NCBI GenBank assembly: GCA_036523455.1
Contig: DATDED010000243.1
Location: 1 to 61,133 of the forward strand
From: Gemmatimonadales bacterium
GTDB taxonomy: Bacteria; Gemmatimonadota; Gemmatimonadetes; Gemmatimonadales; GWC2-71-9
DNA length: 61,133 bases
Direction: 5' to 3'
In this document: positions 1 through 61,133 of the stretch, piece after piece
Position numbering within the stretch: the stretch's first letter is position 1
Layout: each line of letters opens with the position of its first letter
Made by a program: the position numbers and the translations under genes
The notes under the pieces: model-generated
Database searches by the model: none
Told to the model about the DNA's origin: nothing
The model's input: only the letters and a program-made list of their open reading frames with translations

Positions 1-1476
1 GCACTCGATAGCCTCCGCGCCTTCATCGGCGCGATCGACGCCGCGGGCGACCTGCGGCGCGTGGATCGGCCCGTGTCGGTCGCCCTGGAGATCACCGAGG
101 TCGCCGATCGGGTGATGAAATCGCCGGGCGGCGGCCCGGCCCTGCTGTTTGAGCGGCCCACGCTGACGCACGGCGGGGCGTCCGCGTATCCCGTCGCGGT
201 CAACCTGTTCGGGTCCGAGCGCCGCATGGCGCTCGCGCTGGGCGTGCAGCGGCTCGACGAGATCGGCGGGCGCATCGCGGAAATGCTGAACGTCAAGGTG
301 CCCGAAGGACTGCTCGCCAAGCTCGCCCTCCTGCCGCGCCTCGCCGAAATGGCGAAGTTCCCGCCCCGCGTGATCGGCGACCGTGCGCCGTGCCAGGAAG
401 TCGTGGTGCGCGGCGAGGAGGTGGACCTGGGGCGGTTCCCGGTGCCGGTGTGCTGGCCGCAGGACGGCGGTCCCTACATCACCCTGCCGGGCGTGATCAC
501 GCGCGACCCGGTGAGCGGGACGCGCAACGTCGGGATGTACCGCATCCAGGTCACCGGCGCGCGGACGGTGGCCATGCACTGGCAGCGGCACAAGGTGGGC
601 GCGGCGCACTGGCGCGCCATGGCCGACCGGGGGGAGACGATGCCGGTGGCGATCGCGCTGGGGGGGGATCCCGCCAGCATCTACGCCGCTTCGGCGCCGC
701 TGCCGCCGTCGATCGACGAGTACCTGTTCGCCGGCTTTCTGCGGCGGGCGCCCGTCCATCTGGTCAAAGCCGTGACGAGCGACCTCGAGGTTCCGGCGGA
801 AGCGGAGATCGTGCTCGAGGGATACGTGGACCCGCGCGAGTCGCTTGTGCTCGAAGGACCGTTCGGCGACCATACCGGGTTCTATTCGCTCGCCGACTAC
901 TATCCGCAGGTCCACATCACCGCGGTCACGATGCGCGCCAATCCCGTCTGGCCGCACACCATCGTGGGGCGGCCGCCCATGGAGGATTACTGGCTCGGCC
1001 ACGCCACGGAGCGAATCTTCCTCCCGCTGCTGAAGCTCACGCTTCCCGAGGTCGTGGACTACCACATGCCGGCCGAGGGCATCTTCCACAATCTCGTCTT
1101 CGTGAGCATCGACAAGCAGTATCCCGGCCAGGCCTACAAGGTGATGAACGGCCTGTGGGGGCAGGGCCTGATGTCCCTCGCCAAGCTGATCGTCGTGGTG
1201 GACCGGGACGTGAACGTGCGCGATCCTCAGGAAGCCTGGTGGGTGGCGCTCAACAACATCGACCCCGAGCGCGACGTGCGCTTCACCCTGGGGCCGATCG
1301 ACGTCCTCGATCACTCGAGTCGCGCGTTCACGTTCGGCTCCAAGATGGGGATCGACGCGACGCGCAAATGGAAGGAAGAGGGCTTCGACCGCCCCTGGCC
1401 CGACCGGATCGTGATGGACGACGCGACCCGGGCGAGGGTCGATGCCATGTGGCGCGATCTGGGAATCGGGCCATGA
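1..1476 (+). CDS. UbiD-family prenyl-FMN-dependent (de)carboxylase, 5'-truncated by window edge
   Basis: Frame 1 is open from base 1 (ALDSLRAFIGAIDAAGDLRRV then DRPVS...), so the GTG at 61 in the ORF track is internal. The product has UbiD-like segments (GGGPALLFERP, EGPFGDHTGFYS). The TGA at 1474-1476 overlaps the next start (ATGA). Confidence 0.85.
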   Translation, partial: ALDSLRAFIGAIDAAGDLRRVDRPVSVALEITEVADRVMKSPGGGPALLFERPTLTHGGASAYPVAVNLFGSERRMALALGVQRLDEIGGRIAEMLNVKVPEGLLAKLALLPRLAEMAKFPPRVIGDRAPCQEVVVRGEEVDLGRFPVPVCWPQDGGPYITLPGVITRDPVSGTRNVGMYRIQVTGARTVAMHWQRHKVGAAHWRAMADRGETMPVAIALGGDPASIYAASAPLPPSIDEYLFAGFLRRAPVHLVKAVTSDLEVPAEAEIVLEGYVDPRESLVLEGPFGDHTGFYSLADYYPQVHITAVTMRANPVWPHTIVGRPPMEDYWLGHATERIFLPLLKLTLPEVVDYHMPAEGIFHNLVFVSIDKQYPGQAYKVMNGLWGQGLMSLAKLIVVVDRDVNVRDPQEAWWVALNNIDPERDVRFTLGPIDVLDHSSRAFTFGSKMGIDATRKWKEEGFDRPWPDRIVMDDATRARVDAMWRDLGIGP

Positions 1477-2366
1477 CGGTTCGCGAAGGCCAGACCCTCG
1501 AAGGCCAGAGCCTGCTCGTCCGGTACGCGAATTTCGTCCGGCTGCCGCACACCGTGTTCGCCCTGCCGTTCGCGCTGCTGGGCGTAGTGGTCGCCTCGCG
1601 CGAGGCGCCGGTCACGTGGCGCACGATCGGACTCGTCGCGCTCGCGTTCACCGCGGCGCGCTTCGTCGCGATGGGGTTCAACCGGATCGCGGACCGCGAG
1701 CTCGACGCGCGCAACCCGCGCACGCGCGGGCGCGAGCTGCCCGCCGGGCGGCTCTCGCTCGGACAGGCGTGGAGCGCCGTGGTCGTCGCCGCGCTGTTGT
1801 TCGAATGGGCGGCGTGGGCCCTCAATCCGCTCTGCTTCGCGCTTTCCCCCGTCGCCCTGCTGGTGATCACGGCCTACAGCTACGCCAAGCGCTTCACCTG
1901 GTGGTCGCACCTCTGGCTCGGCCTGGGAGACGCGATCGCCGGTCCGGCCGGCTACCTGGCGGTGGCGGGCGCGTGGAGCCGGCCGGGCTGGCTGCTCTGG
2001 GCGTTGGCCGCGGCAGTGACGTTCTGGGTCGGCGGGTTCGACATCTTCTATGCCCTCCAGGACGAGCAATTCGACCGCGCCGAGGGACTCCATTCGGCGG
2101 TGGTCCGCTTCGGGCAGGAACACGGTATTCTGCTCGCCAAGATGCTCCACGCGCTCGCCCTCGTCGCGCTCGTGCTCTTCGGCGCCGGTGCGGGACTGGG
2201 CTGGGTCTATTACACCGGCGTGGCGATCGGCGCGGCGGTCATCGCCTACGAGCACCGGCTGGTCCGGCCGGGGGACCTCTCGCGTCTGAACGCCGCCTTT
2301 TTCACGATGAACGGGATCGTGAGTATCGTGGTGTTCCTGGGAGCGTTGGGGGATCGGCTGCTATGA
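1473..2366 (+). CDS. UbiA-family aromatic prenyltransferase (polytopic membrane protein)
   Basis: ATG 1473 is in frame with ORF 390..2366. The upstream ~360 codons of that ORF are Arg/Gly-rich and overlap the UbiD gene, so I rejected them. The product MTVREGQ... has the Asp-rich UbiA motif (GFNRIADRELDARNPRT) and many hydrophobic helices. Confidence 0.85.
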   Translation: MTVREGQTLEGQSLLVRYANFVRLPHTVFALPFALLGVVVASREAPVTWRTIGLVALAFTAARFVAMGFNRIADRELDARNPRTRGRELPAGRLSLGQAWSAVVVAALLFEWAAWALNPLCFALSPVALLVITAYSYAKRFTWWSHLWLGLGDAIAGPAGYLAVAGAWSRPGWLLWALAAAVTFWVGGFDIFYALQDEQFDRAEGLHSAVVRFGQEHGILLAKMLHALALVALVLFGAGAGLGWVYYTGVAIGAAVIAYEHRLVRPGDLSRLNAAFFTMNGIVSIVVFLGALGDRLL

Positions 2367-2369
2367 ACA

Positions 2370-2454
2370 GGGGGAAGAGGGAAGAGGGAAGAGGGAAGGG
2401 TAAACCACACGGGTCGAAGAAAGTCCCCTTTCCCCTTCCCTCTTCCCCCTTCCC
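2370..2454. repeat. Inverted pair of G-tract (GGGAAGR)n modules (hairpin / G-quadruplex-capable intergenic element)
   Basis: The left arm (2370-2404) is gggggaagagggaagagggaagagggaagggtaaa. The right arm (2425-2454) is cccctttccccttccctcttcccccttccc, whose reverse complement is gggaagggggaagagggaaggggaaagggg. The spacer is 20 nt. The element lies in the 142-nt gap between the ubiA-like gene and ubiX. Confidence 0.9.
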
Positions 2455-2508
2455 GCCGAGACCGCCAGCCCACCCGCGCAAGACCGTCACCCCCAACCGG
2501 CGGGGGAG

Positions 2509-3114
2509 ATGACCCGCCTCCCCGTCGTTCTCGCGATCACGGGCGCTTCGGGTGCCCCCTATGGCCTCCGGCTGCTGGAGGTGCTGGCGACGCACCACGT
2601 GCCGACGTGGCTGCTCGTCTCGGCCCATGGGTGGCGCCTCCTCGAGGAGGAGTGCGGCATCGAGGGTGAGCCCGCACTGCGCCACGCGACGGGCGGAGAC
2701 TGGCAGAGCGTGACGGTGTTCGACGACAAGGACCGCGGCGCCCGGCCGGCGTCGGGCTCGGCGCGCGCCGCCGGGATGGTGGTCTGTCCCTGCTCGATGG
2801 GGACGGTTTCGGCGATCGCCCATGGCACGAGCCGCAGTCTCATCGAGCGGGCGGCGGACGTGACGCTGAAGGAGCGCCGCCCCCTGATCCTCGTGCCGCG
2901 CGAGACGCCCCTTTCGCTCGTCCACCTGCGCAATCTCACCCTGGCGACGGAAGCGGGCGCCATCGTGCTGCCGGCGGCGCCGGGGTTCTATCATCGCCCC
3001 ACGAAGGTCGCCGAGCTGGTGGATTTCGTGGTGCAGCGCGTGCTCGACCACCTCGACGTCGACATCGCCCTGGTGCGACGGTGGGGTGGGGCATCCGAGG
3101 AGCGGCCGCGGTAG
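2509..3114 (+). CDS. ubiX: Flavin prenyltransferase UbiX
   Basis: The 201-aa ORF has ITGASGAPYGLRLLEVL, CPCSMGTVSAIAHG and LVPRETPLS, which are typical UbiX/Pad1 flavoprotein segments. It sits next to UbiD-like and UbiA-like genes. Confidence 0.9.
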   Translation: MTRLPVVLAITGASGAPYGLRLLEVLATHHVPTWLLVSAHGWRLLEEECGIEGEPALRHATGGDWQSVTVFDDKDRGARPASGSARAAGMVVCPCSMGTVSAIAHGTSRSLIERAADVTLKERRPLILVPRETPLSLVHLRNLTLATEAGAIVLPAAPGFYHRPTKVAELVDFVVQRVLDHLDVDIALVRRWGGASEERPR

Positions 3115-3120
3115 CCGACC

Positions 3121-3624
3121 ATGCGGCTCGGCGTCATCTCCGACACCCACGGGTTGCTGCGCCCCGAGGTCTTCGAAGTGTTCCGCGAAGTCGACCACAT
3201 CCTGCACGCCGGCGATGTGGGCGGCTGGGACTTGATCGAGGAATTGCAGGCGGTGGCGCCTGTGACCGCCGTCTACGGCAACACGGACGGATCAGAGCTC
3301 CGCGCACGGTTGCCGCAGGTCGCCTCGCTCCAGCTCGACGGATTCGACATAGTCGTGAGCCACGGCGATCAGCTCGGCAGCCCGACGCCGGCTCGCCTGC
3401 ACGACGCCTTCCCGGATGCCGAGATCATCTTGTTCGGCCATACGCACACGCCGCTGCTGGAGCTCGTGGACCGGACTGTAACGGTCATGAATCCGGGGAG
3501 CGCGGGGCCCCGGCGGTTCGAGCTCCCCGTGACGGTCGGAATCCTGGAGCTCGAGCCGGGGATCCCGCCGCGAGGCAGGATCGTGGCGCTCAGCGGTGGA
3601 TCGAATCCACGGGCATCATCGTGA
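3121..3624 (+). CDS. YfcE/MJ0936-type metallophosphoesterase
   Basis: The 167-aa ORF has the ordered phosphoesterase motifs ISDTHG, HAGDVGG, YGNTDG, VSHGD and FGHTH. Confidence 0.8.
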   Translation: MRLGVISDTHGLLRPEVFEVFREVDHILHAGDVGGWDLIEELQAVAPVTAVYGNTDGSELRARLPQVASLQLDGFDIVVSHGDQLGSPTPARLHDAFPDAEIILFGHTHTPLLELVDRTVTVMNPGSAGPRRFELPVTVGILELEPGIPPRGRIVALSGGSNPRASS

Positions 3625-5032
3625 CCGGGCCGAGCGTCGTGAGCGGCTTGTCGAACGCGCTGGACTTGCCGACGACGACCATCACCAGGCGGTCGGGGTG
3701 CAGGAGCCGACGCGACACGTCCGCCACCTGCCCCGGGGTCACGGCCTGGATGCCCTTCAGATAGAGATCGAACCAGTTGCCGGGCAGTCCATCCACCGCA
3801 TAGCCGAGCTGCTGCGCCACGATCTGTCCCGCGTTCTGGAAGCGGAACACGAAGCTGTTGACCTCGTTGTCCTTGGCGAGCTGGACGTCGCGGGCGGTGA
3901 CCGGGTCGGTGGCCATGGAGCCGATGATCTGCCGCATCAGTGACAGTCCCGCCACGGTTTTTTCCGCCCGGATCTGGGCGCCGGCGAAGAAGATGCCTTC
4001 GCGCCTGGTATCCGCGTCCCAGTTCGAGAACGTGCTGTAGGCGAATCCGGAGTCGCTCCGCAGGCGCTGCAGCAGCCGAGAGTTGAACCCGCCGCCTCCG
4101 CCCAGCAGGAAATCGGCGACTTGCGCCGCGTAGTAGTCCGGCGTGTCGGCCACGCGGATGCTCCCTGCGTGTCCCATCCAGATGTTGGTCTGGTTCACGT
4201 CCTTCTCGACGAGCACGATCTTCGGGCCGGTCGCGAACTGGAGCGGGGGAATGTCGCGCAACCCCGGCGCGCACCGCGGCCAGCCACGGAACAGGCTCTC
4301 GAGCTTGGCCAGGAGGGTCTTCTCGTCGAAGTCCCCTGATACGCCGATCAGCAGGTTCTGCGGGCAAAAGATGCGCTCCTGGGTCCAGCGGAACCGGGGC
4401 GGAGTGAACCCCGCGACTTCGCCGGGCGTCACCTGGGTCCGGCCCAGCGGGTGATCGCCGAGCAGCACCTGCGGCCAGGCGCGGTTCAACACCGATCCCG
4501 GTTGGTCGTTGCGGCGGCGCCAAGCCTCGAGCTGCTGGCCGGCGGTGATCCGTACACGCGACGTGTCGTTGCGCGGGTTGCGCAGCAGGTCGAAGCCGAG
4601 GTCGAGCATCTGGTCCCGGTAGCGGGACAGGCCGCTGAACGAGGCAGTGCTCTGCTCGTTGCCGGTGGAGATGAAGACATTCAGGGCGTAGAACTCGGCC
4701 AGCTGGTCGACGGAGTCGGGACTCAGGCGGGTGGTCCCGCCGGTGCGCATCATGACGTCGGCCTGCCAGCCGACGCCCCACAACGAGTCGGGCAGGTTCG
4801 CGACTCCCACCTTGGACACCACCTCGACGTCGAGCAGCGGCAGGCTGTGGTCTTCGAGCAGGTAGACCGGCACCCCGTTCGACAACGCGACTCGTTTGGG
4901 AACGGGTGGGGTGAACCGCAGCGGCGGATAGTGGAGGCCCTGGATCTGGGCCCGGGTGTCGCGGGCGGGGCGCTGCGCGGCGGCGGGGAGCGCGGCGCAA
5001 ACCAGGAAGCCGGCGAGGGTGAGGGTGCGCAT
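3590..5032 (-). CDS. M16-family (pitrilysin-like) peptidase subunit, probably non-catalytic
   Basis: The 480-aa ORF has a signal peptide (MRTLTLAGFLVCAALPAAAQ). Its overall layout resembles the adjacent M16 protein, but I saw no HxxEH motif. Its start overlaps the upstream gene's stop by 1 nt. Confidence 0.7.
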   Translation of the reverse strand: MRTLTLAGFLVCAALPAAAQRPARDTRAQIQGLHYPPLRFTPPVPKRVALSNGVPVYLLEDHSLPLLDVEVVSKVGVANLPDSLWGVGWQADVMMRTGGTTRLSPDSVDQLAEFYALNVFISTGNEQSTASFSGLSRYRDQMLDLGFDLLRNPRNDTSRVRITAGQQLEAWRRRNDQPGSVLNRAWPQVLLGDHPLGRTQVTPGEVAGFTPPRFRWTQERIFCPQNLLIGVSGDFDEKTLLAKLESLFRGWPRCAPGLRDIPPLQFATGPKIVLVEKDVNQTNIWMGHAGSIRVADTPDYYAAQVADFLLGGGGGFNSRLLQRLRSDSGFAYSTFSNWDADTRREGIFFAGAQIRAEKTVAGLSLMRQIIGSMATDPVTARDVQLAKDNEVNSFVFRFQNAGQIVAQQLGYAVDGLPGNWFDLYLKGIQAVTPGQVADVSRRLLHPDRLVMVVVGKSSAFDKPLTTLGPVTMMPVDSIHR

Positions 5033-6558
5033 CAGCGGGTCCCTCCGGTCGAATCAGCCGCTGCCGGACGCACCAGGGTCGCGACGGTGCGGTTGGATTT
5101 CGCGAAATAGGTCCGGGCCACGCGCTGCACGTCGGCCGCGGTCACGCGGGCGACGGCGGCACCGTCCCGGAAGGTCTGCCGCCAGTCGTACCACAGGGCT
5201 TCGCTCTGGGACAGCTGAAACGCGAGCCCGAAGTTGTCCTGCAGGCGCTGGATGGCGCCCGCCTGTACCTGGTTGCGTACGCGCTCCAGCTCCGCCGCGC
5301 TGGGCGGCTCGCGCTCGAGGCGGCCCAGCTCTTCGTACACGGCGGTTTCGATCTCCTGCGTCGTGTGCGGGGCGATCGGCACTCCGGAAAACGTGAAGAG
5401 CCTGGGATAGAGCTGTCCCGGCGACTGACCGGAAGAGACCGACGTGGCGACCCGGTCGCGGATGACGAGGCGCTGGTAGAGCCGGGAGGTCCGCCCGCTG
5501 GTCAGCACGGCCGATAGGACCTGCAGCGCCGGCGCGTCGGCGTGCCGGGCGCTCGGTACGTGGTAGCCGATCAGGACCTGCGGGTTGGCGTCGAACTCGA
5601 CGTCGATGCGGCGCTCGCCGTGCTGCGCCGGCTCCTGGGTCACGACCGGCCGGTGCGGCTCGCCCGGCGGCACGTCGGCGAAGTAGGCGTCCGCCCACGC
5701 GGTCATCGAGTCCACGTCGATGTCGCCCACGATCGCGACGACGGCGTTGTTCGGTCCGTAGAACCGCCTGAAGTACTCCTGGGCGGCCTGGCGCGTGACC
5801 GCCTGGATCTCGCTCGCGACGCCAACCACGGGCCGTCCGTAGGGGTGGGCGCGGAACGCCGCCTGGAGGAACTCCTCCCGCAGCAGGCCGGCCGGCTGCG
5901 TCTCCACGCGCAACCGGCGCTCTTCCATCACGACCTCGCGCTCCGAGTAGAACTCGCGCAGCACGGGGTTCCTGATGCGGTCGCTTTCCAGCACGAACCA
6001 GAGTTTGGCGCGGTTGGCCGGGAGCTGGAAGAAGTAGTTGGTCAGGTCGTTCCCGGTGGAGGCGTTGAGAAACTGCGCGCCGTTCTCGGTGAGGATGCGA
6101 TCCAGCTCGTTGGAGACCACGAAATGACGCGCCGAATCCTCGAGCTGCTTGAGACGGCCGCGCAGGGCTTCCTGGCGGGCGCTGTCCACGCCGGCGCCCT
6201 TGCGGAACTCGGCGGTGAACGAGTCGGCCACCGCGTCGATCGCGGGGAACAGCGCCTGCTCGGCCGCGTCGTCGGTCGTGCCGATCGAATGGGTCCCCTT
6301 GAACAGCATGTGCTCGAACAGGTGGGCGGTACCCGAAATCCCGGTCCACTCGTCCACGCCGCCGGCGCGGAAGTGCGTGACGAAGGAGACGGTCGGCGCG
6401 CCGCTGCGACGCAGGAACAGGAATGTCATCCCGTTGGGCAGGACGTGCTTGACCACCGGCAGCCGCTCGCCCGGGGAAGACTCCTGCGCGGGAACGCGCA
6501 CCGGAGCCGCGAGTGTCAGGGCGATGGCGCAGACCAGGAACCGCATCGGAAACCTCAC
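5032..6558 (-). CDS. M16-family zinc peptidase (catalytic subunit)
   Basis: The 508-aa ORF has a signal peptide and the inverted zinc motif HxxEH (GTAHLFEHMLFKGT). Confidence 0.85.
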   Translation of the reverse strand: MRFPMRFLVCAIALTLAAPVRVPAQESSPGERLPVVKHVLPNGMTFLFLRRSGAPTVSFVTHFRAGGVDEWTGISGTAHLFEHMLFKGTHSIGTTDDAAEQALFPAIDAVADSFTAEFRKGAGVDSARQEALRGRLKQLEDSARHFVVSNELDRILTENGAQFLNASTGNDLTNYFFQLPANRAKLWFVLESDRIRNPVLREFYSEREVVMEERRLRVETQPAGLLREEFLQAAFRAHPYGRPVVGVASEIQAVTRQAAQEYFRRFYGPNNAVVAIVGDIDVDSMTAWADAYFADVPPGEPHRPVVTQEPAQHGERRIDVEFDANPQVLIGYHVPSARHADAPALQVLSAVLTSGRTSRLYQRLVIRDRVATSVSSGQSPGQLYPRLFTFSGVPIAPHTTQEIETAVYEELGRLEREPPSAAELERVRNQVQAGAIQRLQDNFGLAFQLSQSEALWYDWRQTFRDGAAVARVTAADVQRVARTYFAKSNRTVATLVRPAAADSTGGTR

Positions 6559-6608
6559 GGGGGAACTCGCGGAGAAGGTAGCGGGGCGCTGATGCGACGC
6601 CAGTCAGA

Positions 6609-7436
6609 CTACCGCTGACAGAAGGCGCAGAGGGTGGTCTGGCGCAGGTCGATGGCGTGGGTAGTCACGAGCCGCCGGCCGCAGCGAACGCACGGCTCGC
6701 CCCCGCGGTCGTAGACCTTGAGCTCCAGCTGGAAGTTGCCCGATGCTCCGGTACCGGTGCGATAGTCCCGCACGGTGGTCCCCGACGCCCGCAGGGCGCG
6801 TTGCAGGATCTCGACGATGGCGCCGTGCAGTGTCTCGACCTCCGCGGTGGTGAGGCGGTTGGCCGGGCGGGAGGGATCGATGCGCGCGTCGAACAGCGCC
6901 TCGTTGGCGTAGATGTTGCCGACGCCGGCGAGGCGCCGCTGATCCATGATGGCCTTCTTCACCGCGGCGCGCGTGCCGGCGAATGCCCTGGCCAGCACGC
7001 CAGGCGTGAATCCGGGCTCGAGCGGCTCGGGTCCGAGCCGGGCGGTGTAGGCGTTCCAGCCGCGCTCGTCGAGCAGCCACACGGTGCCGAGGCGGCGCAC
7101 GTCGCGGTACACGAACAGGCCGCCGCCGGCCAGGGAGCAGGTCAGCACCGCATAGCGGGCTTCATCGGGGGTGAGCGGCCGGTCGTAGACGATCAGGGAC
7201 CCCGTCATCCGGGGCTGGACGATCATGCGGTGGCCGCTCTGCAGCAGGAAGACGGCGTGTTTCGCCCGGCGCGAGGCCGACCGCACGGTGTTGCCGGTGA
7301 GGGTGCGCACCAGTCGCGGGCGGGACACCCCGCGCAACACGTCGGTCTTGGTCAGCCGGGCAGAACGGATGCGACGCCCCACGAGCCGCGGCGCCACGTC
7401 GCGGACGATCGTCTCGACTTCAGGCAGCTCCGGCAC
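6609..7436 (-). CDS. mutM: Formamidopyrimidine-DNA glycosylase
   Basis: Fpg needs an N-terminal Pro after Met removal. The GTG at 7436 gives [13 protein letters not shown]..., and the C-terminal zinc finger CVRCGRRLVTTHAIDLRQTTLCAFCQR is present. The longer ORF-track start at 7613 adds an Arg-rich extension overlapping purD and was rejected. Confidence 0.9.
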   Translation of the reverse strand: MPELPEVETIVRDVAPRLVGRRIRSARLTKTDVLRGVSRPRLVRTLTGNTVRSASRRAKHAVFLLQSGHRMIVQPRMTGSLIVYDRPLTPDEARYAVLTCSLAGGGLFVYRDVRRLGTVWLLDERGWNAYTARLGPEPLEPGFTPGVLARAFAGTRAAVKKAIMDQRRLAGVGNIYANEALFDARIDPSRPANRLTTAEVETLHGAIVEILQRALRASGTTVRDYRTGTGASGNFQLELKVYDRGGEPCVRCGRRLVTTHAIDLRQTTLCAFCQR

Positions 7437-8715
7437 GATCCCGGCTCCGATCGATCTCCCGCCGCGCGATGTCGCCGCGCCACGTCTTGCCGTCGAACGT
7501 GATCCGCTCGCACGCCGCCCGGCTGGCCGCCGCGGCCGCGGCGACGGTCGGCGCCAGGGCGGTGACGTTGAGCACCCGGCCCCCCGCGACGCGCAGCGCT
7601 CCGCCCGCATCACGGGTGGTTCCCGCGTGGAACAGCAGCACGTCGGGCGGGAGGGCGGGTATGTCGATGACGGCGCCCTTCTCCGGACGGTCGGGATAGC
7701 CGCGCGCGGCGAGCACCGTCGTCACCGCCGCGCGGTTCGCCGTGAGCACGGTGGATTCGGGTCGCCAGGTGCCGGCGGCGATGGCGGCGAGGTGCGCGGT
7801 GGAGCCGCGCGGCAGGACCGGAAGCAGGACCTGCGTCTCCGGATCGCCGAAGCGGCAGTTGAACTCGAGCACCCACGGCGTGCCGTCGGCGCCGATCATC
7901 AGTCCCGCATACAGCACGCCGCTGTAGCGGCAGCCGCGCCGCGCCAGCTCCGCCAGGGTCGGTACCAGCACCTCACGCCGCACCCGCTCCAGCAAGGCGG
8001 GGGTGGCGAGGCTCACCGGGCAGTAGGCGCCCATACCCCCAGTGTTGGGACCCGTGTCGCCCTCTCCCAATCGTTTGTGGTCCTGCGCACCCGGCAGGAT
8101 CAGGAGCCGCTCGCCGTCGGTGAGGGCCAGGACCGAAAGCTCCTCACCCTCGAGGAACGTCTCGACGACGATTTCTCGGCCCGCCTCCCCGAGGATGCCG
8201 GACTCGAGCAGGTCGCGGGCGACGACAGCGGCTTCGCTCCGCGTCGCGCACACCACCGCGCCCTTGCCGGCCGCGAGCCCGGAGGCTTTGACGACCAGAG
8301 GCTCGGCGTGGCGCTCGATGTGCGCCAGGGCGGGACCGACCTCGGTGAACGCGCGACTCGCGGCGGTCGTCACGCCGGCGCTGGCCATCACGTCTTTCGC
8401 AAAGGACTTGGAGGACTCGATCCGGGCGGCCGCCGCGGTGGGGCCGAAGGCGGAATGTCCCGCTGTCCGCAGGCGGTCGACCAGGCCCGCGGCGAGCGGC
8501 GCCTCGGGACCGACCACGACGAGGTCGATGCGGTGATCGCGAGCGGCCGCGACGAGGCCGTCCAGGTCGGTGGCGGCGACGGCGAGATTGGTGGCGAGTC
8601 CGGCGGTGCCGGGGTTGCCGGGAGCGGCAAACAGGGTCGTCGAGGGGTCGTCCGCGTTCAGCGCCCAGCAGAGGGCGTGCTCGCGGCCGCCCCCTCCGAC
8701 GACCAGTACCCTCAC
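7420..8715 (-). CDS. purD: Phosphoribosylamine--glycine ligase
   Basis: The GTG at 8715 gives [19 protein letters not shown]..., the canonical PurD N-terminus, and forms a GTGA overlap with the upstream stop (8712-8714). The 151-aa upstream extension in the ORF track is Arg/Gly junk. Confidence 0.9.
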
Positions 8716-9716
8716 TTCTTCTTCATGGCGTCCGAAAACGCCTGCGCGGCGCGCTTGGCGGAGTCGACGACCTCGTTCACGACCGCCTTGGCTTCCTTCA
8801 TGTAGTGTTCGCGCGCGTCGTCCAAGTCCTTCTCCAGCGGGCGCTGCTCGGCGTCCGGCCCGCGCCGCGGGTATTCGCCGCGCAGGATGCGGTCGTACTC
8901 GCCCGCTTCCACCCAGCGCTGTAGCTCCGCCGCCCGGACCGTGTTGAACGGGTGGGTGCGCAGCAGCACGCCGAGGATCTTGAAGACGCGATCCAGCGCG
9001 CCCCCGGTCTCCTCGTACTCCTTCGCCTGGACGAGGAAGGCGTTCAGGTCCATCTGCTTCATGTCGCCGCCGCCGGCGAACTTGAGGTTCATCCGCAGCG
9101 AGGCGACCGGGTCCTGCGTGGCGAGCAGACCGGCGCGGTCGGACGACAGCTCGCTCTTGCGGAACCACTCGAGCAGGGCGAGCTGGATCGGGAGAATGGC
9201 GATCCCGGCGAGGAAGGGGAGCGCCGAGAAGCTGACGTTCAGCAACAGCACGAGCAGCGTGTGGTACAGCGCGTGCCCGCTCATGACGTGTCCCAGCTCG
9301 TGGCCGAGCAGTGAGCGCATCTCGTCGTCGTCCAGCAGGGTCAGCGCGCCGGAGTTGATCACGATGAACGGCTTGTCCATGCCGAAGGCGCCGGCGTTCG
9401 CGAACGGCGTCTGGGCAACGAAGAGCTCGGGGCGCACCGACCAGTCCAGGGTGGTCAGGACGTCGGTATAGAGCTGGTTGAGTCTCGGGAACTGCGTGGG
9501 TCCCACGCGAACGGCATCGGCCTGGAACAGGAGGCGGACGCCGCGCTCGCCCAGGAAGCCGTAGATCTTCTTCAGGACTTCGTCGAAGCCCGGCACGGAG
9601 CGGAGCGATTGGAGCGCGGCCCGGTCGGCCGGATGCTCCCAGGCGACGGGGGCGATCTGGGTGAGGATCTTGCGGGGCCGCGCTGCCGGCAGGCCGCCGC
9701 TGGTGGCATCGGTCAT
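8712..9716 (-). CDS. M48-family zinc metallopeptidase
   Basis: The 334-aa ORF has the HExxH motif in LLGHELGHVMSGH, followed by hydrophobic helices and a downstream SELSSDRAG segment typical of M48/HtpX-like enzymes. Confidence 0.8.
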   Translation of the reverse strand: MTDATSGGLPAARPRKILTQIAPVAWEHPADRAALQSLRSVPGFDEVLKKIYGFLGERGVRLLFQADAVRVGPTQFPRLNQLYTDVLTTLDWSVRPELFVAQTPFANAGAFGMDKPFIVINSGALTLLDDDEMRSLLGHELGHVMSGHALYHTLLVLLLNVSFSALPFLAGIAILPIQLALLEWFRKSELSSDRAGLLATQDPVASLRMNLKFAGGGDMKQMDLNAFLVQAKEYEETGGALDRVFKILGVLLRTHPFNTVRAAELQRWVEAGEYDRILRGEYPRRGPDAEQRPLEKDLDDAREHYMKEAKAVVNEVVDSAKRAAQAFSDAMKKK

Positions 9717-9771
9717 GGAAGACTCCGCAGAGTTGAACGTCTCACTACGAACCGGTCCCGCGCGTGTTTCG

Positions 9772-10977
9772 CTACCCGGCGGCGAGTGCCTGGTCCAGAT
9801 CCTCGATCAGATCCTCGATATCCTCGATTCCCACCGAGAGCCGGATCAGGCTGTCGGTGAGCCCCATCTTCTGCCGCAGCTCCGGCGGGACGCTGGCATG
9901 CGTCATCGACGCGGGGTGGCCGATCAGGCTCTCCACGCCGCCCAGCGACTCGGCCAGGGCGAACACCTTGGTGCGCTCCACTACCCGCCGTGCGAACGCG
10001 GGGTCACCCAGCTCGACCGAGAGCATGCCGCCGAACCCGCTCATCTGCCGGCAGGCGAGGTCGTGCTGAGGGTGGGAGGGGAGGCCCGGATAGTACACCT
10101 GCCGTACGCGCGGATTGTGCGACAGCCACTCGGCGACGCGGCGGCCGTTGGCGTCGTGCTGGCGCATGCGCAGCGGGAACGTCTTGATGCCGCGCAACGC
10201 CAGCCAGCAGTCGAACGGCCCCGGGACCGCGCCGGAGCCGTTCTGGATGAACGCCAGCCGCTCGGCCAGGTCGTCGCGCGGCGTCACCAGCATCCCGCCC
10301 ACCATGTCGCTGTGGCCGTTCAGATACTTGGTGGTCGAATGGAGCACGAGATCGGCGCCGAACTCGAGCGGGCGCTGGAAGCAGGGCGTGGCGAACGTGT
10401 TGTCCACGACGAGCAGCGCGCCGGCGCGCTTGGCGATCTCCGCCGTGGCGGCGAGATCGCACAGCCGCATCATCGGGTTGGTCGGGGTCTCGGCGTAGAT
10501 CAGCTTCGTGCGCGGGGTCACGGCGGCGGCGACCGCGTCCGTGTCTCCCCCGTCCACGAACGTGAACGTCAGCCCGAGCCGGGACCAGATGAGCGTCATC
10601 TGGCGGTGGGTGCCGCCGTACACGTTCTCACCGCTCACGACGTGGTCGCCCGCGGAGAGCAGCTTCATCAGCGCGTCCACCGCGGCGAGGCCGGAGCCGT
10701 AGGCGAGCCCGTGCCGCCCCCCCTCGAGGGCGGCCACGCTGCGCTCCAGGGCCTCGCGCGTCGGGTTGCGGGTACGGCCGTACTCGTAGCCCTTGTGACG
10801 GCCCAGCCCCTCCTGCACGTAGGTCGAGGTCTGGTAGATAGGCGTCATCACCGCCCCGGCGAGCGGGTCGGGCACCATCCCGCCATGCACGGCCCGCGTG
10901 CCCATCCGGCGCCGTAAATCCGCGTCAAACGCCTTGGTCATGGCCGGGAACGTACCGACGCCTTTCGCCGCGAGCAA
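9772..10977 (-). CDS. PLP-dependent Cys/Met-metabolism enzyme (cystathionine gamma-synthase / beta-lyase family)
   Basis: The 401-aa ORF has the PLP-lysine segment HSTTKYLNGHSDMVGG and family-typical TRNPTREALE. The start is uncertain: an alternative ATG at 10941 gives MTKAFDAD.... Confidence 0.8.
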   Translation of the reverse strand: MLAAKGVGTFPAMTKAFDADLRRRMGTRAVHGGMVPDPLAGAVMTPIYQTSTYVQEGLGRHKGYEYGRTRNPTREALERSVAALEGGRHGLAYGSGLAAVDALMKLLSAGDHVVSGENVYGGTHRQMTLIWSRLGLTFTFVDGGDTDAVAAAVTPRTKLIYAETPTNPMMRLCDLAATAEIAKRAGALLVVDNTFATPCFQRPLEFGADLVLHSTTKYLNGHSDMVGGMLVTPRDDLAERLAFIQNGSGAVPGPFDCWLALRGIKTFPLRMRQHDANGRRVAEWLSHNPRVRQVYYPGLPSHPQHDLACRQMSGFGGMLSVELGDPAFARRVVERTKVFALAESLGGVESLIGHPASMTHASVPPELRQKMGLTDSLIRLSVGIEDIEDLIEDLDQALAAG

Positions 10978-10996
10978 GCGACCCTTACGTTAGCCC

Positions 10997-12070
10997 GTGA
11001 TGACGGGCCGAAACGGGCTTTCCTGCATCGTGGTGGATGACGAACCGCGGCTGCGACGCGTGATCGCCCACCTGCTCGAGGGTGACGGGTTCCGCGTGCG
11101 CGAGGCCGGTACCGGGGTCGAGGCGTTGCGGGAGATGGAGATGGAGCCCGCGCCCCTCGTGATCTCCGATCTCCGCATGCCGGAAATGGACGGCGCCACG
11201 CTGCTGCCCCACCTCCTCAAGCGCTGGCCCGACACGGCGGTCGTGATGGTCAGCGCCGTCGCCGACGTGGACACCGCCGTCAAATGCCTCAAGCTTGGCG
11301 CGCTCGACTACGTCAGCAAGCCGTTCAACCTGGGCGAGGTGCGCGCCCGGGTGGACCAGGCGCTGCAGCGCCGCCAGCTGCGGTTGGAGCTGCAGGGCTA
11401 CCGGGCGGAGCTCGAGGCGCGGGTGCACGCGCAGGAGCGGCGCATCAAGGAGCTGTTCCTCGACCGGGTCGAGGCGCTCGCCCAGGCGCTCGAAGAGAAG
11501 GACGCCTACCTGCGCGGCCACTCGCTGCGCGTCGCGGAGTACGCGGTGCAGACGGCCCGGCGGCTCGGGTTCGATGAAGAGACGATCGACACCGTCCGGC
11601 TGGGCGCGCGGCTCCACGACCTCGGCAAGATCGGCGTGAGCGAGGAGATCCTGCACAAGCCGGCGAAGCTGACCCCCGAGGAGTACCGCCACATCATGGA
11701 GCACACGGTGATCGGCGCGCGCGTTCTCGGACCGTTGCTGCGGGACCGTCCCGGCGCCATCGCGATCGTGCGCTCGCATCACGAGCGCGTGGACGGCAAG
11801 GGGCTGCCGGACGGCCTGCAGGGAGACGCCATCCCGGCGATCGTCCGGATCGTCTCGGTGGCGGATGCGTTCGACGCGATGACGAGCGAGCGGACCTACC
11901 GGCATTCGCTGCCGGTCGAGGAGGCCCTGAACGAGCTGCGCCGGCAGCGGGGGGTCCAGTGGGATGCCACGGCTGTGGACGGGTTCCTGGACGCCTTCCC
12001 CGACATCCATCACCTCCCCATTCCCACCCCCGACCTGTCCGCCGGACGCGCTCCCCAGCCCGTCGGTTGA
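10997..12070 (+). CDS. Response regulator with HD-GYP-type phosphodiesterase domain (GYP is GLP here)
   Basis: The receiver has VVDDEP and ISDLRMPEMDG. The HD domain has HDLGKIG and HHERVDGKGLPDG. Confidence 0.8.
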   Translation: MMTGRNGLSCIVVDDEPRLRRVIAHLLEGDGFRVREAGTGVEALREMEMEPAPLVISDLRMPEMDGATLLPHLLKRWPDTAVVMVSAVADVDTAVKCLKLGALDYVSKPFNLGEVRARVDQALQRRQLRLELQGYRAELEARVHAQERRIKELFLDRVEALAQALEEKDAYLRGHSLRVAEYAVQTARRLGFDEETIDTVRLGARLHDLGKIGVSEEILHKPAKLTPEEYRHIMEHTVIGARVLGPLLRDRPGAIAIVRSHHERVDGKGLPDGLQGDAIPAIVRIVSVADAFDAMTSERTYRHSLPVEEALNELRRQRGVQWDATAVDGFLDAFPDIHHLPIPTPDLSAGRAPQPVG

Positions 12071-12103
12071 CGCGGCGTTCCGTCCTCCCGTAACGTTCCG
12101 GCC

Positions 12104-13534
12104 ATGCCCGACACCTTGATGGTCGGCGTCTCCGGAATCCGCGGCATCGTCGGCAAGGACCTGACTCCCGAGCTCGTCGCCCGTTACGCGGCCGCCTTCG
12201 GCGCGTGGGCCCGCACGGGGGGCGCGCGCCGTCCCCGGATCGTCCTGGGCCGCGACGCGCGGACGTCGGGCCCCATGTTCATGCAGGCGGCATCATCCGG
12301 ACTCGTGTCGGTCGGATGCGATGTGATCGACATCGGACTCACCACCACGCCCTCCGCGCAGCTCGCGGTGGAGCATCATCGCGCCGCGGGGGGGATCATC
12401 CTCACCGCGAGTCACAACCCGATCGAGTGGAACGCCCTCAAGTTCGTGGGCCCCGACGGCGTCTTCATCGACGAGACAGCGGGGGCGCAGGTACGTGCCC
12501 TGGTCGCCGAGGGACCGATTCCCCGCGCCGACCATGGCAACCTCGGCGCCGTCATCACCGACGGAGAGGCGTTGAAGCGGCACCTGGCCGCGGTAGTGCG
12601 GCTGGCCGGCGTGGACACGGCGCGGGTACGCAAGCGCCACTTCCGGGTCGCGCTCGACACCTGCCGCGGAGCGGGCGGAGCCATCATGCCGGCCTTGCTC
12701 GAGCGGCTCGGCTGCGAGGTCGCCGGCATCAATCTCGAGACCGACGGCCGGTTCCCGCGGCCTCCCGAGCCCATCCCGGAGCAGCTCGGGGCGCTGGGGG
12801 CCGTGGTGCAGCGGGTGCAGGCGGATATCGGCATGGCGGTGGACCCCGATGTGGACCGTCTCGCCCTCGTAGACGAGCAGGGGGAGCCGATCGGAGAGGA
12901 CTACACGCTGGCGTTCGCGGTCAGAGCGGTGCTGGGAGGAAACGGGAAGGGGGAAGGGGGAAGAGGGAAGGGTAAAGGCGCTGCCGGTGACACGACGCCC
13001 GAGTCGCGGGTCGTGGTGTGCAACCTCTCGACCAGTCTCGTCGTGGAAGACGCGGCGCGCGACTGCGGCGCCCTGGTCGTCCGGGCGCCGGTGGGTGAAG
13101 CCCACGTGGCGCGGGCGATGATCGAGCGTGGCGCGCCGATCGGGGGGGAGGGAAACGGCGGCGTGATGTACCCGGCGCTCCACGTTGGACGCGACGCGCC
13201 GGTCGGAGCCGCGCTGATCCTCACGCTCCTGGCGCGGGACGGGCGCCGCGTGAGCGAGCTGGTGGCGGCCTCGCCGCGGTACGCGATCGTGAAGGACAAG
13301 GTGCCGCGGAGCCGGACGTCGGGACTGACACAGGTCTACGCGGCCCTGCGGGCGCGGTTCGCGGATGCGACGGTGGACGAGCGCGACGGACTGCGGCTGG
13401 GCTGGCGCGACCGCTGGCTGCACGTGCGGCCCTCGAACACCGAGCCGATCATCCGGTTGATCGCGGAGGCGCCGACGGCGGCGGAAGCGCGGCAGCTGGT
13501 GGACGTGGGACGAAACCTATGTGCGGAATCGTAG
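12104..13534 (+). CDS. Alpha-D-phosphohexomutase (phosphoglucosamine mutase / phosphomannomutase type) carrying an in-frame repeat insertion
   Basis: The product has GVSGIRG, the phosphoserine loop TASHNP and the Mg loop DPDVDR. It overlaps glmS by 16 nt, which suggests a GlmM-like role. The segment NGKGEGGRGKGKG is encoded by the G-tract repeat at 12944-12979. Confidence 0.8.
   Translation: MPDTLMVGVSGIRGIVGKDLTPELVARYAAAFGAWARTGGARRPRIVLGRDARTSGPMFMQAASSGLVSVGCDVIDIGLTTTPSAQLAVEHHRAAGGIILTASHNPIEWNALKFVGPDGVFIDETAGAQVRALVAEGPIPRADHGNLGAVITDGEALKRHLAAVVRLAGVDTARVRKRHFRVALDTCRGAGGAIMPALLERLGCEVAGINLETDGRFPRPPEPIPEQLGALGAVVQRVQADIGMAVDPDVDRLALVDEQGEPIGEDYTLAFAVRAVLGGNGKGEGGRGKGKGAAGDTTPESRVVVCNLSTSLVVEDAARDCGALVVRAPVGEAHVARAMIERGAPIGGEGNGGVMYPALHVGRDAPVGAALILTLLARDGRRVSELVAASPRYAIVKDKVPRSRTSGLTQVYAALRARFADATVDERDGLRLGWRDRWLHVRPSNTEPIIRLIAEAPTAAEARQLVDVGRNLCAES
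12944..12979 (+). repeat. Single copy of the (GGGAAGR)n G-tract module, inside coding sequence
   Basis: The sequence gggaagggggaagggggaagagggaagggtaaagg shares gggaagggggaagagggaaggg (22/22), then aaagg after one T/G difference, with the reverse complement of 2425-2454. It also shares the ...gagggaagggtaaa end of 2370-2404. Confidence 0.9.
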
Positions 13535-15351
13535 GGTACACCGGTCGCAAGCAGGCCGCCGCAATCGTCCTGGAAGGCCTGAAGCGACTCGAGTACCGCG
13601 GGTACGACTCGGCCGGCATCGCCGTCGTGGGCGACGGCCGCCTCGAGGTGGTCAAGGCGGCCGGGAAGATCTCCGCGCTGGAGCAGGTGCTGGGCAGCCG
13701 GCTCCCGGCGGGCCGCACCGCGCTGGCGCACACCCGCTGGGCCACCCACGGGGCGCCCACCGACGTGAACGCCCACCCGCACTCGGACTGTGGCGGCACG
13801 CTCGCCGTCGTGCACAACGGCATCATCGAGAACGCCACCGCGCTGCGGAAGGCGCTCACGGGACGGGGCCACGTGTTCCGCTCCGAGACGGACACCGAGG
13901 TGCTGGCCCACCTGATCGAGGAGCTGCACGGGGCGGGGGCCTCGCTGGGCGATGCCGTGGTGGCGGCGCTGCAGCAGGTGCAGGGCACCTACGGGATCGG
14001 CGTGGTGTCGACCCGGGAGCCAGACACGATCGTCGCGGCCCGGTGCGGCTCGCCGCTGCTCGTGGCGATCGGCTCGGGCGAACACTTCGTGGCCTCCGAT
14101 GCCGCCGCCGTGCTGTCGTACACGCGGTCGGTCGTGTATCTAGACGACGGCGAGGTGGCCATCGTGCGGCCCGATGACTACCGCATCCTCGATCTCGCCG
14201 CCGTCGAGAAGGTCAAGGCGGTCACGCGGGTGGAATGGGACGTGGGCACCATCGAGCGTGGCGGCCACGCGCACTTCATGCTGAAGGAGATCCTCGAGCA
14301 GCCCGAGAGCCTGCGCAACACGTTGCGCGGACGCCTGCTCGAAGAGGAAGGCGACGTGCACCTGGGCGGGCTGAACGTCTCCGACGAGGAGCTGCAGCGC
14401 GTCAACCGGATAGTGTTCACGGGCTGCGGCACGTCGTGGCACGCCGGGCTGATCGGCGAATACATGATGGAGGAGCTGGCGCGGCTGCCGACCGAGGTCG
14501 AGTACGCCTCGGAGTTCCGCTATCGCAACCCGATCGTGGACGACCGCACGCTGGTGGTGGGGATCTCGCAATCGGGCGAGACGGCGGACACCCTGGCGGC
14601 GTTGCGCGAGGCGAAGCGGCGCGGGGCCCGCACCCTGGGTCTCGTCAACGTGGTGGGCAGCACGATCGCGCGGGAGGTCGACGGGGGCATCTACCTGCAC
14701 GCCGGTCCCGAGATCGGCGTCGCCTCCACCAAAGCGTTCACCAGCCAGATCGCCGCGCTGGCTCTGCTCACGCTCAAGATGGGGCGGCTGCGGACGCTCT
14801 CGATTCTCCAGGGGCGCGAGGTGGTCCGTGCGCTGGCACGGTTGCCGGAGCTCGTCGAGCGTACCCTCGCCAAGGCGCCGGAAGTCGAGCAGCAGGCGGA
14901 GCGCATGATCCGCGCGACGAACGTGATCTACCTGGGCCGCGGCTACAACTTCCCGGTGGCGCTCGAAGGGGCGCTGAAGCTCAAGGAGATCTCCTACATC
15001 CACGCCGAGGGGTATCCCGCCGCCGAGATGAAGCACGGGCCGATCGCCCTGATCGACGACCGGATGCCGGTGGTGTTCATCGCGCCCCGCGACGCGGTCT
15101 ATCAGAAGGTGCTCTCGAACGTGGAAGAGGTGAAGGCGCGCGGGGGCCGAGTGATCGCGGTCGTCACCGACGGCGATACAGGCGTGGCGGGCCTGGCCGA
15201 ACACGCGTTCTCGATCCCCGAAACCCTCGACCTGCTCACGCCGGTGCTCTCGGTCCTGCCGCTGCAGCTGCTCGCCTACTACATCGCCGTGCGCCGCGGC
15301 TGCGACGTGGACCAGCCGAGGAACCTGGCCAAGAGCGTCACGGTGGAATGA
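13519..15351 (+). CDS. glmS: Glutamine--fructose-6-phosphate aminotransferase (isomerizing)
   Basis: The product has the N-terminal nucleophile MCGIVGY, two SIS-type segments and the C-terminal ...NLAKSVTVE. It is 610 aa. Confidence 0.95.
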
Positions 15352-15800
15352 AGGTGGTCCTGCAGCGCGTCTCCCGCGCCTCCGTTCGGATCGAGGGGCG
15401 CGTCGCGGGAGAGATCGGCACGGGATTCGTGGTGCTCGCGGGGTTTGCTCCCACCGATACCGACGCGACGCTGGCCTGGATGGCCGAGAAGATCCTGTCG
15501 CTGCGGCTCTTCGCCGACGATGCGGGCAAAATGAATCGTGGACTGGAAGAGCTGGGCGGCGCCGGGGTGCTGGTCGTCTCCCAGTTCACGCTGTATGGGG
15601 ACGCCCACAAGGGACGGCGACCCAGCTTCATCGCGGCCGCGCCGCCCGAGGTGGCCATCCCGCTCTACGAGCGGTTCGTGGCGCTGCTCGGCGAGCGCGC
15701 CGCACCGCTCGGCGTCGCCGTGGCGACCGGGGAGTTCGGCGCCATGATGGACGTGGAGCTGGTGAACGACGGACCGGTGACCCTGATTCTGGAGCGATGA
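15348..15800 (+). CDS. dtd: D-aminoacyl-tRNA deacylase
   Basis: ATG 15348 forms an ATGA overlap with the glmS stop. The product is [13 protein letters not shown]...SQFTLYGD...[10 protein letters not shown], 150 aa. Confidence 0.9.
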
Positions 15801-15801
15801 C

Positions 15802-16770
15802 GTGTTCCGCAAGATCCTGTTGAACGTCGTTGCCGCCCTGGTCCTCCTCATCGTCGTCATGGTCCTCGTCGTCCTGCTGCGCTGGGACCGCACCTTCGAC
15901 GTGTCCCTGCCCGACATCCGGGCCAGCACCGATTCGGCGGTGATCGCCCGCGGGCGGTACCTGGTTTACGGGCCGGCGCACTGCGCCTATTGCCACAACA
16001 CGGCGGAGACCGTCGCCGCCCTGGACCGAGGCGAGCAGCCGCCACTGGCCGGCGGCTTCGCGTTCCACCTGCCCGTCGGGACGTTCCGCGCTCCGAACCT
16101 CACCCCCGATTCGGAGACGGGCATCGGCCGCTTGAGCGACGGCCAGATCGCCCGCTTGCTGCGCTTCGGCGTGCTGCCCAGCGGCCGCGCCGCGGTGCCG
16201 TTCATGGCCGCGCAGGACCTGAGCGACGCGGACCTCCTTGCTATCGTGTCGTTCCTCCGCTCGCAGCCGCCGGTGCGGCGCGCCATCCCTCCCCACGACA
16301 TCAACTTCCTCGGCAAAGCCGTCCTGGCGTTCGTGATCAAGCCGATCGGCCCGAGTGGCACGCCGCCGGCGGAGAGTCCGCCGCCCGGACCTACGGTGGA
16401 ACGAGGGGCGTACCTGGTGAGGGTCGTGGCGGAATGCACGGGATGCCACACGGAGCGGAGTCACGTCGACGGCTCGTATACCGGACCGCTGCTCGCCGGC
16501 GGAACGCCGATCGACGCGGAGGGAGCGCCCGGGCTCGTGGCCGTGCCGCCCAATCTCACGCCCGAGCCCCGGACCGGCCGGATCGCGGCGTGGAGCGAGG
16601 ACCAGTTCGTCGCCCGGTTTCGACAGGGGAAGCTCATCCCGCAGTCGCCCATGCCGTGGGGCGCGTTCACCCGGATGACCGACGACGACCTGCGGGCGAT
16701 CTACCGCTACCTCCGCACGGTTCCCCCCGTGGTGCACGATCCCGGCCCGTCGCTGCGGCGCAGCGAGTGA
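15802..16770 (+). CDS. Membrane-anchored dihaem cytochrome c
   Basis: GTG 15802 is the start. The product has an N-terminal TM helix and two CxxCH motifs (CAYCH, CTGCH). Confidence 0.75.
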   Translation: MFRKILLNVVAALVLLIVVMVLVVLLRWDRTFDVSLPDIRASTDSAVIARGRYLVYGPAHCAYCHNTAETVAALDRGEQPPLAGGFAFHLPVGTFRAPNLTPDSETGIGRLSDGQIARLLRFGVLPSGRAAVPFMAAQDLSDADLLAIVSFLRSQPPVRRAIPPHDINFLGKAVLAFVIKPIGPSGTPPAESPPPGPTVERGAYLVRVVAECTGCHTERSHVDGSYTGPLLAGGTPIDAEGAPGLVAVPPNLTPEPRTGRIAAWSEDQFVARFRQGKLIPQSPMPWGAFTRMTDDDLRAIYRYLRTVPPVVHDPGPSLRRSE

Positions 16771-17366
16771 CGGACGTGCCGCCGGCGGATTCTCCCATCG
16801 TGCTGGCGAGCTCGAGCCCGCGGCGGCGCCAGCTGCTCGAGATGTTGCGTATTCCATTCGAGGTCGAGCCCTCGGGCATCGATGAAGTGGTGCACCCGGG
16901 CGAGGCGCCGCGCGACTACGTCCTGCGGGTGGCGCGGGAGAAGGGGGAGGCCGTGGCCCGGCGGCGCCCCGGCGCGCTCGTCCTCGCGGCCGACACCGAG
17001 GTCGTGCTGGACGGCGAGGTGTTCGGTAAGCCGGCGGATCCGGCCGGCGCGGTGGGGATGCTGCTGCGGCTCCAGGGCCGGACCCATCAGGTCCTCACCG
17101 GGGTGACGGTCACCCTTGGCGGACGGTTGGAGCAGGCGCTCGATGTTACCGCCGTCACGTTCCGGCCCGCCGACGAGGCGGCGCTGTGCGACTATGTCGC
17201 GACGGGAGAGCCGCTCGACAAGGCGGGGGCGTACGCGGTGCAGGGGCTGGGCGGCGCCCTGATCGCCCGCATCGAGGGTGATGTCTTCGGGGTGATGGGG
17301 CTGCCGCTGCGGCTGGTGATCGACCTGCTGGCGAAGTTCGGGCGGCCCTACCGTTTCACGCGGTAG
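16767..17366 (+). CDS. maf: Maf-family nucleoside triphosphate pyrophosphatase
   Basis: GTG 16767 forms a GTGA overlap with the cytochrome stop and is in frame with ORF 15990..17366. The product has ASSSPRRRQLL, ADTEV and AGAYAVQG. An alternative GTG start lies at 16776. Confidence 0.85.
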   Translation: MTDVPPADSPIVLASSSPRRRQLLEMLRIPFEVEPSGIDEVVHPGEAPRDYVLRVAREKGEAVARRRPGALVLAADTEVVLDGEVFGKPADPAGAVGMLLRLQGRTHQVLTGVTVTLGGRLEQALDVTAVTFRPADEAALCDYVATGEPLDKAGAYAVQGLGGALIARIEGDVFGVMGLPLRLVIDLLAKFGRPYRFTR

Positions 17367-18976
17367 ACCGGCACCGGCTTCGTCTTCCCCTTCACCTGCA
17401 TCGGTTCCAGGGCTTCGACCGCCGGGGGGTTCTTCAGCGCCTTGTAGAACGGCTCGGCGATGAGGATCTCGTTGGCACCGGCGACCGAGCAGAGCCGGCT
17501 GGCGGTGTTCACGGCGTCGCCGATCACGGTGTACTCGAGGCGCCGGTCGGAGCCGAAGTTGCCGGCGAACACTTCGCCGAAGTTGATGCCGACGCCGATC
17601 TTGATCGGCGGGCGGCCCTGTTCCTTCCACTTGGCGTTCATCTTCTCGAGCGCGTTGAGCTGGTCGATCGCGCACTGCATGGCGCGGTCGGCGTCGTCCT
17701 CATGGGCGATCGGCGCGCCCCACAGCGCCATGATGGCGTCGCCCATGAATTTGTCGAGCGAGCCCGAGTGCTCGAACACGATCTCCACCATCTCGGTGAA
17801 GTATTCGGTCAGGAGGTGAGCCACCTCGTCCGGATTCATGTTCTCGGACATCGGGGTGAAGCCGCGGATGTCGGAGAAGAAGATCACGACCGGCCGCTTG
17901 TCCCCGCCCAGGGTGACGGCGCCTTCCTGCTGGGCGATCTGGGCCGCGACGTTGGGAGCGAAATAGCGCTGGAAGTTCGACAACACCATCGCTTCGCGGC
18001 GGATGCGCTCGGAGAGCTGGGAGTTCTCCACGGCCGTGGTGACGATGTTGCCGAAGGCGATGAGGAACTCCAGGTCTTCGTCGGTGAACGAGTGGATCGC
18101 GGTCTGGTTGTCGACGTAGATGATGCCCAGGGCCTGCTGGTCGGAGCCAAGCAGCGGTGTGCACATCGCGCTGCGCACGCTCTGAATGAGGATCGACTTG
18201 CCCTTGAAACGGTCGTCGGCGGCGGCGTTGTCGGAGAGAATCGCGACGCGGTCCTCCACGGCTTTCCGCGCGATCGACTGCGGGACGAGCTTGGCGGCGT
18301 TGGTGTCGCCGGTGCGGCTGCGGGAGACCTTGGGGACCAGCTCCTTGGTCCGGGGGTCGAGCAGCAGGATCGATACCCGGTCCACGTTCATGATCTGGAA
18401 CGTGACGTCCACCACCTTGTGCAGCAGCTGATCCAGCTCCTGCTGGCGCGAGAGCTCCTTGGAGATCTCGAGCAGCAGCTCGAGCTTCTTCTCGCGACGC
18501 TCGGTCTCGTTCTCCGCCTTCACCTTGAGATGCGACGCGCCCACCGCCGCGGGGCCGGTTTCGAGGGCGATCGCCTTCACCCCGCCCGACGAGGGACTGA
18601 CGGGCAGCTGTCGGACGATCGTCCCCTGCGGCATGGCGCGCGACCCGCCGGTCGTGCCCACTTCGGGCGAGGGGGCCGAGGGACGGACGGGCGGCGTGAT
18701 CCCCGCGACCTTGAAGGCGACCTTCCCGAACGTGACGACGTCGTTGGCGCCGGCGTCGGCCTGGGTGATGCGCGCCCCGTTCAGGAACGTGCCGTTCGAG
18801 GAGCCGAGATCCTTCACCCGGACGCCGCCGGCGACGAGGGTGATCTCGGCGTGGCGGCGGGAGATGGTGGGATCGTAGATGGGCACGTCGCTGGTGACGG
18901 CCCGGCCGACGACCAGCGTGCGGCCCGGCGCGAGCTCGATCGACTGGTCGCCGGAAGTGCTCAGCAGCTTGAACAC
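17348..18976 (-). CDS. FHA - GAF - class III adenylate/guanylate cyclase
   Basis: The FHA domain has GRAVTSDVPIYDPTISRRHAEI...GSSNGTFLNG. A central GAF-like region follows. The cyclase core has FFSDIRGFT and GDAIMALWGAP. Confidence 0.85.
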   Translation of the reverse strand: MFKLLSTSGDQSIELAPGRTLVVGRAVTSDVPIYDPTISRRHAEITLVAGGVRVKDLGSSNGTFLNGARITQADAGANDVVTFGKVAFKVAGITPPVRPSAPSPEVGTTGGSRAMPQGTIVRQLPVSPSSGGVKAIALETGPAAVGASHLKVKAENETERREKKLELLLEISKELSRQQELDQLLHKVVDVTFQIMNVDRVSILLLDPRTKELVPKVSRSRTGDTNAAKLVPQSIARKAVEDRVAILSDNAAADDRFKGKSILIQSVRSAMCTPLLGSDQQALGIIYVDNQTAIHSFTDEDLEFLIAFGNIVTTAVENSQLSERIRREAMVLSNFQRYFAPNVAAQIAQQEGAVTLGGDKRPVVIFFSDIRGFTPMSENMNPDEVAHLLTEYFTEMVEIVFEHSGSLDKFMGDAIMALWGAPIAHEDDADRAMQCAIDQLNALEKMNAKWKEQGRPPIKIGVGINFGEVFAGNFGSDRRLEYTVIGDAVNTASRLCSVAGANEILIAEPFYKALKNPPAVEALEPMQVKGKTKPVPVYRVKR

Positions 18977-19021
18977 GATGCGAAAATATACCCCGAACCT
19001 ACGGGGACGGAATCGCGCGTC

Positions 19022-20515
19022 TCACGCGAGCGCGCAGGCGACCGCCCGCAGGACGGCCTCCGCCTTCGCCTCGGTCTCGGCGAACTCGCGGGCCGGATCG
19101 GAGTCCGCCACGATGCCGGCCCCGGCCTGAACCACCACCCCCTGCGGACGTACCACGGCGCAGCGGATCGCGATCGCCGTGTCGAGCGTCGCGGCGCCCC
19201 AGCCCACATATCCCACGGCGCCCGCGTAGGGCCCGCGCCGCTCCGGCTCCAGGGCGTCGATGATCTCCATCGCCCGCACCTTCGGAGCGCCGGTCACGGT
19301 GCCCGCGGGGAAGCACGCCTTGAACGCATCGAGCGCGTCGTAGCCATCCCGCAAGGTGCCGCGCACCTCGCTCACCAGGTGCTGGACATGGGAGTAGCGC
19401 TCCACGCCCATCAGCTCCGACACCCGCACGCTGCCGAAGGCCGCCACGCGTCCCACGTCGTTGCGGCCCAGGTCCACGAGCATGCGGTGCTCCGCCGTTT
19501 CCTTGCTGTCCGCGCGGAGCGCCCGCGCCAGCGCTTCGTCCTCCTCGGGGGTGGTACCGCGCCGGCACGTTCCCGCGATCGGGCGCACGGTCACCTCCCG
19601 CCCGGTGACCCGCACCAGCACTTCGGGGGAGCTGCCCACGAGCGCGACGTCGTCGAGCGTCAAGTAGAAGAGATACGGGGCGGGATTCAGGGCCCGCAGA
19701 TAGCGGTACACCCTGAACGGGTCCACCGCGCCGGGGATCTCCTGGCGGCGCGACAGCACCGTCTGGAACGTGTCGCCGGCGCGGATGTGCTCGAGGATGC
19801 GCGCCACGTCGCGCTCGAAGTCCGCCCGGGCGTAGCGGCTGCGGGCCGGTGCCGGCAGGGTCGGCGGACGCTCGGGCCACGGGAGCGGCGCCAGCGGATG
19901 GGGCTGCGTCAATCGCTCGACCAGTGTGTCGAGGCGCGCTTCCGCCGCCTCGTACAACCGGACGCGCTCGCGGGCCAACGCGTCGGCGGGGATCTCGACG
20001 TTCGCCACGACGATGGCGCGCCCGAACAGGTTGTCGAGCACCACGAGGCTGTCCGCGATCATCACGAGCGCATCGGGGAGATCGAGCGAGTCGGGTGGCG
20101 GGGCGGGGAGCCGCTCGATGGCGCGCACCAGATCGTAGCCCAGGTAGCCCACGGCGCCGCCGCTGAACGGCGGCAGCCCGGGGACAGCGACCGGGGCGAG
20201 CGGGCGCAGCCGGGCCCCGATGTGGTCGATGGGATCGTCCGTTTCGCCGGCCGGCCGCCAGCCGCTCTCGGCCGTCCAGCGCTCCACCGAGCGTCCGCGA
20301 TACCGCCAGGCCTCGCGCGGCTCGGTCCCGAGGAACGTATAGCGCGCCCAGCGCTCACCACCCGTCAGGGACTCCAGCAGGAACCCGAACGGCGGCCGGG
20401 CGATCTTGGCGTAGGCCGCCACGGCCGTGTCGGCGTCGAGCACGATCTCGCGCGCCAGCGGGACCACGCCGCCCCGCTGCGCGCGGGTCAGGAAGTCGGC
20501 GCGCGGATCGCTCAC
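19022..20515 (-). CDS. trpE: Anthranilate synthase component I
   Basis: GTG 20515 forms a GTGA overlap with the upstream stop. The chorismate-binding segments GTVTGAPKVRAMEIIDALE and RGPYAGAVGY are present. The longer ORF-track N-terminus overlaps the upstream gene and was rejected. Confidence 0.9.
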   Translation of the reverse strand: MSDPRADFLTRAQRGGVVPLAREIVLDADTAVAAYAKIARPPFGFLLESLTGGERWARYTFLGTEPREAWRYRGRSVERWTAESGWRPAGETDDPIDHIGARLRPLAPVAVPGLPPFSGGAVGYLGYDLVRAIERLPAPPPDSLDLPDALVMIADSLVVLDNLFGRAIVVANVEIPADALARERVRLYEAAEARLDTLVERLTQPHPLAPLPWPERPPTLPAPARSRYARADFERDVARILEHIRAGDTFQTVLSRRQEIPGAVDPFRVYRYLRALNPAPYLFYLTLDDVALVGSSPEVLVRVTGREVTVRPIAGTCRRGTTPEEDEALARALRADSKETAEHRMLVDLGRNDVGRVAAFGSVRVSELMGVERYSHVQHLVSEVRGTLRDGYDALDAFKACFPAGTVTGAPKVRAMEIIDALEPERRGPYAGAVGYVGWGAATLDTAIAIRCAVVRPQGVVVQAGAGIVADSDPAREFAETEAKAEAVLRAVACALA

Positions 20516-21171
20516 TTCGGGGCGGCGAGCAGGTGGGTGCCGGGTCCTTCGATGGCGCTGCTGACGGTCGACGGCCCCGTGAGGGTGCTGTTGCGGCCCA
20601 GGAACCAGTGGTCCGGGGTGCGCTCGTGCCACACCCCCAGCGCTTGAATGAAGGCGGACGTCGAAGCGTACTTGGAACTCTGGGTGTATACGGACGGGTC
20701 CCCGTAGCTCCCGAACGACACGTCGACGATGGGCTCGTTCGACTGGTTGAATACCAATCCGGCCGGGCTGATGGTGAACTCGTAGCTGCCGGGTGATACC
20801 GTGAGGGTCAGCACGATCGTGGACGTATCGGCCAGCAACGTGTCGTTGCGCGAGACGACGCTATGGGGGAAGAACGTGAAGGCGGCGAACACCGTGTGGA
20901 CGCTGTCGGAGTGCGTGATCGCACAATGACTGAGCAGATTGTTCTTGAAGCTGCAAAGCGTGCCACTGGGCTCGGCCGCCGTGTCCCGGCCGATGGCGAG
21001 GAGCGCGGCGCGGGTCACCCCCTGGGACGGCCCGGTGCCGTTGCCGCCGCACGCGACGGCGAAGACGGTCGCGCTTGCCGCGCACAGGAGCCGGCGGGTA
21101 AGTTGGCGCCCGTGCGATTGCTGTCCGCGCTGGTCCTCGCCGTGATGCTCCCTGCCGGGGCGCGGGCGCAA
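20512..21171 (-). CDS. Hypothetical lipoprotein (start uncertain)
   Basis: The product has a lipobox-like ...LLCAASATVFAVAC-GG and a non-biased Ser/Thr-rich body. The region is visibly more A/T-rich than its flanks. Candidate starts are TTG 21171 or ATG 21276. Both overlap the divergent gene that starts at 21103. Confidence 0.5.
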   Translation of the reverse strand: MRPRPGREHHGEDQRGQQSHGRQLTRRLLCAASATVFAVACGGNGTGPSQGVTRAALLAIGRDTAAEPSGTLCSFKNNLLSHCAITHSDSVHTVFAAFTFFPHSVVSRNDTLLADTSTIVLTLTVSPGSYEFTISPAGLVFNQSNEPIVDVSFGSYGDPSVYTQSSKYASTSAFIQALGVWHERTPDHWFLGRNSTLTGPSTVSSAIEGPGTHLLAAPK

Positions 21172-23145
21172 CGGTGGAACACGCCCGAGGCCCTCGCGCT
21201 CGCCGATCGCGCCATCGCGCGGCGGGCAGGCTCGGCCGCCGACACGTCGCTGCACGATTATCGGGCTCGGGCGCATGGATTCCTATTCTTCCTCGGCGCG
21301 TTCGGAGAAGACCTCGACCAGCCCCCGCGTCTGATCAAGGCGGACCAGCTCGAGTTGGAAGTGTACTGGAAAGCCCCGGGCGCGAGCAAGCAGCGCATCA
21401 TCGGGTGGCGCGATCGCGCTGAGCTTCCCACCGACATCGTCTACCATCAGGATCACCTCGGCATCGTGCAGAACGGGTTTGGCCGCACCATCCGGCTGGG
21501 CGAGGGCGACGAGGTGCGCGACGTGCCGCATCCGCTGGCGCCCGGCGGTCCGGTGCTGTACGACTACGCCGCGGGCGACACGGTCGTCGTCGCCTTGCCG
21601 GAGCGCGAGATCCGCGTCATCGCGCTGCGCTTCCGGCCGCGGGACTTCCAGGCGCCGCGCATCGTCGGCACCGCCTACCTGGACGCCGGCAGCGCCGACC
21701 TCGTGCGCCTGGCGTTCAACTTCACCGCGGTCGCGTACGTGGATCCCACGCTCGAAGACGTGAGCGTCGTGCTCGACAACGCCCTGTATCAGGGCCGCTG
21801 GTGGCTGCCGCGGCATCAGGAAATCGAGATCCGGCGGCGTGCCACGCTGCTCGATCTGCCAGCGCGCGGCATCATCCGCGGGCGCTGGGACGTGGACCGC
21901 TACGACTTCAATACCGGAGTGAGCGCGTCCGTGTTCACCGGACCGGAGATCACCGCGGCTCCCAAGACGGTGCGCGACACCTTCCCCTGGTCCACGTCGC
22001 TGGCCGACGCCGTCCAGGACGTGGCCGAGCCCGTGCGGCGCAACGATCTGGCGGCGGTGCGGGCGCAGGCCACGGCCATCGCCGGGCGGCACGCGCTGTC
22101 GGGCTGGCGCCATCGCGGGCTCGCCGTGCGGGGCTTGAGCGATTTGCTGCACGCCAACCGGGTGCAGGGGGTGGTGCCGGGCGCCGGCCTCGTCTGGCGA
22201 GCCGGAGTGCTCGAGGCGCGGGCCCGCGGAAGCTACGGCTTCGCCGACGGCCGGGTGGATGCCGCACTCGCCGGCCGGCTCGCGGTGGGGCGTCTCGCGC
22301 TCAGCGCCGAGCTGTACCGGGAGGTCCGGGACGTCGCGGACGTGCCGATCGTCGCGCCGATCGTGAACTCGCTCGCGGCCCAGGAACTCGGAGACGACTA
22401 CGGCGACTACGTGCGCGCGACGGGCGGCCGGCTGGGACTCGAGGGCCCCGCGGGGGATCGGGCCCGCTGGCGCGTCACGGCCCGGCGCGAGGCGGTGCGG
22501 AGCCTTGCCGTGCGCGCCGCGCCGGCCACCGGCACCTACCGGGCCAACCCCGCCCTGGGCGGCCCGGCGCTCGATGTCGTCGGCGTCGGCCTCTCCCGCC
22601 CCGGCGAGGGCTTCGCAGTGCGGCGCGACCGCGCGTACGACCTCACGCTCGAGGCGGGCCGCGTGGACGGTGGCGCGACCTACCTGCGTCTCGCGGGCAC
22701 GGGCCTGGTGCTGGTTCCGCTCGGGGCGACGCGCATCCTGGCGCGCGCCCAGGGGGGCATCGCGAGCGCGTCGCTCCCCGCCCATCGCGCGTTCGTGCTC
22801 GGCGGGCGCGGCACGCTGCTGGGTGACGAGTTCCGGGCATGGGGCGGACGCGGCGCGGCGCTGCTGCACCTCGAGTGGCGCGTGCCGGCGCCGTTCCCCA
22901 GTCTGTCGTTGGGATCGGTGGCGCGCACGCCGCGCAGCATCATGCTCGCGCCGTACGCGGCCGCGGGGTGGGCCGGCCGGCCGGTGGCGGCGACGCCGTG
23001 GCGGTCCACCGGTCTGGTGCGCGTGACCGCCGGACTCGCACTCGAGTGGCTGGGCGTGTTCCGGCTCGAGGCTGGGTACGGCGTGCAGAGCCACCGGGCG
23101 CACGTCGCGTTCGACGTCACCAGGGACTTCTGGCGCATCCTCTAG
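21103..23145 (+). CDS. Outer-membrane protein with Omp85/surface-antigen-type C-terminal barrel and an uncharacterised N-terminal half
   Basis: TTG 21103 (or GTG 21112) gives the signal peptide MAPVRLLSALVLAVMLPAGARA-Q. The C-terminus has FVLGGRGTLLGDEFRAWGG...LHLEWRVP and ...FRLEAGYGV, resembling Omp85-family barrels. The upstream part of ORF 20863..23145 was rejected. Confidence 0.6.
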   Translation: MAPVRLLSALVLAVMLPAGARAQRWNTPEALALADRAIARRAGSAADTSLHDYRARAHGFLFFLGAFGEDLDQPPRLIKADQLELEVYWKAPGASKQRIIGWRDRAELPTDIVYHQDHLGIVQNGFGRTIRLGEGDEVRDVPHPLAPGGPVLYDYAAGDTVVVALPEREIRVIALRFRPRDFQAPRIVGTAYLDAGSADLVRLAFNFTAVAYVDPTLEDVSVVLDNALYQGRWWLPRHQEIEIRRRATLLDLPARGIIRGRWDVDRYDFNTGVSASVFTGPEITAAPKTVRDTFPWSTSLADAVQDVAEPVRRNDLAAVRAQATAIAGRHALSGWRHRGLAVRGLSDLLHANRVQGVVPGAGLVWRAGVLEARARGSYGFADGRVDAALAGRLAVGRLALSAELYREVRDVADVPIVAPIVNSLAAQELGDDYGDYVRATGGRLGLEGPAGDRARWRVTARREAVRSLAVRAAPATGTYRANPALGGPALDVVGVGLSRPGEGFAVRRDRAYDLTLEAGRVDGGATYLRLAGTGLVLVPLGATRILARAQGGIASASLPAHRAFVLGGRGTLLGDEFRAWGGRGAALLHLEWRVPAPFPSLSLGSVARTPRSIMLAPYAAAGWAGRPVAATPWRSTGLVRVTAGLALEWLGVFRLEAGYGVQSHRAHVAFDVTRDFWRIL

Positions 23146-23189
23146 CCCCCGGAGGCGCCCTTCCGCTAGGTTACCTGCCAGACCTCCCT

Positions 23190-25433
23190 ATGCCAGACAC
23201 CTTCTTCCCCGACGAGTGGTTGGCCCAATCGCTCGAGGTGCTCACGCCCGAGCGGTTGGCCGAGCTGCGCGCCAAGGCCGAGCCCGGGAAATGGTTGTGG
23301 GAAATGGTGGTAGCCGAGAAACTGGCGACCGACGAAGAGATCCTCGAACACCTTGTCGCCCGCTCGCGGCTGCCCATCGCCGACCTGACGCAGCTCGACC
23401 CCGGCGCCCGGACGGTGCTCCCCGAAGCCCTGGCGCGCCGCTACCGCGTCCTGCCGATCCGGGACACCGACGCCTATCTCGAAATCGCGACGTCTAATCC
23501 GTTCGACCTCGACATGGAGAAGACGCTCGCCTTCGCCACGGCGCGCCAGATCCGCATGTCCCTGCTTTCCCCCGGCAAGATCACGGAGCAGATCGATCAG
23601 CAGTACCGCCCTGAGAAGGCGCTGGACCGGTTGCTGGAGAACATGGGGCAATCGGCGGAACTGGTGCAGCTCGAGGAGGAGGCCCCGGACGAGTACAACA
23701 TCACCGAGGCCGCCGCGAGCGAGCGCCCGGTAGTCAAGCTCGTCGACCTGATTCTGTCCGAGGGCATCCTGTCCCGGGCGAGCGACATCCACATCGAGCC
23801 CGAAGAGGGTGGGGTGGCGGTGCGCTACCGGATCGACGGTGTGCTGCGGCAAGTCATGAAGATCCCGCGGGCCGCGGGACTGCCGCTGATCTCGCGGATC
23901 AAGATCATGTCGTCGCTCGACATCGCCGACCGGCTGCGGCCCCAGGACGGGCGGGCGCGAGTCGCGGTGAACGGACAGCCGATCGATCTCCGGGTCTCCA
24001 CGCTCCCCGCCGCCCACGGCGAAAAGGTCGTCATCCGGATCCTCGATTCCCGCGCGACCGTCAAGTCGCTCGACTCGCTCGGGCTCGACGCCCCGGAGAT
24101 CGAGGCGATCCAGAAGCTGCTGCAATACCACGAGGGGATCATCCTGGTCACCGGCCCCACCGGCTCGGGAAAGACGACCACGCTGTACTCGATGATCAAT
24201 CAGATCAAGAGCGAGGGGGTGAACATCGTCACGGTGGAGGACCCGGTCGAGTACCGGATTCCGGGCATCGTGCAGGTGCAGGTGCAGGAGAAACAGGGGC
24301 TCACCTTCGCCTCGGCGCTGCGGTCGATCCTGCGGCAGGACCCCAACGTGGTACTGGTGGGGGAGATCCGCGACCTCGAGACGGCGCAGATCGCCACGCA
24401 GGCGTCGCTCACCGGGCACCTCGTCCTGTCCACCCTGCACACCAACGACGCGGCGAACGCCGTCACGCGGTTGGTGGACATCGGCGTCGAGCCCTACAAG
24501 ATCGCCGCCGCGTTGCGCGGGGTCATCGCACAGCGCCTGATGCGAAAGCTGTGCAACACCTGCAAGGAGATCTCGCTCGAGCCGCCCCCCGAGGAGCTGA
24601 AGAAGTGGATCCCCTACGGCACGCGGGTATACCGGGCGGCGGGCTGCCCCGACTGCGCCATGACCGGCTACCTCGGCCGCTTCGCCGTGCTCGAGGTGCT
24701 CACCGTCACGCCCGAGGTCGAGCGGCGCATCGCCGCGGGCGAGACGGCGGACCGGATCGCCGACGCGGCGCGTGCGGCGGGGATGCCGACGCTCTTCAGC
24801 AGCGGCGTGAACCGCGTGCTGCGCGGCGAGTCGACCGTCGAGGACCTGCTGCGGGTCGTGGACGTGCCGCGCGAGGACGACCGCCGCCGCTCGCCCGCTC
24901 CTCCGGACCCCCGCAGAGGCGCCGGCGCGACCACGGCCGTCCCCGGCCGGCCCAGCCCCGCCGCCGGCTCGGCGCCGGTCGCCGAGCCGTTCGGTGGGGG
25001 GTTCGAGCTCCTGGAGGAGGCAGGGAGCGGAGCCGGGGCGGCTCGTGGTGGAGCGCCCCGCAAAGTGCTGCTGGTGGACGACGAGGACAGCCTGCGCAAG
25101 GTCCTGAAGGATCTCCTCGAACGGGACGGCTACGACGTGTCGGAGGCGCGGGACGGGGTGCAGGCGCTGGATCAGGTCGACCGCGTGGGACCCGACATCG
25201 TCGTGCTGGATCTCAATCTGCCGGCGCTCGACGGGTACGGCGTGCTGTCGCAGCTGCGTTCGCGGCCGGCGACGGCTGCCATTCCGGTCATCGTGCTCAC
25301 GGCCAAGGGCGACGAGGACAACGAGGTGCGGGTGTTCGAGCTCGGGGCCGACGATTTCCTGCAGAAGCCGTTCCGGGCGCGCGCCCTGTCGGCCCGCCTC
25401 GAGGCCGTGCTCGGCCGGCGCAAGCCGGCGTGA
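23190..25433 (+). CDS. PilB/GspE-family secretion ATPase fused to a C-terminal response-regulator receiver domain
   Basis: ATG 23190 gives MPDTFFPDEW.... The product has a T2SSE N-domain (LPEALARRYRVLPI), Walker A (GPTGSGKTTT), a tetracysteine motif (CNTC...CPDC) and a Pro/Gly/Ala linker. A receiver domain follows (KVLLVDDEDS...VVLDLNLPALDG...LTAKG...KPF). Confidence 0.85.
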   Translation: MPDTFFPDEWLAQSLEVLTPERLAELRAKAEPGKWLWEMVVAEKLATDEEILEHLVARSRLPIADLTQLDPGARTVLPEALARRYRVLPIRDTDAYLEIATSNPFDLDMEKTLAFATARQIRMSLLSPGKITEQIDQQYRPEKALDRLLENMGQSAELVQLEEEAPDEYNITEAAASERPVVKLVDLILSEGILSRASDIHIEPEEGGVAVRYRIDGVLRQVMKIPRAAGLPLISRIKIMSSLDIADRLRPQDGRARVAVNGQPIDLRVSTLPAAHGEKVVIRILDSRATVKSLDSLGLDAPEIEAIQKLLQYHEGIILVTGPTGSGKTTTLYSMINQIKSEGVNIVTVEDPVEYRIPGIVQVQVQEKQGLTFASALRSILRQDPNVVLVGEIRDLETAQIATQASLTGHLVLSTLHTNDAANAVTRLVDIGVEPYKIAAALRGVIAQRLMRKLCNTCKEISLEPPPEELKKWIPYGTRVYRAAGCPDCAMTGYLGRFAVLEVLTVTPEVERRIAAGETADRIADAARAAGMPTLFSSGVNRVLRGESTVEDLLRVVDVPREDDRRRSPAPPDPRRGAGATTAVPGRPSPAAGSAPVAEPFGGGFELLEEAGSGAGAARGGAPRKVLLVDDEDSLRKVLKDLLERDGYDVSEARDGVQALDQVDRVGPDIVVLDLNLPALDGYGVLSQLRSRPATAAIPVIVLTAKGDEDNEVRVFELGADDFLQKPFRARALSARLEAVLGRRKPA

Positions 25434-25897
25434 CCGCGATCCGCGTCTGTTTCGTCGATACCTTCGTGCTGCGGCGAGGCGGAGGGGAGTGGGAGGTGCT
25501 CGTGCTGCGCCGTTCGGCGCGCGGGCGCAACCCGGGGTCGTGGGAAACCGTGCACGGTACCATCGAGCCGGGCGAAACGCCGGTGCAGGCCAGCCTGCGT
25601 GAGCTGCGCGAGGAGACCGGACTCGCTCCGGAGCGGTTCTACAATCTCAGCCGCATCGAAGGCTTCTATCAGCACCGCACCGACGAGCTCGCGATCATTC
25701 CGGCGTTCGCCGCGGTCGTCGCCGCCGGTGCCGCACCGCGACTGTCCGAGGAGCACGATGCCTTCGTGTGGCTCGCGCCCGACGAAGCCACCCGTCGCTT
25801 TGCCTGGCCGCGGGAGCGGAGAGCACTGGACGACGTTTTGTCAATAGTGGGGGCGGAGGGTGGGGGGTTGCTGGACGACGTGCTGCGGGTATCCTAG
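25430..25897 (+). CDS. NUDIX hydrolase
   Basis: GTG 25430 forms a GTGA overlap with the ATPase stop. The Nudix box GTIEPGETPVQASLRELREETGL is present. Confidence 0.8.
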   Translation: MTAIRVCFVDTFVLRRGGGEWEVLVLRRSARGRNPGSWETVHGTIEPGETPVQASLRELREETGLAPERFYNLSRIEGFYQHRTDELAIIPAFAAVVAAGAAPRLSEEHDAFVWLAPDEATRRFAWPRERRALDDVLSIVGAEGGGLLDDVLRVS

Positions 25898-25982
25898 CTG
25901 CGTCCTCCACGCGGTGTGATCAGGTGCCGTCCACGGTGAGACTTCTTTCCGGTGCGCCGACCCGGCGCGCGCGTCTCGGCGT

Positions 25983-26369
25983 GTGAATCCGTTCTACCAC
26001 CGCATCTACCGCATCGTTCGCCATATTCCCAAGGGCCGCGTCGCGACCTACGGTGTCGTTGCCCGCCTCGCGGGCCGGCCGGGCGCCGCGCGCACCGTGG
26101 GATGGGCGTTGTCGGCGCTGCCGGAGGACAGCGATGTGCCGTGGTGGCGCGTGATCAACGCGGCCGGACGGATATCGTTGTCGGGCGAGCACAGCGCGGT
26201 GCTGCAACGGGCGCTGCTGCTGCGGGAAGGTCTCAAGTTCGCGCCGGGCGGCGCGGTCAACCTGGGCAGCTTCGGATGGCCGGCGGAAGCCTACGAGACC
26301 GCACCCGCCGCCCAGAGCCGCGCGGCTTCCTCGCGCAGATCCCGCAGGTTGAAGGGCTTCCGCACGTAA
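25983..26369 (+). CDS. Alkyltransferase-like (ATL) protein: MGMT DNA-binding domain with Trp replacing the acceptor Cys
   Basis: The product has IPKGRVATYGVVARLAG and VPWWRVINAAGRIS. A true MGMT has PCHRV and ATL proteins have PWHRV. The last 79 nt overlap the convergent kinase gene. Confidence 0.75.
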   Translation: MNPFYHRIYRIVRHIPKGRVATYGVVARLAGRPGAARTVGWALSALPEDSDVPWWRVINAAGRISLSGEHSAVLQRALLLREGLKFAPGGAVNLGSFGWPAEAYETAPAAQSRAASSRRSRRLKGFRT

Positions 26370-28402
26370 CGCAGGCCGAGGCGCTCCAGCGCCTCTTCGG
26401 TCGCCGGCCGCACGTCTCCCGTCGCCACCAGCGTTCGCGACCGCAGATCCGGGTGCTGCGACAACATCTCCTCGACGAACAGCTTCCCCTTCGCGCTCAC
26501 CTGTGCGTCCACGAGGATCAGGTCGTAGCCGTGGTCGGCCGTGAGCTCGAGCGCGTGCTCGGCGCTCCGCGCCACGTCCACGGTATGCCCCTCGCGCCCG
26601 AACAACGCCTGCACCAGACGCCGCACCGCCGGGTCGTCGTCCACCAGCAGGATCGCGCGCTTGGCGAAGGCCGGCGGCAGCGGCGGCGACGGCTCGGGGC
26701 TCGGTGCCGCCGGGGCGGGACGCTCCGCGGGCGCCGGGGGGAGATCGATGCGGAACGACGCGCCGCCCTGGGGCGCGCGCTCGTAGCTCAAATGGCCGCC
26801 GTGCGACTCGACGATCGAGTAGGAGATCGACAACCCCAGGCCGGTGCCGTGCCCCGGCTCCTTGGTGGTGAAGAACGGGGTGAACAGGTGCCGCTCCAGG
26901 CTGGGCGGAACGCCCGGCCCCGTGTCCGTGACGCGCAGGTGCACGAGCCCGTCGGACCACGTCTCCAGCCGGATGCAGCGCGGGCGATCCTCGGGGAGGT
27001 CCCCCACCGCCTGCGCGGCGTTGGTGAGCAGGTTCAGCACGACCTGCTGCAGCGCGTGGCGGTCGCCGATTACCTCGGGCAGATCGTCGGGGAGCTCGAG
27101 CTGCGTCTCGACGTCGCGCAGCCGCAGGTCGTAGCTCATGAGCAGCAGGGTGCGCTGCAGCAGATCGTTCAGGTCCAGGCGCGAGCGCTCCGCCGGTCCC
27201 TTGCGGGCGAAGGTGAGCAGGTTGCGGACGATGCGGCCCGCCCGTTCCGCCTGCTCGTGGATCACCCGCAGGTGGCCGCGGTCGCCCGTTCCGAGCTCCT
27301 TCTGCTCCAGCAGGAACTCCGACAGGCCGGCGATCGAGGTGAGGGGGTTGTTGAGCTCGTGCGCGACGCCGGAGACGAGCTGTCCGACGGTGGCCAGTTT
27401 CTCGCTCTGGATCAGCTGCGCCTCCATCGCCTGCTGCTCGGTGACGTCCTGCACGAGGACCACCGACGCCTGGTTCTGGGTGGCGCCGGGCATGAGGGCC
27501 GCGTTGATGCGGAAGGTTCGGCCGTTGACCTCGGAGCGCTCGGTCAACGGCGCCGGTCGCTCGCCACGGCGCACGTCGTCCAGCATCTGGGCGAGGGCGT
27601 GCGAGCGGCCCAGCAGGGCGTGGCACAGGTGCGTCCCGATCACCTCGGGCAGGGGGTGGCCCACCATGATCGCCAACGAGCGGTTGGCCCGGCGTACCTG
27701 TCCCGCGTCGTCCACCACCGCGAGCCCTTCGGAGAGGGCATCGAACGTGGTTTCCCACTGCTCCTTGCCGCGCCGCACGAGATCGAAGAACCGTCCATTG
27801 GCGAGCGCGACGGCGGCGTGCGTCGCGACCGTGGACAGGAGGCGCACGTCGTCCGGCGCGAGCGCGCCGCCACGCGGTTCGGCGACCACCAAGGACCCCA
27901 CCACGACCCCATGGGCGCGCAGCGGCACGGCCGCGGCGGACTCGACCGTGGACCCACTGGCGAGCGGCGCGCCGGTCTCGCTGTTGCGGATCAGCTCGAG
28001 TCGTTCGCCCCGGGCCGAGCGGGCCACGAGACCCGGATCATTCGCCGGGACCGTCGTTCCCCGCAGATCGGCCAGCGATCCTTCGGCCGCCGCGATGGTG
28101 AGCGGATCGTCGGGATTCTCCCCGGCCAGCGCCACCAGCGCGCCGCGCGCGTCGATGAAGCGCATGGCGTAGCGCACCACCTGCTCGACGATGCGCTCCA
28201 GCTTGATCGACTCCGAGAGGACGTAGGACAGCTCCTGCAGCCAGAACAACTCCGACAGCCGCCGGTTCAGCTCATCGGCGGTTCGCTGACGGTCGCGCTC
28301 CAGCGCCCGCTGGCGCTGGCGCGCCCGTTGGAAGGCCCAGATGGCCCCGGCACCGGCCGCGCCGGCGAGGGCCAGCCCGAGGGGAAGCGGGATGGATACC
28401 AC
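26291..28402 (-). CDS. Hybrid sensor histidine kinase (TM - GAF - PAS - HisKA - HATPase - receiver)
   Basis: The product has the H-box GVAHELNNPLT, the ATPase segment DTGPGVP...GTGLGLSISY and a C-terminal receiver (ILLVDDDP...LILVD). The start is set at GTG 28402 (MVSIPLPLGLALAGAAGAG... TM helix). The ORF-track start at 28729 adds an Arg/Pro-rich extension. Confidence 0.8.
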   Translation of the reverse strand: MVSIPLPLGLALAGAAGAGAIWAFQRARQRQRALERDRQRTADELNRRLSELFWLQELSYVLSESIKLERIVEQVVRYAMRFIDARGALVALAGENPDDPLTIAAAEGSLADLRGTTVPANDPGLVARSARGERLELIRNSETGAPLASGSTVESAAAVPLRAHGVVVGSLVVAEPRGGALAPDDVRLLSTVATHAAVALANGRFFDLVRRGKEQWETTFDALSEGLAVVDDAGQVRRANRSLAIMVGHPLPEVIGTHLCHALLGRSHALAQMLDDVRRGERPAPLTERSEVNGRTFRINAALMPGATQNQASVVLVQDVTEQQAMEAQLIQSEKLATVGQLVSGVAHELNNPLTSIAGLSEFLLEQKELGTGDRGHLRVIHEQAERAGRIVRNLLTFARKGPAERSRLDLNDLLQRTLLLMSYDLRLRDVETQLELPDDLPEVIGDRHALQQVVLNLLTNAAQAVGDLPEDRPRCIRLETWSDGLVHLRVTDTGPGVPPSLERHLFTPFFTTKEPGHGTGLGLSISYSIVESHGGHLSYERAPQGGASFRIDLPPAPAERPAPAAPSPEPSPPLPPAFAKRAILLVDDDPAVRRLVQALFGREGHTVDVARSAEHALELTADHGYDLILVDAQVSAKGKLFVEEMLSQHPDLRSRTLVATGDVRPATEEALERLGLRYVRKPFNLRDLREEAARLWAAGAVS

Positions 28403-28492
28403 GGCACATAAGGTAAGCGAACGGCCGACGGTCGGAGAACTCCGGGGTTGCCGGACCGGCCATTCGGCCCGAGGATTCGGCCTGGGAGACTC

Positions 28493-29329
28493 GTGAAGGA
28501 GCCGGAAACTGTGCGCGGGATCACAATTCTCATCCTCGTGCTCGGCTGCTGTGTGGCCATCGCCTGCCGGGCGCGGGCCAAGCTGCCAACGGTCTCGCGC
28601 GCGGAGCCGGCACTGGGCGCCGTGTTCAGCGTCGCCGCGTGGGGCGGGGACTCGAGTGCGGTCGCGCGCGCGGTGGACCGGGCGCTCGCCGCCGTGCGAC
28701 ACGCCGATTCGGCGCCTGAGGACTCCCACGCCCTCACGCGGCGCACCGGTCTCCGCCTGCCCGCCGAAAGGGCCTCCCGTGGTCAGGCACTCGACCAGGC
28801 GTTGCTCGCGCTGCGCCCGGACGTCGACAGCGCCATCCTGAACCTGGGCGGACAGTACCTGATCATGGCGAGCACGGAGCGCGGCGTCGGCATCGCGGAC
28901 CCCGACAATTCGCTCCGGACGCTCGCCATCGTGACGGTGCCGCCGGGCACCTGGGGCCTGAGCACCGTTTCGAAGGTAGAGCAGACCGATCCGGTGCTGG
29001 ACCCCCGCACCGGAGCGGTCGCGGAAGCGGTGCGTGCGGTGACGGTCGTCGCCCCGTCGGCGGAGGCGGCCGGAGCGTGGTCGTTGGCGTTCTACGTGCT
29101 GGGGTGCGACAGCGCGCTGGCGCTGGCACCGCAGGTCGGCGTGGGGTCGGTGTGCGCCGATGACCGGGTGCGCTGGACTCCGGACCTCGAGGGCCGGGTG
29201 GTCGTGACTACGGATTCTGCTGGGCGGGCGGCGACTGGGCCCGGGCCTGGACGCGGGCCCGTTCGCGCTGGAGCTGCTGCAGCGAGCGGCTCCAGGGCAC
29301 CTGCGGCGAGCCCTGATAGCTCGCGCTGA
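28493..29329 (+). CDS. ApbE-like (FAD:protein FMN transferase family) lipoprotein, divergent
   Basis: GTG 28493 gives a lipoprotein-like N-terminus (ILILVLGCCVAIAC). ApbE-like segments are present (LNLGGQYLI, VLDPRTGAV, AVTVVAPSAEAAGAWSLAFYVLG). The last ~120 nt overlap the convergent gene, so the true C-terminus is uncertain. Confidence 0.55.
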   Translation: MKEPETVRGITILILVLGCCVAIACRARAKLPTVSRAEPALGAVFSVAAWGGDSSAVARAVDRALAAVRHADSAPEDSHALTRRTGLRLPAERASRGQALDQALLALRPDVDSAILNLGGQYLIMASTERGVGIADPDNSLRTLAIVTVPPGTWGLSTVSKVEQTDPVLDPRTGAVAEAVRAVTVVAPSAEAAGAWSLAFYVLGCDSALALAPQVGVGSVCADDRVRWTPDLEGRVVVTTDSAGRAATGPGPGRGPVRAGAAAASGSRAPAASPDSSR

Positions 29330-29855
29330 GGTCCTCGAACCAGCTGATCCCCGCGTCGTAGAGGTAGAGTCCCACCGCCTGTTGCCGCTGGTCCAGCTGC
29401 AGGGTGTTCCAGGTAGGCGAGAGCGGGATAATCGCCCTGGGACGGAACAACTGCCCGCGCGTCTGGATCTGCACGTCCTCCGGGGTGAACCGCGCCCCCG
29501 GCACCTGCCCGTAGAACGTGACCATCACGAGCGTCCAGCCGGCCAGCCCGGCGCGCGACGCGGCGTCGGTGATGTCACGCTGCCGGCTCGCGATGAGCTG
29601 TTCCAGGGAGCGGTAGGTGTCGGGCGCGAGCAGCCGGATGACGCGCTCGTCGAGCGGCAGGATCTGGAGCTGCAGCTGGTCGGTGGCGAAGCGGAGGACG
29701 ATGTCGTCGCGCCGCAGCGACCCGAACCCCGGCGGCACCGTGTCGCCCGGCGCGCTGGGCGCAGTACCCTGCGCGCCGAGGCGGGTCGCCGGGCTGCAGG
29801 CGGCACCGGAAACCAGCGCAACGATTGCCACGGCCCGCACGATGTTCATCGGCAT
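29208..29855 (-). CDS. Hypothetical lipoprotein / secreted protein
   Basis: The 215-aa ORF has non-biased composition and the signal/lipobox VAIVALVSGAAC. I recognised no family. Confidence 0.6.
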   Translation of the reverse strand: MPMNIVRAVAIVALVSGAACSPATRLGAQGTAPSAPGDTVPPGFGSLRRDDIVLRFATDQLQLQILPLDERVIRLLAPDTYRSLEQLIASRQRDITDAASRAGLAGWTLVMVTFYGQVPGARFTPEDVQIQTRGQLFRPRAIIPLSPTWNTLQLDQRQQAVGLYLYDAGISWFEDLSASYQGSPQVPWSRSLQQLQRERARVQARAQSPPAQQNP

Positions 29856-30044
29856 ATCCCCCGCCGGAAGGTCATGCGCCTACCACCACGGCGCAAGGCG
29901 CGCTATTCTCCCGGCAGGCGTGCAGGACGCCTCCCGTCCGCGGACAGGACCGAGTCCACCTGAGCGATGTGATACAACCAGGTTCTGAACGAACCTCCTC
30001 GCCCGACGCCTGCGGACTCCGGGCACGCACCAAGGAGGCTCGTC

Positions 30045-31325
30045 ATGCCCGCCCGCCACCTTCCCGTTCGCCCTGATCTGGACCAGCTAAAGCACCAAGC
30101 CAAGGACCTGCTGCGCGCGATTCGTCGCGGCGAGCCGTCCGCGCTCACGGACCTCCGGGACTACCACCCGAAGGCGATCGCGCCGGCCGACGTGAAGCTC
30201 GCCGATGCCCAGCTCGTGCTGGCGCGCAGTTATGAGGCGCCGAGCTGGCCGCGGCTCGTGCTCGCCTGCCGGCTGATCGACGCGATCTGGCGCGACGACG
30301 TGCACGCCGTGCGCGAGATCGTCGTCCAGCACCCGTCCGTGCTGCACGAAGAGGCCCTGATCCGCAAGAGCAGCAACTGGGGCCCGCCCATGACCTACGC
30401 CGCCAACCTCGGCCGCGACACGATCATCGCCATGCTCCACGATCTCGGCGCGAAGGATCTCCGGTCGGCCATCGATCGGGCGACGCTGCAGAGCCGGATC
30501 GAGACCGCCCGCAAGCTGCACGTGATGCTTGGCGCTCCCCGCCCGCCCGCTGGCGCCTTGGGCGGCCCGGCGTATACGCTGAGCGCCTCGGGGACCGCGC
30601 TCCTGTTCGAGCTCGGAGCGCAGGTTCGCGACGAGACCGGCAAGTCCATCGCCCCGGTCGACGTCGTGCTGGAGACCGACAGCCGGAATCCGGCTGCCAA
30701 ACACGAGATCCTGGAAATGTACGTCCGGCACGGGCTCGAGCTCCCGGATACGCCGACGATGGCGTTGCACCGCGGCCGGATCGACCTGCTGGAGGCGCAC
30801 TTGCGCCGCGATCCGGCCCTCCTGCATCGGACATTTTTGTTCGCGGAAATCTTCCCGCCCGAACTGGGATGCCACGGGGAGGATTACCCGCGCACGACGC
30901 TCGCCGGGGCGACGCTGCTGCATGTGTGCGTGGAATTCGACGAGCTGGAGATCGCGCGCTGGCTGCTCGGTCGCGGGATGGCGGCCGATGCGCCGTCCGC
31001 CGTCGACGCCGACGGCTTCGGCGGCCACACGGCGCTGTTCGCCGCCGTCGTGTCCTATCCGAATTTCTGGATGAACTACACTGGGGGCTGGGCCCACCAG
31101 CGCAAACCGCCGGAGGCGCGCTTCGCCCGTCTGCTGCTGGACCACGGGGCCGATCCGAATGCGCGGGCGTCGCTGCGTGAGCGGGTGAGGACCGCCGGTG
31201 GGGCGACGGTGCGCGAGCATCGCGACCTTACCCCGCTGGGGTGGGGTGAGGTGTTTCACGACCGGATGGTGGTCAGCGAACCGGCGATGCGGCTGATCGC
31301 CGAGCGGGGAGGGCGCCGGGACTAG
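30045..31325 (+). CDS. Ankyrin-repeat protein
   Basis: AAGGAGG precedes the ATG at 30045. Ankyrin-like units are visible (GATLLHVCVEFDELEIARWLLGRGMAADAP, GHTALFAAV, LLLDHGADPNA). Confidence 0.7.
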   Translation: MPARHLPVRPDLDQLKHQAKDLLRAIRRGEPSALTDLRDYHPKAIAPADVKLADAQLVLARSYEAPSWPRLVLACRLIDAIWRDDVHAVREIVVQHPSVLHEEALIRKSSNWGPPMTYAANLGRDTIIAMLHDLGAKDLRSAIDRATLQSRIETARKLHVMLGAPRPPAGALGGPAYTLSASGTALLFELGAQVRDETGKSIAPVDVVLETDSRNPAAKHEILEMYVRHGLELPDTPTMALHRGRIDLLEAHLRRDPALLHRTFLFAEIFPPELGCHGEDYPRTTLAGATLLHVCVEFDELEIARWLLGRGMAADAPSAVDADGFGGHTALFAAVVSYPNFWMNYTGGWAHQRKPPEARFARLLLDHGADPNARASLRERVRTAGGATVREHRDLTPLGWGEVFHDRMVVSEPAMRLIAERGGRRD

Positions 31326-32461
31326 CGGCCCCGTCCCTCGACCACCTCCCGGTAGAACGCCTCCACCGCGCGGGCGTGCTGACGGATATCGAAGGACGCC
31401 CGCGCCCGCGCGATCCCTCCCGCGCGCAGCGCCGCGAGGCGCGCGGGATCTGCCAGGAGCGCGCGCCACGCTTGCGCCATCGCCGTGGGGTCGCGCTCCG
31501 GAACGAGCACCCCGCACTCCGGGGTGAGGGCATCGCGGTTGCCCCGGATGTCGGTCGCCACGGGCACCGCGCCGCACGCCATCGCCTCGTACAGCACGCG
31601 CGACATCCCCTCGGTGTCCTGGTGCGAACCGCTCACCAGCAGGTCGGCCGCCTGCATCCAGCGCTCGACGTCGGCCTGCTGGGGGAGCACCCGCACGTCC
31701 GGCGCGATGCCCAGCGTCCGGGCCCGGCCAGCGATCTCCTCGAGGATCGCCGGCGGGTCGGGCGTTCCGATGACCTGCAGCTGCGGGGCCGGGCCCTCGG
31801 GCTGGTCGGCACGGAGCTTCCCCAGGGCGTCCACGATGTCGAGCACCCCTTTCGCGGCTTTCACCTGTCCCACGAAGAGCAGGACGGGACGGTCGAGGGG
31901 CAGGTCGAGCGAGCGGCGCAGCGCGGCGCGGTCGTCCGTGGGCCGGAAGCGGCGCAGGTCGGCGCCGCCCACGATGGTGCGATGGATCGCGGCCGCGCGC
32001 TTGGAGCCGCCGAAGCGGCGCAGGGTGTCGTCGGAGTCCCCGATCATCCCATCGGCGAGGTGGACCAGGATCGGATCGAGCGGATCGTGCGACGTGAGCC
32101 GGACGAACCATACCATCTTGGTGGCGGCGCCGAGCTTGGCCAGGCCGCAGGTGAGGGCGTCGCGCGCGGCGTCGGGGGCGATGATGTCGATGCCCCGCTC
32201 GCGCAGCAGCGCCCGGATCGCCCGGCTCGAGCGCCACACCGCCGCCAGGGTGCGCGGCTTGATGCGGTGCAGCGGAATGTGCACCACCGGGCAGCCGAGG
32301 CGCGTGAGGTGGTCGGTGAGCGGTCCGGGACCGGGACAGATGGCGAGCGGCTCGACCGCGTGGCGATCGAGGTGCTCGATCAGCAGGGCCATGCTGCGCT
32401 GCCCACCCATCTGGAGATGCGGGTGATGGCTCACGAACGCCACCCGCAGCGGGCGGTCCAT
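31322..32461 (-). CDS. GT-B fold glycosyltransferase (family 4-like)
   Basis: The 379-aa ORF starts MDRPLRVAFVSHHP...GGQRS. The C-terminal half has an EX7E-like region (SHQDTEGMSRVLYEAMACGAVPV). Its stop overlaps the ankyrin gene's stop (CTAG). Confidence 0.75.
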   Translation of the reverse strand: MDRPLRVAFVSHHPHLQMGGQRSMALLIEHLDRHAVEPLAICPGPGPLTDHLTRLGCPVVHIPLHRIKPRTLAAVWRSSRAIRALLRERGIDIIAPDAARDALTCGLAKLGAATKMVWFVRLTSHDPLDPILVHLADGMIGDSDDTLRRFGGSKRAAAIHRTIVGGADLRRFRPTDDRAALRRSLDLPLDRPVLLFVGQVKAAKGVLDIVDALGKLRADQPEGPAPQLQVIGTPDPPAILEEIAGRARTLGIAPDVRVLPQQADVERWMQAADLLVSGSHQDTEGMSRVLYEAMACGAVPVATDIRGNRDALTPECGVLVPERDPTAMAQAWRALLADPARLAALRAGGIARARASFDIRQHARAVEAFYREVVEGRGR

Positions 32462-32462
32462 C

Positions 32463-33109
32463 TCAGGCCGCCCGGGCGAGCGCCGCGATCGCCTCGCGCA
32501 GCTCGGGCATCCCGTGCCCCGTCTGCGCGCTCGTCACGACGATCTGATCCTCGTCTAGGGCGAGCGCCTGGCGCAGCGCGCTCTCCCGCTGCTGCTGTTG
32601 CGCGCGCGAGAGCTTGTCGGCCTTGGTCACGGCCACGAGCACCCGCGTCTCCGCGCCGGCCAGGAGATCCTGCATGGCGCGGTCTCCCTCGGAAGGCTCG
32701 TGGCGGATGTCGAGCAGCCACACGACTCCGGACAGCCGGGGGCGGTGCAGCACGTGGCGGACGATCCTGGAGAACGCGGCGAGGTCGGACTTGGAGGCGC
32801 GGGCGTAGCCGTAGCCGGGGAGATCCAGGAGATAGAAAGCGTGGTCGGTGGTTTGTGGTCGGTGGTCGGCGGGCTCCCCGGGCAGGTCCCCTCCGGCCAC
32901 CGACAACCGACCACTGACCACGTAGACGTTCAGCGCGCGGGTCTTTCCGGGCGTGGCGGAGACCCTGGCGATCCGTTGGCCGACAAGGGCGTTGATCAGA
33001 CTGGATTTCCCGACGTTGGAGCGGCCGGCGAAGGCGATTTCGGGAAGCGGTGGATCGAGCGGCGCGTCGGCGCGGGGGAAGGAGCCGACGAAGCGGGGCA
33101 GGGAGGCGG

Positions 33110-33113
<4 letters not shown>
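32463..33113 (-). CDS. engB: Ribosome-biogenesis GTPase EngB/YihA with in-frame palindromic insertion; inferred CTG start
   Basis: The same frame encodes G1 [18 protein letters not shown]2 PGKT, G3 DLPGYGYA and G4 TKADK. The ORF track starts at 32921, which is downstream of G1. No ATG/GTG/TTG lies upstream in frame. CTG at 33113-33111 forms a CTGA overlap with the clpX stop. Confidence 0.75.
32841..32921. repeat. 81-nt palindromic element inside engB
   Basis: The left arm is gtggtcggtggtttgtggtcggtggtcggc. The reverse complement of the right arm (32895-32921) is gtggtcagtggtcggttgtcggtggcc, which is near-identical. A GC-rich centre separates the arms. Confidence 0.85.
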
Positions 33114-34360
<1,247 letters not shown>

Positions 34361-34402
34361 AGGACGTCTAGTATGGGAAGGGGGTGTGGGGAACGCAAGT
34401 GT

Positions 34403-35023
34403 TCACTTGGCTTTCCCGTCGCCCACTTCTCTAAGATTCGATATCACATGGTCGATGAGGCCGTATTCCTTGGCCTCTTCGGCCGACATGAAGCGGTCCC
34501 GGTCCATGTCCCGCTCGATGGTGTCCAGCGGCTTCCCGGTGTGCTTGGCGTACAGCTCGTTCAGCTTGGAGCGCAGGTAGAGGATCTCCCGGGCCTGGAT
34601 TTCGATGTCGGCGGCGGTGCCCTGGGCGCCCCCCGAGGGCTGGTGCATCATGATGCGCGCGTGCGGCAGCGCGGAGCGCTTGCCCTTGGTCCCCGCGGTC
34701 AGCAGGAACGAGCCCATCGACGCGGCCATCCCCATGCAGATCGTGTTCACCGGCGCGCGTAGGAACTGCATCGTGTCGTAGATCGCCATCCCGGAGGAGA
34801 CGAGCCCGCCGGGCGAGTTGACGTAGAGGAAGATGTCTTTCTCGGGGTTGTCGGCATCGAGGAACAGCAGCTGCGCGATGATGACGTTCGAGACGTCGTC
34901 GTTGATCGGCGTACCGAGAAATACGATACGGTCCATCAGGAGGCGGCTGAAGATGTCGTAGGTCCGCTCGCCCCGGCTGGAACGTTCGATGATATAGGGA
35001 GGATAAATCGTGCTCATCGCCAC
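34403..35023 (-). CDS. clpP: ATP-dependent Clp protease proteolytic subunit
   Basis: The 206-aa product has [11 protein letters not shown] (Ser) and IMMHQPSGG (His). Confidence 0.97.
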
Positions 35024-35024
35024 T

Positions 35025-36269
35025 TTAGGACTCCACGGTGGACTGGGAGAGGAGAAACGCGAACACCTTGTCTTCGGTCAGACCGCGCTCGAGGTCGCGC
35101 AGCCGCTTGTTCTTCTCGAGTGAGGCCCGCAGCTCGGGCGCCGTGATCTGCCGGCGCCCGGCCAGCTCGGCGATCTTCGCCTCGATGTCGGACGGGGTCG
35201 CCTGCAGCTGGTGATGCTCCACCACCCAGTCCAGCACCAGATCGCGCTGCACCTGCTGCGCCGCCAGCGGCTGGAACTCCGTGGCGAAATCCTGCAGCCG
35301 GTCTTCGGTGATCCCGTACGCCTGGGCGTAGGTCAGGATCACCCGCTCGACCAGCGGCCGCGGCGCGGTGACGCCGTTCGCCGCCACGATCTGCTTGATC
35401 AGCTCGGCGCGGACCTTCGCGTCCGCTTCGCGGGCGGCGTCGCGCTCCAGGTCCTCGCGCACGGCCCGCCGCAGCGCATCGAGCGATTCGAAGTCCCCGA
35501 TCTCCCGCGCGAACGCGTCGTCGAGCGCCGGCAGCTCCTGCCGCTTCACCTCGTGCAGCGTCAACCGGATCTCGCGCGTCTGGCCGCGCTTGGCCTCTTC
35601 GGGAAAATTGTCAGGGAAGCGGACCGTCGCGTCCACGGTCTCGCCCGGGACCAGTCCCATGACGCGCTCCTCCACCTCGGGGATCGCGCGACCTTCGCCC
35701 AGCACGAGATGATAGGGCTGCGGGTCCTTCGCCTCGGCGCCCTCGCGCTGCGCGATGGTGACGTGCACCAGATCCTTGAGCTTCGGCTTCTCCCCTTCGA
35801 CCGGCGCCCACGGCGCCTTCTGCTCGCGGAGCGTATCGAGCTGCTCCTGCACCTGCAGGTCGGTCACCGGGGCGACCTCACGCTTCAGCGTAAACCCGCC
35901 GAGCCGCGCCAGCGCGATCTCCGGCTTCACCTCGACGTGGAAGGTGAAGGTGACCGGCGTGCCCTCCTCCCACTTCAGGTCGTGGATGTGCGGGTCGGCG
36001 ATCGGCTTCAATGGCTCCTGCTCGAGCGCCCGGCGCCAGCTCGCCTGGATCAGGTCGCGCAGGGCCTGCTCGCGGATGTCGGCGGCGAACTGCCGACGGA
36101 TGATCGTCTCCGGTGCCTTGCCTTTGCGGAACCCGGGGAGACGGGCCCGCGCCTGATACGCACGGGCGGCCCTCCCCTCGGCCTCGCGCACCTGCTCGAC
36201 GGGCACGCTCACGGCGAGCGAGGCCGCACCGGGCTCCGAGGCCGTTTTTGTGATCTGGATGTCGGACAC
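35025..36269 (-). CDS. tig: Trigger factor
   Basis: GTG 36269 gives [23 protein letters not shown].... A FKBP-like middle and helical C-terminus follow, and the gene is in the conserved tig-clpP-clpX order. The 32-aa extension in the ORF track was rejected. Confidence 0.9.
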
Positions 36270-36381
36270 GGGAGGAAATCTAACCAGGGGTGAAAGGCAT
36301 GAAGAGGCGATCCTGACTCTTGAGATCGGCTTGAGGATCCGGCGAGATTCTTGCAAGGTCCCCAACGCCCGTGAAGGTCCG

Positions 36382-36963
36382 ATGTCCCAGCCCGATCTCG
36401 CTCTCCAGCACCTCCTCGAGCCCAGTCCCGAGATCGAATACCGCGCGTTTCCGAACGAGCGGCGCCGGAACCTGCTGCAAGAGACCCTCGAGGTGCCCGT
36501 GATGATCCGGGCGCTCGCCTTGCCAAAGGGAGGCCGAATCCTCGAGGTCGGGTGCGGGCGGGGTATCGCGCTGCCCCCGATTGCCCGGGCGCTCGAGCCG
36601 AGTCAGCTCGTTGGGATCGACATCGACCCGGAGCTGCTCGCCGCAGCCGGGAATCGGTTGCTCCAGTCGAGGGTAGTGGCCCAGCTCCGCTGCGCAGACG
36701 TTCGAGCCCTCCCGTTCCCGGACGCCTCCTTTGATTTGGTGATCGATTTCGGGACGTGCTACCATATCGCCGGTGCTGCCCGGGCTCTCGCCCAGGTCGC
36801 CCGTGTGCTGGCCCCGGGCGGAATCTTCGTGGAAGAGACGCGGTTGAGTCAGATCCTGTCCCACCCCATCCGCGCTTTCGGCCGACACCTTCCATGGACC
36901 GAGACAGGCAGTCTCGCGCCAGCCAGGTGGGGATTGCTGTGGTCGAGCCGGGTCAGGCGATGA
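36382..36963 (+). CDS. Class I SAM-dependent methyltransferase
   Basis: ATG 36382 is preceded by GAAGG. Motif I is RILEVGCGRGI, followed by DASFDLVIDFG and LAPGGIFV. The earlier ORF-track start overlaps the tig start region. Confidence 0.75.
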   Translation: MSQPDLALQHLLEPSPEIEYRAFPNERRRNLLQETLEVPVMIRALALPKGGRILEVGCGRGIALPPIARALEPSQLVGIDIDPELLAAAGNRLLQSRVVAQLRCADVRALPFPDASFDLVIDFGTCYHIAGAARALAQVARVLAPGGIFVEETRLSQILSHPIRAFGRHLPWTETGSLAPARWGLLWSSRVRR

Positions 36964-38021
36964 TCCCGAGGCGAGTCCTCGCAGCCGCCGCCGCGCTCTC
37001 GGCGCTGGTCGTCGCTCCTGTGGCGTCTCAGGCATGGCTGCCGCCGGGCTGCCGTCTGGCGCCTCAGCGTTACCTCCGCACGAGCGAGCGAACAGGAGCG
37101 CGGGAGCTGGTCATCGAAGTGGGACCCATCGATGTGCCGGCGCATTCGATGGCTCCTCACCAGCACGATCTGAGCTACCAACTCACGAGCGCGCCGCTCA
37201 CGGCTTGGATCAACGGCTTCCGCGTCGAGGTCGTCGACTCGTCGGGAAATGCCCTCCCGCGCTGGCTCCTGCACCATATCGTCACGGCGCGCCCGGCTAG
37301 CCGCGAGCTCTTCCTTCCGGTCACGCAGCGGTTCGTGGGAGTCGGCATCGAGACACGGGCACTGCGGCTCCCCGCGTGGCTCGCCGGTGCGCCGTTGCAC
37401 CGGGGCGAGCCCTTGCTCGTCAACACGATGTTCCACAACCCGACGGACACGGGCTACCACGCCGTACGGGTGAGGCTGGTTCTCGCCTACTCACAGACGC
37501 GGCCGTTGTTCGAGGTGTCGCCGTTCAATGTCGATGTCATGTTCCCGATCGGCTCGAAGGATTTCGACCTGCCCCCCGGCCGGTCCGTGAAGGTCTGGGA
37601 GGGAAGCCCCGCCGTCCGCGCTCGCATCCTCGTCCTGGGTGGGCATCTGCACCGCTACGCGCAATGGGCGGAGCTCGTCGACCTCACCACGGGCGCGACG
37701 ATCTGGCGCATGCATCCCGACACGGATGCGAGCGGCGCGGTCACAGGGATCCCGACGCATCTCCCCCGCCTCGGGCTCGGTCGGGTCATCGATCCGGGGC
37801 ACCGCTATCGGCTCACCGCGGCGTACGACAATCCGACGGGCCGGACGATTCCGCACGGCGGCATGGCCAAGATCGGAGGTCTGGTGATGCCGGCAGGCGG
37901 AGCGCACTGGCCGAGTTTGGATACACGGAACACCCTCTATCAGCAGGACCTGCGACGCTTGCTGCGCTACCAGTGCGGGTTCGAGGGACCGGAGGAGGAA
38001 ATGTTGATGATGGCTCCATGA
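36960..38021 (+). CDS. Secreted hypothetical protein with copper-monooxygenase-like His/Met motif spacing
   Basis: ATG 36960 forms an ATGA overlap with the methyltransferase stop. The signal peptide is MIPRRVLAAAAALSALVVAPVASQA. The ordered motifs WLLHHIV, TMFHNP, GGHLHRY and HGGMAKIGGLVM are present. Confidence 0.6.
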   Translation: MIPRRVLAAAAALSALVVAPVASQAWLPPGCRLAPQRYLRTSERTGARELVIEVGPIDVPAHSMAPHQHDLSYQLTSAPLTAWINGFRVEVVDSSGNALPRWLLHHIVTARPASRELFLPVTQRFVGVGIETRALRLPAWLAGAPLHRGEPLLVNTMFHNPTDTGYHAVRVRLVLAYSQTRPLFEVSPFNVDVMFPIGSKDFDLPPGRSVKVWEGSPAVRARILVLGGHLHRYAQWAELVDLTTGATIWRMHPDTDASGAVTGIPTHLPRLGLGRVIDPGHRYRLTAAYDNPTGRTIPHGGMAKIGGLVMPAGGAHWPSLDTRNTLYQQDLRRLLRYQCGFEGPEEEMLMMAP

Positions 38022-38070
38022 ACAGGGAGCCGAAGCGTGGTGTGGCGGTTGATCAGCGGCCCGCGGCCCG

Positions 38071-38089
38071 CCGCATCATCTTGATGCGG
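38071..38089 (+). terminator. Possible stem-loop downstream of 36960..38021
   Basis: The sequence ccgcatca-tct-tgatgcgg forms a perfect 8-bp stem. No T-tract follows, so this is weak evidence for a terminator. Confidence 0.3.
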
Positions 38090-38223
38090 TGATGGAGGCT
38101 GCAATCATGGCTCGAAACGACGGACGGTCAAGCTGTCATCACATCCCCCTCATCATCCCTTCAGGATCGGCGCTCTAGGCTGATGGTCGAGGCAATCGAC
38201 TTGTCCGGCACAGGAGGAGGTCC

Positions 38224-38811
38224 ATGAAGCCCTTCATTAAGTTCGCGGTATTGGCCACGGTGCTGGCCGCGCTCGCCGTCCCCGCAGGCGCGCAGCAGCG
38301 GTCCCTGATCTTCAGCATCTACGGCGGCGGGGCCGATCATCTGGCGGACCTGCGCAGCAGCCCGCCGGTGTGGTTCATGCCCGGCTACGACCTCGGCGCC
38401 AGCGTGGGGCTGCAGCTCAACGAGTACGTCGCCGTGCACACCGATTTCACCTACACGCGGAATCCCACGCGGGGCTCGACGGCCTTCGCCGGTGCGGACG
38501 TCAACCGGTTCTACTACGGGGCGCATGTCGAGGCCCGCTATCCATTGTCGATCGGGCTGGCCCCGTTCGTGTTCGGCGGAGCCGGAGCGGTCTCGGTGGA
38601 TCAGCTCGGGCTCGATCAGTTCAAGCCGTTCACGCGTCCGGCGCTGATGTACGGCGGCGGGCTGTTCTATCCGATCCCGCGCACCCGGATCGAGGCGTTC
38701 GGTGAGGTGAAGGGGCTGACCTACCGCTGGAACGCGGCCGGGTTCCACCGGACGATGTTCGACGTGACGTATTCGATCGGGGCGAGTTACCGCCTGCCGG
38801 TCAACTTCTAA
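38224..38811 (+). CDS. Small outer-membrane beta-barrel protein (OmpW/opacity-porin-like)
   Basis: GGAGGAGG precedes the ATG. The product has the signal peptide MKPFIKFAVLATVLAALAVPAGAQ-Q, an alternating-hydrophobic strand pattern and a C-terminal ...SYRLPVNF. Confidence 0.75.
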   Translation: MKPFIKFAVLATVLAALAVPAGAQQRSLIFSIYGGGADHLADLRSSPPVWFMPGYDLGASVGLQLNEYVAVHTDFTYTRNPTRGSTAFAGADVNRFYYGAHVEARYPLSIGLAPFVFGGAGAVSVDQLGLDQFKPFTRPALMYGGGLFYPIPRTRIEAFGEVKGLTYRWNAAGFHRTMFDVTYSIGASYRLPVNF

Positions 38812-38835
38812 GTCAACACCTGCCGGGTTCGACAG

Positions 38836-38863
38836 CGACGGCCGGGGGCTTCCCCGGCCGTCG
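38836..38863. terminator. GC-rich hairpin between the OMP gene and tRNA-Leu (bidirectional terminator candidate)
   Basis: The sequence cgacggccgggg-gctt-ccccggccgtcg forms a perfect 12-bp stem with a 4-nt loop, followed by ttcgtgt. Confidence 0.7.
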
Positions 38864-38898
38864 TTCGTGTCTCCGATGCCTCGGCCCAGGTCAGTAAG

Positions 38899-38981
38899 TG
38901 CTCGGGGGGAGACTCGAACTCCCACGCCCTTGCGGGCACTGGCTCCTAAGGCCAGCGCGTCTGCCGTTCCGCCACCCGAGC
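38899..38981 (-). tRNA. tRNA-Leu (anticodon TAG)
   Basis: I folded the reverse complement by hand. The acceptor stem is GCTCGGG/CCCGAGC and the anticodon arm is CTGGC-CTTAGGA-GCCAG. A long variable arm (TGCCCGCAAGGGCGT) and the T arm GGGAG-TTCGAGT-CTCCC follow, with discriminator A. No CCA is encoded. Confidence 0.9.
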
Positions 38982-38982
38982 G

Positions 38983-39222
38983 CTAGGGCTTCTGGATTCT
39001 CTTGCGCAGCGTCGAGACCGCCAGTCGAAAGGCGCGTATGTCATTGGGCCTGAGCCGCTTCATCTTCTTCAGGAACGCGTCGAGGTGCCGGATGTCGCGG
39101 AGCCGTTTTGCACGCTCTGCTTTCCACAATGTCTCGAACCTGCGGACCTGACGCCTCCACTCCGCTCTCAACTTCTCGGCTGCGTACTTGCTTGCCATGA
39201 GCCCCCGTCCTCTGTCCGTCAC
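38983..39222 (-). CDS. Small, highly basic hypothetical protein (doubtful)
   Basis: The 79-aa ORF (alternative ATG at 39198, MASKYAAEKL...) is Arg/Lys-rich and helical-looking. It lies in a locally A/T-richer stretch. Its stop codon is 1 nt from the 5' end of the tRNA. Confidence 0.35.
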   Translation of the reverse strand: MTDRGRGLMASKYAAEKLRAEWRRQVRRFETLWKAERAKRLRDIRHLDAFLKKMKRLRPNDIRAFRLAVSTLRKRIQKP

Positions 39223-39346
39223 ACCAATCTATAGGAACGGGGATGGTCCGCGATGCACCTGCATGGAACACCCGCGCGGGCTCGGGGACCAGCGTCTTCG
39301 AGGAGGTTTGCGCTTGGCCCCGGGAGTGTCATTATTGAGAGGACCC

Positions 39347-39736
39347 ATGCCAACCACCCTGCGGACGCTTCTGGCGCTGAGCTTCGTCGCCCTGGCCGCC
39401 GCGCCGCTCCAGTCGCAGCGGCGCAGCGACATCATCACGGCGGAGGAAATCGCCCGCGTGATCGGGAAAGGCCAGACCGCGTACGACGTCGTGCGCACGC
39501 TGCGGCCCCGGTGGTTGAGGTCCCGCGATACGATCCTGCAAGGAGGGAACACCGACCCGATCACGTCGGAGGGGCCGCACGTGTACCTCAACGACGTCGA
39601 CCAGGGCGACGTGGACTACCTGAGGACGATTCCGGCCGAGCTCGTCGCGGAGCTGCGCTGGCTCAGCGCCAACCAGGCGGCGAGCCGGTTCGGGCCCGCC
39701 AACGGACCAGGCATCGTCGTGACGCTGAAGCTGTAG
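39347..39736 (+). CDS. Hypothetical secreted protein
   Basis: ATG 39347 gives the signal peptide MPTTLRTLLALSFVALAAAPLQSQ. The product is 129 aa and I recognised no family. Confidence 0.55.
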   Translation: MPTTLRTLLALSFVALAAAPLQSQRRSDIITAEEIARVIGKGQTAYDVVRTLRPRWLRSRDTILQGGNTDPITSEGPHVYLNDVDQGDVDYLRTIPAELVAELRWLSANQAASRFGPANGPGIVVTLKL

Positions 39737-39738
39737 GC

Positions 39739-40694
39739 TCACCGCAGCGCGTCGGTCACCGCATCGAAGAACACCCGGTCGTCGATGACCGTGCCGCCCG
39801 TGGGCGTCGCGCGCGCGCTCCACACCACGATCACGACCCGCGCCACCGGATTCACGTACAGAAACTGCCCGTAGATCCCCTCCGCCGTGAACGCGCTGTC
39901 CCGCCGCGACGCCGCCGTCGTTCCGGTCCACCAGAGGTACCCGTAGTCGAGCAGCGTCCCGTCGCGCAGCCGCTTGGGCGTGGTCGCCTCCCGCACCCAG
40001 TCGGCGGGCAGGATCGAATCGCCTCCAACCACGCCGCCGGCGAGCACGAAGAGGCCGAATCGGCCGTAGTCGCGCAGCGTCGCGCTGAAGCCGCTGCCGC
40101 CGATCTCCACCCCGCCGGGCGAATCGAGCCACCAGGTGGCGTCCGCCTCCATGCCGACCCGGCTCCAGATGCGCTCGGACAGGTACGTCGCCAGCGGCCG
40201 CCCGACCGCGCTGCGCAGGATCTCCGCCGCGACCTGCGTCTCCCCGGTGTTGTAGTTGTTCACAGTGCCCGGCGGCGCCGCCCGGGGGAGGCTCCGCATA
40301 ACGGCCAGCGCGGACCCGGGAACCTGTGAGATCTGGGCCTCGAGCAGGCGGCGGCGGTCGGACGCAGGGTCGGTGTAGGTCTCGTTCCAGCGGACCCCCG
40401 AGGACATGGTGAGCACATCGCGGATGGACACGCCCTCGTACGCACTGCCGGCCAGGGACGGCACGTAGCGGGTGACAGGATCGGAGAGACTCGCGATGGC
40501 GCCTTGCCGCACCGCGGCTCCGATGAGGGTCGACGTGATCGACTTGGCGATCGACATCGACATCCAGCGTCATAGACCTGACGCACCGTCCCGATCGGCT
40601 CCCTGGCATGCGGGTTTGCCTGCTGGGCACGAGCCAGGCGCGCGCCCAGCAGCAGGAGCGCCAACCGGAATGCGGACGACGCCCGTACGGGCAC
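39739..40694 (-). pseudogene. Beta-lactamase-family serine hydrolase, apparently frameshifted near its SxxK motif
   Basis: GTG 40694 opens a signal peptide ORF (MPVRASSAFRLALLLLGARLARA-QQ...) that decays into Arg/Ser/Pro junk. A second frame (ORF 39739..40563) begins right after an in-frame TGA with (R-W-)MSMSIAKSITSTLIGAAV (SxxK) and continues with YNTGET. The junction lies at a gatgtc-gatgtc-gatcgcc tandem. Confidence 0.5.
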
Positions 40695-40695
40695 G

Positions 40696-42786
40696 TCAGC
40701 GCACCAGGGCCGCAGCCTCCTCCAGCGCCGCCCGCGACGCCTCGAGCCGAGCCACCGCGTCGGCCAGCTCCCGCTCGGCCGTCGCCGCGTCGGCGTACCG
40801 CGCCGCCTCGTTCACGGTGGGGAAGGCGAGCGTCGCGTAGCCGTTGTCCACGTCCGAGGCGAACTGCAGGCTCTTGAACCATCCGTCGCTCGCCAGCCCC
40901 TCGGGACGCGTGAACCGCCGCTCCACCTGCATGAGCGCCGCGTTCACCCGCGCCCACGGATGGTCGGCGCCGGCCGCGAGCGTGCTGTCCCGCGCGGCCG
41001 CGAAGCTCAGCGCCGTGGCGGTGAACCGGCCCAGCGCGTCCTTGAGCCCCTGCGTGCTGACGCTCCACCCGCGCCGGGTGATCGCGCTGTCGAGTTGTCC
41101 CACCAGCCCGGTCATCTCACCGCCCCAACCGACGTAGTCCAGCGGCACGACGCGCGCGTTTCCGAGCCGAGCCAGCAGCACTGCCACCAGACGCGCCGCC
41201 GCCTGATGCTCGCGCCAGCCGGGGTCGCCGAACCGGTTCATCCAGTCGAACGAGTCGTACATCGAGTGGTAGACGCCGGAGGGCCCGCCGAATCCGACGC
41301 CGGCCGCCGGAATCCCCAGGTGGTGATAGAACCCGGCGAAATCGGAGCCGCCGCCGACGTTGCCGAGACTGAGCGCGGTCGTATCCCCCTTCGCCCGTTT
41401 CAGCCAGACGTCGTACACGGTGCCCGGCCCCACGGGATCCGGCACGGCCCGCGTGACCTCGCGCATCAGCCGCTTGAGCGAGGGCGACCCGCCGCCGCCG
41501 AAGGTGGGGCCCTCCGTCATGTCGTCTTCATTGATGTAGGCCACGACGCGAGCGCGCAGGCTGTCCGCCATCTCCTCCACGAACTCGGTGGAGCCGATCA
41601 GGCCCCACTCCTCGGCGTCCCACGTGGCGAACACGAGGGTGCGGGCGGGCCGGACCCCCTGACGCGCCAGCTCGGCGAAGGCACGGGCCGACTCGAGCAC
41701 CGTCACGGTACCGCTGATGTCGTCCGCGGCCCCCGGGCTCCACGAATCGCGATGCCCCCCCACGACGATCCATTCGTCCGGGAACTCCGCACCGCGAATC
41801 ATGCCGAACGTGTCCCAGATCGTGTGCATCGCACGGCTGCCGTGCTCGCGCCGAACCTTCAGCCGCGCCATCGCCTGCCCAGGCCCCACGTGATAATGGA
41901 ACGGCAGACCGCCTTGCCAGCCCCCCGGCACACTCGGTCCACCCAGCGTGGCGAGCAACCGCTGCGCATTGCCGTAGCCCATGGGGATCACCGGGATGTG
42001 CGGCACCCGCAACGAGTCCTCGGGCACCCGGCGCGCCCCGGGGACCGACGCGTACCCCGGCGTCGTGGGATCGCCGTCCATGTTGAGAATGCTGCCGCGC
42101 TGGATCCCGCCGGCCGGACGCATCGGTCCTTTCGGATACACGTCGCCGCGCACATAGCCGTCGTCCTGGGGGTCGGAGTACATGATGAGGCCGACGGCGC
42201 CGTGGCGTTCCGCTTCCCGTGCCTTGATGCCGCGGAACGAGCGGCCGTAGCGCGCGATGGCGATCTTGCCGCGCACGCTCACGCCCAGCGAATCGAGCGT
42301 CTTGTAGTCCTCGATCAACCCGTAGTTGACGTACACGACCTCGGCCGTGACGTCGCCATCGCCGGTGTACCCGTTGAACGGCGGCACCTGCGGTCCGGTG
42401 GTGACGGGATTGCCCGCGACCGCCGGCTCGGCGAGGGACAGACGCTGGGGCGCCGCGCCGCGGCGGGGCAGCAGCCACGCCTGGACGGTATCGACGTGGG
42501 GCAGGTACACGTCGTACGCCTTGACCCAGGTCTCGAGCCCGGCGGCCCGCAGGCGGTCGATCACGTAATCGCGTGTCGTGGCCTGGGCCGGGGTCCCCGA
42601 CATGTGAGGACGGACGGAGAGGTCCGCGGTCAGGCGCCGTGGCGTCGCCGTGTCGGGCACGGCGAGCAGCCGGGCTTCGAGCGCCCGTTGCGCGGCTGTG
42701 TCGGCGACCCGGAAGCCGAGCGGCACCTGTGCCGCGAGCGGAGCGGTGAAACCGGCGATCACGGACCAGGCCAGTGCGAATCTCAC
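40696..42786 (-). CDS. M28-family peptidase of the glutamate carboxypeptidase II / transferrin-receptor-like type
   Basis: GTG 42786 is preceded by GGGGGAA and gives the signal peptide MRFALAWSVIAGFTAPLAAQ. A PA-domain segment (GKIAIARYGRSFRGIKAREAERHGAVGLIMYSDP), an M28 core and a C-terminal helical dimerisation-like domain follow. Confidence 0.8.
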   Translation of the reverse strand: MRFALAWSVIAGFTAPLAAQVPLGFRVADTAAQRALEARLLAVPDTATPRRLTADLSVRPHMSGTPAQATTRDYVIDRLRAAGLETWVKAYDVYLPHVDTVQAWLLPRRGAAPQRLSLAEPAVAGNPVTTGPQVPPFNGYTGDGDVTAEVVYVNYGLIEDYKTLDSLGVSVRGKIAIARYGRSFRGIKAREAERHGAVGLIMYSDPQDDGYVRGDVYPKGPMRPAGGIQRGSILNMDGDPTTPGYASVPGARRVPEDSLRVPHIPVIPMGYGNAQRLLATLGGPSVPGGWQGGLPFHYHVGPGQAMARLKVRREHGSRAMHTIWDTFGMIRGAEFPDEWIVVGGHRDSWSPGAADDISGTVTVLESARAFAELARQGVRPARTLVFATWDAEEWGLIGSTEFVEEMADSLRARVVAYINEDDMTEGPTFGGGGSPSLKRLMREVTRAVPDPVGPGTVYDVWLKRAKGDTTALSLGNVGGGSDFAGFYHHLGIPAAGVGFGGPSGVYHSMYDSFDWMNRFGDPGWREHQAAARLVAVLLARLGNARVVPLDYVGWGGEMTGLVGQLDSAITRRGWSVSTQGLKDALGRFTATALSFAAARDSTLAAGADHPWARVNAALMQVERRFTRPEGLASDGWFKSLQFASDVDNGYATLAFPTVNEAARYADAATAERELADAVARLEASRAALEEAAALVR

Positions 42787-42864
42787 GAGTTTCCCCCTGA
42801 CGTGCGATGAGCTAGAACATTTCCAGCGCGAGCGAACCCTCAACATATCCTCTGAACCCCTCGT

Positions 42865-43845
42865 CTAGCTGCCCAGCAAGCGCGCCGCATTCCCCCCGAG
42901 CATCGCCGCCCGATCCTGCTCCGGTACATCCAGCCCGCGCAGGCTCCCGAGCATGGCGGGAATACTCCCGATGCGATGCGGATAATCGCTCCCGGCGAGC
43001 ATCTGGCTCGGGCCGGCGAACGCGATGGCCAGCCGCAGCGCGGCCGGATCGAAGTTCACCGTGTCGTAGAAGAACTGCCGTAGGTAGGTGCTGGGGGGCT
43101 GAGTGATCTTCGTCCGGCACTCAGGGAACGCCTCGTAGCCGCGGTCCAGGCGTTCGGCGAGATAGGGAATCGCCCCGCCGAGATGGCCCAGCACCCACCG
43201 GATACGGGGAAACCGTTCCACCACGCCGCTGAATACGAGGTGTGCCGCAGCCAGCGTCGTGTCCAGCAGGAAGCCGACCAGCGGCATCAGCCAGTACTCG
43301 GTCATCGCCTCGACACCTAACGGATGGGTGGGATGGATGTACAGGACGGCGCCCGCCGAGTCGGCGCGCTCGTACAGCGGCCAGAAGCGCTCGTCGGCCA
43401 GCGCCACGCCGTTCACGTTGCTGAACAGCATCACGCCCTTGAGCCCGAGCGGTCCGGTCACCCGCTCGAATTCGGTGACGGAGGCGCGCGGGTCGTTGAG
43501 CGGCAGCGTCCCGAGCGCGGTGAACCAACGCGCGCGCGAGCGCGCGACCTCGGCCAGGGCGTCGTTGACCAGGCGCGCCAGCGCGACGGCGCGGTCGGGC
43601 GGCTCGATGTGCGTCCCCGGCGTGGTGAAGGTGAGCACCTGCCGGTCCACCCCCGCCTGGGCGAGGACGGTCTCGCGGTAGGCGATGTCGCGATGCCCGG
43701 GCACGACCACGTTATAGTCGCCCGGGTAACCGATCACCGGGTTGCCGTCGTCGTCGGTCCAGATGCGCGCGCTGGTAGGACCGCGGCGCAGGGCCTCGAG
43801 GTATTCCGGCGGATAGTAGTGATTGTGGAAGTCGATGATCGTCAC
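42865..43845 (-). CDS. Amidohydrolase-2 family protein (ACMSD-like metal-dependent hydrolase/decarboxylase)
   Basis: The 326-aa ORF starts with MTIIDFHNHYYP (HxH metal site). Confidence 0.75.
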   Translation of the reverse strand: MTIIDFHNHYYPPEYLEALRRGPTSARIWTDDDGNPVIGYPGDYNVVVPGHRDIAYRETVLAQAGVDRQVLTFTTPGTHIEPPDRAVALARLVNDALAEVARSRARWFTALGTLPLNDPRASVTEFERVTGPLGLKGVMLFSNVNGVALADERFWPLYERADSAGAVLYIHPTHPLGVEAMTEYWLMPLVGFLLDTTLAAAHLVFSGVVERFPRIRWVLGHLGGAIPYLAERLDRGYEAFPECRTKITQPPSTYLRQFFYDTVNFDPAALRLAIAFAGPSQMLAGSDYPHRIGSIPAMLGSLRGLDVPEQDRAAMLGGNAARLLGS

Positions 43846-43860
43846 TTAGGAATAGCTCCG

Positions 43861-45213
43861 TCAGGAGTGCTGCGGGGGGGGCTGGCGCCACATCCAGAGC
43901 GCGTACACCGGGACCCCGACGAGCACCAGGGAAAGGCCGAACACGCTGTTTCGTGGATCGGCCACGATCTGGCTCACCGCCACGAAGACGGCGCAGCCGG
44001 CGAACACGAGCGGGACCAGGGCGCGCCCCGCGACGCGATACGCGGGCCGGTGATCGGCGCGCCGCCGCAGCCGCAGCAGACCGAGCGCCATCGCGGCGAA
44101 GAAGATCCACTCGGTGTAGACGACCCGCGAGAACAGCACGCGGTAGGTCCCCGTGGCCACGAGCACCGCGGCCCACGCGGCCTGCAGGGCGATCGCCCGG
44201 TGCGGCGTCCGGTAGATGGGATGGATCGCGCCCACCCACCGGAACAGCAGCCCGTCGCGCGCCAGCGAGAAGTACACGCGCGGTCCCACCAGAATGATGC
44301 CCGTCAGTGCGCCGAACGTCGATCCTACGACGAGCGTGGCGAGCAGCCCGCCGCCACCCCGGCCCAGCAGCACGTCCGCCGCCTCCGCGGCGACGCGCTC
44401 CGAGGCCGCGACCCGCTCGAGCGGCAGCACGTAGAGGTACACGGCGTTGAGCGCCAGATAGGCGAGGGTCACGCCGATCGTCCCGGCTACGAGCGCGCGG
44501 GGCAGGGTACGCGCGGGATCGCGCGTCTCTCCGGCCGTGTACGTGACCATGTGCCAGCCGCCGAAGGCGAAGAGACCGGCCGCGACCGCCAGCGCCAGCG
44601 GACCGAGAGCCGTTCCAGTCGTCGCTCCGGCGGCGACGAAATGCGCCGGCACCCGGCCGCCCAGCCAGAACCCCGCGACGATCAGGATGAGGATCGCGCC
44701 CACCTTCGCGACGGTCACCGCGGTCTGGAGCGCGCTTCCCAGCCGGACGCCGGCCACGTTCACCAGGGAGAGCACCAGGATCACCGCGATGGCGACGGCG
44801 CGCAGGCCCAGATCGCTCAGCGGCACGAAGTAGCCCGCATACCGCGCGAACACCATGGAGAGGGCGGCGATGATGCCGGTGTGCATGCTCCAGAACATCG
44901 CCCAGGCCCAGAGAAACCCCATCCCGGGCGACCAGGCGCGGCGCAGGAACGCGTACACCCCGCCGGTTTCCGGATAGGCCGAGGCGAGCTCGGCCGTGAT
45001 CAGGGCGCCGGCGAGCGTGAGCAGACCGGCGATCCCCCAGGCGAGGAACACTCCGCCGATCGTGCCCACGGCGCCGGTGACGAGCGAGGGCTGGACGAAG
45101 ATCGACGCCCCGATGATGGTGCCGACGACCATCGCGGTGGCGCGTCCCAGCCCGAGCGAGCGGTCGAGCTCAGGGGTTTCCTGCGGCGTCGCATTCATCG
45201 AGCGTCCCAACAT
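43861..45213 (-). CDS. APC-family amino-acid permease
   Basis: The 450-aa ORF has about 12 hydrophobic helices and an N-terminal GTIIGASIFV motif region. Confidence 0.8.
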   Translation of the reverse strand: MLGRSMNATPQETPELDRSLGLGRATAMVVGTIIGASIFVQPSLVTGAVGTIGGVFLAWGIAGLLTLAGALITAELASAYPETGGVYAFLRRAWSPGMGFLWAWAMFWSMHTGIIAALSMVFARYAGYFVPLSDLGLRAVAIAVILVLSLVNVAGVRLGSALQTAVTVAKVGAILILIVAGFWLGGRVPAHFVAAGATTGTALGPLALAVAAGLFAFGGWHMVTYTAGETRDPARTLPRALVAGTIGVTLAYLALNAVYLYVLPLERVAASERVAAEAADVLLGRGGGGLLATLVVGSTFGALTGIILVGPRVYFSLARDGLLFRWVGAIHPIYRTPHRAIALQAAWAAVLVATGTYRVLFSRVVYTEWIFFAAMALGLLRLRRRADHRPAYRVAGRALVPLVFAGCAVFVAVSQIVADPRNSVFGLSLVLVGVPVYALWMWRQPPPQHS

Positions 45214-45229
45214 AGCGCGCGCGCGCTAT
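45212..45229. promoter_or_regulatory. Perfect 18-bp palindrome ATAGCGCGCGCGCGCTAT at the permease start / divergent promoter region
   Basis: I read it directly from the sequence. It overlaps the ATG (45213-45211) of the permease gene. A second perfect palindrome, AGAGTACTCT, lies at 45253-45262. Confidence 0.3.
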
Positions 45230-45284
45230 TGCGGGCCTGTGCTTTGTAGCATAGAGTACTCTGCAATAACGAGAGGAGGCGGTC

Positions 45285-45914
45285 GTGGCGCTGGGTTCCA
45301 CCGTGTTGCTGCTCGGCTCAGTCGTCGTCGTGCTGGTGCTGGTGGGGAGGATCGTCGTCTTCGCGATCCGCGCGCGACGGGATCGGCTCGCCCGCACGGC
45401 GCGTGTGCTCGCGGGATACGTAGCGGGCTACGCCATCGTGCTGCTCGGCGTCGCCCTGTTGATGCCCCGCCGGACGCTCCCGCAGGGAGTGCGCGAGTGC
45501 TTCGACGACTGGTGCGTCGCCGGAGTCAGCGCCGACCCCTCGAGCGTTGCCTTGCCCGGGTGCGAGGGTGAGAACGTCTGGATCGGCACGCTCGAGGTCT
45601 CGAGCGATGCCAAGCGCGTGCGGCAGCGGGCGGCCGACGCCGCGGCGACCATGGAAGACCAAGCCGGCCACCGCCACGGGCCCTGTGCCACTGCGGCATC
45701 TCCCGGCGTCGAGCCCAGGGGGCTGCGGGACGAGCTGGGGCCGGGCGAATCGTTCCAGGTCACCCTCGCGTTCTCGCTGGCCGTCGGGGCGCGTCCGGCG
45801 GGATTCGTCATCAGCCATGGCGCTTTCCCGGGTATGCTGATCATTGGGGACGATCAGAGTCTGGGACACCGGCCCACGCTCCTCGCCGCGAGCGGGAGGC
45901 GGATAAGCCGGTAG
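45285..45914 (+). CDS. Hypothetical membrane protein (two N-terminal TM helices)
   Basis: GAGAGGAGG precedes GTG 45285. The product is 209 aa and I recognised no family. Confidence 0.5.
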   Translation: MALGSTVLLLGSVVVVLVLVGRIVVFAIRARRDRLARTARVLAGYVAGYAIVLLGVALLMPRRTLPQGVRECFDDWCVAGVSADPSSVALPGCEGENVWIGTLEVSSDAKRVRQRAADAAATMEDQAGHRHGPCATAASPGVEPRGLRDELGPGESFQVTLAFSLAVGARPAGFVISHGAFPGMLIIGDDQSLGHRPTLLAASGRRISR

Positions 45915-45970
45915 GTGCTTACGCTTGTCCCCCGGGGAACCTGGAATCACCCCAATTCCGGAGGACGCTC

Positions 45971-46357
45971 ATGGGCGACATCTGGGTGGCGCTCGATTGG
46001 GTAGCCCGCATCGGCACCGCGATCCTGTTCATCAAGGCGGGGACCAATCACATCCGCAAGCGCAAGGCGATGATCGCCTACGTGCAGTCGAAGCACCTAC
46101 CGCTCGCCTGGCTGGACGTGGTCGGGACCGGCATTTTGATGCTCGCGGGATCGGCGCTGCTGGTGTCGAACTGGCACCCGCATTGGGGAGCCGCCCTGAT
46201 CATCCTCTTTCTCGTACCCACCGCGTTCCTGATGCACAACTACTGGACTGAAACCGACCCGATGGTGCGCAGTGGCCAGGACGCCCATTTCTGGAAGAAC
46301 CTCACCATCGCCTTCGCCCTGCTGCTCTACATCGTTCAGGGACACCTGCACCGCTGA
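45971..46357 (+). CDS. DoxX-family membrane protein
   Basis: The 128-aa product has four hydrophobic helices and a DoxX-like sequence (ILFIKAGTNHI...PTAFLMHNYW). Confidence 0.7.
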   Translation: MGDIWVALDWVARIGTAILFIKAGTNHIRKRKAMIAYVQSKHLPLAWLDVVGTGILMLAGSALLVSNWHPHWGAALIILFLVPTAFLMHNYWTETDPMVRSGQDAHFWKNLTIAFALLLYIVQGHLHR

Positions 46358-46383
46358 ACGCCGGCGGGCGCACCGAGCGCACC

Positions 46384-47160
46384 ATGGACTGCAAGCTGTG
46401 CGGGGAGCGGGATCTGCCGCTGTTCTACACCCAGGGGGACCGGGACCAGTTTCACTTCTACCGGTGCCCGCGCTGCCGCCTGGTCGTGTACGACACGCGC
46501 GCCGGCGTGAATCAGGAGAAGTATGTGATGCAGAAAATCGACCCCACGGCGCGTACGCGGCAGAACCGGGGGCATCGGCAGACCTACGACTTCATCCGGC
46601 GCCACACGCGGCCACCGGGCCGGATGCTCGACCTGGGATGCGGCGATGGCATCGTGCTCCATCTCGCGCGGCGCGACGGGTGGGAGGTCCATGGGGTGGA
46701 GCTCTATCCCGAGCAGGTCGAGCTCGTGCGGCAGACGCTTGGCCTCGACGTGGAGACGTCCGATGTCGACGCCTTCCGGGGCGAACCCGCGAGCTGGGAC
46801 GTCGTCGTGCTGACCCACGTGCTCGAACACCTGCCCGACCCGGTCGCGGCGCTCCGCAAGATCCGCGATCTCCTCACGCCCGACGGGATCGGCGTGCTCG
46901 AGTTTCCCAACATCGACGCCCTGGATGCGCGACTGCGCCGGTTGCTGGCGCGCTGGCGCATCCACCGCAGGCACTATCGTCCCGACTATGCTCCCGGCCA
47001 CGTCCAGGAGTTCTGCCGGCAGTCGTTCGCGTTCGCGGCAGAGCGCGCCGGACTCGCGCTCGAGCACTGGGAGACCTACGCCCTCAATCCCGTGAAGCAC
47101 TTGATCTATCGGCGCGTGCCGCTCGGCAACAAGGCTCGCGTGCTGGTGCGCCGCCGCTAG
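46384..47160 (+). CDS. SAM-dependent methyltransferase with N-terminal CxxC...CxxC zinc ribbon
   Basis: The product has MDCKLCGE...YRCPRCRL, then motif I MLDLGCGDG and LEHLPDP. Confidence 0.7.
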   Translation: MDCKLCGERDLPLFYTQGDRDQFHFYRCPRCRLVVYDTRAGVNQEKYVMQKIDPTARTRQNRGHRQTYDFIRRHTRPPGRMLDLGCGDGIVLHLARRDGWEVHGVELYPEQVELVRQTLGLDVETSDVDAFRGEPASWDVVVLTHVLEHLPDPVAALRKIRDLLTPDGIGVLEFPNIDALDARLRRLLARWRIHRRHYRPDYAPGHVQEFCRQSFAFAAERAGLALEHWETYALNPVKHLIYRRVPLGNKARVLVRRR

Positions 47161-47870
47161 CGCTGCACCAGGACCACCGAGGCGACGCGCAGGCTGGCCG
47201 GCAGGGGCGGCTCGCTCAGCGCTCCGCAATCGCGCCGCTCCCGCGGCGGGTACTCCAGGTGGAAGTTCAGCCCGGGGCGGGTGTCGAACCAGACCATCAG
47301 GACGCAATCGGACTCCGATGCCTGCGGCACGCCGTAGGCGCTCTGCAGTTGGCCGAGGGTCGAGCCGACCCCGAGTCCTTCGGCCGTGCGCGGGCCGGGA
47401 CCCGACAGCTCGACCCGGTTCACGATCGCGTCGGGCGAGGAGTCGCTCGCGAAGCCGGTGACCTTGGCGCCTCCCACCCGCGCCGCCACGGTCGGCACGG
47501 GATAGCCGTCGGAGATCATCACCCACCCGTAGAGCAGTCCCGGACAGCGCCGGGCCAGCTCCGATACGGTCGTCCCCGGGCGAAACGGCCCGACCGAGTC
47601 CGCCGTGATCCGTGGGACGCCACCGCCACACGACGGTACGCCGGCAGCGGGGCCCGAAAGCCTGGTTTGCAGGCGCGCCGTGTCCTTGTCCGCGGGGAAC
47701 GGCGAAGGCGGCGACGGGGGCGGAGGCTGGGGAGGCGGCGGTGCAGGGGCGGCGGATTCAGGGGGGCTCGCCGAAGCCGACTGGCTATGTGTGTCGGGCT
47801 CGCGTCCCCGACATGCCACAGCGCTCAGTGCGAGCGCGCCGAGCAGCAGACCCACTGACCGACAGTCCAT
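47157..47870 (-). CDS. Hypothetical lipoprotein with Pro-rich linker
   Basis: ATG 47870 gives MDCRSVGLLLGALALSAVAC. A PPPPQPPPPSPPSP linker follows. The upstream 103 codons in the ORF track were rejected. Confidence 0.6.
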   Translation of the reverse strand: MDCRSVGLLLGALALSAVACRGREPDTHSQSASASPPESAAPAPPPPQPPPPSPPSPFPADKDTARLQTRLSGPAAGVPSCGGGVPRITADSVGPFRPGTTVSELARRCPGLLYGWVMISDGYPVPTVAARVGGAKVTGFASDSSPDAIVNRVELSGPGPRTAEGLGVGSTLGQLQSAYGVPQASESDCVLMVWFDTRPGLNFHLEYPPRERRDCGALSEPPLPASLRVASVVLVQR

Positions 47871-47952
47871 GACCGAAATATGCACGCCCCGCGACCAATC
47901 CGGTCGGCCCCCACCGCCGTAGATCAGCTGTCCTGACTTCCAGGGGAAACGC

Positions 47953-48300
47953 GTGAATCCGCTCTTGGTCGCCCTGTGGGCCGCACTGCTGGTCGCGATC
48001 CCGCGGGTGGAGGCGCCGCGGTCCGACACCACGATCCTGATCCAGGGCTTCGGCTTCAGGCCGAAGCGGCTCGAGGTCCCGCTTGGGACCCGGGTTCGCT
48101 GGGACAATCGGGACGAGATCGGGCACACCGTGACCGCCACGTCCGACAGCGGAGCGGCGCCGCTCTTCGCCGGTGTCATGGAAGGGAAGGGTCAGTCCTT
48201 CGGTTTCACGTTCGATCGGGCCGGGACGTTCGTTTACACCTGTGCCCGGCACTCATTCATGCGCGGGGAAACCCGCGTCATCGCGAAAGGGGATCAATGA
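47953..48300 (+). CDS. Cupredoxin (plastocyanin/amicyanin-like type-1 copper protein)
   Basis: The product has a signal peptide and type-1 copper ligand spacing: H in EIGHTV, then C-x2-H-x2-M in YTCARHSFM. Confidence 0.75.
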   Translation: MNPLLVALWAALLVAIPRVEAPRSDTTILIQGFGFRPKRLEVPLGTRVRWDNRDEIGHTVTATSDSGAAPLFAGVMEGKGQSFGFTFDRAGTFVYTCARHSFMRGETRVIAKGDQ

Positions 48301-48923
48301 TCATGCAGACGATTCGCACGCGCACGCTCGGTCTCATGGCGGCGCTCGCGCTCGGCGGCACCGCGATCGGGACCGCCCAGGGAACCGCCGCCGACCTGCG
48401 CGTCGGCCTCAACACCCTGTTGGCCGAGCACATCTACCTGGCGAGCAGCGCGACCGGCGCCGCGCTGGGCGGCCGGACGCCGGAGTTCCAGGCGGCCGCC
48501 CGAGCCCTGGACTTGAACTCCGTCGCGCTCTCCCGGGCGATCGGCTCGGTGTACGGCGACGATGCGGGTACGGCGTTCCTCGCCCTGTGGCGCAAGCACA
48601 TCGGCTTCGTGGTGGACTACACGACCGGAGTGGCCATGAAGAACAGGGCGAAGCAGGACAAGGCGGTGTCCGACCTGCTGGGCTACGCGACCGACTTCGG
48701 CGCCTTCCTGAATTCGGCCTGCCCCAGTCTGCCGACCGGTGTGGTGGCGGACCTTGTGCGGGGTCACATCACCAGCCTCAAGGCCGTCATCGACGCCCAG
48801 GCGGCGGGCAACCCTGCGGCCTACGCCGACATTCGCTCCGCGGCCGCGCATATGCGCATGATCGCCGATCCGGTGGCGGCGGCGATCGCCAAGCAGTTCC
48901 CCGAGCGCTTCGCGGCACGCTAG
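48297..48923 (+). CDS. Hypothetical secreted helical protein
   Basis: ATG 48297 forms an ATGA overlap with the cupredoxin stop. The product has a signal peptide (LMAALALGGTAIGTAQG) and an internally repeated helical pattern. Confidence 0.6.
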   Translation: MIMQTIRTRTLGLMAALALGGTAIGTAQGTAADLRVGLNTLLAEHIYLASSATGAALGGRTPEFQAAARALDLNSVALSRAIGSVYGDDAGTAFLALWRKHIGFVVDYTTGVAMKNRAKQDKAVSDLLGYATDFGAFLNSACPSLPTGVVADLVRGHITSLKAVIDAQAAGNPAAYADIRSAAAHMRMIADPVAAAIAKQFPERFAAR

Positions 48924-48944
48924 AGTCTCGTCACCGGCAGGATC

Positions 48945-48975
48945 GAAGCGCCCCGGGATGCCGCCGGGGCGCTTC
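48945..48975. terminator. Hairpin between convergent genes (bidirectional terminator candidate)
   Basis: The arms gaagcgccccgg (48945-48956) and ccggggcgcttc (48964-48975) form a perfect 12-bp stem with a 7-nt loop. The right arm touches the stop codon of the minus-strand gene. Confidence 0.65.
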
Positions 48976-50257
48976 ACCGTTTCCGCTGCAGCAGGGTCAG
49001 GAACCGCGGGTGGTCGCGCAGCCCGTCGAGATCCGAGTCGTGCTCGATCCACTCCCAGTGGCCGAACCCGTTGGCCAGCGAGCGTTCCAGGCAGTCGATC
49101 GCGGAGTCGGCGAGCCCGAGCAGGGCGTACACGCACGCCACGTTGTAGAGGACCGCCGAGTCGTCGGGCTCCATCGCCACCGCGCGCTTCGCCCATTCAC
49201 GTGCCCGGCCGCCGTCGCCCAGCGAGGAAAGGCATCCGGCGCCCAGGTAGAGTGCACGCTCGTCGTCGGGGACCTGCTTGAGCCGCCGCTCGGCGAGCTC
49301 TACGGCGCGGCGTTGCGCCGCATCGGCGTCCGCCGTGCGCTGCAAGCTCACGTAGACGCTCGCCAGCAGCGCCGGTGTGGCGTAGTCCTCGGGGCGCAGG
49401 CGGCCGGCCGACTCGAACCAGCGCACGGACTCCTCCAGGCGCCCGGTCGTATTGCAGTGGCGTGCGTAGTGGTAGTGCGCCTCGAACAGGTTGGGCTTGA
49501 GATCGAGCGCGGCCAGGAATTCCGCCTCCGCGGCGTCGTGCCGGCGGTTGAGCGACAGCGCCAGGCCGCGCGCCAGATGCGTCTCGGCGAGCATCGGCGC
49601 CAGCGCGACCGCCCGCTCGCTCGCTGCATCGGCGATGCGCAGGTTATCCTCGCTCGAGTCCCAGTAGGTGAACAGGAGCGCGTGCGATTCGGCGAGGCCC
49701 GCGTGCGCCAGTGCGAACGCCGGGTCGGCCTGGGCGGCGTCGCCGTAGAGCTGGACGGCCAGGTCCTGACTCGATCGCCGGATCTGCCCGGAGAGGTGAC
49801 GGGCGCGCAGGTAGGGGTCGAGGGCGCGCGGCTCCCGCGTCGGGACGTACTCCAGTGCCTGCCGCTCCTGCGGCGTCGGTGCTGCGCCGAGCGTCGTGAG
49901 GATCCGGTCGCCGAGCCCGCGCAGCACGGGGAACAGGTCGTCGAGCTTCTCGTCTACCTGGACCGACCAGTAAGTCGCGCCGTCCGCGGCGGCGTGGAGG
50001 CTGGCGCTGAGGCGCAGCTGTCCACCCAGGCGGGTGACGCTGCCCTCGAGCACCGCGGCCACGTCGAGTGCGCGCCCGAGGTCCGCCCGGGCGACCTGGC
50101 CGTGACGGACCGCGGACGCCCCGCGTGACGCCACGCGCAGCGCCCGGACGCCAACCAGCGCGCTGTGCAGGCACTCCGTGAGACCGTCCGCGAAGTAGTC
50201 CTTGTCGGGGTCCCCGCTCGCGTTGGCGAGCGGGAGGATCGCGAGGGACGTGCTCAC
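48974..50257 (-). CDS. TPR-repeat protein with TolB-like N-terminal domain
   Basis: GTG 50257 forms a GTGA overlap with the upstream stop and gives MSTSLAILPLANASGDPDKDYFADGLTE.... The C-terminal half has repeated TPR-like units. Confidence 0.7.
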   Translation of the reverse strand: MSTSLAILPLANASGDPDKDYFADGLTECLHSALVGVRALRVASRGASAVRHGQVARADLGRALDVAAVLEGSVTRLGGQLRLSASLHAAADGATYWSVQVDEKLDDLFPVLRGLGDRILTTLGAAPTPQERQALEYVPTREPRALDPYLRARHLSGQIRRSSQDLAVQLYGDAAQADPAFALAHAGLAESHALLFTYWDSSEDNLRIADAASERAVALAPMLAETHLARGLALSLNRRHDAAEAEFLAALDLKPNLFEAHYHYARHCNTTGRLEESVRWFESAGRLRPEDYATPALLASVYVSLQRTADADAAQRRAVELAERRLKQVPDDERALYLGAGCLSSLGDGGRAREWAKRAVAMEPDDSAVLYNVACVYALLGLADSAIDCLERSLANGFGHWEWIEHDSDLDGLRDHPRFLTLLQRKR

Positions 50258-51222
50258 TCCGACCGTTTCTTCCCGGGTCCGGTACGCCGCCGGCGCGAGG
50301 GGCGCGAGTCGGCGGCGCGGGCGATGAGATCCTCGATCGCGCCGGTCGGATCGAACTCCGTGAAACCGAGGTTCAACTTCAGCTGGTAACGGCGGATCGT
50401 GCGGTTGTTCCACTCCTCGACGTTGTGCTGCACGCGGCTCGCGATGATGGACGCCTTGTCGGCGTTCGCGTCCACCGCCATCACCGCGAACGTGCCCCCT
50501 TCGATCCTGGCCAGCAGGTCCGAGTCGCGGAAGCTCCGCTTGAGTATTTCGGCCACCGCGCGCAGCACCGTATCGCCCTCGTCGTAGCTGGCGATGGTGT
50601 TGATCTGCTTCAGTCCCGAGATGTCCGCCGACACGATCAGGAACTGGCCCTTCTGGCGCTGGGCGCGCTTGATGTAGGGGTCTCCCAGCATCACGAATCC
50701 CCGGCGGTTGTAGAGGCCGGTCAGGCCGTCGATGAACGACAGGCTGCGCAGCGCCGCCTGCAGATTCGAGATGTGCACCGCCGCGCGGATCGCGCGCGTC
50801 AGGAGCTCCCCAGTGATCCTCCCCTTCTGCAGGAAATCCTGCGCTCCGGCCTGGATCGCCTGGACGGCCAGGTCGTCCTCGCCGCGGGCGGTGAGTGCGA
50901 TGACCGGGACGTCCTCGTGCCGTTCCCGGATGCGCACCAGGGCGTCGAGCCCCTGGGCCTCGGGGAGCGACAGATCGAGCAGCACGACGTCGAATTCCTG
51001 TTCGCTGAGCAGCTCGAGGCCTTCGGCCAGGCCCGGAACGTGGGTCAGATCGTAGGGCACCAGACCGGAGACGGCGGGAACGACTTCGCCGAGCGCCTCC
51101 CGGAGCAGCTGCGCATGCCGGGGATTGTCCTCGATCAGCAGGATGCGGCTCGCTTCGGTGCCGATGTCCGCCTGCGCCTGACGGGCGAGACGACCTGATG
51201 GGCGGGACAGATGCACCTCCAC
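50254..51222 (-). CDS. Response regulator with degenerate GGDEF domain
   Basis: The receiver has ILLIEDNP, VLLDLSLPE and LTARG. The GGDEF-like domain has DGLTGLYNRRGF, but its signature reads EGGTF. RDSD (RxxD) lies 5 residues upstream of that signature. The start is GTG 51222 (or 51216). Confidence 0.75.
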   Translation of the reverse strand: MEVHLSRPSGRLARQAQADIGTEASRILLIEDNPRHAQLLREALGEVVPAVSGLVPYDLTHVPGLAEGLELLSEQEFDVVLLDLSLPEAQGLDALVRIRERHEDVPVIALTARGEDDLAVQAIQAGAQDFLQKGRITGELLTRAIRAAVHISNLQAALRSLSFIDGLTGLYNRRGFVMLGDPYIKRAQRQKGQFLIVSADISGLKQINTIASYDEGDTVLRAVAEILKRSFRDSDLLARIEGGTFAVMAVDANADKASIIASRVQHNVEEWNNRTIRRYQLKLNLGFTEFDPTGAIEDLIARAADSRPSRRRRTGPGKKRSE

Positions 51223-51264
51223 GGAATAAGAACCAGTTCCCCGATCCGCGGGTAATTTGGCGGT

Positions 51265-52326
51265 ATGACCGCCCCGCGCCAGTCGTCTCGCCCGCTGCGG
51301 ATCCTGATCCTCGGCTGCGGGGTGCTCGCCGGGTGTGACCACTCCCCGCTCTTCGTGACGGCCTCCCCCGATTCCCTTGGCCCCCGCACGACGACCCTGC
51401 CGCGCCGCCTGACCTACTCGACCGGTGACGACCGCCATCCCACCGTCGTCGGTAGCGTCCTGGCGTACAGCCGGCTCGACCCCGATGAACGGGGCAACGA
51501 GCGCTGTCTGGCGCTGCTCCCGGCCGACGGCGGCACGATCCTCCGCGAGTTCTGTCCGGGAGCTCCCCGCTCGCCGGCCGATACCTTCGTGGACACCTGG
51601 ACCGAGCCGGCCCTCTCGCCGGACGCGCGCCGGATCGCCTACCTGTGGCAGCAGGGCTCGCTGGTGAGTGTCCTCGGGTTCTGGAGCGCCAGCATCGTCG
51701 TGTCCTCCACCGACCGGGCGGGGGATCACTCCGGTTTCGTGTGGCCGGTCCATTACGTCGCCCCCAGCGGGCGGATCGGCGATGCCGTCAGCGCGATCAC
51801 CTGGGCCGACGACCACACGCTGCGGTTCCTGATGGGCTACGAGTTCATCTTCAAGGTCAAGGGCGGCGGCGTCGTGCGCTATACCGATACCACGTTTCAG
51901 TCCTACGGGCTCGCTCAGCTCGACGTCACGACCGGCGTCTTCGCCTTCCCGCCGAGCGGGGACAGCGTGTACGCGTATGCGGTGGCACCGGACGGCGGCC
52001 TGTGGCTCGTCCGGAACCAGGACTCCACCCGGCTGCTGCACCTCGCTCCGGGGCTGGACAGCGCGACGACGGTCGGCGTCTACTCGGGCCCGGTCCTGGG
52101 GCTGGCGACCATCGGCGGAGTCCCGGCTGCGATCGTGGGGGATAGCGCCATCGAATGGTTCGAGCCGGGTGATTCGGTGCCGCGCAGGATGCCGGTAGGC
52201 TCGGGACTGGGCCCGGTACGGCGCATCGCGGCCGTGCCCGGCACGCGCCGCTTCGTGATCGAAATCGAACGGGGATGGGACCTGTTCGGCGATCCGGCGA
52301 ACCTCTGGCTGTACGAGCTGCCCTAG
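51265..52326 (+). CDS. Hypothetical lipoprotein, beta-propeller-like
   Basis: The product has the lipobox ILILGCGVLAGC and TolB-like strand motifs (LSPDARRIAY). Confidence 0.55.
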   Translation: MTAPRQSSRPLRILILGCGVLAGCDHSPLFVTASPDSLGPRTTTLPRRLTYSTGDDRHPTVVGSVLAYSRLDPDERGNERCLALLPADGGTILREFCPGAPRSPADTFVDTWTEPALSPDARRIAYLWQQGSLVSVLGFWSASIVVSSTDRAGDHSGFVWPVHYVAPSGRIGDAVSAITWADDHTLRFLMGYEFIFKVKGGGVVRYTDTTFQSYGLAQLDVTTGVFAFPPSGDSVYAYAVAPDGGLWLVRNQDSTRLLHLAPGLDSATTVGVYSGPVLGLATIGGVPAAIVGDSAIEWFEPGDSVPRRMPVGSGLGPVRRIAAVPGTRRFVIEIERGWDLFGDPANLWLYELP

Positions 52327-52856
52327 TGCTCCGGCCGGTCGAGTGACGAAGCGTGCGCGTCACGGCCCAGGGCGCCGGTCACGGGGTCGAAGAAGTGCTC
52401 CGTCGCCACCAGGGCGACGAGGGCCATGATCTGCTCCTCGGGAAGATGACAGCGGGCCCGCTCCAGGATCTCGGGCACGAACCCTCCGTCCGCCGCCGCG
52501 AAGCCCGTGAGGGCATCCGCCAGCGCGAGCGCCGCGCGTTCCCGCTGCGAGAACAGGGACGACCGCGAATAGTCCGTCACGGCGTCCAGGGTCGCGGTGG
52601 GAACTCCGCCACGGAGGCCGACATGACGACTGCAATGCACGCAGTAGTCGCATTCGCTGCGCTCGGCGGCGAGCTGGGTCACGAGTAGCCGCAGCCGCGG
52701 TTCGAGCGCGCCGGGGGAGGACCGTCCCCAGCGCACGCGGGCGTACGCGGCGATCCCGCGGGGTCCCGGGAGCGGCTGGGGATCCCGGCGCGGCGCGGCG
52801 CCGAGCCACCCCATCACACGGTCCGGGAAGGGCAGGATGTGGTCGCGCGGGCTCAT
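52323..52856 (-). CDS. Carboxymuconolactone decarboxylase / AhpD-like family protein
   Basis: The product has the AhpD-type segment ERSECDYCVHCSRH (CxxC then His). ATG 52856 forms an ATGA overlap with the chrB-like stop. Confidence 0.65.
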   Translation of the reverse strand: MSPRDHILPFPDRVMGWLGAAPRRDPQPLPGPRGIAAYARVRWGRSSPGALEPRLRLLVTQLAAERSECDYCVHCSRHVGLRGGVPTATLDAVTDYSRSSLFSQRERAALALADALTGFAAADGGFVPEILERARCHLPEEQIMALVALVATEHFFDPVTGALGRDAHASSLDRPEH

Positions 52857-53770
52857 GGCCGCCCCTTGCGCAGCTGCTCGTACAGCTCGTCGAACAACGC
52901 CGCGCCACGCGCGAGGCGATCCACGTCGGCTGCATTGGCCCGGGCGATGCCGTCCAGCACGAGCTGCAAACCCGGTGTCTCGTCCCGCCCGAACTTGTCG
53001 TCCTTGCAGTCGATGTCGTGCACCATCTCACTGATCGCCTTGAGCGCCGGGTCGCGCAGGGCGAAGTGTCGACACAGTGTCTCGAAGGTGCAAAGATCGC
53101 CGTCATGCGTGAACTCCCCCTCGAACATGTCGAACCGGATCTCCCCGGGCTGGGGGTGATACTGCCTGGGAGCGACGAAGCGGAACTGCGCTTCGGGATC
53201 GACGAAGCGTCGGATCAGCCACGCGCTAGCGATCCGGTCTACGTAGAGTCCGGCGCGCGTGACCCAGACGCGGGCCTTCGGCCTGTCGGTGAGGGTGGAA
53301 GTCATCGGGGCTCCGGGTTGGGAGGTGCGGGTCGCCAGGGCCTCGAGCGCCGCCTCGGCGTCGGCACGCCCCTCGGCCGCAAATCGGTCCAGCGCATGGA
53401 CTTCGTGGAGGCGGCGGGTGAGGCGGTCCAGGTCCGCCGTACTGCCGCGGCTGGCTGCCACGATGGCCTCGTAGCCGTCGGTGCACGCGGCTCGAATCGC
53501 CTGTACCAGCCGCCGGTCGGTATCCGCGTCGAGAAACGTGGACTCGCACAGCGCCGCCTCCCCGCCGTCGGTCGCGATCTCGCGCGCCAACCATTCGAAA
53601 TCCTCGCGTGCCTCATCGCCCGCCGGCAGCGCATACACGGTGCGTTTGAGTGGCACGGCGCCGAGACGCTGGAGGCGGCGACGGACTTTTACGCGAAGGT
53701 AGTCCGGCTTGAGCGGGAGTTGGTGAATGAGCAGCAGCCAACGCTGTGTTGATTCTAGTGTATCTGACAT
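52853..53770 (-). CDS. ChrB-domain (chromate-resistance-associated) protein
   Basis: The N-terminus WLLLIHQLPLKPDYLRVKVRRRLQRLGAVPLKRTVYALP is characteristic of ChrB. The product is 305 aa. Confidence 0.7.
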   Translation of the reverse strand: MSDTLESTQRWLLLIHQLPLKPDYLRVKVRRRLQRLGAVPLKRTVYALPAGDEAREDFEWLAREIATDGGEAALCESTFLDADTDRRLVQAIRAACTDGYEAIVAASRGSTADLDRLTRRLHEVHALDRFAAEGRADAEAALEALATRTSQPGAPMTSTLTDRPKARVWVTRAGLYVDRIASAWLIRRFVDPEAQFRFVAPRQYHPQPGEIRFDMFEGEFTHDGDLCTFETLCRHFALRDPALKAISEMVHDIDCKDDKFGRDETPGLQLVLDGIARANAADVDRLARGAALFDELYEQLRKGRP

Positions 53771-53771
53771 G

Positions 53772-53787
53772 TGATACTATTGTATCA
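53772..53787. promoter_or_regulatory. Inverted repeat TGATAC-TATT-GTATCA in the A/T-rich divergent promoter region
   Basis: I read it directly from the sequence. GTATCTGAC also occurs twice (about 53760 and 53832). The region lies between the chrB-like start (53770) and the next plus-strand gene (53888). Confidence 0.3.
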
Positions 53788-53887
53788 AACATGCCAGCAA
53801 GCGCAAGGGCTTGCCGCTTGCCTATACACAGGGTATCTGACCCGGGTGGGTTTTTCGCCCCTCCCCAACGTCTCAGGAGTCTGCCCG

Positions 53888-54532
53888 ATGCGCCGTACGC
53901 TGCTCGTCGCTTGCCTAGGACTCATTGCTGTCCCGCTTGCCGCCCAGGAGTTCAATCAGTTCTGCCGAGGAAACCCGAGGCTCAGGGTCGGGCAATGGTC
54001 GAGCTACCGCTACGTGGGGGGGCCCGCCGACGGCTCGACTATGCGGATGGCCATCGTCGGGTCGGAGCGCCAGGGCGACTCCACTTTCCTCTGGTACGAG
54101 ATGAACATCGTCGATCCCAAGCACGCCGATCGCGGACCCACCATTACCCAGATCCTCGTCAGTGGCCTGGGCACGCCGGATCTCTCGATCCACGGCATGG
54201 TGATGAAATCAGGGAAGAGCAAGGCGATGCGCTATCCCGACATGATGGTCGGGATGATGTCGGGCGCCGTCAAAAAGGGCGTGGGGAGCCTGGTCGAGCA
54301 GAAGTGCAAGAAAGGCGCGGTCCAGGAAATCGGTTGGGAGAGCGTGACCGTGCCGGGAGGGACATTCCGCGCATTGCACTTCAGGGACGGCGACGACGAG
54401 GCCTGGCTGAGTTCCGAGCTCGGGTTTACCCTCGTCCGGTACGTCTCGAAGAAGAATGGCACGATGGAGCTCACCGGCCACGGTACCGACGCGAAGTCAT
54501 CGATCACCGAAACGCCGCAGACGATGGACTGA
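53888..54532 (+). CDS. Hypothetical secreted protein (Met/Lys-rich for this genome)
   Basis: AGGAG lies 8 nt upstream of ATG 53888. The signal peptide is MRRTLLVACLGLIAVPLAAQ. The earlier ORF-track start falls in the promoter region. Confidence 0.6.
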   Translation: MRRTLLVACLGLIAVPLAAQEFNQFCRGNPRLRVGQWSSYRYVGGPADGSTMRMAIVGSERQGDSTFLWYEMNIVDPKHADRGPTITQILVSGLGTPDLSIHGMVMKSGKSKAMRYPDMMVGMMSGAVKKGVGSLVEQKCKKGAVQEIGWESVTVPGGTFRALHFRDGDDEAWLSSELGFTLVRYVSKKNGTMELTGHGTDAKSSITETPQTMD

Positions 54533-55104
54533 TGGACCGGCGCACGGCGTTGCGCCTGCTGAGTGCCGGGGCGGCCGTCACGGTCGGCACCGACTTTGAG
54601 GCGTGGGGACGCGCACTGCACCGGGGCCTGGGCCGTGGCGCGCCCCTCCGGGTGCTCGATCCGCACCAGAACGCGACCGTCGTCGCCCTGTGCAACACCA
54701 TCCTCCCGGCCACTGATACTCCCGGCGCTGTCGCGGCGCAGGTGAACGAGTTCATCGATCTGCTGCTCGCCGACTGGTACGATGCGGCGGATCGGGACCG
54801 CTTTCTCGCCGGCCTCGGCGGTCTCGACGGGCGGGCCCGGGCGGCGTTCGGCAAGGACCTCGTGGACGGCACCGCGGCGGACCGGACCAACCTCCTGACG
54901 GCCCTCGACGACGAGGCCGCGCGGTGGAACGCGAGCCCGGAAACGACGCGCGGTCCGCAGCCGTTTTACCGCCAGATCAAGTGGCTCACCCTGTTCGGCT
55001 ACTACACGTCCGAGATCGGCGGCGAACAGGAGCAGCACTACCAGATCGTCCCCGGCCGCTACGTCCCCTGCGCGCCGGCCGATACCACCATCGGTCCGGA
55101 GTGA
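54532..55104 (+). CDS. Gluconate 2-dehydrogenase subunit-3-family small subunit (Tat signal)
   Basis: ATG 54532 gives MDRRTALRLLSAGAAV. The product is 190 aa and lies immediately upstream of a GMC oxidoreductase. Confidence 0.7.
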   Translation: MDRRTALRLLSAGAAVTVGTDFEAWGRALHRGLGRGAPLRVLDPHQNATVVALCNTILPATDTPGAVAAQVNEFIDLLLADWYDAADRDRFLAGLGGLDGRARAAFGKDLVDGTAADRTNLLTALDDEAARWNASPETTRGPQPFYRQIKWLTLFGYYTSEIGGEQEQHYQIVPGRYVPCAPADTTIGPE

Positions 55105-55106
55105 AG

Positions 55107-56789
55107 ATGCCGCAAACCTGGGATGCGATCGTGATCGGCTCGGGGATGACCGGTGGGTGGGCGGCCAAGGAGCTCACCGAGGCGGGGTTGAACACGCTGG
55201 TGCTCGAGGCGGGCCGGATGGTGACGGCGGCCGACTACGTCGAGCACGTGCCTCCCTGGGCGGTGCGGTTCCGCGGCCTGGACGACCGGCGCGCCCGGGC
55301 GGCCGACCAGCCCATTCAGCGAGAGTGCTACGCCTGCGACGAGTGGTCGTCCAAGTTCTTCGTCAACGACCACGAGAACCCCTACACCACGCCGGCCGAC
55401 AAGCCGTTCCTGTTCCTGCGCGGGCGCCAGGTGGGTGGACGCTCCATCATGTGGGGCCGACAGGTCTACCGCTGGAGCGACCTCGACTTCGAGGCGAACC
55501 TGAAGGACGGCGTCGCCGTCGACTGGCCGATCCGCTACGCCGACATCGCGCCCTGGTACGACCACGTGGAGCGGTTCATCGGCGTGAGCGGCGAAAAGCT
55601 GGGACTGCCCCAGCTGCCCGACGGCCAGTTCCTGCCGCCGATGGCGCTGAACTGCGGCGAGACGCTGGTGCGCGACGCGATCGCCAAGCAGTGGCCCGGC
55701 GAACGGGTGGTGACGGTCGGCCGGTGCGCCATCCTCACCGAGAATCACAACGGCCGGGCCGCCTGCCACTATTGCGGATACTGCGAGCGCGGCTGCATCA
55801 CCCGCTCCTATTTCAGCTCCATCAACGCCACCCTCCCGGTGGCCCAAGCCACAGGCCGGATGACGCTCCGACCCCACAGCGTCGTGCACAGTCTGATCTA
55901 CGACCGCGGGCGCCGGCGCATCAGCGGCGTGCGCGTGATCGATGGCGAGACGAAACACGCCCTCGAGTTCCGCGGGCGCGTGGTGTTTCTCTGTGCCTCG
56001 ACGCTCGAGTCGGCGCGTATCCTGCTCAACTCGGCGACGCCGGAGTTTCCCACCGGGCTGGCCAACTCGAGCGGCGAACTGGGGCACAACCTGATGGACC
56101 ACATCATGGGTGGCGGCGCGAACGGCAAGATCGACGCACCCGCCGACCGGAACCCCGTAGGCCGGCGTCCCAACGGGATCTATCTCCCGCGGTTCCGTAA
56201 CCTGCAGGGCGGTCCCAAGTCGCCGTTCCTGCGTGGCTACGCCTATCAGGGCGGCGCGGGGCGCGAAGGGTGGGAGCGCGGCACCGATCTTCCCGGCTTT
56301 GGGGCCGACTGGAAGCGGGCGCTGCGGGACCCCGGGCCGTGGCATTTCGGCTTCTACGGCTTCGGGGAGTGCCTCCCCAACCACCAGAACTACGTCGAGA
56401 TCGACAAGGACACCAAAGACGCCTGGGGCATTCCGGTGCTGCGCATCCATTGCACCTACGGCGACAACGAATGGGCCCTCATGAAGGACGCGTCCATCGC
56501 GGCGGCGGAGATGCTGGCCGCCGCCGGTGCGAGCGATATCACGCCGTTCATCGATCACAACCCGCCCGGCAAGGCGATTCACGAGATGGGCACCGCCCGG
56601 ATGGGCCGGGATCCGAAGACCTCGGTGCTGAACGCGCACAACCAGGCGCACGATATTCCGAATCTGTTCGTCACCGACGGCGCCTGCATGGCGTCCTCGG
56701 CGAACCAGAACCCGTCGATCACCTACATGGCGCTCACCGCCCGGGCGTGTGACTACGCGGTCGGGGCGATGAAGCGGAGGGAGATCTAA
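55107..56789 (+). CDS. GMC-family FAD oxidoreductase
   Basis: ATG 55107 gives MPQTWDAIVIGSGMTGGWAAKEL (GxGxxG). The C-terminus ...HEMGTARMG...NLFVTDGA is typical of GMC enzymes. Confidence 0.85.
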   Translation: MPQTWDAIVIGSGMTGGWAAKELTEAGLNTLVLEAGRMVTAADYVEHVPPWAVRFRGLDDRRARAADQPIQRECYACDEWSSKFFVNDHENPYTTPADKPFLFLRGRQVGGRSIMWGRQVYRWSDLDFEANLKDGVAVDWPIRYADIAPWYDHVERFIGVSGEKLGLPQLPDGQFLPPMALNCGETLVRDAIAKQWPGERVVTVGRCAILTENHNGRAACHYCGYCERGCITRSYFSSINATLPVAQATGRMTLRPHSVVHSLIYDRGRRRISGVRVIDGETKHALEFRGRVVFLCASTLESARILLNSATPEFPTGLANSSGELGHNLMDHIMGGGANGKIDAPADRNPVGRRPNGIYLPRFRNLQGGPKSPFLRGYAYQGGAGREGWERGTDLPGFGADWKRALRDPGPWHFGFYGFGECLPNHQNYVEIDKDTKDAWGIPVLRIHCTYGDNEWALMKDASIAAAEMLAAAGASDITPFIDHNPPGKAIHEMGTARMGRDPKTSVLNAHNQAHDIPNLFVTDGACMASSANQNPSITYMALTARACDYAVGAMKRREI

Positions 56790-57649
56790 TGGATCGCCGT
56801 GATTTTGTTGGCTCGCTGGCAGCCGCGACGGTGCTGCCCCGCTTCACCACCGCGTGTCTCGGTGCCGTCCCGCGAGCCCGGATCGCGAAGGTGGGCCTCC
56901 AGCTCTACACCGTCCGCGACCTCATGAAACAGGACTTCGAAGGAACGCTCGCGACAGTGGCGCAAATCGGATTTCGCGAGGTCGAGTTCGCGGGGTACTT
57001 CGATCACACCCCGGCCCAGGTGCGCGCGATCCTCGACAAGAACGGTCTCGCGTCACCAGCGGCCCACGTGTCGTACGACTCCACGGGGGAAGGATGGGAC
57101 ACCACGCTCCATACGGCCAAGCTCGTGGGCCACGAGTTCGTGGTGTGCGCGTGGATCAACGAAGAGGTGCGCAAGACACCGGACGATTGGCAGCGCGTCT
57201 GCGATCGCTTCAACCGGGCGGGTCAGGCCGCCCACGACGCGGGGCTGCAGTTCGCCTATCACAACCACAGTTTCGAATTCGTGCCGCTGGCGGATGGGCG
57301 GCGGCCGTACGACGTCCTGCTGGAGCACACCGATCCCAAGCTGGTGCGGCTCGAGGTCGATCTCTTCTGGATCACGTTCGGCGGCGGTGACCCCCTGGCA
57401 TACTTCACGAAGTACCCCGGACGGTTTCCCTTGGTGCACGTGAAGGACATGATGCCGAAGCCAACGCCCGACGTCACGCCCGACAAGGTCATGGCCGACG
57501 TAGGTAAGGGGAGCATCGACTGGAAGGGGATCTTCGCGCATTCGAGCCAGGCCGGCATCGAGCACTATTTCGTCGAGCACGACCAGCCGGCCGATCCGCT
57601 GGCCAGCATTCGTACCAGCTACCAGTACCTGCGCGACCTCGAGTTCTAG
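56789..57649 (+). CDS. Sugar phosphate isomerase/epimerase (xylose-isomerase-like TIM barrel) with Tat-type signal
   Basis: The product starts MDRRDFVGSLAAATVLP and is 286 aa, with FREVEFAGY and HNHSFEF segments. Confidence 0.75.
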   Translation: MDRRDFVGSLAAATVLPRFTTACLGAVPRARIAKVGLQLYTVRDLMKQDFEGTLATVAQIGFREVEFAGYFDHTPAQVRAILDKNGLASPAAHVSYDSTGEGWDTTLHTAKLVGHEFVVCAWINEEVRKTPDDWQRVCDRFNRAGQAAHDAGLQFAYHNHSFEFVPLADGRRPYDVLLEHTDPKLVRLEVDLFWITFGGGDPLAYFTKYPGRFPLVHVKDMMPKPTPDVTPDKVMADVGKGSIDWKGIFAHSSQAGIEHYFVEHDQPADPLASIRTSYQYLRDLEF

Positions 57650-60600
57650 GGTCCGCCCTTCCGCGGGTACGCCGGCGGCGGCGGGACCGGGACGGGATGC
57701 TCGCGGATCTGGCGTTGGAGATACGCGATCGCCGCCACGAGCTGCGCATCCTCCCCGCCGAACGTCGCGTGCGGCAGGTTGTCCACGACGCTGTCGGGGT
57801 CCACCCCGTGGCCCTCGATCAGCCACTGGCCCTCCGGGCCGTACACACCGAACTCCGCCGCCGTGGCGATGCCGCGATCCACCAGCACGTTGCTCGAGCT
57901 GAGCCAGATCTCTCCGCCCCACGTGCGCGTGCCGATCACCCGGCCCAATCCGAGCCGCCGGAACCCCTCGGTGAAGGCCTCCCCATCCGACGCCGTCCAC
58001 GCGTCGCACAGCACCACCATGTGGCCCCGGAACGCCCACTGCATGTTCCAGTAGGGGCTCCCGGTGCGCGGCTGCCAGTAGAACCAGGCGCGACGCAGCA
58101 GCCGCTCGAGCAGCCAGCTGTCGATGTTGCCGCCACGGTTGTGGCGCACGTCGATGATCAGGCCGGCCCGGTTGAAGACGGGGTAGAAATCCCGCTCCCA
58201 GCGTGCGATATCGGGCGGGCCCATGGCGCGCAGGTGTACGTAGCCGATGCGACCGTCGCTCCCGGTGTCCACCAGCGTGCGCCGCGTCAGCTCCCATTCG
58301 TCGTAGCGCAGGTTGGACGCCTGCCCCGGGGTCAGGGGCGTAACGATGACGTCGCGCGTGGGACCGCCGTGCACGGGCGCGATCCGTAACAGCACCTGCT
58401 TCCCCGCCTGGCGCCGGAGCAGCTCGCCCGGGTGCTCCACCGAAAGCGTCGACACGCCGTTGATCAGCTGGATGACTTCCCCGGCGTGGACGTCCACGCC
58501 CTGCTGGGCGAGTGGGGAGAGCGCCATGGGGTAATCGGGATCTGCGCCGTAAACGTGCGCCACTCGCCAGCCGCCCGCCGCGGAGTCGCGGGTCAGCTCC
58601 GCGCCGAGCGAGGCGGGAGCCGCCTGGTCCGTGCCGTCGCGCAGGTCGCCGCCGTACACGAAGATGTGCAGCGCCGACAACTCACTCACCAGCTGCGCCA
58701 GCAGATCCGACAGCTCGGCACGATCGGTGACCCGGTCCACCAGCGGGCGGTACTTCGCCTTCATCGCGGGCCAGTCGAGCCCGTGCATGTGCGGGTCGTA
58801 GAAGTAGTCGCGCTCCAGCCGCCAGGCCTCGTCGAACATCTGGCGCCACTCTTCGCGCGGATCGAGCGGGAAGCTCCATTCGGCGAGGTTCACCTGGGCC
58901 TTGTCCAGACTCGCGCCGGCGCCGCTCGCCGCGTCGATCACGTACAGCGCCTCGCCCTTGCGCAACAGGAGCTTTTTGCCGTCCGCGGCCAGCTCGTAGC
59001 TGCGGACGTCGTCCACCAGCGTCTTGGGCGTGACGTCGCTGTTCCCGATTTCGAGCGACTGGAGCGCGGCCGTGTGCTCCAGGTTTGTCTGGCGGCTCAG
59101 CCAGAACAGCCGGCTCCCGTTCACGGACAGCGCCTCGTAATTGGCGGCCGGGAGCGGCAGCTCCGTGAGGCGCTGTTGTATGTCGGCCAGGTCTACGGCG
59201 ACGGGCGGCGTCGCGGCAGGGCGCGCCTTAGTGCCCGTGTCGGTGGGGGTGGGCGGCGCCACCTCGGTCGCCGGTAGGAAGGGCGAACGCAGTCCCGGCA
59301 CGAGCGCCAGCGCGTAGAGCTTCGTCTGGCGGTCGAAGAAGGGCTCCGGCGCCCGCGGGCCCCACGGGGCCCCGACGAGCGACTGGAACGTGCGGTCCGA
59401 CAGGAAATAGAGCCACTTGCCGTCCGGCGTGAACGCCGGGCTGTAGCTGTCGGAGCGATCGCTGGTCAGCGCGGTGCGCTGGCCCAGGGCGACGCCGTAG
59501 AGCCAGATCCGGCCGAAGGTCGCGGCGGGACGGACGTAGGCGAGCCACTTCGAGTCGGGCGACCACACGAGGTCCCCGAAATCTCCGTCGGGGGTCGAGT
59601 CGATGATGGTCGCCTGCCGGCGGTCGAAGCCGTACAGCCACAGGGTCTGGTTCTTGTCGAAGAAGGCGAGCCATTTGCCGTCGGGCGAAGGGACGCCGTC
59701 CCAGCGTAGCACCCGCGCGTCGCCCGTGAGCTGCTCCGGCGCGCCCACGCCGTTGGCGGGGAGGCGCCACCACTCGGTCTCCCCCGTCTGATCGGACAGG
59801 GCGAGCACCGTCTTCCCATCCGGCGCGAATCGCGCCTGGCGATACCGCACTCCCGGGGCGCGCGTCACCTCGACAAATCGGCCCCCGGCCCGCCCGACGG
59901 GCGCGACGAACACCTGGCCCCGCGCGGTGAGTACGACGCGCCCACCGTCGGGGGCGAGGTGCGCGGTGGTGAGGTACGTCAGCGGATTGGACACCCAGCG
60001 CACCCGCTCCTGGTCGAAGTCGGAGCCGAGGCGGATGTCGAGCGTCGTATCGCTGCCGCGGGCGATGTCGAACAGGTGGAGGTCGGCGCCGAGCTGGTAC
60101 ACGATCCGTCCGTCGCCCAGCGCGGGCGACCGCACGTCCCAGGCGCGGTGGCGGGTCAGCTGGCGCAGGTCGTGACCCTCGGGATCCATCGACCACAGGT
60201 TCATCGTGCCGTCGCGGTCGGAGGCGAAGTAGATCCGCCCGCTCCACCACATCGGGGCCTTGCTCGTGCCGGCGTAGTCGGCCGTCAGCGGGACGGCCTC
60301 CGCCGATCCGGCAGTGTAGCGCCAGATGTTCTGGGCCGTACCGCCCTGGTAGCGCTTGGTGTGGCTGCCCTGGAAGGCGTACCGGGTGAAGTACAACACG
60401 CGGCCGGAGGCGTCGTAGCTCCCGTCGCTCGCCTCGGCCAGCGGCACGAGCTCGCGCCGACCGGAACGCGGGTCGAGCATGGCGAGCTGAGTGGCCGGCA
60501 GCGTGGAGGACCCAGCGGTGGCGTAGAGGATGCGGCCCTCGGACGTCCATCCAACGACGGTCGCGGGGGCACCTTCCCACGTGCGCCGCCGCGGCAGTCC

Positions 60601-60906
60601 CCCTCCGAGTGGCATGGTGTACACCTCGGTGGGCCCCTCGTAGCCGGCGGAGAACGCGAGCGTCGTGCCGTCGGGGGAGATGGCCGCATGTGACTCTTCG
60701 GCGGCATGGGTGGTGAGCCGGCGCGCCTCGCCGCCCTGAATCGAAACCGTCCAGAGATCCCCTTCCGCCGTGAACACGATCGTCTCGCCGCGGATCGTAG
60801 GCCAGCGATAGTAGCCGTGCGGTGCGGTGGGCGGCTCGACGGCCGGGGCTCCCGCCGGGGTGGGGAGGACGGTGGCGAGCAGCGCAAGCGTGAGAGGGGT
60901 TCGCAT
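57646..60906 (-). CDS. Tricorn-protease-like peptidase (beta-propellers + PDZ + S41 domain)
   Basis: The 1086-aa product has a signal peptide and an N-terminus YYRWPTIRGETIVFTAEGDLWTV...ISPDGTTLAF. The C-terminal S41-like region has VLCDAWTASDGEAF. Confidence 0.85.
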   Translation of the reverse strand: MRTPLTLALLATVLPTPAGAPAVEPPTAPHGYYRWPTIRGETIVFTAEGDLWTVSIQGGEARRLTTHAAEESHAAISPDGTTLAFSAGYEGPTEVYTMPLGGGLPRRRTWEGAPATVVGWTSEGRILYATAGSSTLPATQLAMLDPRSGRRELVPLAEASDGSYDASGRVLYFTRYAFQGSHTKRYQGGTAQNIWRYTAGSAEAVPLTADYAGTSKAPMWWSGRIYFASDRDGTMNLWSMDPEGHDLRQLTRHRAWDVRSPALGDGRIVYQLGADLHLFDIARGSDTTLDIRLGSDFDQERVRWVSNPLTYLTTAHLAPDGGRVVLTARGQVFVAPVGRAGGRFVEVTRAPGVRYRQARFAPDGKTVLALSDQTGETEWWRLPANGVGAPEQLTGDARVLRWDGVPSPDGKWLAFFDKNQTLWLYGFDRRQATIIDSTPDGDFGDLVWSPDSKWLAYVRPAATFGRIWLYGVALGQRTALTSDRSDSYSPAFTPDGKWLYFLSDRTFQSLVGAPWGPRAPEPFFDRQTKLYALALVPGLRSPFLPATEVAPPTPTDTGTKARPAATPPVAVDLADIQQRLTELPLPAANYEALSVNGSRLFWLSRQTNLEHTAALQSLEIGNSDVTPKTLVDDVRSYELAADGKKLLLRKGEALYVIDAASGAGASLDKAQVNLAEWSFPLDPREEWRQMFDEAWRLERDYFYDPHMHGLDWPAMKAKYRPLVDRVTDRAELSDLLAQLVSELSALHIFVYGGDLRDGTDQAAPASLGAELTRDSAAGGWRVAHVYGADPDYPMALSPLAQQGVDVHAGEVIQLINGVSTLSVEHPGELLRRQAGKQVLLRIAPVHGGPTRDVIVTPLTPGQASNLRYDEWELTRRTLVDTGSDGRIGYVHLRAMGPPDIARWERDFYPVFNRAGLIIDVRHNRGGNIDSWLLERLLRRAWFYWQPRTGSPYWNMQWAFRGHMVVLCDAWTASDGEAFTEGFRRLGLGRVIGTRTWGGEIWLSSSNVLVDRGIATAAEFGVYGPEGQWLIEGHGVDPDSVVDNLPHATFGGEDAQLVAAIAYLQRQIREHPVPVPPPPAYPRKGGP

Positions 60907-61032
60907 GATCCAGGACTCCGGAAGGGTGGGTCGCGTGGGAGCCGCTCCTCGGGGTCCGACGCGGTCCTAAGATACACGTTGCGCTAGCCGAAGCAGCGTC
61001 GCACCCGTATTGTCTTCCTGACGCACGCGCCA

Positions 61033-61133
61033 ATGGCAGGACCCGATCTTCCTCCGCTCGAGTTGATCTGCCTGGGCCCGCCTACCGCCCGGCTCGGCGG
61101 CCGTGAGCCGCCGGCCGACGTGCTGTGGCGCAA
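61033..61133 (+). CDS. 5' end of an unidentified gene (3'-truncated by window edge)
   Basis: ATG 61033 gives MAGPDLPPLELICLGPPTARLGGREPPADVLWR.... This pattern resembles the N-termini of BTAD/SARP-like regulators, but too little sequence is available. Confidence 0.35.
   Translation, partial: MAGPDLPPLELICLGPPTARLGGREPPADVLWR

Follow-up and report, generated by a model that had tools for sequence, protein, structure and literature searches.

A translated G-rich heptamer array in glmM of a Gemmatimonadales bacterium resembles one arm of dispersed repeat-hairpin elements

The STRR heptamers of cyanobacteria are dispersed tandem heptanucleotide arrays that have been described as intergenic. They are mentioned by Rehm et al. 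(2015; PMC4692102), who studied G-rich heptanucleotide SSRs such as GGGAATC in Xanthomonas and GGGGAYT in Nostoc. The Rickettsia palindromic elements (RPEs), as summarized in PMC10969869 from Ogata et al. (2000), are about 100-150 bp in length and have a family consensus and a conserved peptide. A literature search found no report of such repeats in Gemmatimonadota. In this study, we analysed a 61,133-nt stretch of DNA from a Gemmatimonadales bacterium (contig DATDED010000243.1; hereafter the window), in which the following features are relevant.

2372..2406, + strand: left G-rich arm, (GGGAAGA)x3 then GGGAAGGGTAAACC, 6 nt past the stop codon of a UbiA-family gene
2425..2454, + strand: right C-rich arm, (CCCCTTC)-type, with the UbiA-family gene on one side of the element and a flavoprotein (UbiX-like) gene on the other
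12104..13534, + strand: glmM, archaeal-type phosphoglucosamine mutase, 476 aa, assigned from profile scores
12932..13015, + strand: whole variable GlmM loop, residues 277-304, LGGNGKGEGGRGKGKGAAGDTTPESRVV, at the domain II/III junction (glmM hot-spot site 3)
12944..12979, + strand: G-rich heptamer module, (GGGAAGR)x4 then GGGTAAAGG, peptide GKGEGGRGKGKG
13519..15351, + strand: glmS, whose start overlaps the end of glmM and whose stop overlaps the start of dtd
32840..32922, - strand: second element, (GTGGTCG)n ... (CGACCAC)n, in frame in an EngB/YihA GTPase after KTRALNVY, with the same architecture as 2372-2454

The glmM gene encodes an essential cell-wall enzyme. Its product in the window scores 483 bits against TIGR03990, a curated equivalog with a cut-off of 439, which identifies it as an archaeal-type GlmM, and all four PGM/PMM Pfam domains (PF02878, PF02879, PF02880 and PF00408) are present. 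The 36-base block at 12944-12979, GGGAAGGGGGAAGGGGGAAGAGGGAAGGGTAAAGGC, was recognized by Tandem Repeats Finder as a repeat of period 7 with 4.1 copies (12944-12972). As an earlier reading of the sequence alone had proposed, it forms part of the sense-strand reading frame of the ORF 12104..13534 and is translated as G-K-G-E-G-G-R-G-K-G-K-G. Several of its codons are rare in this genome (AGA, 1% of Arg; AAA, 4% of Lys; GGT, 4% of Gly), which indicates an origin at the DNA level. The block is of the 5′ (G-rich) arm type of repeat-hairpin elements. It has no partner arm and the window glmM loop forms no hairpin (fold z-score -0.1), so that a hairpin origin for this copy is inferred from its orthologues only.

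The same reading had judged the loop to be longer than is usual in the enzyme family, and this proved correct. The anchor-to-anchor segment has 40 aa in the window GlmM. Among 146 representatives of 50%-identity clusters, 87 have 20 aa and 114 have 19-22 aa, and alignments with PDB entries 9du5 and 1wqa place a 19-residue gap opposite the loop. The loop therefore exceeds the norm by 20 residues, and the block is an in-frame addition relative to the enzyme family. Structure modelling, which had been suggested as a check on whether the insert forms a surface loop, gave a segment that is disordered in the AlphaFold2 model (pTM 0.87), with pLDDT below 50 for residues 281-298.

The block lies 10.5 kb from the intergenic element at 2372-2454, the whole of which folds at -55 kcal/mol and whose arms contain 3.9 (at 2372) and 4.3 (at 2425) tandem copies. 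The reported likeness between the two loci was confirmed: without a shift in register, the block agrees with the left arm (2372-2406) at 31 of 35 positions, including the exact 19-mer GGGAAGAGGGAAGGGTAAA, and it agrees with the reverse-complemented right arm (2425-2454) at 27 of 29; between the arms themselves just 26 of 30 positions agree. Both block and arms are simple G/A repeats, and their likeness could in principle be a coincidence among low-complexity purine tracts. However, the 19-mer with up to three mismatches has six matches in the window and none in 100 dinucleotide-preserving shuffles, and the irregularities common to them (a G/A pattern at the seventh position of the unit and a GGGTAAA terminus) are present in 20 copies across loci. 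Chance similarity, ruled out by the shuffles, is a reading to which we attach practically no weight. No canonical intrinsic terminator was found at 2372-2454, where a T run is absent. An Rfam scan of the window at gathering thresholds returned only a tRNA elsewhere and no family for the arrays.

Comparison of 84 GlmM orthologues revealed that the site between DYTLAFAxRAV and VVCNLSTS is a hypervariable 7/8-nt tandem-repeat cassette. Relatives with between 99% and about 66% identity have a GGRGKGK-type module at the identical site; the module is thus not recent, and the suggestion of a recent insertion had to be given up. Array types at this site include (GGGAMGG)n, (GGGAAAC)4, (GGACGGTC)3-4 and C-rich-only forms such as CGGCCGTCGGGCCGTCAGACCGTC, which matches the reverse-complemented G-rich form at 21 of 24 positions. 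Depending on the lineage, the cassette consists of a G-rich arm only, a C-rich arm only or a complete translated hairpin. The complete hairpins (L149, L137/L141, L139/L145, L153/L166/L173, L160/L196 and L171) are all in frame and fold at -40 to -70 kcal/mol with z-scores of -3 to -8. The comparison with Rickettsia elements made by the sequence-only reading therefore fits the lineage, with orthologous hairpins in frame at the same site and the EngB hairpin in the window, but not the window copy of glmM itself, which is single-armed. That reading had also held that loops of equivalent length with unrelated DNA, or the absence of the module elsewhere, would speak against it. Loops of equal length encoded by unrelated, non-periodic DNA do exist in L126 and L127, but the module is not absent elsewhere, and the wider data show that these loops represent cassette turnover at a hot spot rather than absence of the module.

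The arrays are not confined to this site or gene. In 634 kb of DNA there were 113 arrays of period 7 and 52 of period 8, compared with 6 and 8 after codon shuffling; the median length was 30 nt for both periods, and 134 of the 165 arrays lay within glmM, at four sites. In inverted pairs across all loci, 56 arm records were G-first and two C-first, and the convergent G-first arrangement is present in both 2372-2454 and 32840-32922. The metagenome loci carry no taxonomy and were assigned to Gemmatimonadota by identity, synteny and source names. At one loop, EngB orthologues have anything from no extra residues to about 35, and at the DNA level the inserts are perfect hairpins made of heptamers, at -54 to -74 kcal/mol. 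A pattern scan of genome contigs, which is a sample and not a census, gave at least 120 matches; among the matches listed, about 53 of 120 were from Gemmatimonadota and 14 of 54 arrays were in coding sequences, the genes, which belong to other species, being those for RibF, a LigD linker, a BCCP linker, an MtaB-like protein, Iso_dh, Fmt, ThiL and PrmC. In-frame arrays thus occur in unrelated housekeeping genes (glmM, engB, ribF, ligD, accB-like, fmt, thiL, prmC and the Iso_dh gene).

That the module is dispersed, as had been proposed, was borne out by 20 copies of (GGGAMGR)n ending in GGGTAAR in the loci examined, including both window sites, two in the glmM gene of L001 and a hairpin of a betaproteobacterium. 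Sites 1 and 3 of the L001 glmM are identical at 32 of 32 positions within one gene, and shared arm-length stretches were found in L027/L042 (35 nt) and L035/L049 (29 nt). Within a single genome, the arrays at separate glmM sites resemble each other more closely than arrays taken from different genomes do: of 76 within-genome pairs, 13 had an identity of 90% or more, where 3.5 would be expected, and none of 1000 permutations reached 13. A palindromic element of about 88 nt, belonging to a GGGGAGT family, is about 85% identical, loop included, between an intergenic site (L208) and the EngB coding sequence of a different organism (L209). Between close relatives the unit can be replaced at a fixed site, as in the UbiA-UbiX spacer of the window and L208. 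In L206, a relative with 97% identity, a hairpin of about 87 nt lies between two copies of ATGA at the glmS-dtd junction. The window has a single ATGA (15348-15351) in which the glmS stop and dtd start overlap, and its genome therefore has no spacer element there. This ATGA is the only candidate for a 4-bp target duplication, and the pair in L206 could instead have been kept by selection for the stop and start codons. The GGGAAGR family is not a classical MITE with a conserved interior, as copies from the same genome have unrelated flanks and spacers. Neither a transposase nor terminal inverted repeats besides the arms nor consistent target duplications came to light in the DNA examined.

Taking these results together, the glmM block is probably the translated G-rich arm of a small repeat-hairpin element that resembles the RPEs and is selfish or neutral. 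Such an element comprises an array of about 30 nt of G-rich 7/8-nt units, a short spacer and a complementary array, the G-rich array coming first. In Gemmatimonadota these elements lie just past stop codons and also within genes, where they would survive only in tolerant parts of the protein such as disordered loops and inter-domain linkers. They may be tolerated because a T-poor, G-rich heptamer array is free of stop codons in any frame, as is its A-poor complement, and because the G-rich strand, in whichever phase it is read, encodes a basic and flexible peptide of Gly, Arg, Lys and Glu, so that an insertion of 3n nt would leave the enzyme intact. The linker between domains II and III of GlmM would have gained a cassette early in the lineage, to be remodelled later by loss of one arm, turnover of units and copying between sites of one genome, and the lineage of the window would have kept the G-rich arm and a degenerate tail. 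The elements appear to have been exchanged between lineages and may have spread by transposition-like insertion and/or by gene conversion or template switching. The peptide and the G-tract in the mRNA seem to have no required function.

Pure neutrality is nevertheless insufficient as an explanation, since glmM has four sites in 1.4 kb whereas distinct flanking genes have about one in some 20 kb, and the phylum-wide persistence, the size of about four units and the G bias of the sense strand could also reflect selection. It is conceivable, albeit unlikely, that the arrays have a function at the mRNA or DNA level (as G-quadruplexes, hairpins or protein-binding GGA repeats) and pause ribosomes or tune glmM-glmS expression; in the ribosome-slowing version, arrays at domain boundaries would aid the co-translational folding of the four-domain mutase. 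Strong enrichment of glmM over its neighbours agrees with a function, as do the position of three of its four sites between Pfam domains, the G-rich sense strand of 107 of 133 arrays (20 are C-rich), the presence of GGA in 23 of 29 distinct units (14.1 +/- 2.2 expected) and an array size of about 30 nt or four units, which is the G4 minimum and a preference also noted by Rehm et al. (PMC4692102). The five-run G4 motif claimed for the block does exist, with runs of at least three G at 12944, 12949, 12956, 12965 and 12970, and ViennaRNA predicts a three-layer G4 of -18.4 kcal/mol; a role for it, however, gained no support, as this energy lies within that of composition-matched shuffles (-13.5 +/- 8.5). 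Nor is the G4 a conserved property as a general rule: many orthologous units (GGAACGC and GGACGGTC, for example) have no G3 run, and at about 20 loci only the C-rich strand is in the mRNA at glmM site 3. A function is further at odds with the hairpin, single-arm and non-repeat (L126/L127) states at that one site, the EngB orthologues that have no insert and the lack of an Rfam match, and linkers are the most permissive places for insertions anyway. If instead the protein loop were selected, as a basic flexible Gly/Arg/Lys linker for contact with a partner, membrane or nucleic acid, the DNA periodicity would be a by-product. An Arg/Lys-rich loop is present at the site in all of the best 120 homologues, GGRGKGK recurs down to 66% identity and even C-rich-arm forms still read RPSGRQ. 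Against this, the loop varies from 8 to 35 residues without sequence constraint, is modelled as disordered and is shorter by 20 residues in the family norm outside the lineage, and selection on the protein does not predict 7/8-nt periodicity, rare codons, complementary arms or intergenic copies; we consider a selected loop very improbable.

The arrays might also be pure local microsatellites, produced by heptamer-biased polymerase slippage with inverted copies arising through template switching and without movement; a heptamer bias of slippage has been proposed earlier, in work cited in PMC4692102. At glmM site 4, GTGGAACGCGGAGCGCGG has become (GGAACGC)4 in an array that apparently grew from a pre-existing local motif, which favours local slippage over insertion at least there, and the spacers and flanks of same-genome copies are unrelated. 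Slippage of a single unit in coding DNA shifts the frame, however, and homogenization by this means would be strongly restricted. The arm-length modules with shared irregularities at distant sites (the 10.5-kb pair of the window, L001, L027/L042 and L035/L049) and the 88-nt element common to intergenic and coding sites of different organisms likewise make an origin by slippage alone improbable. There is a similarly slender chance that an active templated process, not passive slippage, writes and re-writes the arrays. Possible forms are an enzyme that, as in telomere healing, adds to each 3′ end of a DNA break some 30 nt of a G-rich 7/8-nt repeat specific to the genome, or a homing activity aimed at existing hairpins. 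Such a process, if true, would explain the G-first orientation, an arm length that stays near 30 nt with units of either size, the sharing of units within a genome, their replacement at fixed sites and the short-duplication flanks. Palindromes are fragile, and recurrent breakage would then make them self-perpetuating hot spots, even in essential genes.

The glmM gene, with four hot spots and G-rich-arm, C-rich-arm and complete-hairpin states, offers a natural series for studying repeat origin, turnover and tolerance. Perfect hairpins of -55 to -74 kcal/mol are translated within mRNAs, EngB is truncated at the insert by gene callers, and loop length in these enzymes should not be taken as functional divergence.

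Compared with known systems, the elements share with the SSRs of Rehm et al. heptamer units that start with a run of G, a preference for about four units, many convergent G-first inverted pairs and, between related species, a common location with differing length and sequence (PMC4692102). The glmM block and the arms of 2372-2454 are tandem heptamers starting from G3-4, as in that class, which is defined by at least two units with a mode of four, and the element at 2372, 6 nt past a stop codon, agrees with the position of those SSRs near the stop of the upstream ORF. Those SSRs are rare in coding DNA, whereas the glmM block is intragenic on the coding strand and in-frame arrays and complete hairpins occur here in essential genes (PMC4692102). 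Units of 8 nt also occur here, the units vary among lineages but tend to be common to one genome, and the phylum is another one. As for the STRR heptamers, the matches listed in the genome scan also include Nostoc, Calothrix and Oculatellaceae, where arrays of other heptamers lie adjacent, but the in-frame coding copies and the hairpin turnover at fixed protein sites depart from the STRR description. Like REP/REPIN-RAYT systems and MITEs, the present elements are short, palindromic, dispersed repeats with a genome-specific consensus and often follow genes. They differ in that the arms are tandem repeats, with no terminal inverted repeats besides them and one candidate target duplication; no GTAG or CGTC tag is evident by eye in the arms, and the DNA examined showed no evident RAYT or other transposase.

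The RPEs, as portrayed in PMC10969869, are not built of short tandem units and show no sequence relationship to the present elements, whose arms are 7/8-nt arrays, whose length is about 75-105 nt (many being single arms of about 30 nt) and whose host belongs to a free-living high-GC phylum. The window glmM block is not palindromic, whereas the orthologous cassettes and the EngB insert are; the block has only 36 nt, the peptides vary with the unit, and conservation in the manner of an RPE family is seen in one 88-nt family, between two sites. What the two systems have in common is small palindromic repeats, in frame in unrelated housekeeping genes at fold-compatible sites and also intergenic (PMC10969869), and the in-frame insertion at a permissive site holds for the glmM loop itself (pLDDT below 50). 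In-frame colonization of essential genes by small palindromic repeats is thus not peculiar to Rickettsia, and such elements, made here of G-rich heptamer repeats, are widespread in a free-living high-GC soil phylum.

The block at 12944-12979, GGGAAGGGGGAAGGGGGAAGAGGGAAGGGTAAAGGC, is a period-7 array of 4.1 copies (Tandem Repeats Finder) in a 61,133-bp portion of a Gemmatimonadales MAG. The ORF that contains it scored 483 bits against the curated cut-off of 439 for the archaeal-type GlmM equivalog, all four PGM/PMM domains were found in it, and glmS comes directly next.

12944-12979, sense strand of ORF 12104..13534 (glmM): G-rich block, in-frame peptide GKGEGGRGKGKG

In register, the block is identical at 31/35 positions to the left arm of the intergenic hairpin at 2372-2454 and at 27/29 to the reverse complement of its right arm, whereas the two arms match one another at 26/30; the block is therefore nearer to either arm than one arm is to the other. 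No comparable match between block and arm was found in dinucleotide-preserving shuffles. These results confirm the proposal of the sequence-only reading that the module lies in-frame within a glmM-like gene. That the module is dispersed is borne out by 20 copies with a GGGTAAR ending in the loci studied, the two window copies and a hairpin of Chitiniphilus among them. Among the codons of the block are AGA, AAA and GGT, each accounting for 1-4% of its family in glmM plus glmS, so translational selection did not shape the sequence.

The loop had also been claimed to exceed the family norm, and it does. The anchor-to-anchor segment has 40 residues in the window GlmM, against 20 residues in 87/146 and 19-22 in 114/146 representatives clustered at 50% identity, and the loop stands opposite a 19-residue gap in alignments with the solved structures 9du5 and 1wqa. 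Checking the structure of the insert with AlphaFold2 (60-sequence alignment; pTM 0.87) gave pLDDT values below 50 for residues 281-298, flanked by helix 266-277 and strand 303-307; residue 281 is the first codon of the block (12944-12946). In Pfam, domain II spans residues 168-260 and domain III residues 299-390, which makes the loop the II/III linker. Relative to the family the loop is extra, and the model predicts that it lies in a disordered linker.

The idea of a recent insertion did not survive comparison with orthologues. An Arg/Lys/Gly-rich loop is present at this place (site 3 of four array positions in glmM) in 120/120 best homologues, at 66-100% identity, with GGRGKGK recurrent in the loops; these homologues belong to Gemmatimonadales or Gemmatimonadetes wherever named. 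In the DNA of 84 glmM orthologues, the region cut between DYTLAFAxRAV and VVCNLSTS consists of short in-frame tandem repeats that vary by lineage.

Repeat types at glmM site 3
(GGGAAGG/GGGACGG)n, terminal GGGTAAG
(GGGAAAC)4, peptide GKRETGNGKR
(GGACGGTC)3-4, peptide RSDGRTVGR
Short C-rich form CGGCCGTCGGGCCGTCAGACCGTC, peptide RPSGRQTV

The C-rich form matches the GGACGGNC array at 21/24 positions in reverse complement but merely 16/24 in the direct sense. Complete hairpins, comprising a G-rich array, a spacer and a complementary array (-30 to -70 kcal/mol; fold z-scores of -3 to -8 against shuffles), occupy site 3 in the relatives' loci L149, L137/L141, L139/L145, L153/L166/L173, L160/L196 and L171; no hairpin is found in the window glmM loop (fold z -0.1 against shuffles). 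The closest relatives, L206 (97% identity) and L208 (90%), keep the G-rich array with drift (in L206, GGGACGA GGGAGGG GGGACGG GGGAAGG GTAAAGGC), and L126 and L127 (86-87%) have the same loop length without periodicity. By the evidence of the orthologous sequences, the block is old and site 3 is a hot spot.

Arrays of at least 2.8 copies, counted in 634 kb (the window and the glmM loci), show sharp maxima at periods 7 (113) and 8 (52), with 23 at period 6 and 18 at period 9; codon-shuffled controls gave 6 and 8 arrays of periods 7 and 8, respectively. Arrays of either period have a median length of 30 nt (interquartile range 27-31). As many as 134 of the 165 period-7/8 arrays fall within glmM, at four sites near residues 35-40, 138-143, 272-295 and 398-402, the last three of which lie between Pfam domains. 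The neighbour genes have almost none, and most arrays outside glmM are hairpins in intergenic DNA such as the glmS-dtd spacer. In-frame arrays occupy sites 1, 2 and 4 in 30/84, 8/84 and 32/84 loci (L001-L205), site 1 of L140 being a full hairpin; in the window glmM none of the three holds a clear array. The sense strand is G-rich in 107 arrays, C-rich in 20 and neutral in 6. GGA is present in 23/29 distinct G-rich units of the glmM arrays versus 14.1 +/- 2.2 expected from shuffled letters, an excess that could stem from shared ancestry of the units or from a binding motif. A short CCCT(G)AAAGGAC... piece, nested in heptamer arrays of different lineages at site 3 (L194, L188, L181) and site 4 (L149, L158), may be a smaller element targeting arrays.

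Arrays at different glmM sites of the same genome are more alike than arrays from different genomes: identity reaches 90% or more in 13/76 same-genome pairs, where 3.5 were expected, a count inflated by locus relatedness and reached in 0/1000 permutations, and the likeness is seen in at least five different unit families. Sites 1 and 3 of L001 share the 32-nt module GGGAAGGGGGACGGGGGACGGGGGAAGGGTAA without a mismatch. Among the genome-scan matches listed, exact shared strings average 21.7 nt in same-genome pairs versus 13.4 nt, and the flanks and spacers of same-genome pairs are unrelated. Between homologous flanks, the orthologous UbiA-flavoprotein spacer of L208 holds a hairpin built of another unit, GGGGAGY. 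This palindromic element of ~88 nt including the loop, (GGGGAGT)3 ... GACGGTGAAAACC ... (ACTCCCC)2-3, is ~85% identical between L208 (2877-2975), where it is intergenic, and L209 (633-720), from a different sample, where it is an in-frame EngB insert. L206 (GlmM 97% identical) has at 5947-6040 an octamer hairpin of ~87 nt between glmS and dtd, (GGATAGNC)4 ... (CCATCCGC)4 with ATGA at either side, where in the window (15345-15355) the stop of glmS and the start of dtd share one ATGA. These comparisons provide evidence that modules have been copied, not just locally grown. In L002 (8567-10451; GlmM ~85% identical), dtd directly follows glmM, with glmS absent between them. Across all loci, the G-rich array precedes the C-rich one in 56 arm records of inverted array pairs and follows it in 2, a rule that holds on both strands because the element is a palindrome. 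The site 4 arrays look like expansions of the local sequence GTGGAACGCGG, which speaks against a pure insertion model.

A second coding insertion is present in the window, in the gene for the EngB/YihA GTPase.

32840-32922, 83 nt, in the minus-strand gene 32463 to ~33060: EngB/YihA hairpin, (GTGGTCG)n and complement

The reading frame is continuous through this hairpin (-54 kcal/mol), which adds ~27 residues between KTRALNVY and a ten-residue stretch. EngB orthologues have 0 to ~35 additional residues at the same loop, and two of them carry near-perfect in-frame heptamer hairpin DNA with GGGGAGT or GGGGCTC units (-70 and -74 kcal/mol). In the closest relatives (EngB homologues P0121-P0131 and P0153), the called proteins of 145-178 aa begin at or after the insert and have no P-loop; it seems that gene callers cut EngB short at the hairpin. 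Scanning one genome per species for GGGAMGRGGGAMGRGGGAMGGG gave at least 120 loci; among the matches listed, about 53 are from Gemmatimonadota, the others from Streptomyces, cyanobacteria, Planctomycetota, Acidobacteriota and others, and many are hairpins. In the listed Gemmatimonadota loci, 14/54 arrays are intragenic, 12 of these 14 with the G-rich strand as sense.

Coding arrays in the listed Gemmatimonadota loci
RibF; LigD ligase/Prim-Pol linker; BCCP linker; MtaB-like radical SAM enzyme
Isocitrate/isopropylmalate dehydrogenase; Fmt; ThiL (two species); PrmC; glmM site 2

In-frame arrays are thus a general phenomenon. Elsewhere in the window, a tRNA at 38899-38981 (minus strand) is the sole Rfam match, and ~6 kb around it (~34000-40000) has a G+C of 0.65-0.675 versus ~0.70 in the rest. 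At 53750-53793, a 22-nt unit, TGATACTAGTGTATCAAACATG, stands in two tandem copies, each containing an operator-like palindrome, TGATAC-TAGT-GTATCA.

The G-rich heptamer arrays contain little or no T and therefore no stop codon in any frame, and the same holds for their A-poor complement. Since the unit length, 7, is not divisible by 3, all three frames give one and the same cyclic peptide (GKGEGGR for the GGGAAGG unit), and the encoded peptides are hydrophilic and basic. Intragenic survival therefore needs just an overall length divisible by three and a position that tolerates the addition, and disordered linkers supply such a position; the repeat-hairpin elements would be spread and homogenised by putative copying between sites. 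Given the stop-free basic peptide and the tolerant linker, the glmM block is most likely an inherited arm of a repeat-hairpin element, tolerated and not needed for any function.

It is attractive to regard the arrays as regulatory G4 or hairpin structures, or as pause signals at domain boundaries, where three of the four glmM array sites fall. This explanation loses force from the diversity of states at a single site and, for G4, from an energy at composition level, and on these grounds a G4 role for the block is unsupported. Selection of the loop as a basic linker is improbable, as it leaves the DNA periodicity, the second arms and the intergenic copies unaccounted for. For the tolerated arm, the analogy drawn earlier with the in-frame palindromic elements of Rickettsia is upheld by the in-frame hairpins in glmM orthologues and EngB.

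No report of such repeats was found in the literature on Gemmatimonadota. G-rich heptamer repeats of ~four units are known from Xanthomonas and Nostoc, where they form convergent pairs directly 3' of the stop codon, keep their location among relatives but differ in sequence, and are depleted in coding DNA (PMC4692102). The intergenic element at 2372-2454 fits this class, and the G-first pairs correspond to the "convergent" pairs of Rehm et al. in Xanthomonas (PMC4692102). The coding copies behave like the palindromic elements of Rickettsia, although they are unlike them in size, architecture and lineage (PMC10969869).

Follow-up and report, generated by a model that had tools for sequence, protein, structure and literature searches.

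A PilB/GspE-type ATPase with a C-terminal receiver domain in Gemmatimonadales: a conserved fusion and an accessory paralogue of canonical PilB

The MAG of a soil-type Gemmatimonadales bacterium encodes, on the 61-kb stretch of DNA analysed here (contig C243, 61,133 nucleotides, hereafter the window), a PilB/GspE-type secretion ATPase that continues through a flexible linker into a C-terminal receiver domain. This fusion is confirmed as real and as common in sequence databases, and the fused gene is an accessory paralogue of canonical PilB, not the sole motor of its lineage. Judged by its sequence, the protein is very probably a true phosphorylation-regulated ATPase. Its more specific description as a phosphorylation-gated accessory extension ATPase, that is, a PilB-type paralogue to which a receiver is tethered, is one that we hold to be evenly balanced between right and wrong.

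Domain architecture and conservation

The gene forms a single stop-free open reading frame (Table 1), whose start codon at 23190 is backed by orthologues opening with MPETxFPDEW. The full T2SS/T4P ATPase architecture described in the first-pass annotation, including Walker A GPTGSGKTTT and the tetracysteine CNTC...CPDC, is borne out by Pfam and by inspection of the sequence, and a T2SSE (PF00437) score of 437.8 bits against a gathering cut-off of 24.9 places the protein within the T2SSE superfamily. The Pro/Gly/Ala-rich linker, estimated there at about 65 residues, is likewise present, at residues 557-623, and all the hallmarks of the proposed complete CheY-like receiver (VDDED, DLNLP, TAKG and KPF) were found. 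Response_reg matches residues 626-737 (Pfam, E 1e-31, 109.5 bits), and the receiver (PF00072) fold, acidic pair, Asp, Thr/Ser, Lys and aromatic switch residue that define a response regulator are all in place in a sequence that is PhoB/OmpR-like. The N1/MshEN domain and the tetracysteine zinc site are features of extension-type ATPases and do not occur in PilT. An exact-match look-up of the window protein returned no record, and a promoter and terminator scan at the locus gave nothing beyond chance.

Table 1. Coordinates of the fused gene, its domains and motifs, and its neighbours in the window.
Feature	Position	Strand	Evidence or remark
FHA-GAF-class III nucleotide cyclase; conserved synteny neighbour	17348..18976	-	domain search, synteny
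Predicted outer-membrane protein, 680 aa; orthologue matches DUF5686	21103..23145	+	44 nt upstream of ATPase gene
Whole gene, PilB/GspE-type ATPase with C-terminal receiver, 747 aa	23190..25433	+	translation, Pfam; orthologues at 75-98% identity have the same three domains
N1/MshEN domain, residues 60-144, lacking the c-di-GMP-binding RLGxxLVxxGLI...Q motif	23367..23621	+	Pfam PF05157, E 6e-15; motif regex
T2SSE ATPase core (N2 and CTD), residues 176-555, with Walker A, Asp box, Walker B and His box	23715..24854	+	Pfam, E 3e-131
Walker A GPTGSGKTTT, residues 322-331	24153..24182	+	sequence, orthologue alignment
Tetracysteine zinc motif, CNTC (455-458) ... CPDC (486-489)	24552..24656	+	conserved in 140-141/141 orthologues
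Ala/Gly/Pro-rich disordered linker, residues 557-623, 67 aa	24858..25058	+	pLDDT, orthologue alignment
Receiver (REC), residues 624-742: acidic pair D630/D631, phospho-acceptor D674, T704, F723, K726	25059..25415	+	Pfam, orthologue alignment
Codon of the predicted phospho-acceptor Asp674	25209..25211	+	orthologue alignment
NUDIX hydrolase, 155 aa, intact NUDIX box	25430..25897	+	GTG start overlaps ATPase stop (GTGA)
Alkyltransferase-like protein (MGMT DNA-binding domain), 128 aa; synteny neighbour only	25983..26369	+	domain search, synteny
GAF-PAS-HisKA-HATPase_c-REC hybrid histidine kinase, convergent; candidate kinase for the receiver	26291..28402	-	domain search

Conservation across orthologues extends to both ends of the fusion. 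The Walker A and Walker B motifs, the Asp box and the His box are invariant in 141/141 orthologues, both conserved Arg residues of the N2 RLRPQDGR motif are kept in the same number, and from these invariant catalytic residues the ATPase is predicted to be catalytically competent. In the receiver, D631, D674 and K726 are invariant among the 141 orthologues, position 630 is occupied by D (130) or E (11), and T704 and F723 are kept in 138/141 and 136/141, respectively, so that this domain, with a mean identity of 91%, is the best-conserved segment of the protein. The linker varies from 56 to 98 aa and averages 42% identity, with the reading frame preserved and one conserved stretch, GFELLEE, some 20 residues ahead of the receiver. 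With all phospho-acceptor residues present in the receiver, the sequence would most naturally be read as that of a PilB/GspE-type motor under direct phosphorelay control.

The predicted structure is compatible with this organization. AlphaFold2 yielded confident folds for N1, N2, CTD and the receiver, with a pLDDT of about 90 both for the ATPase N2 and CTD and for the (beta-alpha)5 fold of the receiver, and a disordered linker (residues 563-620, pLDDT below 50). The core model superposes on PilF/PilB structures with a TM-score of 0.92-0.94 and an rmsd of about 2 A (5IT5, 5TSH, 5OIU), and on GspE as well. The structurally characterized PilB/PilF proteins of Geobacter (5TSG/5TSH/5ZFR), Thermus (5OIU/5IT5/6F8L) and Myxococcus (3JC8) share the N1 (MshEN), N2 and CTD arrangement, the Walker A/B motifs, the Asp and His boxes and the tetracysteine zinc site, at 45-47% identity over the core, whereas the fused ATPase carries in addition a receiver, linked to its C-terminus by a tether of 67 aa.

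Authenticity and distribution of the fusion

An artefactual origin, in which a frameshift or an assembly join would have merged a PilB gene with a response-regulator gene, has a virtually negligible probability. Assemblies from JGI, NCBI, ENA and Logan yielded more than 120 independent full-length orthologue clusters with the same architecture, on contigs reaching 470 kb in length, which argues that the fusion is genuine, as the first-pass annotation had supposed, and conserved; a search of the phylum gave full-length matches in about 100 species genomes, and the linker differs in length among orthologues while the frame stays intact. Nothing was found in favour of an artefact, and this candidate explanation was rejected.

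Among the best 150 representatives of clusters at 50% identity, phmmer domain calls assigned the ATPase-REC architecture to 108, including one from Zixibacteria. The annotation did not recall the fusion as a described architecture and had named a common and already characterised architecture as grounds for setting its proposal aside. The architecture is indeed common, but it is not characterised as far as our literature search reached, in which no experimental study or characterisation of an ATPase-receiver fusion was found. Automatic pipelines already label the family 'PilB-like/CheY-like'. The gene is absent from the single-contig genomes of one related genus and has been lost from several genera that retain PilB, from which it can be concluded that it is dispensable.

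Phylogenetically, the REC-fused paralogues all fall into a single clade (SH-aLRT 98), separate from both the GspE-like and the PilB genes. A distant member with the same architecture (P0146, 40% identity) heads an operon in which it is followed by a prepilin peptidase, a T2SSF, three pilins, a PilM-like gene, PilO and a secretin, and the Zixibacteria member adjoins a pilin-like gene, a PAS kinase and a REC gene. When P0146 was used to search for related loci, the matches were almost exclusively to the receiver domain.

An accessory paralogue beside canonical PilB

The absence of pilus or secretion genes from the window holds up: profile searches, searches with chimeric PilB/T/C/O/P/Q and with PilM/D/A/minor-pilin queries, whose matches lay on other contigs only, and a prepilin-motif regex (7 ORFs in the MAG, 0 on the window contig) were all negative there. 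Pilus genes sought outside the window were located on other contigs of the MAG, namely a pilB fragment, pilOPQ, pilD, two pilT and pilins, with the sole secretin of the MAG on contig C451. No T2SSF match was obtained anywhere in the MAG. As the pilB fragment (179 aa) sits at the edge of contig C323, the missing PilC and PilB are assembly gaps, as in the same-genus genome G003, whose apparent lack of pilBTC was rejected after a pilC fragment was found at a contig end, which marks an assembly break. In 30/30 near relatives of at least 90% completeness, a canonical pilB-pilT-pilC cluster is accompanied by the fused gene at a separate locus. The designation of the fused ATPase as an 'orphan' motor is thus apt for the position of its gene; it fails otherwise, since the lineage possesses a full type IVa pilus gene set including its own canonical PilB. 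Neither the flanks of the fused gene nor those of the REC-fused paralogues L044-L049 of Gemmatimonadales contain adjoining pilus genes. Weak pilin-like tblastn matches downstream of paralogue 2 were discarded once the reading frames had been inspected.

Canonical and fused ATPases also differ in the N1 domain. The tandem c-di-GMP-binding pattern of MshEN (PMC7288161, PMC10333796) was tested as RLGxx(L/V/I)(L/V/I)xxG(L/V/I)(L/V/I)xxxxLxxxLxxQ. The canonical PilB of relatives has two RLGxxLVxxGLIxxxxLxxxLxxQ motifs, and the MAG's own canonical PilB also has the motif, whereas it was found in 0/121 fused orthologues, even with a relaxed pattern. By this sequence criterion, the fused paralogue has lost the c-di-GMP-binding MshEN motif kept by canonical PilB. 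Further differences from PilB are its separate clade, its location away from pilT and pilC, and its score for the PilB equivalog TIGR02538 (520.7 bits), which lies below the cut-off of 675.65; the gene context expected of a PilB, a PilC platform and PilT, is likewise missing.

A possible alternative assignment would make the fused ATPase the GspE of a type II secretion system whose genes lie elsewhere in the genome. The GspE equivalog TIGR02533 gives the top NCBIfam score, and GspE/EpsE structures (4PHT, 1P9R, 4KSR) are among the best matches, with a similarity in sequence and fold equal to that of PilB (383 vs 381-387 bits) and the same zinc motif. This top score, 557.7 bits, however, falls under the cut-off of 630.25. 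Same-genus genomes contain a single PilC/GspF-type T2SSF platform, which adjoins pilB-pilT, and the genus has neither gsp genes nor a second platform protein; in addition, the GspE-like genes of other genera that adjoin a GspF constitute a clade separate from the fused ATPases. We regard this assignment as very improbable.

Neighbouring genes, mechanism and implications

The neighbourhood of the fused gene offers several candidate partners, none of which is obligate. The outer-membrane gene upstream was rejected as a dedicated partner, being single-copy throughout the class, including genomes without the fused ATPase; against PDB sequences, its product gave only a non-significant match to a BamA tail. 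The hybrid kinase, proposed at first as the kinase partner, has an orthologue adjoining the ATPase in about 70% of the genomes of the family; many genera with the fused gene lack it, which is not consistent with that proposal, and it was rejected as an obligate partner in any general sense. No chemosensory genes occur near the fused ATPase.

The NUDIX hydrolase requires closer attention, as it could form an obligate functional pair with the ATPase, the motor being controlled by a nucleotide that the NUDIX enzyme would degrade or sense. Such a pairing would account for the stop/start overlap in the window, for the position of NUDIX directly downstream in most loci and for seven loci in several genera (L035-L038, L040-L042) in which NUDIX is fused in frame to the ATPase as a single ORF and the receiver is lost, fusions that nest within the REC-bearing clade of the tree. 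On the other hand, a NUDIX orthologue persists without the motor, directly after the outer-membrane gene, in four genera (L089, L090, L093, L095), adjacent NUDIX genes are lacking in four carriers (L016, L017, L018, L028) and lie more than 2 kb away in three more, and the protein obtains only generic family matches below the cut-offs (best NudB/MutT/NudG-like, 37-43 bits), which point to no particular substrate. A deletion that removed the receiver segment and so joined the two neighbouring genes would also account for the fusions. An obligate pair is considered improbable.

A broader alternative is that the clade has left filament assembly and that its members are phosphorylation-gated hexameric ATPases acting on a non-filament client or serving as a signalling output, with a C-terminus that takes either a receiver or NUDIX. 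The gene is always encoded among housekeeping genes, its c-di-GMP motif is gone, it scores below the equivalog cut-offs for PilB and GspE alike, and the in-frame NUDIX fusions recur in several genera. Moreover, the fused gene is retained in genome G061 (99% complete), in which an IS1 element has taken the place of pilB, pilT and the 5' portion of pilC and searches for pilM, pilO, pilP and pilQ were negative. This pattern fits a pilus-independent role; it comes from a single MAG, in which pilD and three pilA-like genes are still present and the N-terminal 55 codons of the fused ATPase appear scrambled. Against a departure from filament assembly, the N1/MshEN docking domain, the zinc motif and all catalytic residues of extension ATPases are retained, a distant member of the same architecture heads the pilus-type operon described above, and no neighbour points to an alternative substrate. 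Overall, such a departure seems unlikely, albeit a serious contender. For Gemmatimonadales in particular, the view that the receiver-fused hexamers are no longer pilus motors and serve another client as phosphorylation-gated ATPases builds on retention in G061, on the lineages in which NUDIX has taken the place of the receiver and on the lack of placement near pilus genes, and we consider it rather unlikely.

Under the preferred reading of a phosphorylation-gated accessory extension ATPase, the protein would be a PilB-type hexameric motor in which each subunit bears, on a flexible linker of about 67 aa, a receiver whose Asp phosphorylation gates activity or recruitment. A two-component kinase would phosphorylate D674, a role that the neighbouring GAF-PAS hybrid kinase may fill in part of the family, and the phosphorylated receiver might then bind the motor or the pilus base, by analogy with phospho-PixG, which binds PilB1 in trans, and thereby start or stop the extension of filaments. 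As client, the single type IVa pilus platform found elsewhere in the genome (PilC, PilMNOPQ) would be the likeliest, an assignment that we hold to be slightly less probable than not. One machine would then be equipped with two motors, one sensing c-di-GMP and the other phosphorylation.

How response regulators of the PilG, PixG and FrzZ types act on the extension motor is being worked out in systems that operate in trans. The natural fusion provides a one-protein model of regulator-motor action in cis, in which both the phospho-site, D674, and the tether are defined. A parallel is found in Synechocystis Tax1, in which PixG binds the motor PilB1 only when phosphorylated (PMC11181946; bioRxiv 10.1101/2021.06.11.447907). 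There, and by analogy in PilG/PilH of Pil-Chp, a receiver likewise acts directly on the extension ATPase; PixG, however, is a protein of its own, of the PatA type, and receives its input from a CheA-like kinase, whereas the receiver described here is covalently tethered and PhoB/OmpR-like. Regulatory input at the extension ATPase itself is also known from MshE-type ATPases and from FimX-PilZ-PilB of Xanthomonas (PMC7288161, PMC10333796), in comparison to which the input to the fused ATPase is predicted to be Asp phosphorylation and not c-di-GMP. The practical weight of the finding is limited by the abundance of the family in databases, by its annotation in existing pipelines and by the related genus without the gene. 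Within one lineage, the canonical PilB with c-di-GMP motifs and the fused paralogue without them can be contrasted side by side, and a single pilus machine may be served by these two alternative extension motors, one c-di-GMP-gated and the other phosphorylation-gated. If both do serve one machine, two signalling currencies would converge on one nanomachine via alternative motors.

Architecture and distribution of the ATPase-receiver protein

The fused gene is translated as one open frame, in which Pfam detects MshEN (residues 60-144), T2SSE (176-555; E 3e-131) and Response_reg (626-737; E 1e-31). The first-pass annotation had correctly positioned the Walker A motif (GPTGSGKTTT), the CNTC...CPDC cysteines, the linker and the DD/D/T/K residues of the receiver; in addition, the Asp and His boxes are in place. 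Among 141 orthologues, all ATPase catalytic residues and D631, D674 and K726 of the receiver are invariant, and the fourth cysteine, D630, T704 and F723 are each found in 130 to 140. Mean identity is highest in the receiver (91%), followed by the core (85%) and the linker (42%), which varies from 56 to 98 aa and retains a short GFELL[DE][DE] motif. This motif, with a consensus of roughly hydrophobic-E-L-hydrophobic-D/E-D/E, may act as a docking peptide. The AlphaFold2 model (93-sequence alignment) is confident for N1, N2, CTD and receiver, with pLDDT of about 90, and disordered for the tether (563-620). Its ATPase core aligns structurally with Thermus PilF and Geobacter PilB (TM 0.92-0.94, about 2 A rmsd) and also with GspE. 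Sequence and model together show a predicted competent PilB-type ATPase, with a flexible tether leading to a receiver that is canonical and strongly conserved.

The possibility that a frameshift or an assembly join had fused two genes is contradicted by a word-indexed search, which recovered more than 120 clusters of 75-98% identity, all of them full-length proteins that share the three domains, from separate assembly sources (JGI, NCBI, ENA and Logan; contigs up to 470 kb, labelled Gemmatimonadales). Among 200 species genomes of the phylum, full-length matches (residues about 1/6 to 745) occur in about 100 and span all three families of the window's order; in the other orders and classes of this survey, PilB-level matches only and no full-length fusion were found. 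Architectures were further sampled from 1.8 billion proteins clustered at 50% identity, taking the 150 nearest cluster representatives, one of them from Zixibacteria. Here, ATPase-REC accounts for 107, tandem ATPases for 17, REC-ATPase and ATPase-NUDIX for three each and ATPase-REC-REC-REC for one. Given these 107 and the other REC variants, the design is common in databases. The first-pass annotation had suggested that the architecture might be undescribed, and on this point full-text literature searching found no paper describing the fusion, which is widespread yet uncharacterised. The tandem-T2SSE representatives (P0128, P0132, P0133, P0135 and others) are about 1000 aa long with two ATPase cores each, and further representatives of 1200-1500 aa combine ATPase-REC with long extensions.

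Family placement and gene neighbourhood

The fused protein scores 557.7 against the NCBIfam GspE model and 520.7 against the PilB model, below the respective equivalog cut-offs of 630.25 and 675.65, and PDB sequence scores are nearly equal for PilF (387), GspE (383) and PilB (381 bits). A maximum-likelihood tree was built on the N2+CTD core of 56 sequences from Gemmatimonadales. Every other receiver-fused paralogue groups there with the window's orthologues in one clade (SH-aLRT 98), and canonical PilB (100) and the GspE-like genes adjoining a GspF (97) fall outside it. A distant member, P0146, shares the three domains at 40% identity over residues 6-743, and its gene is directly followed by genes for a prepilin peptidase, T2SSF, three N_methyl pilins, a PilM-like protein, PilO and a secretin. 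In the Zixibacteria member, the gene overlaps one for a pilin-like protein and lies ahead of genes for a PAS-kinase-REC and a single REC. In Gemmatimonadales, no pilus genes adjoin the window's orthologues or the paralogues whose flanks were read (loci L044-L049). Other receiver-fused paralogues (L045, L047, L049) lie near aroA-cmk-rpsA; paralogue 2 (L045, L047) is followed by a called 125-aa single-domain receiver, and paralogue 3 (L049) directly by a second receiver-like match without a called gene. At L064 (G025:C5:447000-450500), a 905-aa paralogue extends beyond its receiver into a C-terminal region that is GAF-like by eye.

The order chorismate-binding (-), outer-membrane protein (+), ATPase (+) and NUDIX (+) is kept across three families. 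The outer-membrane protein was rejected as a dedicated partner: nearly every genome of the class, with or without the fused ATPase, has a single copy, which suggests a core outer-membrane protein and leaves conserved gene order only. The NUDIX start overlaps the ATPase stop (GTGA), and at seven loci of one sister family (L035-L038, L040-L042) the ATPase core runs on in frame directly into the NUDIX domain, giving single ORFs of 709-767 aa that have lost the receiver and nest within the receiver-bearing clade of the tree. L039 appears frameshifted, and at L052 the receiver lies in a different frame. In four genera without the fused ATPase, the NUDIX orthologue directly follows the outer-membrane gene, and several carriers of the ATPase have no adjoining NUDIX, so neither gene is tightly coupled to the other. 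Matches of the NUDIX protein are to generic families only, each below its cut-off.

Signalling proteins are densely placed around the fused gene. The cyclase is syntenic with it in three families, and the hybrid kinase has a clear orthologue beside it in roughly 70% of family genomes, being missing from several genera and one sister family that retain the receiver-fused gene. In the MGMT-family protein, PWWRV stands at the position of PCHRV, the active-site cysteine motif of methyltransferases, so the protein appears to be alkyltransferase-like (ATL) and to lack the catalytic Cys.

Features of the window, of its MAG (G000) and of the related genome G061
Feature	Location	Strand	Remarks
REC-HD(-GYP-type)	10997-12070		signalling
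FHA-GAF-class III cyclase	17348-18976		signalling
Outer-membrane protein, predicted	21103-23145	+	680 aa, signal peptide; no Pfam match here, orthologue matches DUF5686
Fused ATPase-receiver	23190-25433	+	747 codons
Linker	24858-25058 (residues 557-623)		variable, disordered; conserved acidic GFELLEE about 20 residues before receiver
MGMT-family protein	25983-26369	+	128 aa; 3' end overlaps convergent kinase gene by 79 nt
GAF-PAS hybrid kinase	26291-28402		signalling
Canonical pilB fragment	L102, G000:C323:1-538		179 aa, cut by contig end; tandem c-di-GMP-type MshEN motifs
IS1-family transposase	L100 (G061:C14:5000-19000), about 6778-8547		replaces pilB, pilT and 5' third of pilC

Pilus genes and the putative regulatory input

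The motor had been called an orphan, which is true of the gene's position but not of the lineage. In the window's MAG (84% complete, 482 contigs) no T2SSF was found; contig C451 begins with pilO-pilP-pilQ, and the MAG also has two pilT-like genes, at least seven prepilin-like ORFs and a gene for a prepilin peptidase. PilC occurs in all 30 near relatives of at least 90% completeness, each with a canonical pilB(about 575 aa)-pilT-pilC cluster and the fused gene at a separate locus, so the latter is an accessory paralogue rather than the sole extension ATPase. Genomes of the same genus show one PilC-type platform only.

In G061, a single related MAG (99% complete, 30 contigs), the transposase lies just upstream of pilS-pilR, and pilM, pilO, pilP and pilQ were looked for and not found. 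The fused gene is retained here, complete in its motifs, which could reflect a pilus-independent role. Against that reading stand pilD and three pilA-like genes, which this genome has kept, the scrambled look of the first 55 codons of its fused gene, and the fact that only one MAG shows the pattern.

The MshEN c-di-GMP motif is a tandem RLGxx(L/V/I)(L/V/I)xxG(L/V/I)(L/V/I)xxxxLxxxLxxQ (PMC7288161, PMC10333796). It occurs twice in the canonical PilB of relatives and, slightly relaxed, in the MAG's own PilB fragment, with KLG at the start of the first copy; none of the 121 fused orthologues has it, even with a relaxed pattern. The fused ATPase is a paralogue of a PilB that bears the c-di-GMP motif, and its predicted regulatory input is unlike that of canonical PilB.

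Of the proposal that the motor is under direct phosphorelay control, the conserved receiver on a competent ATPase stands, and regulation by Asp674 phosphorylation is what we infer from it. Phospho-PixG acts in trans on PilB1 (PMC11181946), whereas the receiver considered here is tethered to its ATPase; by analogy, phosphorylation of Asp674 would alter motor activity or recruitment. The most likely client of the fused ATPase would be the cell's one type IVa pilus platform.

Follow-up and report, generated by a model that had tools for sequence, protein, structure and literature searches.

The engB gene of this Gemmatimonadales bacterium carries an imperfect palindrome built from two inverted arrays of tandem heptamers, through which the reading frame runs without interruption. 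Comparison with relatives shows that this position in the gene has long been a hypervariable site of hairpins throughout a whole clade of Gemmatimonadales. Our preferred explanation, which we hold at about even confidence, is that the hairpin is a self-maintaining translated passenger, belonging to an STRR-like class of inverted heptamer repeats and tolerated as a disordered loop. The gene lies directly downstream of clpX in the window, by which we mean the whole stretch of 61,133 nucleotides that was analysed:

32463 to 33113, minus strand: engB (YsxC/YihA-type GTPase), 216 aa, in a frame read from a CTG that overlaps the clpX stop codon (translation, Pfam and PDB)

33110 to 34360, minus strand: clpX, directly upstream of engB, its stop codon overlapping the engB CTG with no intergenic spacer

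EngB is an essential ribosome-assembly GTPase. The product encoded here matches Pfam MMR_HSR1 (PF01926; 9.6e-18) and, in a PDB search, seven EngB chains, the best being B. subtilis YsxC (1SUL, E = 7e-32), and the motifs of the family, G1 (GxxxxGKS), the G2 threonine, G3 (DxPGYG) and G4 (TKADK), are all present and in order. The identical 216-aa product is annotated by NCBI as HEY6060420.1. A canonical engB start codon is absent in the sub-clade of the host, and in the clade that bears the insert, 77-94 nt separate the clpX stop codon from the G1 motif. engB genes of this kind are truncated by gene callers, and the inserts inflate the apparent divergence of the protein.

The palindrome occupies 83 bases (32840-32922), with arms of 34 nt that are 82% complementary and a centre of 15 nt. 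Its parts, in mRNA sense, are the following:

32889 to 32922, minus strand: 5' arm of the hairpin, GTGGTCA GTGGTCG GTTGTCG GTGGCCG, coding for 10 residues (fold and TRF)

32874 to 32888, minus strand: central spacer, the apical region of the hairpin (palindrome search and fold)

32840 to 32873, minus strand: 3' arm of the hairpin, CCGACCA CCGACCA CAAACCA CCGACCAC, coding for 10 residues (fold and TRF)

Each arm consists of four tandem heptamers of the GTGGTCG type, and TRF reports a period of 7 with 4.1 copies in both (32841-32869 and 32893-32921); among the units of the 3' arm, TGACCAC, a form that carries TGA, is avoided. For the sense RNA the folding energy is -56.2 kcal/mol compared to -35.9 +/- 3.6 for 200 dinucleotide shuffles, none of which was as good (z = -5.6), and the fold of the DNA has a z score of -5.3. 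A comparison based on G-U asymmetry found no strand-specific RNA signal, the antisense strand folding as stably as the sense strand or better, and an Rfam search at a permissive threshold gave only microRNA and lncRNA matches far below threshold. When the whole 61-kb window was scanned for hairpins, a score of 15 or more was obtained only for the engB hairpin and for a second element at 2372-2454. The engB element is beyond chance, its score of 19 never being reached when the window was simulated 24 times with a first-order Markov model. An earlier note made from the sequence alone had described a palindrome that keeps the engB frame and falls between the G2 threonine and the G3 motif, and palindrome search and translation bear this out; the two arm strings and the 27-residue translation that it gave are exact. 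The window is a metagenome-assembled contig, and the note had allowed for an assembly artefact; a fold-back chimera would be one form of it. However, the same or a homologous palindrome has been assembled independently from other samples (P0004 from Logan and L081-L084 from JGI and NCBI), the reading frame is unbroken and the flanking sequence runs colinear with that of relatives, which brings the probability of an artefact close to nil.

The residues encoded by the hairpin are located at the beta2-beta3 turn of EngB. The stretch from PGKT to DLPGYGY is 49 aa here compared to 25-26 aa in genes without the insert, with GTGGTC, the outermost hairpin unit, also serving as the native Val-Val codons of beta2. 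The description of an insertion of 27 codons thus stands for the span of the palindrome itself but not for the net insertion, which is 23 codons. The YsxC structure aligns to EngB residues 20-70 and 93-209, leaving nothing opposite residues 71-92. An AlphaFold2 model built from an alignment of 89 full-length sequences (mean pLDDT of 87.6) has beta2 at residues 61-66, beta3 at residues 93-97 and coil in between (67-92), with pLDDT values below 50 at residues 72-78 and 84-88, and disorder is predicted for the inserted loop of some 23 residues.

An ordinary lineage-specific loop with a role at the protein level, such as a ribosome contact, and with the palindromic DNA being incidental, would agree with the insert being in frame in many lineages and with the recurrence of the right-arm peptide DHRPxTTDH in several relatives. 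However, the peptides at the site share nothing beyond what reverse-complementary DNA imposes, and DHRPxTTDH is also present in hisF, where the identical unit is read in the identical frame. Together with the predicted disorder and the existence of loop-less alleles, this makes a protein-level role very unlikely. The earlier note had pointed to close relatives encoding the same residues by non-palindromic DNA as the result that would indicate such a loop, and this is not what was found, the DNA of close relatives being palindromic too.

The ancestral state of the site was short, judging from its distribution among homologues. PG[KR]T and DLPGYGY are 25-26 aa apart in about 24 genomes, most of them from other Gemmatimonadota, and 30-32 aa apart in four Acidobacteriota. 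Within the clade the distance spans 25 to 56 aa in 114 of 120 homologues, those where a G3 motif was located. All 12 engB alleles that were read as DNA are palindromic at the site, with at least seven different sequences: units of GTGGTCR, GGGAGYC, GTGGGRC, GGGGAGC and GGGGAGT, and two further types, one a REP-like perfect palindrome (GTAG...CTAC) and the other another palindrome. A palindrome is kept even where EngB is only about 60% identical. In a palindrome test at the peptide level, 71 of 98 inserts were matched by at most 10 of 200 shuffles, the test being low-powered and missing the REP-like and CCCGGGG types, which are palindromic as DNA. The insert types are interleaved in the EngB tree, and closely related genomes carry different types. 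Covariation within the four GTGGTCR alleles amounted to three compensatory pairs, which is no better than shuffles in sequences that are few and too similar, and the argument for structure therefore rests on unrelated sequences all being palindromic. A scan of the genome collection gave mostly distant EngB genes, with L001 and L002 as the only clade members among the matches listed. In genomes related to the host many different repeat units coexist, including units with periods of 8 and 10.

The hairpin at this site is subject to replacement, loss and resizing. The window and the near-identical relative L210 are 98-100% identical on either side of a block of about 177 nt, in which the two hold different hairpins:

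32820 to 32996, minus strand: divergent (recombinant) block relative to L210, made up of the hairpin, some 74 nt 5' of it and some 20 nt 3' of it

A second pair, L211 (empty) and L212 (filled), differs by the clean presence or absence of 78 nt, with one unit left behind; there is no target-site duplication in this pair, and the boundary, between GGGAGT and GCC, has an ambiguity or microhomology of only 1 nt. Besides L211, hairpin-less alleles within the clade are found among proteins such as P0115, P0106, P0112, P0074, P0037 and P0054, partial in-frame deletions at the site are present in P0099 and P0013, and duplications of 7 aa (21 nt, three units) are present in P0029 and P0070.

Repeated and independent insertion of mobile palindromes, MITE- or REP-like and moved by a transposase that targets this spot or existing hairpins, could give rise to unrelated-looking palindromes at one site, of which the REP-like type is one, and to different types in closely related genomes, and the GTGGTCA-type hairpins are indeed dispersed over many metagenomic genomes. 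We nevertheless consider it improbable. The empty/filled pair has no target-site duplication and only the 1-nt microhomology, and the copies have no conserved spacer or termini in common, only the unit. The change of type between the window and L210 includes the roughly 74 nt of diverged engB coding sequence, which points to homologous exchange of alleles rather than fresh insertion. Furthermore, the units GGGGAGC, GGGGAGT and GGGGAGA (the last inferred from peptides only) differ by a single base, which fits one drifting array, and no other insertion site was seen when EngB homologues were compared.

The second high-scoring element of the window is of the same construction:

2372 to 2454, no strand assigned: intergenic hairpin of four GGGAAGA units, 25 nt and four CCCTTCC units (hairpin scan and TRF)

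Both have four heptamers, a spacer and four complementary heptamers and are therefore of one class, and the suggestion that the engB element represents a second, unrelated repeat family does not hold. The repeats of the 61-kb window are one GTGGTCG hairpin (coding), one GGGAAGA hairpin (intergenic) and one GGGAAGG array, with no further GTGGTCG copies beyond chance. A phosphoglucosamine-mutase-like gene holds the other coding repeat of the window (12944-12972), a run of tandem heptamers that has no complementary arm and encodes a K/G/R-rich loop, variable in all 120 relatives. We considered whether it might be a half-element of the same kind and rejected it as a palindrome insertion.

Hairpins of the GTGGTCA type (GTGGYCR) were found in metagenomes at no fewer than 120 loci with a G+C content of 44-74%, almost always intergenic; the first 80 loci did not include engB, and only the unit is common to the copies, spacer and termini not being conserved. 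Two of the 120 were confirmed inside genes, which does not agree with the proposal of the earlier note that the class is generally tolerated in coding sequence. Of these in-frame copies, one is located in hisF and the other in the adenylation (A) domain of an NRPS. Units of the form TGRCCAC, which account for 246 of 337 in the other 118 metagenomic copies, account for 5 of 19 in the coding copies, and TGA-bearing units are depleted in the latter. The hisF loop varies from 21 to 59 aa and has several different palindromic peptides and one deletion footprint, with 16 of 74 inserts flagged by the low-powered peptide test, and it is a comparable hypervariable site in other phyla. Nothing relevant to the GTGGTCA unit emerged from a search of the literature.

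In the passenger explanation that we prefer, the engB element is one copy of a class of tandem-unit hairpins, with two inverted arrays of about four heptamers each around a spacer of 10-30 nt. The tip between beta2 and beta3 is a surface turn where extra residues leave the GTPase fold undisturbed, and the reading frame passes through the hairpin to give a loop of some 23 residues. Since only deletions of an exact multiple of three are viable in engB, loss of the hairpin would be slow. Slippage and template switching are established parts of quasipalindrome mutagenesis. In the arrays, slippage would homogenise and resize the heptamers and intrastrand template switching between the arms would copy changes from one arm to the other, and the combination would let the sequence drift while the palindrome survives. 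Selection would mainly keep the frame open through a length that is a multiple of three and the avoidance of TGA-bearing units, and alleles are exchanged between lineages by homologous recombination. Slow loss and a self-renewing structure speak for a passenger rather than a protein function; maintenance by slippage and template switching, as well as the lack of a function, are inferred. However, the survival of the palindrome down to about 60% EngB identity could equally reflect selection for a hairpin, and a passenger does not predict the rare T-ending codons that follow the hairpin and are absent in hairpin-less outgroups. These codons are found in the following feature:

32823 to 32839, minus strand: U-rich tail directly 3' of the hairpin (GCT TTC TAT CTC CTG GAT, encoding A F Y L L D of strand beta3), with rare T-ending codons conserved in position across alleles

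The third position is T in 42% of the five codons after the hairpin, compared to 7% elsewhere in the gene and 6% in the same codons of insert-less outgroups. Counted over engB and clpX of the same ten loci, the ratio near the hairpin versus elsewhere is 10:1 versus 4:96 for Phe (TTT:TTC), 5:5 versus 5:78 for Tyr (TAT:TAC) and 7:3 versus 43:252 for Asp (GAT:GAC). Different alleles arrive at this T-richness with different codons (TTC TAT; TTT TAC; TAT TTT; TAT TTT TTA). The tail in the window, CUUUCUAUC, has 5 U in 9, and in several alleles the tract is interrupted or placed 3-8 nt off the stem.

This pattern raises the possibility that the hairpin is under selection as an RNA element, acting as a leaky intrinsic terminator or as a site of pausing, some 190 nt past the clpX stop codon and in the first permissive loop of engB. 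A closely following ribosome would block formation of the stem and give read-through while an untranslated transcript would stop, and the expression of engB and the downstream genes would be set below that of clpP-clpX and be tied to ongoing translation. Any stable hairpin would suffice for this purpose, which would explain how the sequence turns over with the structure conserved. The engB hairpin has the stable, GC-rich stem-loop of a terminator, engB abuts or overlaps clpX so that there is no room for a terminator between the genes, and the missing canonical start codon in the sub-clade and the palindromes in lineages with an EngB of only about 60% identity also count in its favor. In the Gemmatimonadaceae relatives L017, L018 and L014, an intergenic spacer with a classical hairpin-plus-U terminator directly follows clpX, and in L015 the spacer after clpX has a large heptamer-containing palindrome.

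Several findings weigh against a terminator, and we regard it as possible but on the unlikely side. Natural hairpin-less alleles exist in the clade, the REP-like allele (L207) has no U tract, and a U run that begins 3-8 nt past the stem is poor for a canonical terminator. In the outgroups L003, L004, L007 and L024, clpX and engB are joined just as tightly but a hairpin is absent, similar behaviour is seen at the hisF site outside this operon context, and a T tract is missing from the NRPS copy. Around 101 metagenomic hairpins, the flanking sequence is only mildly enriched in A/T, and a simple terminator scan did not call the engB site, owing to the loop and stem rules of the tool. The enrichment of T could also be a mutational footprint, left for example by C-to-T deamination of the non-template strand where the hairpin causes a pause, and the codon counts are not independent since the alleles share ancestry. 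A related proposal, which seems to us rather unlikely, is that the hairpin is a translated attenuator in a permissive loop, such that transcription past clpX into engB, and perhaps also within hisF, needs a following ribosome. A stem of heptamer units could be regrown by slippage, and the structure would then be conserved with the sequence free to turn over. If true, this would be a general way for bacteria to house terminators or pause sites inside essential genes.

Coding palindromes in Rickettsia and heptamer repeats in Xanthomonas and Nostoc were known before, and the engB hairpin can be seen as a variant of these kinds. As summarised in PMC10969869, the RPEs (Ogata et al. 2000, 2002) are palindromic repeats that are present in frame in housekeeping genes and translated at positions compatible with the fold. 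The engB element is similarly an in-frame palindrome insertion in a gene for a conserved protein. In contrast, RPEs, compared by description, are about 100-150 bp, have a conserved family consensus and peptide and are not tandem heptamers, while at the engB site a palindrome is retained through full turnover of the sequence, and the bacterium that carries it is a free-living member of the Gemmatimonadales with a high G+C content. A consensus or peptide shared among unrelated genes, as in RPEs, was not found, there being no second GTGGTCG copy in the 61-kb window and only the unit being shared across loci. Rehm et al. 2015 (PMC4692102) described GGGAATC heptamers in Xanthomonas and GGGGAYT heptamers (STRR) in Nostoc/Calothrix, with a preference for four units and arrays that are often convergent (70-75 pairs per Xanthomonas genome) with the potential to form stem-loops. 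Those repeats are dispersed, mostly intergenic and without known function, and their G3-4-tract units are proposed to form G-quadruplexes and are reported to be under-represented in ORFs. The engB hairpin shares with them the tandem 7-nt units, the roughly four units per array and the close convergent complementary arrays, but it is located inside an essential gene and its GTGGTCG unit has GG tracts only, although the GGGAAGA hairpin of the window does have a G3 tract.

The likeness to other short repeats is more general. Elements of the REP/REPIN/BIME type are also short, dispersed, imperfect and mostly extragenic palindromes, and a REP-like GTAG...CTAC sequence occupies the engB site of another lineage, but REPs are near-identical copies of 20-40 nt tied to a RAYT transposase, with arms that do not consist of tandem arrays. 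Bacterial MITEs (Correia, ERIC and others) are small non-autonomous hairpin repeats that occasionally lie in genes with in-frame fusions, but they have terminal inverted repeats, a conserved core and target-site duplications, in contrast to the engB pair without duplication and the spacers that are not conserved. As in intrinsic terminators and attenuators, the element has a stem rich in GC, after which U-rich sequence is found on the sense strand, and relatives have classical terminators after clpX. It differs by its position inside a translated essential ORF, its mismatched stem of about 30 bp and a U tract that is interrupted and partly spaced from the stem.

In conclusion, coding palindromes, which have been described as a peculiarity of Rickettsia, are found here in free-living soil bacteria in the form of tandem-heptamer hairpins. 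A single codon-scale site in an essential gene has held a hairpin clade-wide while the sequence was replaced, resized, deleted and exchanged, showing that repeat hairpins can persist for long inside housekeeping genes. The U-rich codon tract gives a testable hypothesis of a translation-gated terminator or pause inside an ORF. The site offers a natural system for how palindromes survive in genes, be it through self-correction or selection, for how conserved proteins gain new loop sequence and for the role of the poorly understood heptamer repeats of bacteria.

The hairpin in engB is built, in both arms, of tandem heptamers, and it is one of only two hairpins found in a scan of the whole window. 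The features concerned are as follows.

33113-32463, minus strand: engB (EngB/YsxC GTPase), 216 residues, a stop-free frame
32840-32922, inside minus-strand engB: imperfect inverted repeat, 34-nt arms, 82% complementary, 15 nt between
2372-2454: intergenic hairpin, GGGAAGA x4, 25 nt, CCCTTCC x4
12944-12972: tandem GGGAAGG x4 array, in frame in a phosphoglucosamine-mutase-like gene, coding GKGEGGRGKGKG

In mRNA sense, the 5' arm of the engB hairpin reads GTGGTCA, GTGGTCG, GTTGTCG, GTGGCCG and the 3' arm CCGACCA, CCGACCA, CAAACCA, CCGACCAC, a make-up missed by the earlier note, whose arm strings and 27-residue translation are both correct. Folding of the sense RNA gives -56.2 kcal/mol compared to -35.9 +/- 3.6 in shuffles (z = -5.6), and the hairpin's score was reached in 0 of 24 Markov-simulated windows. 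The intergenic hairpin lies between a UbiA-like prenyltransferase gene (ending at 2366) and a UbiX-like gene, with no T tract on either side, and shares the plan of the engB hairpin with another unit; the two supposedly unrelated families are therefore one architectural class. The array at 12944-12972 was rejected as a palindrome insertion; it lacks a complementary arm, and its K/G/R-rich loop varies in length in 120 of 120 relatives. Elsewhere, at 53750-53793, this 70% G+C contig holds two AT-rich 22-nt direct repeats, TGAT(A/T)CTA(G/T)TGTATC..., each with an inverted repeat GATAC-N4-GTATC, resembling a tandem operator.

The translated frame contains the EngB G motifs, including TKADK, matches Pfam MMR_HSR1 and the Bacillus subtilis YsxC structure 1SUL (E = 7e-32), and is identical to the 216-aa product in the NCBI annotation of the contig, which belongs to a Gemmatimonadales metagenome-assembled genome. 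From PG[KR]T to DLPGYGY there are 49 residues, against 25-26 in about 24 insert-free genomes, mostly of other Gemmatimonadota, which makes the net insertion 23 codons; four Acidobacteriota have 30-32. The outermost hairpin unit, GTGGTC, at the same time supplies the native beta2 residues Val-Val. The YsxC alignment covers residues 20-70 and 93-209, leaving 71-92 unmatched. In an AlphaFold2 model (89 homologues, mean pLDDT 87.6, pTM 0.85), beta2 spans 61-66, beta3 spans 93-97 and 67-92 is coil whose pLDDT falls under 50 at 72-78 and 84-88; the insert is thus predicted to form the tip of the beta2-beta3 hairpin as a loop of low confidence.

The G3 motif was located in 114 of the 120 closest EngB proteins, every named one of which comes from Gemmatimonadota; across these 114, the beta2-beta3 turn is between 25 and 56 residues long and its peptides differ greatly. 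That the insert is an ordinary loop kept for a role at the protein level is very improbable. For the earlier note, the same residues encoded by non-palindromic DNA in close relatives would have been a refutation; 12 of the 12 alleles read as DNA are palindromic, and all fold far better than shuffles. An assembly artefact, also raised there, is hardly conceivable, being ruled out by independent assemblies. In a peptide-level palindrome test of low power, no more than 10 of 200 shuffles did as well as the insert in 71 of 98 cases.

Hairpins at the engB site in the window and in loci of relatives (L)
Window, L081, L082, L083: GTGGTCR / GTGGCCR units
L001: GGGAGYC units
L002: GTGGGRC units
L205, L210: GGGGAGC units
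L206, L212: GGGGAGT units
L207, of another lineage (with L208, a second contig of identical sequence), about 10200-10260: perfect REP-like palindrome in the beta2-beta3 turn, GTAGGGGCGCAGCA/TGCTGCGCCCCTAC, translated VGAQHAAPL
L209: CCCGGGGTCAGCCG...CGGCTGACCCCGGG

These hairpin types are interleaved on an EngB tree built with the insert removed, and in all pairs compared the locus diverges most around the hairpin. About 100 nt of engB upstream of the hairpin show 70-88% identity and raised synonymous divergence, against 92-100% in the flanks (window versus L081, L082, L083, L205 and L210), suggesting mosaic recombination, or else local hypermutation, around the palindrome. The window and L210 carry different hairpins and diverged flanking codons over some 177 nt (window 32820-32996), on either side of which they are 98-100% identical; such a pattern is the hallmark of homologous exchange between engB alleles. 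L211 and L212, with 93% protein identity outside the gap, differ by a clean 78-nt presence/absence; one GGGAGT unit stays behind at the junction (...ATC GGG AGT | GCC TTT...), where there is no target-site duplication. Recurrent transposition is an unlikely source of the hairpins. Homologous proteins show partial deletions of the insert (P0099, P0013) and 7-residue duplications (P0029, P0070), that is 21 nt or three units, the sole array step that preserves the frame. The GGGGAGC, GGGGAGT and GGGGAGA units, the last inferred from peptides only, are one base apart, which fits drift of a single array. We judge a self-maintaining passenger hairpin to be the most likely reading, at middling confidence: slippage and arm-to-arm template switching would maintain the palindrome, and purifying selection would act only on the reading frame.

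The serious rival, a tentative possibility, is a translation-gated terminator or pause that is under selection. The codons after the hairpin are U-rich, and intrinsic terminators or pause signals take the form of a stable stem with such a tract behind it. TTT and TAT are hardly ever used in these genomes (in five window genes, TTT 1 versus TTC 36; TAT 3 versus TAC 25). In the five codons right after the hairpin, third-position T reaches 42%, against 7% in the rest of the gene and 6% in the corresponding codons of insert-free outgroups. The T-richness is achieved through different codons in different alleles; L206 reads UAUUUUUUA.

Codon pairs near the hairpin and in the remainder of engB and clpX (elsewhere), counted at the same ten loci
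Phe TTT : TTC, near hairpin 10 : 1, elsewhere 4 : 96
Tyr TAT : TAC, near hairpin 5 : 5, elsewhere 5 : 78
Asp GAT : GAC, near hairpin 7 : 3, elsewhere 43 : 252

The gene context fits a terminator or pause, in that engB abuts or overlaps clpX and its canonical start codon is missing in the window's sub-clade, where no in-frame ATG, GTG or TTG lies between the upstream stop and the palindrome (window 33050-33260, minus strand; L081, L082, L083, L210). The sole candidate is a CTG at 33113-33111 that overlaps the clpX stop codon (CTGA). In the relatives L206, L207, L209 and L002, an ATG or GTG survives some 20 codons upstream of that point, 67 nt within clpX. In the window's sub-clade, gene callers truncate EngB; the NCBI call is 216 aa. 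Moreover, Gemmatimonadaceae relatives with a spacer after clpX have classical hairpin-plus-U terminators there. However, the clade contains hairpin-less alleles, the REP-like allele has no U tract, stem and U run are set apart in some alleles, and the clpX-engB junction is the same in some outgroups that lack a hairpin. Polymerase pausing could also have left the T enrichment as a mutational footprint.

Metagenome contigs were scanned for exact matches to GTGGYCRGTGG...CCACYGRCCAC, which gave at least 120 loci; no engB locus is among the first 80. A typical copy measures 64-83 nt, its arms being about 26 nt and its unconserved spacer about 19 nt; among the matches listed, host genomes range from 44 to 74% G+C and nearly all copies are intergenic. 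The weak flank signals in this class speak against a terminator or pause. Two in-gene, in-frame copies were confirmed among the matches listed.

L092, 1676-1762: in frame in hisF, coding RQWPVTSGQWP...LTTDHRPPTTA
L147, 7157-7236: GTGGYCA-type hairpin, in frame within an NRPS adenylation (A) domain, in its C-terminal subdomain

The L147 copy sits in a 70% G+C genome and has no T-rich tail. Coding copies avoid the TGA-bearing unit TGRCCAC: it accounts for 5 of their 19 units, whereas the other 118 copies have it in 246 of 337 (the alleles are partly related). Across 120 HisF homologues (P0242-P0361) from Deltaproteobacteria, Nitrospinae and Nitrospirae genomes, the loop IVVAIDAK...WEVFTHGG is hypervariable, at 21-59 residues; several distinct heptamer-palindrome peptides occur in it, and RQWPV|TTALY is the footprint of a deletion. 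The behavior is therefore not peculiar to engB, and this parallel, outside a clpX-engB operon, again counts against a terminator or pause.

Related loci hold other hairpins with arms of 7-, 8- or 10-nt units, each of its own sequence (L001 10644-10703; L002 1407-1485; L207 10606-10710; L206 4313-4398 and 392-463; L015 7231-7394); the stop codon of engB or clpX immediately precedes several of them. In Xanthomonas and Nostoc, heptameric repeats show a marked preference for four units, with 70-75 convergent array pairs per Xanthomonas genome; they lie mostly between genes, are under-represented in ORFs and have no assigned function (Rehm et al. 2015, PMC4692102). The Rickettsia palindromic elements are the classical case of palindromes that code in frame (PMC10969869). 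A literature search for the GTGGTCA unit found nothing relevant, and no Rfam family matched the engB hairpin, the only hits being far below threshold.

In conclusion, the engB element belongs to the class of tandem-heptamer hairpins, is itself translated, and is resident at a permissive turn of the protein. It is a variant of already known kinds of repeat and merits follow-up.
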